Shown here in pieces: positions 1 to 64,000 of a stretch of 64,000 nucleotides of DNA; positions within the stretch are counted from its first letter, which is position 1, and the number at the start of each line of letters is the position of its first letter. The stretch comes from Eledone cirrhosa (taxonomy: Eukaryota), in the NCBI GenBank assembly GCA_964016885.1, contig OZ024743.1:77686001-77750000 (forward strand). Direction: 5' to 3'. Both the position numbers and the translations under genes were made by a program. Under the pieces are notes generated by a model. The model was given only the letters and a program-made list of their open reading frames with translations. It did no database searches and was not told the origin of the DNA.

Positions 1-12168: not shown

Positions 12169-15143
12169 GACCAGGTGGAGGGGTGGGTCTGCTAGATTCA
12201 TTGAGGGTAAAAAACGATGTTATAAGCTTTTCTGGGTGGGAAACGACGATGGGCTGGGTGGAGTAGGAATCATGGTAGCAGAAAAGTGGGCAGATAAGAT
12301 AATAGACGTAAATAGAGTGAACGACAGAATAATTAAAATACGATTTGTCCTCAATAGAACTACGGTGACAGTAATATCTGCGTACGCACCCCAATCCGGA
12401 CTGCCCGGCACTATAAAAGACAGATTCTATGAGACACTGATGCTAACTACCTCCCAAATATCCGACAGTGACTATATAATTATTGCAGGCGACCTAAATG
12501 GTCACGTTGGACAACATTGTGACGGCTACGACGAAATCCATGGAGTCTATGGGTTTGGTACTAGAAATGAGGAAGGCTCCAGAATCCTGGAATTCTGTGA
12601 TGCAAATAACCTAACTATCTGTAACACTAACTTCAAAAAACGTGACAATCACCTGATCACCTATAGATCCGGGGAACACACAAGCCAGGTAGATTATATC
12701 CTTACCAGAAGACGTGACAGAGTGTCTGTTGTAAACACTAAATCCCTCCCCCATGAAGAATGCACCTCCCAACATAGACTGATAATTAGCGACCTCATAG
12801 TCAGGAGGAGACGTACTCGACAGCAGAAGAGGACTATCCTCAGGAGAAAAATATGGAAGCTAAAGGACCCCACAGCCAGGAATAAATTTCAAAGCATATT
12901 ACTTGATGCTTTCGACAGTAAGGAAGAACATTTAGAGTCGGACAATATAGAGGGAGAGTGGGAATTTCTGAAAGCAAACCTGCTGTTGGCGACAGACGAA
13001 GTCTGTGGCTGGAGCAGGCCTGTAGGCAGGAGGAGAGTAACATGGTGGTGGAACAGTAAGGTGGAGGGGTCAATTAAGGCCAAAAAGCAGGCTTGGAAAG
13101 TATGGCGGGATGGGGGAAGTAGAGAAGACTATCAAGTGGCCAGGAGGGAAGCTAGGAGACAAGTGTACTTAGCAAGAAGGGAAGCTGAGGAAAGAAAGTT
13201 CAAGCATGTTCTACAACGCGATGACCAAAAACGTGAGGTGTTCAGGATTGCTAGGCAATGCGTCAAGGAAAACCGTGATATTGTCGGGGAGAAGTGTGTA
13301 CTAAACGACGATGGCACACTTGCCATCACCGACGCTGATAAGAAGGTAGCTTGGAAGTGTCACTATGAAAGGCTACTAAATGAGGAGAATAAATGGGAGA
13401 AAGACAGTCTCCCCCATATCGACCCAATAGAGGGACCAGCAGTGTTAGTCGAGGGGAGTATAATAAGTAAGGCAATCAAGGATATGAAGACGGGTAAGGC
13501 GGCTGGGCCTTCGGAAATAGTTGCTGAGATGCTGAAGGCATCTGGCACGGTGGGACACACCATGGTCACCCGTATAGTTAACCAAGTCGTACAGAATGGG
13601 GTTGTTCCGAAAGACTGGCATAGCAGCATCATCGTTAACTGTTATAAGGGTAAAGGAGACGCCCTAGATAGGAGTAACTATAGAGGCATTAAATTAATCG
13701 ACCAGGTCATGAAGGTCACGGAAAAAGTAATAGCACAACTAATCAGAGAGAGAATTGACCTAGATGAAATGCAGTTCGGGTTTGTGTCAGACAAAAGTAC
13801 CACAGACGCTCTTTTCATTGTACGACAACTACAGGAGAAGTACCTAGCTAAAGGTAAAGCCCTCTACTTAGCTTTTGTCGACTTGGAGAAAGCCTTCGAC
13901 AGAGTCCCCCGCTCCATTATCTGGTGGGCTCTTAGAAAACTAGGCGTTGACGAATGGCTTGTGAGAGCTATACAAGCCATGTATAAAGAAACAGTCAGCA
14001 AGGTTAGAATTAACAACGAATATAGTGAAGAGTTTAGCGTAAAAGTTGGCATCCATCAGCTCCCTACTATTTATTATTGCCCTTCAGGCTATAACAGAGG
14101 AGTTCAAGACCGGCTGCCCATGGGAACTCCTATACGCAGACGACCTGACACTCATAGCGGAATCAATGGCCGAGCTAGAGAAGAAATTCCAAACATGGAA
14201 GCACGGCCTAGAATCAAAAGGCCTTAAAATTAACCTGGCTAAGACTAAAGTTCTAGTTTGTAGGAAAGAAAATAAGGCGGCGGTCCCTTCTGGGAAATGG
14301 TCGTGCTCGGTGTATAGGAAAGGCGTAGGTAGAAACTCCATTTTATGTCCTAAATGCAAAGTATGGGTGCATAAAAGATGTAGTGGGATCACAGGTAAGC
14401 TAACTAAGAACATAGATTTTACATGTGGCCGGTGCTCTGGTGCAATAAGTAGCAGCAAGTGCCCACAAAATACTAGCTCTTTCAATTGCGCAGAGGGTTC
14501 TATAGAAATAGTGGACAGTTTCCGTTACCTGGGTGATAAAATCAGCAGTGGGGGAGGGTGCTCTGAAAGTACAGTAGCTAGAGTCAGAACTGGTTGGAAA
14601 AAGTTCAGAGAGCTTATACCACTATTAGCTGCTAAAGGGTTCTCCCTAAAAATGAAAGGCAGGTTGTACGATGCCTGCATACGAACAGCAATGTTGCATG
14701 GCAGTGAGACCTGGGCATTGTGTGCAGAGGATATACGCAGACTAGAGAGGAACGAAGCTTGCATGCTCCGCTGGATGTGTAACAGTAATATACGTGAACG
14801 GCAAAGCATAAACGAACTAAGGAAAAAATTAGAAATAAGAGGGATCAGATGTTGTTTACTCGAGAGAAGGCTACGTTGGTATGGACACGTGATGCGCATG
14901 AAAGTCGATAGCTGTATAACAAAGTGCAGGGCAATAAAGATAGACGGTAGCCACAGAATAGGCAGACCTAGAAAAACCTGGGACGAGCTGATAAACTCCG
15001 ACCTCACACACTTACACCTCTCCAAGACAATGTCACTGGACCGAGACCTTTGGCGGTACTCAGTAACAGAGAAGACCCGCCTTACCTAAATACATAGTAA
15101 AACCTACTACAGCCAGTAGGCATCTAACAAAATACCCCCCTTC
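12169..15143 (+). mobile_element. RTE LINE family A, 5'- and 3'-truncated, frameshifted near 14050
   Basis: APE motifs (SAYAPQ, AGDLNGHVG, QVDYIL) and RT motifs (FVDLEKAFD, LYADD) in ORFs 12143-14227 and 14046-15089. Confidence 0.95.
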
Positions 15144-15959
15144 TGTGTCAGTGGCCCAACTCCATCAAACATCTCGAATACTACAGGCTGGAAAAAATAA
15201 TTGTTTGATAGTTCGTGGTATTTTCGGATTTTATTCCATTCAGCAGGGAAGCAGTGACCTTCACATTTACCACAGTATCTATGATGTGGGAGGAAACAAA
15301 AGAATCACTGAAAGAATTGTGAACAATTTGTAATGTTATTTATACAACTGTGTATAAAAGAAAATGTGAACATGTTAATTCTTATGCAAACATCTACTTT
15401 ATTATTTATAGACTATCATATTAGGTTTAACCCTTTTGTGACCTGTTTGAAGCTGTCTCTGGTTCTATCATACTGCCCATTTTAATATATACATATCTAT
15501 TTTAAAATCTTACCTCATAATATTTAAAAAGTTTTTAGTAACCTTCCAAACATCAACTTAATAATGAAAATGATTGTCATTTTTTAAAATCTCTCCAAAT
15601 GTTATATTATTTTGAAAATTATTTGAAAACCATAGACAGTATCTTTCATTAAAAATTTAAGAGACCAAACACTTGCTTAATGGGGGTTTTTTTTTCTCTG
15701 AAGATCTGCTGTCCAGCTATCATTGGGGATTGTCCGGCTGCTTCCTATTCACACTGGTTGCTGTCAAGATCTCAGGTATACTTGGACCCTATACTGCCAA
15801 GCTCCTCCGCAAGATTGGAACGTCAGCAGACTGTCTGAAGAAGGAGCCACATGAGGTGGGGGTGGCTACTGCAGCGGGTGTCTCTGGCCATTGTCTGCGA
15901 AAATGCTTTTGTGGCCTTGTCTGCGGGACTAGCCCCAAAACTGCCATAGTAGGTGATAT

Positions 15960-16435
15960 CATCCAGTCGGTCTTTGCTACTTATTGCACCTGAGCATCAG
16001 CCACATATAGAATCTACATTCTTAGATAGCTTACCTGTGATCCCACTACATCTTTTATGTACCCATAGTTTGCATTTGGGACACAGAATGGAATTTCTGC
16101 CTACTCCTTTCCTACACACTGAGCATGGCCATTTCCCAGAGGGCACCTGTGCCCTACTTTCCTTTCTACATACTAGAACTTTAGTCTTAGACAAGTTAAC
16201 TTTAAGGCCTTTTGATTCTAGGCCATGCTTCCATGTTTGGAACTTCTCTGGTTCAGCCATAGATTCAGAGTGAGATCATCTGCATATAGAAGTTCCCATG
16301 AGTAGCTGTTATAGCCTAAAGGGCAATAATAAACAGGAGGGGGCTAAGGATGGAGCCTTGAAGAACACCGACTTTTATGCCAAATTCTTCACTATATTCA
16401 TTGGTAATTCTAACCTTGCTGAGTGTTTCTTTATA
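15960..16435 (-). mobile_element. RTE LINE RT fragment
   Basis: ORF 15997-16260 is homologous to the RTE Cys-rich region. Confidence 0.85.
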
Positions 16436-16616
16436 CATGTTGTGCATATATGTATGTATATATATATATATGTATGTATGGATATGTATATATATATGTG
16501 TATGTATGGATATGTATGGATATGTATATATATATATATATGTGTATGTATGGATATGTATATATGTGTGGATATGTATGTATGGATATGTATATATATA
16601 TATATATATGTATGTA

Positions 16617-18725
16617 TATCATCAGCATCATCATTCTATGTCCGCTTTTCCCTGCTTGCAAGGGTGGGACGGGTTTTATTCAGCACAGCATCTCTCCACT
16701 TGTCACGGTCCTTTGTCATCTCCACCGAGAGCTTCAGCGATCTGAGGTCTGTTCTCACCACCTCCGCCAATGTTTTTCGTGGTCTACCTCTACTGCGTCT
16801 TCCTTCCACTGGGATTTCTTAGCACTTCTTTACCCATCGGTCATCCTCTATGCGCATCACATGTCTATACCTCCGCAGTCTCCTCTCTCGCACACTTCAT
16901 TCTATCCCTCTCAGACACAGTTTCTCTCTCAACACATCCATGCTGGGTCGTTCACGCACATTGACATTGCACATCCAACGGAGCATGCTTGCCTCATTTC
17001 TCTCCAGCCGTCGCATATCCTCTGCAGTTGCTACCCATGTCTCACTACCATGCAACATCGTGCTTCTCACACAGGCATCATATAACTGGCCTTTCTTATG
17101 CAGGGAGAAACCCTTCTTCGTCATCAGAGGAAGCAGCTCCTTAAACTTCTTCCAACCCGTCCTTATTCTAGATACTATTTCTGCATATCAAACATGGCCA
17201 TTTCCCTGACAGAATCAGCTTTGTCCTCTTTTCTACTCATCAACACTTTTGTCTTAGCTAGGTTCACTCTCAGTCCTCTTGCTTCCAACTGCTGTTTCCA
17301 TAGCCAGAATTTTTTCTCTAGCTCCTCTACTGATTCTGCTATAAGAACCAGATCGTCAGCATAGAGAAGTTCCCATGGACAGCCAGTCTTAAACTCCTCT
17401 GTTATGGCATGGAGGACTATAATGAACAAGAGTGGGCTGAGGACTGAACCTTGATGTACTCCTACTTGTATCTGGAATTCCTCACTAAACTCCATTCCTA
17501 CCCAGACTTTACTGACAGCTCCTCTGTACAAAGTTTGCACTGTCCTCACAAGCCATTCCTCAACACCTAGCTTCCTTAGGGACCACCAGATGACAGATCA
17601 GGGTAACCTATCAAAGGCCTTCTCTAGGTCAACAAAAGCTTATTCTTCTCTAAGAACCTAGAAGAGGGCATCTGTTGTACTTTTCCCAAGCATCTCATCT
17701 AGTTTGACCCTTTCTCTAATTAGTTGTGCTAATATCCTTTCTGCCACTTTCATAACCTGATCTATCAGTTTTATACCCCTATACTTGCTCCTCTCCAGAG
17801 CATCCTCTTTACCTTTGTAGCAATTTATGAGAATACTGCTGCACCAGTCTTTGGGTATGACACCACCATATATAGCCTGATTGATGATGTGTGCAACCAG
17901 TTTAGTGCCTACGTCCCCTGCTGCCTTCAGCATCTCAGCAACTATCCCCGACGGTTCAGCAGCCTTACTATTTTTTCATTTCCTTAATCACCTCTTGGAC
18001 CCTATATTCGTCTACTGAGGGTAATTTCTCTCTCTCCCATTCGTTAGTCTCTCATAATGACATTTCCAGGCCTCCTTTTTCTGATCATTCGTGACACTAA
18101 GTATACCGGCATCATTCCGGACACATTTATCTCGAACAACATCCTGATTTGCATTGGCACACTGCCTTGCAATGTGGAACACCGCACGCCTCTGATCTTC
18201 CCGTCGCAGAACATTGGCAAACCTCCTACTCTCAGCCTCCCTGCGTGCTAAGTACACCTGATGTCTAGCTTCTCTCTTAGCTGCTGTATATCCTTCTCTA
18301 CTCCCACCCTTTTTCCAAGCCTTCCATGCTAGTCTTTTGTCTCTAATGGCCCTATCTACTGTGCTGTTCCACCACCAGGTCACTCTCTGTCTGGTTGGAG
18401 CTCTGCTCCAGCCACAAGTTTCATCAGTAGCCTGCAGCAAGTTGTCACGTAAGAATTCCAGTTATTATCTATGTCATACGTCTCTAAATCGTCTTCTTTT
18501 TCGTCATATACATCTTGAAGGGCTTTCCTAAATTTGTATTTTAGTGAAAGGTCTTTTAGCTTTCAGACTTTTCTTCTCCACACCTTCCTGTATGTCTCAT
18601 TCCATCTCTTGCTTACTGAGATATCACTAACGACTAACCTATGCTGTGGACTAACCTATGCTGTCTGTCCCGCTGCCTAACTAGTAAGAAGTCAATCTGG
18701 CTCGCCTGATTTGTAGGTTATTAGG
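16617..18725 (-). mobile_element. RTE LINE family B, decayed
   Basis: ORFs 18012-18440 (TWWWN), 17175-17549 (GVHQGSVLSP, LYADD), 16897-17124; (CAT)n tail at ~16620. Confidence 0.9.
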
Positions 18726-18782
18726 TGGTGGTGGATGGTATCATATATGTATGTATATGTGTATATATATATGTATATGTAT

Positions 18783-20130
18783 ATGGAGTGAAACCGGGGG
18801 ATATTCCAGCACTGACCCTATTTGCCATATACTTTGCAATGGTTTTCTGTATTGCATTCAGGAATTGTGAGCATGGTGTTTACATCCGATACCGAACCTC
18901 AGGCAGCATATTTAACATCAGGCGCTTTGCTGCAAAGACAAAAGTATTTACATCAATCATAAGAGAGCTCTTGTATGCAGATGATTGCGATCTTGTAGTG
19001 CACAGTGATATGCAACACATTTTGAATGCATTTTCTGATGCTTGCACTGCTCTAGGATTGACTGTCAGTCTCAAGAAAACCGTCATGTACCAACCTGCCC
19101 CTGGTAAGCAGTACAGTGAACCAAATATCTATGTGTATGGTAAACGACTTGGAGTGGTTGATCAGTTTGTCTACCTGGGAAGCACTGTCAATCGATACAG
19201 CAAACTTGATAGTGAAATCTCACTTAGGATTAGGAAAGCTTCGGAAAGCTAGAAAGGCGACTCTGGGGTCGGCGAGACATATGCAAGAAGACAAAGGTAA
19301 AGGTATACAAGGCATGTGTGATCTCTTCTCTTCTTTATGCCTGCGAGACCTGAGTCACATCGGCACCACCTTAAGCAATTGGAGCGTTTCCATCAGATGT
19401 CTCAGACGGATCCATGGCGTTCACTGGAGGGACCACATCAGTGATGTCGAGATTTTGGAAAGCTCTATGTATGACAGTATAGAAGCTCTTGTGCTTAAGC
19501 AACGACTCTGTTGGAGTGGTCACCTTGCCAGGATGAAGGATTCTAGAATACCAAAATAACTCTTTTATAGAGAGTTAGTTAAAGGAAAACGACCACCACA
19601 TAAACCAAAAAAGAGGTATAAGGATTCCTTGAAAGCCTCTTTGAAAGACGCTAACATCTCTGCTGATACATGGGAAAATATTGCGGCTGATCGTAATAAA
19701 TAGAGAAAGGCTGTATATGAGGGAAAAGTCGCCTTTGAGGCATCTCGAATAGCATACGAGAAAGTAAAGCGGGATGTGAGGAAGGGCATTGCTGTTGCAC
19801 TTCCAGACGACGAAGGTCCTCCTATGATACTGACATGCAGCGTCTGTGCGAGACTCTGCCTAAGCAAAGCTGGACTCGAAAGTCATCTTTGCAGTCATAA
19901 AGTAAGACCAGTGGTTGACTACAAGGCTGCTGTTGGAGATGCTACTCATCATGCTTGCCAAGCATGTGGTCGAGAATGTAAATCAGCAGGTGGGATCAAA
20001 CGACATGCAAAAGTACATGAACTCCAACCACAGCCGGCTATTCCCAGTGAATGTTTTGGTTGCCGACTCTGTGCAAGACATTTTAGATCATTGGGTGGGC
20101 TAAAAAGCCACATTCGATCGCAGCGCTGTT
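18783..20130 (+). mobile_element. BovB-like RTE LINE 3' half with C-terminal C2H2 zinc fingers
   Basis: GVKPG...LLYADD...FVYLGS; C-terminal CxxC...H fingers in ORF 19776-20132. Confidence 0.8.
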
Positions 20131-20252
20131 AGTTGATATCGTGTGTGTGTGTGTGTGTGTATAGATATGTTTGTGTGTGTGTGTATATATATATATGTAT
20201 ATTATTATTGTTGTTGTCGTTATTATTATTGTTATTATTATTGTTATTAATA

Positions 20253-20307
<55 letters not shown>

Positions 20308-20382
20308 CCTCGTGCAATGGTCATACTCGATAACGAGGGGGCAGCCATCATATGTATGTATGTATATACATATGTATATATA

Positions 20383-20429
<47 letters not shown>

Positions 20430-20700
20430 TCTAGATTTCCAGAGGAGGGCACAACCCTCCCACATTTTACTTTCAAATATGCACATTTGGACTCACCAAA
20501 ATTCATTCTGATGTCTGCAGAAAATTGTGTATGTATGTGTGTGTGTGTATGTATGCGTAAATATGTGTTTGTGTATTTATATATATTGTGTATTTATATG
20601 TATTTATATATATTGCGTATTTATATATATTGCGTATTTATATATATTGTGTATTTATATATATTGTGTATTTATATATAGATGTGAACTTTATTTTCAG

Positions 20701-20847
20701 CATGTGAGCAACAAGTTGAAATTTGTGGTAAAACTGTCAATTGTAAAAATAACTTAGTATACAAAAAGTGTGAAGTAGCACATGTCAATATTACATTGAC
20801 ATGTAATGACACACTAAAATGGCACCCCGACTCCATATGCCCAAAAG
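20701..20847 (+). CDS. Exon B of host membrane-protein gene (6 Cys)
   Basis: ttattttcag acceptor, gtaaaa donor, 147 nt phase 1-1, open: CEQQVEICGKTVNCKNNLVYKKCEVAHVNITLTCNDTLKWHPDSICPK. Confidence 0.75.
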
Positions 20848-21959
20848 GTAAAATATTTTTTATTACCTTATTTCATCATCATGTAATGTCTATTTCTGCA
20901 TGCTTTCATGTGTTTTTGTGGTTGGATTTGTTACTGAATTAGAGTTACTATGCTCATAGATAAGGGGGAGAATGTCACTCTTAATACATCTTCATTTGTT
21001 GACATATTTTCTATGGCTGGATGTTCTGTCTAATGTCAACCATCTTACAGAATACACTAGCTACATTTTCTCATGGCATTAGTACTATAGTCATGTCCTT
21101 GATCTGTCTAAAGAGTTCACTCTATCATTTGTTGACATATTTTCTATGGTTGGATGCCATTCCTAATGTCAACCCTGTTATATACTAAGATATAGTTGTT
21201 GGCTATCATAATATCTGGTTGTAGATATTAGATATTGATGATTCATTCAACTGATGTTTTTCTTATATTCTACATTGCCGTAGTTGACTCTGAGCTCAAC
21301 TAAACCAGTTCCGAGCAAACTTTGGTCTGTTGCATTTGAAATCTTTGTCTTTATGGCCAACAACAACAACTAAACTTATCAGCAGAGAAGGTTCTGAAAA
21401 CATCCCTTTTTTCTTTTTTTTCTTCTTTAGTATTCAAAAAAAATATTACATTAAGGTTTGTCATTATCTGAATCATTTAACGTCCATTTTCCCTGCTAGC
21501 AAAGGTTGGCTGAGTTACTAAAGACCAAGTCAGTATTTAGAGCTACTGACCTCTTAGACAGGCCAGGGTCTGATTCTTGCTTACATACATTCCCACATTT
21601 TACATAGTGTACTTGCTGCATTTTATATCACCAGCACTAGAGAGGTTGTCATGTTTTTGATATAGTTGAAAAGTCCTCTTGACCCATTATAAGCATTTAA
21701 TATGAAATAAAATAAATGTTTTTTTACTGATGATATAAAGATGAACTTAAAGAGCAGTCATTTTCTTTGTCATAATATCATTTAATTCTGTTGATAAAAC
21801 TATTTCTCTTAACTTGCACTAGGATCAGAAGGACTGGGAGCACTATTTTACTGTCCTTTCTGATTCTATATGTTAATGGCATGTTTATCACTTCTTTCAA
21901 TTATATCTGATCCATATTATTTGAGTGTAATTTACTAAATGGATACAATTTTGTCTCAG

Positions 21960-22133
21960 ATAACACAACCAACAATATAACACACCAAGAACATGGAAAA
22001 GAATTAAAAGGTGTATCAACAGGTGTATCAACAGGTGTATCAACAGGTGTATCAACAGGTGTATCAACAGGAGGAGTAATAGGAGGAGTAATAGGAGGAG
22101 TAATAGGAGGAGTAATGCTATTGGGACTTATAT
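21960..22133 (+). CDS. Exon C: stalk plus most of the transmembrane helix
   Basis: ttttgtctcag acceptor, gtaagt donor, 174 nt phase 1-1: DNTTNNITHQEHGKELK(GVST)5(GGVI)3GGVMLLGLI. Confidence 0.8.
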
Positions 22134-22686
22134 GTAAGTGTAGTTTTATTTAATATATCTCTTTTAACTACAAATATTGTTACTTATTAAACTAATTATT
22201 CATTAATATAAAGGATTATCTTAAACTGTGCAATGTGAATCAATAGACGGTGTATAATTATGTCATTTGATAGTCTACTATCTCTTGGGAAATTTTGACC
22301 CTGAGCAAGATGTTTGGATAACATTCATGAGCTTGCCTGTTTCACTTGAGGATCCAGGCAAATCAGTTGGAGATGGTTGCTTCTGACAGGACGGAGTGTT
22401 TGAGGACTCTGCCCTCACAACCCTCTCAGGAAGAAAAAGAAGAACCACCACCAATGTAAATAACTATAAATAATATTTGAAAAAATTGGACAATGTACCC
22501 TTGCAGACAAAAAGTAGGCAGAAATTCCTGCAATAGATGGCAAACAGTGGTCAAGACTTCTTAATGGTTATTGCACACGCTAAGCCTCTGAAAAATGTAT
22601 GGTTCAATTCCTCACATGTGTCTCTTAGAGTTACTAAGCTCTCACTGTCATCTGAAAAATAACTTATTGTATCTTTATCTTTTCAG

Positions 22687-22710
22687 ATATAGTGTACTAC
22701 TACTATAAGA
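22687..22710 (+). CDS. Exon D: 24-nt micro-exon completing the TM helix
   Basis: ctttatcttttcag acceptor, gtaagt donor, phase 1-1: YIVYYYYK. Confidence 0.75.
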
Positions 22711-23119
22711 GTAAGTCTTATTTCATTATTATGATTTAAACTAATTAAGTTCTTAAATCTAATTTTTTAATTGTTTTGCCACTAGTGTGGACTGGGCGCT
22801 CTGTCGTTACACCTACACAACCACTTTACAGCTGCTGCTTCTCTGAATTGAGAGATCACAGCTCTGTTACTATGGCCATCTGGTTAGAATGTCTAAGGAA
22901 TGAATTACTGGTCAGATTTTACAGGCAAAACCAACAAGCATGAGACCCAGGGATAGACCCCGAACAAGATGGTTGGATAAGATCCATGAGCTTGGTTGGC
23001 CACGCTTGGGGATCCAGCTGGATCAGTTGGATATGGTTGTTTCTGACAGAACCTGCTAGGAGTGTTTGAGGACTCTGCCCCCATGACCCCCTCAGGAATA
23101 AGTGGGTGAAGAAGAGAAC

Positions 23120-25605
23120 CCTATGACAGTAAAGAAGAGCATTGGGAGTTCCTGAAAGATAATCTACTGAAGGTGACAGACGAGATCTGTTGTTGGAGCA
23201 AGACTACAGAGAGAAGGAGAGTGACTTAGTGGTGGAACAATAAGGTAGATGTGACAATTAAGACCAAGAGACATGCATGGAAACAATGGAAGAATGGGGG
23301 AAGCAGGGTATACTATATAGAAGCCAGGAGGGAAGCTAAGCAACAAGTATACTTAGCAAGGAGGAAAGCAGAGGACAAAAAATTCAAGCATGTTTTGCAG
23401 TATGAGGATCAGAAACAGGAGTTCAGGATTGCGAGGCAGTGTGTTACAGAAAATTGCAATGACGTTAGTGGAAAATGTGACCGGGATAAAGGTGCACTTG
23501 CCCTCACAGGTGCTGAAGAACCATTATGAAAGATTACTGAATGAGGAGAATGCATGGGAGAAAGAGACCCTATTCCAAGTGGACCCTACAGAGGGATTAG
23601 TAATACAAGTCAGCAGCAGTGTAGTAAGTAAGGCAATTAAAGATATGAAGACCAGGAAAGCAGCCAGTCCATCGAGAATAATTACCGAGATGCTAAAAGC
23701 ATCTGGATCGGTAGGTCACGGAATAATTAAAAAAGACTAGTTCTAAATAGAACTGTGACAATAATATCTGCTTATGCACCCCAATCTGGCCTACTTGACG
23801 TTATAAAAGACAGGTTCTATGAGTCGCTAATACTCACTACCTCACAAATAACTGACAGTGACTACATAATTATTGCTGGCAACCTTAATGGTCATGTTGG
23901 ACAAAATTGTGATGGCTATGACGGAATCCATGGAGGTTATGGGTTTGGTACTAGAAATGAGGAAGGCTTCAGAATCCTGGAATTATGTGATGCTAATAAC
24001 TTAACTATCTGTAACACAAACTTAAAAAAACGAGACAATCACTTGATCACCAATAGATCAGGGGAACACGCCAGCCAGATAGATTATATCCTTACTAGAA
24101 GACGTGGCAGTGTCTGTTATAAACACTAAATCCCTCCCCCGTGAAGAATGCACCTCCCAACATAGTCTCATAGTCAGGACTAGACGTACTCGACGACAGA
24201 GGAGGACTACCTTGAGGAGAAGAATATGGAAGTTAAAGGACCCCACAGCCAGTAACAAATTTAAAAGCATATTACTTGATGCTTTTGACAGTAAGGAAGA
24301 GCAATTAGAGACGTACAGACGAACTGAGGGAATTCTTGAAAGTTAACCTGCTGAAGGCAACAGAGGAAATCTGTGGCTGGAGCAGACTTATAGGCAGGAG
24401 AGTAACTTGGTGGTGGAACAGTAAGGTGGAAAAGACAATCAGGGCCAAAAAGCAGGCTTGGAAAGTATGGTGGGATGGGGGCAGTAGAGAAGACTATCAG
24501 GTGGCTAGGAGAGAAGCTAGGAGACAAGTGTACTTTGCAAGAAGGGAAACAGAGGATAGTAAGTTCAAGCATATTCTACGTGAGGACCCAAAACATGAGG
24601 TGTTCAGGATCGCAAGACAATGTGTCAAGGAAAACCATGATATTGTCGGGGAGAAGTGTGTCCGTAATGATGATGGTATACTTGCCTTCACTGATACTGA
24701 TAAGAAGGTAGCTTGGAAGTGTCACTACGAGAGACTACTAAATGAGGAGACTAAATGGGAAAAAGATAGTCTGCCCCAAATCAATGCAATGGAGGGACCA
24801 GTGGTGCAAGTTAGTGGTTGTATAATAAGTAAGGCAATCAAAGATATGAAGACAAGCAAGGCAGCTGGGCCTTTGGAGATAGTTGCTAAAATATTGAAAG
24901 CATCTGGAATGGTGAGACATATTGTGGTCACCCGGATAGTAAACCAGGTAATACAGAATGGGGTCATACCAAATGACTGGCGTAGCAGCATCATTGTTAA
25001 CTGCTACAAGGGCAAAAGAGATGCTCTATACAGAGGAAACTATAGAGGCATTAAGTTAGTTGACCAGGTCATGAAGGTCACAGAAAGAGTTATAGCACAA
25101 CTAATCAGAGAGTGAATTGATCTAGATGAAATGCAGTTTGGGTTTGTGTCAGGTAAAAGTACCACGGATGCTCTTTTCCTTGTATGGCAACTACAGGAAA
25201 AGTACCTAGCTAAAAGTAAACCCCTGTACTTAGCTTTTGTTGACTTGGAGAAAGCCTTTGACAGTCCCACGCTCCATTATCTGGTGGGCCCTTAGAAAAC
25301 TAGGAGTAGATGAATGGCTTGTGAGAGCTATACAAGCCATGTATAAAGAAACAGTCAGCAAGGTTAGAATTAACAATGAATATAGTGTAAAAGTAGGTAT
25401 TCATCAAGGCTCCATCCTTAGCCCCTCTTGTTTATTATTGCCCTTCAAGCTATAACAGAGGAGTTCAAGACTGACTGCCCATGGGAACTTCTATATGCAG
25501 ATGATCTAACTCTGAATCTATGGCTGAACTAGAGAAGAAATTCCAAACATGGAAGCATGGCCTAGAATCAAAAGGCCTTAAAGTTAACTTGTCTAAGACT
25601 AAATT
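23120..25605 (+). mobile_element. Two juxtaposed decayed RTE LINE pieces
   Basis: ORFs 23251-23740, 23755-24129 (APE), 24336-25115 and 25237-25455, with stops and frameshifts. Confidence 0.9.
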
Positions 25606-25930
25606 CTGGAAAGATATATATATATGTGGTCCCACCCTTGCAAGCAGGGAAAATCATCATCATTTTACATCCGCTTTTCCCTGCTTGCAAGGGTGGGACG
25701 GAACTGATTCTGGCTTGATTTTTACAGCTGGATGCCCTTCCTAACACCAACCTCATTTACAGTGAGTGCTGGGTGCTTTTTTGCCGTGGCACCTCCACGA
25801 CCACTTTGCAGTGGAATAATAGGGACCCCAGTCCCTATCATCTCATTTCTACAGCTGAGTAAACTGGAGCAATGTGAAATAAAGTGTTTTGCTCAAGGAA
25901 ACAACGCGGACGTAAAATGAAATGATGATG

Positions 25931-25966
<36 letters not shown>

Positions 25967-25967
<1 letters not shown>

Positions 25968-26167
25968 GTAGGTCCCGGGTTGAGTCGGGGATAACCACAG
26001 TAAGTAAGGTACTCAATACATGGCAGAGTAAAATTTTTTTATTTTATAGAAGGAGCTTCTACAGGACTAGTACTGTTTCATTCAGATGAAAACTTCAGAT
26101 GAGCTTCCTGAAGATTTCATCTGAATGAAACAGTACTAGTCCTGTAGAAGCTCCTTCTATAAAATAA

Positions 26168-26171
<4 letters not shown>
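25967..26171. mobile_element. Miniature fold-back PLE-type insertion in (TA)n
   Basis: ~64-bp inverted arms 26035-26098 / 26108-26171 plus a ~68-bp unique tail; contains an HHR. Confidence 0.7.
26101..26153 (+). ncRNA. Type I hammerhead ribozyme
   Basis: gagcttc-CTGAAGA-tttcatctgaat-GAAA-cag tactagtc ctg-TA-gaagctc; 7-bp stem I, stem III ACAG/CTGT, GUA cleavage triplet. Confidence 0.75.
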
Positions 26172-39782: not shown

Positions 39783-40771
39783 TGTGTGTGTGTGTGTGTA
39801 TTCATACATAGCTGTTATCATCAGCATATATATATATATAATGTAAATGCACACACACACCCACACATATATATATCATCATCATCATTTTATGTCCGCT
39901 CTTCCCTACTTTAGTATTGTATCTCTCCATTTGTCACAGTCCTTCGTCATCTCCTCTCTGAGCTTAGGGCAAAGGAGATGTTCCAGACAGAGACAACTAT
40001 AGAGGTATTAAGTTGGTTAGCAGGTTATGAAGGTCCCCAAAAGAGTCATCACACACCACCCCTCCCATTGTCATTTCCCACCCAGAAAAATTTGTAGCAT
40101 TGACTTTTGTCTACAAGGACTCTAGCGGACTCTCCTCTCCATCTAGTCTCTTGCACACAACACATCAATTTCCTTTAAAATTTCTGCTGCTCTTCCTTTA
40201 ATTGTGTTTACATTGATGGTGCCAACTCAGAATTTTGGGCATTTGCCATCACTCGTGGGAAAGGGTGAATTTTTGCAGGGGAGTGTGTAGGCTTTCTGTC
40301 TCTGAATTAGAGCTTTGCAAGGACACTTGGTAACTCGTGGATTCATATTAATTTATTTATTCGGAGTTGTTCCATCATCCATAGATAACGATAAACAAGA
40401 ATTTAGGGCAGGGGAAAAAATAAGCAAGGTAGTTGTAATGGCAAAATTTGTTGGCGCAGGTAATGGGTGAGGATATGTTGCCGTGGTTTGATTGGTCGAA
40501 GCGTCTATGGTGGTGAGTGGGGGTGGGCAGGATGGAAATTGTGAGATAGGTAGCCATGATGGTGTACATCGTTGCTGAAGATTCGGGGGGAAATAGCAGA
40601 TACTAGTAGACATATTCAACAAGGCGAATGTGTGAGAATTTCGAAGAGAGTCACCAACTACTACAGTGTGGGCTGGGTACTTTTTAACGTGATACCTACA
40701 TGACGACTTTTATACAGTGTGTACTGGGTGCCTTTTTGTGATACCCACATGACATACATATATATATATAT

Positions 40772-41267
40772 AGGATGACAGCTGCATAAAAAGGTGCAGA
40801 GCACTAGAAGTTGATGGAAACCGCGGAGTGGGGAGACCCAAGATGACTTGGGATGAGGTGATAAAAGCCGACCTTACCCAACTACACCTCTCAAAGTCAA
40901 TGACACACGACCGTGACTTCTGGCGTCACGCAGTAATACAGGGTACCCGACCTCCCATGGGTACATGCTGAAGCATATAAACAATATGCCCCCCCCCCCC
41001 ACCGCAAGGTGGTCGTGGAGGTGCCACGGCAAAAAAGCACCCAGCCCACACTGTAAAGTGGACGTGTAGGCGCCACGAAAAAGCACCCAGCACTCACTGT
41101 AAATGAGGTTGGTGTTAGGAAGGGCATCCAGCTGTAGAAATCAAGCCAGATCAGTTCCTGTATGAGCAAGGCATGGTCAGCCGACCAGACACTGCCCACA
41201 ACAGGACAACCCGTCTAACCCATGCTAGCGTGGAAGAACGGACGTAAAACGGTGATGATGATGATGA
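40772..41267 (+). mobile_element. RTE LINE 3' end
   Basis: Homologous to 4270-4775; (GAT)n tail. Confidence 0.85.
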
Positions 41268-41327
41268 TATAGGAAAAGAATCAGGACCCCAATGGCCGAG
41301 TTTCAGCTGTTTCAACAGCTAGTTCCG

Positions 41328-41370
<43 letters not shown>

Positions 41371-41371
<1 letters not shown>

Positions 41372-41561
41372 TTGTTTCTACTTTAGGCACAAGGCCAGCA
41401 ATTATCCAGTACATTACTGGTACTTTATTTAATCGACCCCGTAAGGATGAAAGGCAAAGTTAACCTCGGCGGGATTTGAACTCAGATCATAAAGGGACGT
41501 AACTCTATGCTTCAAAGCATGGTGTCCGACTCTCTACCGATACTGCCAATCCACCGCCCTT
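41371..41561 (-). mobile_element. tRNA-derived SINE
   Basis: Minus strand A box tggcagtatcgg and B box gagttcaaatccc; several copies in the window. Confidence 0.85.
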
Positions 41562-42050
41562 ATATATACATATAATGTAGAGAAGTAACACATGAGTTAA
41601 TATATATCCTAGGAGATAAAACGCTCGGAGACTTTTAGTTCTTGCCTTCACAGATTCAGCAAAACTTTTCATAGGGTATTTAATTAAATTTTAAATAATG
41701 CTAAATAAACTATGAAATAAGCAATACAAAATTTCTTTATATATAACCCATGCTAGCATGGAAGAACGGACGTAAAACGGTGATGATGATGATGATAGTT
41801 TAGTGGATCTGTTCACTTCCCCAGTTTGGTTGTATGAACATCTCTTCTATAGGTTTTTTGTAAGTGTATGCGCAACAAACAGTTCATAAAAGACATACCT
41901 CGATGATTATATATACGTCAGAACTAAGGGCAGTTAATAGTCTGTTTTTAAAGCCAGACACCAGGTGGCGTCATCTTGCTACAATAGTTTCAAGCTAATT
42001 TGTTGTTAAAATGTAAATAAGTTTAAATAGACTATGAAATAAGTAATATA

Positions 42051-42240
42051 ATTGTTTCTACTTTTGGCACAAGGCCAGCAATTATCCAGTGCATTACTGG
42101 TACTTTATTTTATCGACCCCGTAAGGATGAAAGGCAAAGCTAACCTCGGCCGGATTTGAATTCAGACCATAAAGGGCCGTAACTCTTTACTGCAAAGCAT
42201 TGCGTCTGACACTCTACCGATACTGCCAATCCACCGCCCT
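42051..42240 (-). mobile_element. tRNA-derived SINE with target-site duplication (duplicate at ~56097-56286)
   Basis: Same family; tgaaataagtaatata on both sides (42035-42050 and 42241-42256). Confidence 0.88.
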
Positions 42241-43122
42241 TGAAATAAGTAATATAATATTTCTTTATTATAACTTTAACATCTATCTTAAATTTTAAAT
42301 AGTATCTAAGTGAATTAAATGTAACATAAAATGATAAAATAGGCTACAATATATACCTCTTTTCCTTTGAACTAATTGATTAATCCGGTAACATGATACC
42401 CTAGCCAGTTAAAACAAATAGCAACGCCAACTGCTAAATATTTTTCCACTCGTATAATATCAACTAAAATACAATTGTAAATATAAACCAAGATAAATTG
42501 GCTACGAAATTAGTAATTAAAATTTTCTTTAATAGTTACATTATATAACTTCAGCATCTTTAAATAAATATCTAAAATTTTGAAAGTTTTTCGATATAGT
42601 ATCTAATTTAATCTAACATAAGTGATAAATAAATAAACTAACGGTCCATACTTGCTTTCTTTTGATCTATTTGACCAATCTGGTAACCTCATACTCTAGC
42701 CAGTTCAAAAACACCAACACCAACTGTAATATTTTTCCCACTCATATAATATCTTCTGTGACGATGTTTTTTCCTAGCATATGCTTGCCGGTCACCAAAC
42801 TAAATAGCTTGTCTCAGACCGCCTGCATATCAAATGATATCTACATCTCCTGTGGATTTCATCTGACGAGTACATGTTTCGACTTACATATAAGCCATAC
42901 CTTCGAAATACGTATAATAAAATAAATAGGGACGGGCTAAAGTAACTGTCGTTTTTGTTTATTATCATACACAATGTTTAAGCAGGTAATTAAAATCCTA
43001 GTCTTCAGAACATTTATATAGATACTTAACTATTGACTGTGTCAGTGACATCATATAAAAAAGCAGGAGTTGCAAAAAGATATGCTACAGGATTTACACA
43101 TCTATATATATATATATGTATG

Positions 43123-46100
43123 TGTTATGTATTCTTGTGGTTCGTGCTGGGATAATAAACAACTCACTGAAGGCGTTGGCATGATTCTACGTGTTTATTT
43201 ACTTGGCATGTTTTTAGCGGACTGATACATACTGTGCGTATCCGCCTTAGACACAGTTCCTACTGTTTACTAGATGCGCTTAATAAAATAGTACTAATAG
43301 TGGGGATGTATTCATTGTTATGTATATCTACGCATACACATAGGTATGAACGTGTAACATCCCTTCTTGAAAAAAAAGGATCTTTTGGCAATGAAAAAAA
43401 AAAGTAGAAGTAATCTCCCTTACACTAATGGACTGTCAGCGCAAGGGTGGCACTCCTGCAGCAGAAACCGTGAGATTATTCTGCCCACACACGTGGTTTT
43501 CTGCTTCCTAATCTAGCAGAAATAGTTGTTTTTTTTTAATTTATTTTTTTTTTATTTCACTTAACGGTATCGAATCGGTGGTAAAATGTTCGGTCTCCAT
43601 CTGGTGGATCTTGTGCTCTGCACTGGTGTCTGAGGTGTGTTGTTAGGCTGCTGATAGGTGGTTGGTGCCCGTTGGGGTGATGATTCTGTGGAAGCACGGA
43701 TTCTGTGTGTGTCGTCATCTGCTGTGGGTGTTGTGCATGTTATCCTCGATAGCTTTGGTGTTGGGCGGATGTGGGCTCTGTTACGTCTCAGCTGCCTATC
43801 AGATTCAGTTTCTATAATATATGATCTTGGAGTTTTGGCTCTACTGACAACTTGTGCTGGGATCCATGTTTTGGTTATAGGATCTTGAGTATGCACATGC
43901 TGTCCTCCAAGTATCTCAGGTAAGTATTGTGCATGTTTGTTGTAATATTTCTGTGCTAGCTTTGCCCTTGTCTCTTCCTGGTCAATAGGGGGTTGGATCT
44001 TAGTTGGCAGGGTGGTTTTGTATTTCCTGCCATTCAGCATTTCTGCTGGGGATTTCATGTCAGTCCTCAGTGGTGTCGCTCGTAGGGACAGAAGTGCCAG
44101 GTGTGGGTCTTCCTTAGTTTCTCGGCATTAGACTAGTATTCTCTTGACTGTCTGCACCTGTCTTTCTATGAATCCATGGCCTTTGGGGTAGTGTGGAGAT
44201 GAGGTTATAATGTTGAACCCATACTCATCGGCTAGCTTTTTGAATTCCTGAGATGTGAACTGGGTTCCATTGTCACATATGATCTGCTCTGGTATTCCTT
44301 GCTCTGCTAGGAGTCCTCGAGCCACTGTAGTTATTGTTTTGGCCCTCAGGTCTTTCACTTTTCTCACAAATGGGAATTTGGAGTAGTAGCAGACCATAAT
44401 CAAGTACCATTCTTGGTTCTCTGTGAACAGATCTACTCCAATAGTTTGCCATGGCCTTCTTGGAATGTCACTGGATATCATTTCCTCCTTTTGTTGTGAG
44501 TTTCTGTACTTTTGATAGATGTGGCATGTAGAAACCATCTTTTCTATGTCTTTGTACATGCCTATCCAATATACAGCTGACTTGGCTCGGAGTTTGCATT
44601 TTTCCATTCCCAGATGTCCTTGGTGGATCTTGACAAGAATCTCTTTTTGCATTGATTTGGGCATAATTATTCGGGATCCAGCCATCAGGATTCCATTCTC
44701 CACTGATATGTCATCATGGATGGCCCAATATTCACGAATGAGGGGCTGCACCTGATGTCTCTTCTCTGGCCACCCCTGAATCACCATCTGAGTAAGGAGC
44801 TGGAGTTCATCTTTGCTGGTCTCCTCTTTGATTTGTTCCAGCTTTGTGTTTGTCACATTTACAATGTGGTGGACCTTTACACTTAGTCCTTCCATTTCCT
44901 GTTTATCATGTGAGGATAGTCTGGAAAGAGCATCCGCCAATATCAGGTCCTTTCCTGGCTTGTACCTGATATTGTAGTCATATTTTTGGAGCCTCAACAG
45001 TAACCTTTGCTGTCTGGCTGGTGCTTTTGTGAGTTTTTTTTTGTATATTTGTTCTAGCGGGCAATGGTCTGACTCAATATTGAAATATCTGCCATACAGG
45101 TATGTGTGAAACTTTTCACAGCCATATACTACTGCCAGGAGTTCCCTTTCAATGTTTGCATACCTTGTCTCTGTGGGTGAGAGAGCTTTCGAGGCATATG
45201 CAATAGGTTTACCTTCTTGTATCAATGCTGCGCCAACTCCTCTCATAGAAGCATCAACTTGGAGTGTTACTGGTTTGCATCTATCATAGTACTGCAGAGT
45301 TGTCTCCTTACTGATGAGCTTTTTGATTGCATTGAAATCCTGTGTGTGCGAAGCACACCAATCAAACTCTATGTCATCTTTCATTAGCTCTCGGAGGTTT
45401 GCAGTGTGATCGGCCAGCTTAGGTATGAAGGCTCCCATATAGTGGATGAGTCCCAGGAAGCTTCCGAGTTCCTTCTTATCTTTGGGTTCTCTGATGTCAC
45501 TGATGGCTTCCACTTTAGCGGCGTCTGGTTTCACTCCCTCTGCAGAGTATATCATTCCAAATAATTTGCACTCTTTTGCTTTGATCACACACTTGTCTAC
45601 ATTGAGTTTGATACCTGCTTGTCGGGTTTTCTCCATAGCTTCATGTAAATTGAAGTCATGTGTGATCTCATCCTTGCCATGCACTTGGATATCGTCTGCT
45701 ATCCCAATTGCTCCCTTGCAGCCTTGGTAGGCCTCATCTATTTGGTGCTGGAAAACATCTTGGCTCACCTTCAATCCAAATGGGAGTCGGTTGAATCGGT
45801 ATCTGCCAAATGGTGTGTTGAAGGTAGTTAGCATCGATGATTCTTTGTCTATCTTTACATTCCAGTACCCATTACTGGCATCCAGTTTGCTGAATATCTT
45901 GGATCCAGCTAATGATGGTGTGATTTCTTCAAGGGTTGGAATTGGGTAGTAATCTCGTTTTAATGCCATATTCAGATCTCTTGGGCCGAGGCATATTCGT
46001 AAGGTACCATTGGCTTTTTCTTTGATTACAATTGAATTCACCCAGTCAGTTGGTCATGTCACTTTGGTGATTACTTCCGTCTTCTCCATTCTGTCTAACT

Positions 46101-47027
46101 CTGCCTTCAGCTTCTCTTTTAATTCCAGCGGAACGCGGCGAGGTGGGTGAACAATTGGTTTGGCATTGGGGTCGACTGTTATATGGTATCGACATTTCTC
46201 AAAACACCCGACTGTATCGTCAAAGCATTCTGGGTACATGCTTATCAGTTCTTCTTTATTTGTGATTGGTGGTCGGTCTTCGATAGGCATATCTCTGTCA
46301 ATCCTGCTTGGAGTTGCCTTCACTTCTCTGTTGATTGACACAATATTAAGCCTTTGACAGGTATTAAGTCCAAGAATTGCAGGTCCTTCTGTTCTTGTGA
46401 CATAAAAAGAACACTTGATTATTTTTCCTTTGTGTGTCCCTGTAATGGTTGTTTTGCCCAGTTGTGGAATCTTAGTACCTCCGTATGCAGTGAGGATTAC
46501 ATCACTTGGTGTGAGGATTCCTTTGACTTTATCCTCTTGTGTCATGTGTTCTGGGAACATCTTTTTGTAGAGGTTGACAGGCAAGATATCACTCTGGGCT
46601 CCAGTGTCAATCTTTGGCTTTAAGTCAATGTTTATTCATTTCTTGCCTGACGTCTTTTGGATTTGTATTGTTGTGTATGCTTCATTTTTTTTCTGGTTGT
46701 CATTTCCCATCTCATGTACATTTATTGTGCCGACTGCCAAGAATTCCTCCTCTGAGGTGTTTTCTTCCTGTTGTTGGGCATGTATGTCTCTTTGTCTTCT
46801 CTTTCCGCTCCTCTTTGGAAACTGGGGCTTGTATTTGTGAGATTTTGTTAGTCTACACATTTTTCCCCAGTGGTTGGGCTTTCCATATACTTTGTAGTAT
46901 GTACCGAATGCAGGACATTTCCTCCGGTCATTGAACTCATGCTCTGTACCGCAGTACTGGCATATTCTGTGTTTGTGGGTATGTTTCGTTCTATGTCTGG
47001 ATACAATATCTACACTGCTGCCTATTG
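43123..47027 (-). mobile_element. Ty3/Gypsy LTR retrotransposon, 5' part lost
   Basis: Gag Zn knuckle (~46900), protease KIDTGAQ (~46600), RT IADDI, RNase H DAS, integrase (ORF 44128-46041); 3' LTR 43123-43359 (tgtta...taaca) with adjacent polypurine tract. Confidence 0.93.
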
Positions 47028-47059
47028 TGTATATGTATATATATATATATGTTTGTATA

Positions 47060-49026
47060 TATATCATCATCATCATCATCACCGTTTTACGTCCGTTCTT
47101 CCATGCTAGCATGGGTTAGAGGGGTTGTCCTGTTGTGGGCAGTGTCTGGTCGGCTGACCATGCCTTGCTCATACAGGAAGTGATTTTGGCTTGATTTCAA
47201 CAACTGGATGCCCTTCCTAACACCAACCTCATTTACAGTGAGTGCTTGGTGCTTTTTTGCCGTGGCACCTCCACGACCACCTTGCAGTGGGAGGGTGTGG
47301 GGGCATATTGTCTATATGCTTTAGCTTTGGCTTGTACCCATGGGAAGTCGGGTACTCTGTATTACTGCATGACGCCAGAGGTCACGGTCGTGTGTCATCA
47401 CCTTTGAGAGGTGCAATTGGGTAAGGTCGGCTTTTATCACCTCATCCCAGGTCTTCTTGGGTCTCCCCACTCCGCCATTTCCATTGACTTCTAGTTCTCT
47501 GCACCTTTTTATGCAATTGTCATCCTTCATATGCATCACATGTCCATACCAACCAACCGCCTCTCCTGCACACAGCATTTGATTCCTCTTATGCTCAGTC
47601 TCTCTCTCAATTCATTTATGCTTTGTCGTTCGCGTATATTACTATTACACATCCATCGGAGCATGCAGGCTTCATTTCTTTCTAATCTACGTAAGTCTTC
47701 CACCCTCAGCGCCCAGGTCTCACTACCATGTAACATTGCTGTTCGGATACACGCATCATACAGTCTGCCTTTCATTTTGAGGGAGAAGCCTTTTGCAGCT
47801 AGCAGTGGTAGTCGTTCCCTAAACTTCTTCCATCCCGTTCTTACCCTAGTTATTGTACTTTCTGAACACCCACATCCGCTGCTAATTCGGTCACCTAGGT
47901 AGCAGAAGCTGTCTACTGTTTCTACAGAGCCCTCCCAGAGATTGATGGTACTTGTTTCCTGTGGCTGTTTGCTGCTTGCTGTCCCAGCACAGCTGCTGCA
48001 TGTGAAGCCTACATTCTTAATTAAGCTTCCTGAGATCCCGCTACATCTCTTGTGTACCCATTGATTGCATTTGGGGCAGAGAATGGAGTTCCTACCTACA
48101 CCTTTCCTACATACTGAGAAAGGCCAATTCCCTGAGGGGATCTGGGTTCTGTTTTCTCGTCTACTTACAAGGACATTAGTCTGTCATGTTGTCTTTGAGA
48201 CCCTTTCTTTCTAGTCCCTGCTTCCAAGTTTGGAATTTCTTCTCTAGTTCTACCATAGATTCAGCTATAAGTGTGAGGTCATCAGCATACAGGAGTTCCC
48301 ATGGGCATCCCGTCTTAAACTCCACCGTTATTGCCTGCAGGACTATGATGAACAGGAGAGGGCTAAGAACAGAGCCCTGGTGGACACCAACCTGTACGCT
48401 AAATTCCTCGCTATACTCATTGCTAATCCTGACTTTGCTGACTGCTCCCCTATACATGGCTTGTACAGCTTTCACGAGCCATTCATCTACTCCTAGTTTT
48501 CTAAGAGCCCACCAGATATATGTATATATATGTGGTTGGTGTTAGGAAGGGCATCCAGCTGTAGAAAACCCGCCAGACAGTCCTATGCGAGCAAGACAAT
48601 CACTCTTGCCTCAAGTGGGAAAACTCCCGTCCAAACCCATGCAAGCGTGGAACACGGACGTTAAACGATGATGATGATGATGATGATGATGTATGTCTAT
48701 GTATGTCTATGTATAAGGGTATAAGAGGGATAAGTTGTGGTGTGCAGGAGACAAGGCTGAGATGGTATGGACATGTGATGCGCATGGAAGACGACCGCTG
48801 GGTAAAGAAGTGCCAAGAAATCCCAGTAGAAGGAAGACGCAGTAGAGGAAGACCACAAAAAACATGGGCGGAGGTGGCGAGAGTAAACCTCAGATCGCTA
48901 AGCTCACGGAGGAGATGACGAAGGACCGTGACAAGTGGAGAGATGCTGTACCCGTCTTCATATCTTTGATTGCCTTACTTATTATACTACCCTCGACTAA
49001 CACTGCTGGTCCCTCTATTGGGTCGA
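47060..49026. mobile_element. Mosaic of RTE fragments (minus 47060-48516, plus 48530-48950, minus 48950-49026); repeated at ~57190-59146
   Basis: ORFs 48176-48475 (LYADD), 47536-47775, 48703-48918. Confidence 0.85.
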
Positions 49027-49101
49027 TGTATATATATATATATATATATGTATTAAGAGAGTAAAACAAAGAATCCTTTAATACATCAAAAGTTTTTATT
49101 A

Positions 49102-49139
49102 GCCAACAATGTTTCGTCCTATTAAGGACTCATCAGGGC
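49102..49139 (-). ncRNA. Minimal type I hammerhead ribozyme (left arm)
   Basis: Minus strand gcc-CTGATGA-gtcc ttaata ggac-GAAAC att GTT-ggc. Confidence 0.8.
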
Positions 49140-49469
49140 AATCAAAACAACAAGAGGTAATTTCGGCAGATACAAGCCAGAAACTCTGAAGAATATGGAG
49201 TTTACATACACTAATGTCTTACAAAGATATACGATAATAAAAATGAAGATAAAAATAATAAAATTATAATAACTAAGGATGTAGATAACATTAAGAACCA
49301 TATTACAAATATAGTCCAAAGTCACCAACTTAAATCTAAACAAATTTGGTTATATAGAGCAGGAATTATATATAACACAGTATAATACATTATAATAATA
49401 ATATATCTATACCAACACTGAAATTCCAAATCAAAAATCAAAAGGTACAATATATACATGTATATATGT

Positions 49470-49513
<44 letters not shown>

Positions 49514-50505
49514 TACAATACACATATCTATTTTCTATTACACAGAAATTAAGCCCTATTGGAAGTTTGAACATCAAAAATATCAAAAATAAGCATGGTA
49601 ATAGTGAAAATAATGCTAATACATCTACCCAATATACATGAGGCAATAATTACAAGAAACACTTATAATAAATAATAAACAACAAAATTATATAATACAA
49701 TACAATATAATAAAGTAGAATATATATAATCTCCGGTTAATTTACAGAAACAATATAGATGTTACAGTGAAATACAATAAGTTGTTAACATTATATTAAC
49801 AATTACCATAATCAATATGTACAACATGATTCATACTGGGTTACATAATAAATGGGGAAATATCAATCATATAATATAATACAATAATACTCAAAAAAAC
49901 TATATTGGTACAGGGAACAATTATGATGTTACAGAAAAAATATGTTGTTACAGAAAAAATATAGACATCTAACATGATATGTAAAGTCTAAATACCATAA
50001 TGTTACATATTACAATATTAAAATATTAAAATATTAAAATATTAAAAAAATATAAAGTTTAACTATCTTAATGTTATATATAATAAACGGTAAGTAATAA
50101 GGATCTATTTCATAATGTAATATATTTTAAAAATTGGCATATAATATATAAATAAATACTTATAATTTCAAGGTTAGTAGACAGACATGTGTGGATGAGT
50201 GAACGAAGCCAGACAGTGAGTAGTAAATAAAACAGATAAATACAATCAACCGGAAATTACAAAACAAAGCAAATGTATACACACTTAGGCCTCGCGTGCA
50301 TTAAGAAATTTGGTAAACACCAAGGAAAACGATCATTTTAAATGACTCCAAACCCTATCTGATAAATTAATATTAAAAATATCAAACCCGTCCGATAAGG
50401 TAGTATAAAATTAGCTATAGTCTAAGTCATTAAAGTATATAAACTTTTAATATAAACTATAAGATATAATGCGCTAGAGAGGTAGAATTCTTAAACCTAA
50501 TATGT

Positions 50506-51531
50506 TTGGCTGGATCTTGTTCTAGTAATGTTGCTCCTACTGATCCTATCATTGGCCTTAATCCTCTTGTAGGGATTCTGGACAACAGTGGATCTACTAG
50601 AGGTAGAAACTATAATAGGCATAATGTAATTATGGCTGATTCTATGAATGCGGCTTCAAATATTCCCGATAGTAACCCTAGTCTCGACGGTGGGACTTTT
50701 GATAGAGGTAGGGTCGATAAGAATAAAAATAAAAATAGAAGGCGATTGAATACTTATTTCAACCCGCCATATAACCAGGATGTATCAACTAATATCCCTA
50801 GGTCTTTCTTCACTATCCTGGAGAAAAATGTCCCCCCTTCTCACAAATACCATGGTATTTTTAATAAAAATGTTATTAAACTATCATTCTCTACCACCCC
50901 TAATATTAGTTCTCATTTAGCTAGCACTAATAATAGGAAGATTAGGGATGGATTCTCCTCTCTGCAGACTAATAGTCTGAATGCATCGGAAAATGCTTTA
51001 CCACCAGAACAGTCCTTATCTAATAGAGGTCCTAAGTGCAATACATCACCACTCGAGCCAACCAATAACACCCGGAAGTGCAATTGTAGAGTGAGTGCTA
51101 ACTGCCCTCTAAACGGTAACTGCCTTTCTAAGAACATTGTCTATGCTTGCGAGGTTATAACTAATTCCTCTAAAGGAACATATATAGGATCTACTTCAAA
51201 CACTTTTAAGACTAGGTTTAACTCTCATATCTCTAACTTCAAACATATTAGGTTTAAGAATTCTACCTCTCTAGCGCATTATATCTGGGATCTTAAGGGA
51301 GCTTGTATACCATATAGCCTTAACTGGAGTTTAGTAGCACGATCTAACCACCTTTCTGCACATAGTAAGTTTTGTAATTTCTGTATACTTGAGACACACT
51401 CTATTATTTTCTCTAGCGTACCCTTACTGAATAGAAAGTCTGAGATATTCTCTTCTTGCCCCCATGCCATCTCTAATTCTTACTTTTATTATAAACCCAA
51501 ATGTTCTAGTAGTACAAATTGTACCCATTAG
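50506..51531 (+). CDS. PLE-type GIY-YIG endonuclease with upstream CxC-x5-C-x5-C linker; no RT
   Basis: YFNPPY, CNCRVSANCPLNGNC, IVY...YIGST...FKTRFNSH, CNFCILE, LLNRKSE; the frame is closed upstream by TAA at 50467. Confidence 0.85.
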   Translation: MAGSCSSNVAPTDPIIGLNPLVGILDNSGSTRGRNYNRHNVIMADSMNAASNIPDSNPSLDGGTFDRGRVDKNKNKNRRRLNTYFNPPYNQDVSTNIPRSFFTILEKNVPPSHKYHGIFNKNVIKLSFSTTPNISSHLASTNNRKIRDGFSSLQTNSLNASENALPPEQSLSNRGPKCNTSPLEPTNNTRKCNCRVSANCPLNGNCLSKNIVYACEVITNSSKGTYIGSTSNTFKTRFNSHISNFKHIRFKNSTSLAHYIWDLKGACIPYSLNWSLVARSNHLSAHSKFCNFCILETHSIIFSSVPLLNRKSEIFSSCPHAISNSYFYYKPKCSSSTNCTH

Positions 51532-53023
51532 CAGATATATTCCATTACTTAGTTTTTTGTTTGGGTTCTTTTGTTTGCCAGCATTAATGTTATCATTGGT
51601 TTTTGATGACTCTTCATTCTAGATCTCATAATCATTTGGCCACTGTACCATATCTATGTCTTCACTATTACACCTTGTTAGTATACATAAGATTACACAC
51701 GTTATTATCTTTATATATTCTTTTATTATCATTAACTTTAATTTTTAATTTTAACTTTATTTTTATTTTTAATTCTATTTATATTTTTATTTCTAAGTCT
51801 ATTCTGATTTATCTATCGATCCCCCCCCCCCATGCACGCATAAACTTATTGTCAACCCCTCTAGATTGAATATGATTATATTAAACCCCCCCCTCTTTTA
51901 TGCTCTGTTCTATTATTTATTATAGTATATCGAATATATTTTATGCCACTTTGCACCCTCCATATATTTTGTCAATTCCGTCCCCATTAGCCTACCTTAA
52001 CTCTACTTAAGTCAGTTTTTTAGATATCGTTGCGTGTATGATAGTGTAATTTTATTCCTTTTTGTAAACATTTGTAACGATACATTAAAGTTTATATACT
52101 TTAATGACTTAGACTATAGCTAATTTTATACTACCTTATCGGACGGGTTTGATATTTTTAATATTAATTTATCAGATAGGGTTTGGAGTCATTTAAAATG
52201 ATCGTTTTCCTTGGTGTTTACCAAATTTCTTAATGCACGCGAGGCCTAAGTGTGTATACATTTGCTTTGTTTTGTAATTTCCGGTTGATTGTATTTATCT
52301 GTTTTATTTACTACTCACTGTCTGGCTTCGTTCACTCATCCACACATGTCTGTCTACTAACCTTGAAATTATAAGTATTTATTTATATATTATATGCCAA
52401 TTTTTAAAATATATTACATTATGAAATAGATCCTTATTACTTACCGTTTATTATATATAACATTAAGATAGTTAAACTTTATATTTTTTTAATATTTTAA
52501 TATTTTAATATTTTAATATTGTAATATGTAACATTATGGTATTTAGACTTTACATATCATGTTAGATGTCTATATTTTTTCTGTAACAACATATTTTTTC
52601 TGTAACATCATAATTGTTCCCTGTACCAATATAGTTTTTTTGAGTATTATTGTATTATATTATATGATTGATATTTCCCCATTTATTATGTAACCCAGTA
52701 TGAATCATGTTGTACATATTGATTATGGTAATTGTTAATATAATGTTAACAACTTATCATTGTATTTCACTGTAACATCTATATTGTTTCTGTAAATTAA
52801 CCGGAGATTATATATATTCTACTTTATTATATTGTATTGTATTATATAATTTTGTTGTTTATTATTTATTATAAGTGTTTCTTGTAATTATTGCCTCATG
52901 TATATTGGGTAGATGTATTAGCATTATTTTCACTATTACCATGCTTATTTTTGATATTTTTGATGTTCAAACTTCCAATAGGGCTTAATTTCTGTGTAAT
53001 AGAAAATAGATATGTGTATTGTA

Positions 53024-53057
<34 letters not shown>

Positions 53058-53387
53058 ACATATATACATGTATATATTGTACCTTTTGATTTTTGATTTG
53101 GAATTTCAGTGTTGGTATAGATATATTATTATTATAATGTATTATACTGTGTTATATATAATTCCTGCTCTATATAACCAAATTTGTTTAGATTTAAGTT
53201 GGTGACTTTGGACTATATTTGTAATATGGTTCTTAATGTTATCTACATCATTAGTTATTATAATTTTATTATTTTTATCTTCATTTTTATTATCGTATAT
53301 CTTTGTAAGACATTAGTGTATGTAAACTCCATATTCTTCAGAGTTTCTGGCTTGTATCTGCCGAAATTACCTCTTGTTGTTTTGATT

Positions 53388-53425
53388 GCCCTGATGAGTC
53401 CTTAATAGGATGAAACATTGTCGGC
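53388..53425 (+). ncRNA. Minimal type I hammerhead ribozyme (right arm)
   Basis: gcc-CTGATGA-gtcc ttaata ggat-GAAAC att GTC-ggc, then AATAAA; predicted cleavage after 53422. Confidence 0.85.
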
Positions 53426-53865
53426 TAATAAAAACTTTTGATGTATTAAAGGATTCTTTGTTTTACTCTCTTAATTTTTCGGCTCTGTTTAACTGCATTG
53501 AGCTATACCTTTTACTGTCATTTCTATAATACGAAGAGGGTGTTTGACTCAAACACGCTCCAGTATTCTAATCCTTATATATATATGTATGTATGTATGT
53601 ATGTATCTCTATGTATATATATATATATGTATGTATGTATGTATCTCTATGTATATATATATATATGTATGTATGTATCTCTATGTATATATATATATAT
53701 ATGTATGTATGTATGTATCTCTATGTATATATATATATATATGTATGTATGTATGTATCTCTATGTATATATATATATATATGTATGTATGTATGTATCT
53801 CTGTATATATATATATATATGTATGTATGTATGTATCTCTATGTATGTATGCATCTCTATGTATG

Positions 53866-53898
<33 letters not shown>

Positions 53899-53917
53899 GT
53901 ATGCATCTCTATGTATG

Positions 53918-53948
<31 letters not shown>

Positions 53949-54035
53949 GTATGCATCTCTGTGTATATATATGTATATATATATCTATATGTGTGTGTAT
54001 GTATGTATCAATTCCTTCTCTCCTATTTGTTTCAG

Positions 54036-54110
54036 CAGATAATGGACTTCTGCAACCAAATAGTTCTCTGAACCAGCAGGAACTCGGAGGAATGGAGTTA
54101 GATAATAGAG
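54036..54110 (+). CDS. Exon F: cytoplasmic, paralogous to exon E
   Basis: tttgtttcagcag NAGNAG acceptor (start 54036 or 54039), gtaagt donor, phase 1-1: [23 protein letters not shown]. Confidence 0.7.
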
Positions 54111-54434
54111 GTAAGTATCAAAAATGTTATAATGTTCTATCAAATTTGAAGTGTATATGGCTGTGTATATATAAATATATATGCAGAGGTTATATTTAAT
54201 TTGTTGGTATTCAACAAGCTTTAAAATGTTATCACTAACCAGGAAGCTCCAACCGTTAAGGTTGTCTTTTTTTCTGGCTATGTGAATATTTATTTCTAAA
54301 ACAAATCTGTATTTTATCTGATGAAAGCGCACCAAAATATGCCTTGGTTGCCCTTGAAATATGTATAATAAAATAAATATGGTTTTATAAATATAGTTTC
54401 CATTTATTAATATATTGTATAAAAATATATATAT

Positions 54435-54466
<32 letters not shown>

Positions 54467-54489
54467 TGTATGTATGTATGTATGTTATC

Positions 54490-55890
54490 TCTTTCTCTTA
54501 ATTTCGAGTATATTTTTTTTTTGACCGGCCACCTTCCAGTTGGCAAGGTTGTAAAAGAAACGAAATTGTCATCCCTTGAATTGCAAGAATGTTATGCAAA
54601 TTTTGAAGGTGCCAGCTATTGCAGCCATTTGTAGACTATGAATTAGGGAGCTGCGCTTTTTGTCCGCAAATCCAAGTTAAGTCATACTTTGGTCCAAGCG
54701 GGTTGGTATATAACCCGTAGCTCCAATAATGATGGGTATGAAGCTAAAGGTGTATCTTGGATACTGGATTTGTAAACTCCTCATCAATGGTCCGTAGATG
54801 TCCTCCTGTATTTTTCTGACAACGTTTACATCAAGTGGGCAGCTGATCTCCACAACAGAACACGTTTTCAATGTGTGGTCCCAAACAACAATATCAGGCC
54901 GGTTGTGCTTTAATTTGGTGGCAGTTTTTTTTTTCAGGTTCCACCAGTATTCCTTAGTGCCATTTGTCTCAATATATTCTTCCTCGTTTGTTGTTAATTT
55001 TGTTTTTCGAAGTGCGTTCCAGATGGTTCTAGCTATCCCATCGTGTCTCATGGGGAGGTAGTAGCGAGATGATATCCTTTCGCAGCTGGCAACAATGTGA
55101 CTTACATCCTCGATCTTTGTTTTACATAGCCTACATTTATTGTCAGCTGCTGGCCCTCCTTTTTGTGCAGCAGATATTTGGGAGGAGTTCTTGTTCCTGT
55201 ATTGCATAGAGATATCCCTCAAGGTGTGATGTCATAAACTTGTCGGAACTCCATGCCAGGCTTTTTGAGTGGTTTATCCCCTCTATGGTCTGTGTTTTAC
55301 GCCTCAAGTATCCATGCACAACTTTTTCTGTAAATTGGTCAATTTTTTTATCTTGTTTGAACATTGAATAGGATCTTCCGATTTCTCTGGGTGAGAGATT
55401 TATATCAGGCTTTATTCCATATCTCTCCTCCAGATCAGTCGCTATTCTAATGATATTTTTTTTTTTCATGTTCTTAAACCTGAGCAAGATGGTTGCCAAC
55501 CTTTTTCCTCTGTTGAAGGTGTTGCTTCAGTGTTACTATCCGGGTCTCATATGTTGTTAATATTTTAGACCCCGGCCCCTTCCTTGCGGGAGAAGTATAG
55601 CCTATCCATATCACCATTGATGTTAAAGTTCCCAGTAACACTGAGAAGTTTTTGAGTTCTAACATCCATCTCACTTAGTTCTTGCAATGACCAGTTCAGC
55701 AGGACAAATGTTGGCGTTAGAATTGGTACAGCATAAGTATTGTGGGCAATGTATTTGTTGTATGCTGACAGTTCTGATGACCATATTTTCTTTACTCTTC
55801 TGAGGTATTCAGTTCTGGTTCTCTCCTTATTTATGGGTCCATCATATCTGACATTCTCATCCTGTCCAAGATATCTGTAGTTGTCATCTC
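54490..55890 (-). mobile_element. R4/Dong-like non-LTR element fragment (Zn knuckle plus restriction-like endonuclease)
   Basis: ORF 54677-55222 CRLC...HIVASC...RHD...HNRPDIVV...VVEISCP. Confidence 0.8.
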
Positions 55891-56899
55891 TAGATTTCTA
55901 GAGGAGAGCACAGCCTCTAGACAAACAGTTCATAAAAGACATACCTCGATGATTATATATACGTCAGAACTAAGGGCAGTTAATAGTCTGTTTTTAAAGC
56001 CAGACACCAGGTGGCGTCATCTTGCTACAATAGTTTCAAGCTAATTTGTTGTTAAAATGTAAATAATTCTAAATAGACTATGAAATAAGTAATATAATTG
56101 TTTCTACTTTTGGCACAAGACCAGCAATTACCCAGTGCATTACTGGTACTTTATTTTATCGACCCCGTAAGGATGAAAGGCAAAGCTAACCTTGGCCGGA
56201 TTTGAATTCAGACCATAAAGGGCCGTAACTCTTTACTGCAAAGCATTGCGTCTGACACTCTACCGATACTGCCAATCCACCGCCCTTGAAATAAGTAATA
56301 TAATATTTCTTTATTATAACTTTAACATCTATCTTAAATTTTAAATAGTATCTAAGTGAATTAAATGTAACATAAAATGATAAAATAGGCTACAATATAT
56401 ACCTCTTTTCCTTTGAACTAATTGATTAATCCGGTAATATGATACCCTAGCCAGTTAAAACAAATAGCAACGCCAACTGCTAAATATTTTTCCACTCGTA
56501 TAATATCAACTAAAATACAATTATAAATATAAACTAAGATAAATTGGCTACGAAATTAGTAATTAAAATTTTCTTTAATAGTTACATTATAACTTCAGCA
56601 TCTTTAAATAAATATCTAAAATTTTGAAAGTTTTTCGATATAGTATCTAATTTAATCTAACATAAGTGATAAATAAATAAACTAACGGTCCATACTTGCT
56701 TTCTTTTGATCTATTTGACCAATCTGGTAACCTCATACTCTAGCCAGTTCAAAAACACCAACACCAACTGTAATATTTTTCCCACTCATATAATATCTTC
56801 TGTGACGATGTTTTTTCCTAGCATATGCTTGCCGGTCACCAAACTAAATAGCTTGTCTCAGACCGCCTGCATATCAAATGATATCTACATCTCCTGTGG

Positions 56900-56969
56900 A
56901 TTTTATCTGACGAGAACATGTTTCGACTTAAATATAAGCCATACACCTTCGAAATACGTATAATAAAAT
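56900..56969 (+). ncRNA. Hammerhead-like motif (more degenerate duplicate at 42857-42921)
   Basis: attttat-CTGACGA-gaa...ttc-GAAA-tacgta-TA-ataaaat; 7-bp stem I, palindromic stem III, weak stem II. Confidence 0.5.
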
Positions 56970-57146
56970 AAATAGGGACGGGCTAAAGTAACTGTTTTTT
57001 TTTGTTTATTATCATACACAATGTTTAAGCAGGTAATTAAAATCCTAGTCTTCAGAACATTTATATAGATACATAACTATTGACTGTGTCAGTGACATCA
57101 TATAAAAAAGTAGGAGTTGCAAAAAGATATGCTACAGGATTTACAC

Positions 57147-57180
<34 letters not shown>

Positions 57181-59169
57181 AGATATGTATCATCATCATC
57201 ATCATCACCACTGTTTTACGTACGTTCTTCCACACTAGCATGGGTTAGACGGGTTGTCCTGTTGTGGGCAGTGTCTGGTCGGCTGACCATGCCTTGCTCA
57301 TACAGGAACTGATTTGGCTTGATTTCTACAGCTGGATGCCCTTCCTAACACCAACCTCATTTACAGTGAGTGCTGGGTGCTTTTTTGTGGCACCTCCACG
57401 ACCACCTTGCGGTGGGGGGTGTGGGGGCATATTGTCTATATGCTTCAGCTTGTACCCATGGGAGGTTGGGTACTCTGTATTACTGTGTGACGCCAGAGGT
57501 CACGGTCGTTTGTCATTACCTTTGAGAGGTGCAATTGGGTAAGGTCGGCTTTTATCACCTCATCCCAGGTCATCATGGGTCTCCCCACTCCGCGGTTTCC
57601 ATCGACTTCTAGTGCTCGGCACCTTTTTATGCAGCTGTCATCCTTCATACGCATCACATGTCCATACCAGCGCAACCGCCTCTCCTGCACACAGCATTTG
57701 ATTCCTCTTATGCTCAGTCTCTCTCTCAATTCATTTATGCTTTGTCGTTCGCGTATATTACTATTACACATCCATCGGAGCATGCAGGCTTCGTTTCTCT
57801 CTAATCTACGTAAGTCTTCCACCTTCAGCGCCCAGGTCTCACTACCATGCAACATCGCTGTCCGGATACACGCATCATACAGTCTGCCTTTCATTTTGAG
57901 GGAGAAGCCTTTTGCAGCTAGCAGTGGTAGTCGTTCCCTAAACTTCTTCCATCCCGTTCTTACCCTAGTTATTGTACTTTCTGAACACCCACTTCCGCTG
58001 CTAATTCGGTCACCTAGGTAGCAGAAGCTGTCTACTGTTTCTACAGAGCCCTCCCAGCGATTAGTGGTACTTATTTCCTGTGGCTGTTTGCTGCTTGCTG
58101 TCCCAGCACAGCTGCTGCATGTGAAGCCTACATTCTTAATTAAGATTCCTGAGATCCCGCTACATCTCTTGTGTACCCATTGATTGCATTTGGGGCAGAG
58201 AATGGAGTTCCTACCTACACCTTTCCTACATACTGAGAAAGGCCAATTCCCTGAGGGGGATCTGGGTTCTGTTTTCTCGTCTACTTACAAAGACATTAGT
58301 CTGTCATGTTGTCTTTGAGACCCTTTCTTTCTAGTCCCTGCTTCCAAGTTTGGAATTTCTTCTCTAGTTCTACCATAGATTCAGCTATAAGTGCGAGGTC
58401 ATCAGCATACAGGAGTTCCCATGGGCATCCGGTCTTAAACTCCTCCATTATTGCCTACAGGACTATGATGAACAGGAGAGGGCTAAGAACAGAGCCCTGG
58501 TGGACACCAACCTGTACGCTAAATTCCTCGCTATACTCATTGCTAATCCTGACTTTGCTGACTGCTCCCCTATACATGGCTTGTACAGCTTTCACGAGCC
58601 ATTCATCTACTCCTAGTTTTCTAAGAGCCCACCAGATATATGTATATATATGTGGTTGGTGTTAGGAAGGGCATCCAGCTGTAGAAAACCCGCCAGACAG
58701 TCCTATGCGAGCAAGACAATCACTCTTGCCTCAAGTGGGAAAACTCCCGTCCAAACCCATGCAAGCGTGGAACACGGACGTTAAACGATGATGATGATGA
58801 TGATGATGATGTATGTCTATGTATGTCTATGTATAAGGGTATAAGAGGGATAAGTTGTGGTGTGCAGGAGACAAGGCTGAGATGGTATGGACATGTGATG
58901 CGCATGGAAGACGACCGCTGGGTAAAGAAGTGCCAAGAAATCCCAGTAGAAGGAAGACGCAGTAGAGGAAGACCACAAAAAACATGGGCGGAGGTGGCGA
59001 GAGTAAACCTCAGATCGCTAAGCTCACGGAGGAGATGACGAAGGACCATGACAAGTGGAGAGATGCTGTACCCGTCTTCATATCTTTGATTGCCTTACTT
59101 ATTATACTACCCTCGACTAACACTGCTGGTCCCTCTATTGGGTCGATGTATATATATATATATATATGT

Positions 59170-59587
59170 ATTAAGAGAGTAAAACAAAGAATCCTTTAAT
59201 ACATCAAAAGTTTTTATTAGCCAACAATGTTTCGTCCTATTAAGGACTCATCAGGGCAATCAAAACAACAAGAGGTAATTTCGGCAGATACAAGCCAGAA
59301 ACTCTGAAGAATATGGAGTTTACATACACTAATGTCTTACAAAGATATACGATAATAAAAATGAAGATAAAAATAATAAAATTATAATAACTAAGGATGT
59401 AGATAACATTAAGAACCATATTACAAATATAGTCCAAAGTCACCAACTTAAATCTAAACAAATTTGGTTATATAGAGCAGGAATTATATATAACACAGTA
59501 TAATACATTATAATAATAATATATCTATACCAACACTGAAATTCCAAATCAAAAATCAAAAGGTACAATATATACATGTATATATGT

Positions 59588-59621
<34 letters not shown>

Positions 59622-62600
59622 TACAATACACATATCTATTTTCTATTACACAGAAATTAAGCCCTATTGGAAGTTTGAACATCAAAAATATCAAAAATAA
59701 GCATGGTAATAGTGAAAATAATGCTAATACATCTACCCAATATACATGAGGCAATAATTACAAGAAACACTTATAATAAATAATAAACAACAAAATTATA
59801 TAATACAATACAATATAATAAAGTAGAATATATATAATCTCCGGTTAATTTACAGAAACAATATAGATGTTACAGTGAAATACAATGATAAGTTGTTAAC
59901 ATTATATTAACAATTACCATAATCAATATGTACAACATGATTCATACTGGGTTACATAATAAATGGGGAAATATCAATCATATAATATAATACAATAATA
60001 CTCAAAAAAACTATATTGGTACAGGGAACAATTATGATGTTACAGAAAAAATATGTTGTTACAGAAAAAATATAGACATCTAACATGATATGTAAAGTCT
60101 AAATACCATAATGTTACATATTACAATATTAAAATATTAAAATATTAAAATATTAAAAAAATATAAAGTTTAACTATCTTAATGTTATATATAATAAACG
60201 GTAAGTAATAAGGATCTATTTCATAATGTAATATATTTTAAAAATTGGCATATAATATATAAATAAATACTTATAATTTCAAGGTTAGTAGACAGACATG
60301 TGTGGATGAGTGAACGAAGCCAGACAGTGAGTAGTAAATAAAACAGATAAATACAATCAACCGGAAATTACAAAACAAAGCAAATGTATACACACTTAGG
60401 CCTCGCGTGCATTAAGAAATTTGGTAAACACCAAGGAAAACGATCATTTTAAATGACTCCAAACCCTATCTGATAAATTAATATTAAAAATATCAAACCC
60501 GTCCGATAAGGTAGTATAAAATTAGCTATAGTCTAAGTCATTAAAGTATATAAACTTTTAATATAAACTATAAGATATAATGCGCTAGAGAGGTAGAATT
60601 CTTAAACCTAATATGTTTGGCTGGATCTTGTTCTAGTAATGTTGCTCCTACTGATCCTATCATTGGCCTTAATCCTCTTGTAGGGATTCTGGACAACAGT
60701 GGATCTACTAGAGGTAGAAACTATAATAGGCATAATGTAATTATGGCTGATTCTATGAATGCGGCTTCAAATATTCCCGATAGTAACCCTAGTCTCGACG
60801 GTGGGACTTTTGATAGAGGTAGGGTCGATAAGAATAAAAATAAAAATAGAAGGCGATTGAATAGTTATTTCAACCCGCCATATAACCAGGATGTATCAAC
60901 TAATATCCCTAGGTCTTTCTTCACTATCCTGGAGAAAAATGTCCCCCCTTCTCACAAATACCATGGTATTTTTAATAAAAATGTTATTAAACTATCATTC
61001 TCTACCACCCCTAATATTAGTTCTCATTTAGCTAGCACTAATAATAGGAAGATTAGGGATGGATTCTCCTCTCTGCAGACTAATAGTCTGAATGCATCGG
61101 AAAATGCTTTACCACCAGAACAGTCCTTATCTAATAGAGGTCCTAAGTGCAATACATCACCACTCGAGCCAACCAATAACACCCGGAAGTGCAATTGTAG
61201 AGTGAGTGCTAACTGCCCTCTAAACGGTAACTGCCTTTCTAAGAACATTGTCTATGCTTGCGAGGTTATAACTAATTCCTCTAAAGGAACATATATAGGA
61301 TCTACTTCAAACACTTTTAAGACTAGGTTTAACTCTCATATCTCTAACTTCAAACATATTAGGTTTAAGAATTCTACCTCTCTAGCGCATTATATCTGGG
61401 ATCTTAAGGGAGCTTGTATACCATATAGCCTTAACTGGAGTTTAGTAGCACGATCTAACCACCTTTCTGCACATAGTAAGTTTTGTAATTTCTGTATACT
61501 TGAGACACACTCTATTATTTTCTCTAGCGTACCCTTACTGAATAGAAAGTCTGAGATATTCTCTTCTTGCCCCCATGCCATCTCTAATTCTTACTTTTAT
61601 TATAAACCCAAATGTTCTAGTAGTACAAATTGTACCCATTAGCAGATATATTCCATTACTTAGTTTTTTGTTTGGGTTCTTTTGTTTGCCAGCATTAATG
61701 TTATCATTGGTTTTTGATGACTCTTCATTCTAGATCTCATAATCATTTGGCCACTGTACCATATCTATGTCTTCACTATTACACCTTGTTAGTATACATA
61801 AGATTACACACGTTATTATCTTTATATATTCTTTTATTATCATTAACTTTAATTTTTAATTTTAACTTTATTTTTATTTTTAATTCTATTTATATTTTTA
61901 TTTCTAAGTCTATTCTGATTTATCTATCGATCCCCCCCCCCCATGCACGCATAAACTTATTGTCAACCCCTCTAGATTGAATATGATTATATTAAACCCC
62001 CCCCTCTTTTATGCTCTGTTCTATTATTTATTATAGTATATCGAATATATTTTATGCCACTTTGCACCCTCCATATATTTTGTCAATTCCGTCCCCATTA
62101 GCCTACCTTAACTCTACTTAAGTCAGTTTTTTAGATATCGTTGCGTGTATGATAGTGTAATTTTATTCCTTTTTGTAAACATTTGTAACGATACATTAAA
62201 GTTTATATACTTTAATGACTTAGACTATAGCTAATTTTATACTACCTTATCGGACGGGTTTGATATTTTTAATATTAATTTATCAGATAGGGTTTGGAGT
62301 CATTTAAAATGATCGTTTTCCTTGGTGTTTACCAAATTTCTTAATGCACGCGAGGCCTAAGTGTGTATACATTTGCTTTGTTTTGTAATTTCCGGTTGAT
62401 TGTATTTATCTGTTTTATTTACTACTCACTGTCTGGCTTCGTTCACTCATCCACACATGTCTGTCTACTAACCTTGAAATTATAAGTATTTATTTATATA
62501 TTATATGCCAATTTTTAAAATATATTACATTATGAAATAGATCCTTATTACTTACCGTTTATTATATATAACATTAAGATAGTTAAACTTTATATTTTTT

Positions 62601-63134
62601 TAATATTTTAATATTTTAATATTTTAATATTGTAATATGTAACATTATGGTATTTAGACTTTACATATCATGTTAGATGTCTATATTTTTTCTGTAACAA
62701 CATATTTTTTCTGTAACATCATAATTGTTCCCTGTACCAATATAGTTTTTTTGAGTATTATTGTATTATATTATATGATTGATATTTCCCCATTTATTAT
62801 GTAACCCAGTATGAATCATGTTGTACATATTGATTATGGTAATTGTTAATATAATGTTAACAACTTATCATTGTATTTCACTGTAACATCTATATTGTTT
62901 CTGTAAATTAACCGGAGATTATATATATTCTACTTTATTATATTGTATTGTATTATATAATTTTGTTGTTTATTATTTATTATAAGTGTTTCTTGTAATT
63001 ATTGCCTCATGTATATTGGGTAGATGTATTAGCATTATTTTCACTATTACCATGCTTATTTTTGATATTTTTGATGTTCAAACTTCCAATAGGGCTTAAT
63101 TTCTGTGTAATAGAAAATAGATATGTGTATTGTA

Positions 63135-63168
<34 letters not shown>

Positions 63169-63689
63169 ACATATATACATGTATATATTGTACCTTTTGA
63201 TTTTTGATTTGGAATTTCAGTGTTGGTATAGATATATTATTATTATAATGTATTATACTGTGTTATATATAATTCCTGCTCTATATAACCAAATTTGTTT
63301 AGATTTAAGTTGGTGACTTTGGACTATATTTGTAATATGGTTCTTAATGTTATCTACATCATTAGTTATTATAATTTTATTATTTTTATCTTCATTTTTA
63401 TTATCGTATATCTTTGTAAGACATTAGTGTATGTAAACTCCATATTCTTCAGAGTTTCTGGCTTGTATCTGCCGAAATTACCTCTTGTTGTTTTGATTGC
63501 CCTGATGAGTCCTTAATAGGATGAAACATTGTCGGCTAATAAAAACTTTTGATGTATTAAAGGATTCTTTGTTTTACTCTCTTAATTTTTCGGCTCTGTT
63601 TAACTGCATTGAGCTATACCTTTTACTGTCATTTCTATAATACGAAGAGGGTGTTTGACTCAAACACGCTCCAGTATTCTAATCCTTAT
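59170..63689 (+). mobile_element. Fold-back Penelope-like element, copy 2
   Basis: Arms 59170-60560 and 62194-63586; HHRs at ~59220-59257 (minus) and 63499-63536 (plus). Confidence 0.88.
60617..61642 (+). CDS. PLE-type GIY-YIG endonuclease, copy 2
   Basis: Identical to 50506-51531 except RLNTY>RLNSY. Confidence 0.85.
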   Translation: MAGSCSSNVAPTDPIIGLNPLVGILDNSGSTRGRNYNRHNVIMADSMNAASNIPDSNPSLDGGTFDRGRVDKNKNKNRRRLNSYFNPPYNQDVSTNIPRSFFTILEKNVPPSHKYHGIFNKNVIKLSFSTTPNISSHLASTNNRKIRDGFSSLQTNSLNASENALPPEQSLSNRGPKCNTSPLEPTNNTRKCNCRVSANCPLNGNCLSKNIVYACEVITNSSKGTYIGSTSNTFKTRFNSHISNFKHIRFKNSTSLAHYIWDLKGACIPYSLNWSLVARSNHLSAHSKFCNFCILETHSIIFSSVPLLNRKSEIFSSCPHAISNSYFYYKPKCSSSTNCTH

Positions 63690-64000
63690 ATATATATGTA
63701 TGTATGTATGTATGTATCTCTATGTATATATATATATATGTATGTATGTATGTATCTCTATGTATATATATATATATGTATGTATGTATCTCTATGTATA
63801 TATATATATATATGTATGTATGTATGTATCTCTATGTATATATATATATATATGTATGTATGTATGTATCTCTATGTATATATATATATATATGTATGTA
63901 TGTATGTATCTCTGTATATATATATATATATGTATGTATGTATGTATCTCTATGTATGTATGCATCTCTATGTATGTATATATATATATATATATATATG

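Follow-up and report, generated by a model that had tools for sequence, protein, structure and literature searches.

Penelope-like elements (PLEs) of the Hydra clade encode a reverse transcriptase (RT) followed by a GIY-YIG endonuclease (EN), and the sections of PMC8557442 that deal with them list an RWK-type motif, DKT, YRDD, a CxCX5C linker, CxxC and CxH, a type-I hammerhead close to the 3' end whose loop III is 1 nt long, (TA)n targets, tails of 30-40 bp and a length that is "generally <3 kb". One member, Penelope-13_HM (Repbase), is entered in Files S1 and S2 of that paper with an incomplete protein, an inverted 5'-truncated copy at its 5' end (nt 1-966), a hammerhead on both strands and a (TA)n target, and its supplement gives another, Hydra-1_Obim of Octopus bimaculoides, as 2507 bp long with no pseudo-LTR (pLTR) noted. 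The Adineta vaga elements Pen2a, Pen3 and Pen4 belong to other families; the passages of PMC3846280 on their structure describe inverted pLTRs with an optional tail on one of them, microhomology at the 5' junction and in-frame, asparagine-rich inserts that lie between RT and EN, and favour self-priming on an antisense template. Finally, the protein of PAc, a Poseidon element of Anolis from another clade, nicks and extends both strands of AT-rich targets, with reverse transcription beginning at two neighbouring internal sites, just past the pLTR, between which the tail lies (PMC11167929). The PAc protein uses uncleaved RNA and inserts in vitro with no need of hammerhead cleavage; the start site was alike on both strands, and coupling was outside the scope of that study. 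How inverted pLTRs and tails are formed in PLEs is named as an open question in the corresponding part of PMC8557442.

The window analysed here, 64,000 nucleotides of the Eledone cirrhosa genome (GCA_964016885.1, OZ024743.1, positions 77,686,001 to 77,750,000, forward strand), holds a truncated, inverted PLE copy whose architecture is already on record in Penelope-13_HM. Compared by description, the two differ in family, in hammerhead sequence and in arm length (966 nt there, 1396 nt here). We read the feature as a recent insertion into (TA)n, truncated at the 5' side, from an autonomous PLE family of the Hydra clade, carrying its own 3' end a second time, inverted and head-to-head, and give this a probability of roughly 0.85, a build from two primers being likely. 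That it is a truncated fold-back PLE copy is close to certain, whilst the chances that it was made in a two-primer step on one RNA are about even.

Anatomy of the insertion

Table 1. Features of the insertion and its surroundings, in window coordinates
Feature	Position	Strand	Basis or match
Left flank, target microsatellite (TA)n	49028..49051	.	sequence
Left arm, inverted 5'-truncated element 3' end, starting at tail-less end B	49052..50447	-	unit 4839 to 3442
Left-arm type-I hammerhead, cleavage triplet GUU (family GUC)	49102..49139	-	
14-nt filler, partly re-copying the last bases of the left arm	50448..50461	.	
47-nt inverted endonuclease-coding fragment, reverse complement of 51240-51286; in-frame stop 50467-50469	50462..50508	-	
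5-nt microhomology GTTTG, present both in the 47-nt fragment and where the sense body begins	50504..50508	+	
ORF remnant, covering residues ~555-897 of the family protein (897 aa)	50506..51531	+	325/343 identical to P0001
~1.9-kb 3' UTR / pLTR region ending at end B; right arm 52087-53475	51532..53475	+	
Right-arm type-I hammerhead, cleavage after C53422, G-U replacing G-C at stem II base	53388..53425	+	
Tail (end A), the ~100 nt with which the 5' UTR begins downstream of the 5' pLTR in full-length copies	53476..~53576	+	
Right flank, microsatellite (TA)n / (TATG)n	53577..54010	.	sequence
Repeat of the entire insertion and its flanks (second copy), next tandem unit	59170..63687	+	units differ by 0-3 substitutions in 4.5 kb

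As a sequence-only reading of this DNA had described, inverted arms of ~1.4 kb lie between TA-rich flanks with a tail of ~100 bp on the right only (Table 1). The arms are reverse complements at 98.9% identity over 1399 columns, with 1639 nt between them, and they differ by 3 substitutions, one 3-nt indel and 10 nt of (CA)n; the limits of a target-site duplication are not definable within the (TA)n flanks. The 47-nt inverted piece had been overlooked. The in-frame stop reported just upstream of the ORF is indeed present and lies inside this inverted scrap.

The ORF runs for 353 aa from stop to stop (50470-51531), with the expected 341 codons from 50506 and a first ATG at 50632 that gives 299 aa. 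It contains the second half of a low-complexity insert, the post-thumb domain, the CxCX5C linker (CNCRVSANC, 51079-51105, a column block conserved in the aligned relatives) and the GIY-YIG endonuclease with the motifs FCNFC..LETH..LLNRKSE..CPH, for which the Pfam match (E=0.0015, 19.2 bits) is below the cut-off of 22.6. The odd, N/D/S-rich composition remarked on for the N-terminus is real, and is explained by the insert, which is specific to the family.

Each arm has the hammerhead and AATAAA (53427-53432 and 49095(-)) seen earlier, the end of Stem I being 50 nt from the end of the arm, and both matches to Rfam RF00163 (49098-49142(-), 29.1 bits; 53385-53429(+), 26.9 bits) fall below the gathering score of 34. 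The layout GCC/CUGAUGA/GUCCU-UAAU-AGGAC/GAA/ACA-U-UGU/C/GGC is the same in 71/88 family copies and matches the format of File S2 of PMC8557442. One deviation from the family form is found in each window hammerhead, the right one having C>U at 53411 in stem II and the left one C>U at 49105, its cleavage site; neither had been noticed. Stem III has 3 bp and a 1-nt loop, a form that PMC4209133, where it treats PLE hammerheads, calls dimer-type and weakly active, and any single transcript of the insertion holds one sense hammerhead only. Matches to miRNA families in the Rfam search were microsatellite noise.

The second copy of the insertion, which also escaped the first reading, belongs to a tandem duplication with a unit of ~10.1 kb, present as 4 units in the assembly. 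A genome-wide probe for the window junction gave 4 matches, and since all are units of this one very recent duplication they represent a single insertion. The sequencing contigs and RAD reads searched yielded family variants, with read ends at 53473-53476, and among them no record crosses the window junction (the individual is possibly another). On the same strand, 460 nt downstream of the insertion, there is a putative host exon of 75 nt.

The parent family and its place among PLEs

The full unit of the family measures 4840 nt and encodes an RT+GIY-YIG protein of 897 aa; several loci elsewhere in the genome have it intact, 7 of the 35 longer loci (L031-L034, L061, L062 and L064) having intact RT+EN frames of 915-916 codons; the presence of these complete relatives makes the window copy, whose body begins at unit position 1843, ordinary in kind. 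Exact junctions of the tail with TA number 371 in the genome and those of end B with TA 586+44 (the 44 being the minor phase), whilst reversed-pattern controls gave 0 for both. Direct 5' pLTRs measure ~200 to ~2600 nt, fold-backs occur at 21 of 36 long loci, and the tail is 103 nt long, its sequence continuing into the 5' UTR and start codon in L031-L037. Loci were taken as the 40 top-scoring candidates of each search or as exact matches, so that the sample leans to young copies. The family is young, with hundreds of copies and at least 7 intact ORFs, and its modest value is as an unusually long member of the Hydra clade.

Variants shared by at least 3 copies give a pN/pS of 0.21 in RT, 0.16 in EN and 0.99 in the insert. 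The RT was identified through YRDD and alignment blocks; the Pfam search detected no RT in the 897-aa family protein (P0001) or in 4 relatives. No solved relative was returned by phmmer, Atlas matches were only to unnamed or HTH_animal/GIY-YIG clusters, and the nearest database protein has 45% identity over the RT half.

The organisation is that of PLEs with a C-terminal endonuclease, a single ORF with a PLE-type RT and then GIY-YIG, together with partial-tandem pLTRs, an inverted 5'-truncated copy and an optional tail. IRWR and ADKT (RWK-type, with DKG changed to DKT) are present in 7/7 intact frames, the aligned relatives carrying RWK or RWR and the window copy being without this region, and to these are added the CxCX5C linker, the canonical hammerhead near the 3' end and insertion in (TA)n. 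The CCHH motif is absent, CxxC and CxH flanking the conserved E and N. In other PLE clades the CC pair of CCHH is located between the two GIY-YIG halves, and the aligned rows of the family and its relatives contain no cysteine pair there. On visual comparison the RT blocks agree with the Hydra rows, not the Neptune ones, of the relevant alignment in PMC8557442. On these motifs, which bear out an earlier guess from the linker and the missing CCHH, we would place the elements in a new family of the known Hydra clade.

The family shares its clade motifs with Hydra-1_Obim and by eye resembles it in N-terminus and RT blocks; the latter differs in size and hammerhead, as given in the supplement, and belongs to another family. 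Unlike the clade as outlined in PMC8557442, the family has a unit well above the usual size, which is a tendency and not diagnostic, and a tail of ~100 nt, and furthermore it has a neutrally drifting insert of ~150 aa that separates thumb and post-thumb domain, and a 3' UTR of ~1.9 kb. The features listed above for Pen2a, Pen3 and Pen4 are likewise found here, and the tail corresponds to that of PAc as the stretch between two RT starts, although in PAc it lies inside the start of the ORF and here in the 5' UTR. AT-rich targets are common to the two as well.

Fold-back ends and the origin of the copy

One tailed and one tail-less end were found in 19/19 readable fold-backs at long loci and in 9/9 readable ones of a further set, and the outward-facing exact end pairs of contig C1 and part of C2, most of which were matched by coordinates alone, are so combined in 25 of 26 cases (P<=4e-7 if ends are independent). 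Taken together, after dropping 4 overlaps, this gives 49 of 50; the exception is a fold-back with two B ends, L102, a diverged copy (79-83% identity), and in L093 an arm begins at neither end A nor end B. The two arms of an insertion also carry the same polymorphic minority alleles, with 87 shared against 5 discordant in 26 pairs (0.95), whereas re-paired control arms gave a mean of 0.12 and a maximum of 0.32 in 1000. In 4 of 9 short fold-backs the two arms end within 4 nt of one position. The pairing of ends and the shared donor alleles suggest two coupled priming events on one template, and the near-constancy of the pairing likely records the insertion process of these elements. The extension of both strands and the two start sites of PAc speak for such a step, its like start sites on the two strands against it.

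We tentatively propose, at rather less than even odds, that PLE fold-backs arise when a single RNA undergoes coupled twin priming, from two fixed start sites ~100 nt apart, the pLTR end and the tail end, with one allotted to each nicked target strand. Two RNAs of one donor locus, or gene conversion between arms, could also be sources of the shared alleles. If coupled twin priming is true every fold-back should have exactly one tail and both arms should carry alleles of the same donor, and this young family, with its intact ORFs, would provide both a natural record of the step and a substrate on which to test it.

In the window the left arm starts at end B, and the body ends at end A, 103 nt further on the tandem template. 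The RT-endonuclease of a full-length copy likely primed two cDNAs, one on each nicked target strand; the first would have been primed at A and extended for at least 3 kb, and the second, primed at B on the same RNA, would have extended for 1.4 kb before slippage left the 14-nt filler. After a jump of ~0.8 kb upstream the second cDNA may have taken up a further 47 nt before GTTTG let it anneal to the first, an event that would have set the 5' boundary and left the RT out. The finished insertion was later multiplied by tandem duplication. The hammerheads are passengers of the 3' end that stayed uncleaved in the copied template. With no 5' pLTR, 5' UTR or native start codon, and with arms facing outward, the copy is predicted to have been dead on arrival.

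It is less likely that the fold-back arose instead by self-priming, through snap-back or on an antisense template, with the tail asymmetry coming from endonuclease resolution of a DNA intermediate. Self-priming is proposed in passages of both PMC3846280 and PMC8557442, and shared arm alleles are expected under it, as are near-symmetric hairpins such as L077, L084, L092 and L101, which fit snap-back equally well. Simple snap-back, however, cannot yield the 8 cases in which the inverted arm is short and tailed and the neighbouring body much longer and tail-less, since one of the two would be missing from the first cDNA, and the 47-nt piece, upstream of the stop point of the arm and of the same polarity, suits a forward jump on a sense template.

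Less probable readings of the locus

It is very improbable that misassembly, or rearrangement after insertion, produced the fold-back or its four-fold repeat. Assembly error could imitate four units that differ so little, and a junction-spanning record is lacking among runs possibly from another individual, yet the arms differ at 3 substitutions and 2 indels and fold-backs with the same precise outer ends occur at dozens of unrelated loci; an artefact could plausibly explain the count of tandem units but not the fold-back. We give just as little credence to the locus being kept by the host, whether to supply long hairpin RNA for silencing the family or to provide a stand-alone nuclease, for which a near-perfect 1.39-kb stem, the four tandem units and the neighbouring putative exon might speak, but with 3 substitutions separating the arms over 1389 nt the insertion is very young, bears no sign of selection and has many comparable fold-backs elsewhere in the genome.

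The sequence-only reading had left a choice between a 5'-truncated or inverted copy of a full PLE, which is upheld by the full RT+EN relatives and by a junction unique to one insertion, and a non-autonomous PLE family that encodes EN alone, takes its RT in trans and has its fold-back transcript trimmed by its own ribozymes. Until the genome has been searched, a fold-back whose endonuclease is intact can resemble such a dedicated element; the window EN frame is open with just 3 private codon changes among 36 copies, and non-autonomous PLE derivatives are known (Chlamys, in the part of PMC8557442 that concerns it, and a section of a retrozyme preprint). That reading had itself held that an upstream RT and variable truncation would make this an ordinary insertion, and as both are found an EN-only family is refuted and stands as the least probable origin: family sequence continues upstream of the window 5' boundary at 26/26 non-duplicate loci, for 22 to at least 1500 nt, with differing truncation points, and reaches the YRDD reverse transcriptase where the copy is long enough.

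The genome search found no independent insertion with the same RT-less 5' boundary, the junction being confined to the one duplicated locus, and six copies without RT and thumb begin at unit 1656, 1779, 1820, 1821, 1843 and 2034 with different 5' structures. A 5' boundary apparently shared by most matches, which start at query position 55, is merely the end of the window's private junction. An open frame is also normal in the family, with at least 341 codons from the same start point at 24/26 other loci among the top-scoring matches, and no 5' pLTR or 5' UTR lies upstream. As for trimming, cleavage falls 53 nt short of the tail-less end and 154 nt short of the tail end, so that the ribozymes do not set the element ends, and the sense hammerhead is predicted to be trapped in a duplex with the opposite arm (-211.7 kcal/mol, compared with -17.1 when folded on itself).

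The fold-back insertion and its family

All the parts described in the sequence-only reading are present in the window. Three base changes, one 3-nt indel and a difference in microsatellite length are all that distinguish the two inverted arms, said to be near-perfect. Each carries the hammerhead claimed for it, a type-I motif that scores 29.1 and 26.9 bits against Rfam RF00163 (gathering score 34, reached by neither); of 88 family copies taken from 58 loci, 71 have exactly the same layout. The ORF does have 341 codons counted from 50506; it spans 353 aa between stops, or 299 aa if begun at the first ATG. Its GIY-YIG match in a profile search is weak. In the 897-aa protein encoded by the family locus L031 it corresponds to residues 555-897 (325/343 identical). 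The in-frame stop just upstream exists, but is supplied by a 47-nt inverted piece that had been overlooked, as had a second copy of the whole insertion with its flanks and two more outside the window. These form four tandem units (L042-L045) of ~10.1-11.7 kb each with 0-3 substitutions between units over 4.5 kb, the product either of segmental duplication in the very recent past or of an assembly error. A putative 75-nt exon recurs in each unit, identical in all four; if it is real, the element lies within a host gene, in one of its introns.

Features of the window and of one further locus (window coordinates unless stated)
Feature	Coordinates	Strand	Remarks
Left and right arms	49052-50447 / 52087-53475		98.9% reverse-complementary
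Inverted piece	50462-50508		reverse complement of 51240-51286
Second copy of insertion and flanks	59170-63687		
Tandem array	47030-57151, on to ~91000		includes partial fifth unit
Putative exon	54036-54110	+	pyrimidine tract and AG ahead, GTAAGT behind, open frame
Non-LTR reverse transcriptase (RT) frame fragments	47536-48974	both	flank insertion site; presumably RTE-like
Inverted-repeat pair	26789-29228 / 31079-33517		2.4 kb at 98%; unrelated to the Penelope-like element (PLE); involves the window's abundant non-LTR-like repeat
Inverted-repeat pair	37342-38124 / 38362-39144		0.78 kb at 99.7%; unrelated to the PLE
Divergent RT frame with ADKT	L035 8557-9360	-	adjoins full-length copy

Two origins had been proposed, an endonuclease (EN)-only non-autonomous family using RT in trans and a 5'-truncated, inverted copy of a full PLE. 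A genome search with the window spacer, in which the best 40 of 1709 candidates were scored, gave 30 loci, four of them tandem units of the window insertion. The remaining 26 (one, L011, is cut by the start of its contig) all carry on upstream past 50504, the window copy's 5' boundary, in sequence common to the family; these extensions measure from 22 nt to 1500 nt or more and break off at differing points. The exact sequence of the window junction occurs at four places in the genome, all of them tandem units, so the RT-less 5' boundary is not shared among independent insertions; six copies without RT and thumb begin at unit positions 1656, 1779, 1820, 1821, 1843 and 2034, the two with adjacent starts being unlike in 5' structure. 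In longer loci the open frame continues into an RT bearing YRDD, and 7 of 35 (L031-L034, L061, L062 and L064) retain an open frame of 915-916 codons with start, RWR, DKT, YRDD and EN. The EN-only family is thereby refuted and the ordinary alternative upheld. As the EN frame is open from the same point in 24 of the 26 other loci, top-scoring and hence biased to young copies, its openness is no sign of special selection. The window copy lacks the 5' pLTR, 5' UTR and native start, and therefore would not be expected to transpose alone; a read-through transcript of it would have one sense hammerhead only, predicted to pair with the opposite arm.

PMC8557442 defines the Hydra clade by RWK, DKT, CxCX5C, no CCHH, CxxC plus CxH, canonical hammerheads and (TA)n targets. 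On inspection at motif level the family has all the features listed there, its length does not fit the clade, and it appears to be a Hydra-clade member, as the CxC linker and missing CCHH had suggested. The architecture is also that of Penelope-13_HM, for which the supplement of PMC8557442 records a protein that is incomplete, an inverted 5' copy of 966 nt and a hammerhead on each strand. The window copy is a fold-back of known architecture, predicted to be dead on arrival, from a new family within a known clade.

The 4840-nt unit, for which L031, a natural copy, is the reference, has a 5' UTR, an ATG at 177, a stop at 2870 and a 3' UTR of ~1.9 kb with the hammerhead and AATAAA close to its end; ahead of each full-length copy stands a direct repeat of part of the 3' end, measuring ~200 to ~2600 nt. 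Five loci (L066-L070) form a subfamily with a ~220-nt internal 3' UTR duplication at unit ~3076-3298.

Pairing of the two insertion ends

Insertion ends fall at either of two fixed points, the pLTR end B or the tail end A; the tail is the unit's opening ~100 nt, reached by reading through past the 3' end. Exact (TA)n junctions number at least 371 for A and at least 586+44 for B, and exact matches place the tail continuing into the 5' UTR at 18 or more genomic places. A shorter 77-nt tail occurs once or twice: L051 and L052 stop at unit 77 rather than 103, inside the tail stem-loop, and being 99.9% alike may be one insertion assembled twice. Two earlier papers describe the tail as often at one end only (PMC8557442) and as optional on one of the inverted pLTRs (PMC3846280).

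Fold-backs make up 21 of 36 long loci, and wherever both outer ends are readable (19 loci; L058 and L060 are unreadable and stand outside this number) A is paired with B, the arm coming from B in 11, the window type, and from A in 8. Thirty loci were found via the tailed end, nine repeating earlier insertions and 21 new; among the latter the far end is B in all nine readable fold-backs, the arm of L093 starts at neither A nor B, and L086 and L096 extend beyond the locus limits. Independently, exact ends listed on two contigs of the same genome (C1, and C2 up to 294 Mb), 62 A and 109 B, gave 26 outward-facing pairs within 12 kb, namely 25 A+B, one B+B and no A+A (P <=4e-7 for 25/26, assuming independent ends). 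With four pairs repeated from the long-locus set removed, the union is 49/50 A+B, and the sole exception, L102, is a genuine B+B fold-back in a diverged copy; a distinct tailed fragment lies 300 nt beyond it. Searches of an open-access library found no count of end pairing or of arm alleles, and this rule is the part of the finding worth following.

Four short non-coding fold-backs (L077, L084, L092 and L101) are almost perfectly symmetric, with arms of 246-606 nt and a hammerhead per arm, and could be mistaken for MITEs. Of nine short fold-backs, four have arms whose stopping points agree to within 4 nt.

A proposed origin of the fold-backs

According to PMC11167929, a PLE protein nicks the two strands of its target and extends each of them, its RT starts at two adjacent internal sites bounding the tail, and insertion uses RNA uncleaved by the hammerhead. 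In this family the ribozyme cleavage site coincides with neither end, being 53 nt inward of B and 154 nt inward of A; because both window arms contain sequence from both sides of it, we infer that the copied RNA was uncleaved or re-ligated. Each nicked (TA)n strand would prime one cDNA, one at A and the other at B, on a single RNA longer than the unit, either tandem read-through or a circle, circular PLE templates being proposed in PMC4209133. In the window the B-primed cDNA may have run for 1396 nt and gained 14 nt of filler before jumping to unit 2625; after copying 47 nt there, it would have been linked to the A-primed cDNA via GTTTG at unit 1843. Microhomology-mediated end joining repair could leave the same junction scar.

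The arm alleles bear on the single template. Polymorphic minority alleles in 26 within-insertion pairs agreed between the arms 87 times and disagreed five times, a fraction of 0.95 against a mean of 0.12 and maximum of 0.32 when arms were re-paired across insertions; a related comparison agreed with this. Conversion between arms is a rival explanation of this sharing, and two RNAs from one donor are a rival pair of templates. A further rival, taken from PMC3846280 and PMC8557442, has the fold-back made by self-priming, either snap-back or antisense, followed by EN resolution. All three are compatible with the sequence data.

Possible selection on the protein

The N-terminus of the window ORF is, as described, unlike an RT thumb. 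The copy begins within a family-specific insert of ~150 aa that separates the thumb from the FNPPY post-thumb domain. In an alignment with 20 of the 120 database relatives listed, the closest have 10-60 aa at this position and most have nothing. Among variants common to at least three copies, whose counts are small, pN/pS is 0.21 in the RT (10 synonymous, 8 nonsynonymous), 0.20 in the post-thumb domain and linker, 0.16 in the EN (7 and 4) and 0.99 in the insert (6 and 21), private variants giving 0.52-0.86. This pattern fits purifying selection on transposing lineages with a drifting spacer. The divergent RT frame in L035 probably belongs to another Hydra-like family of the same genome.
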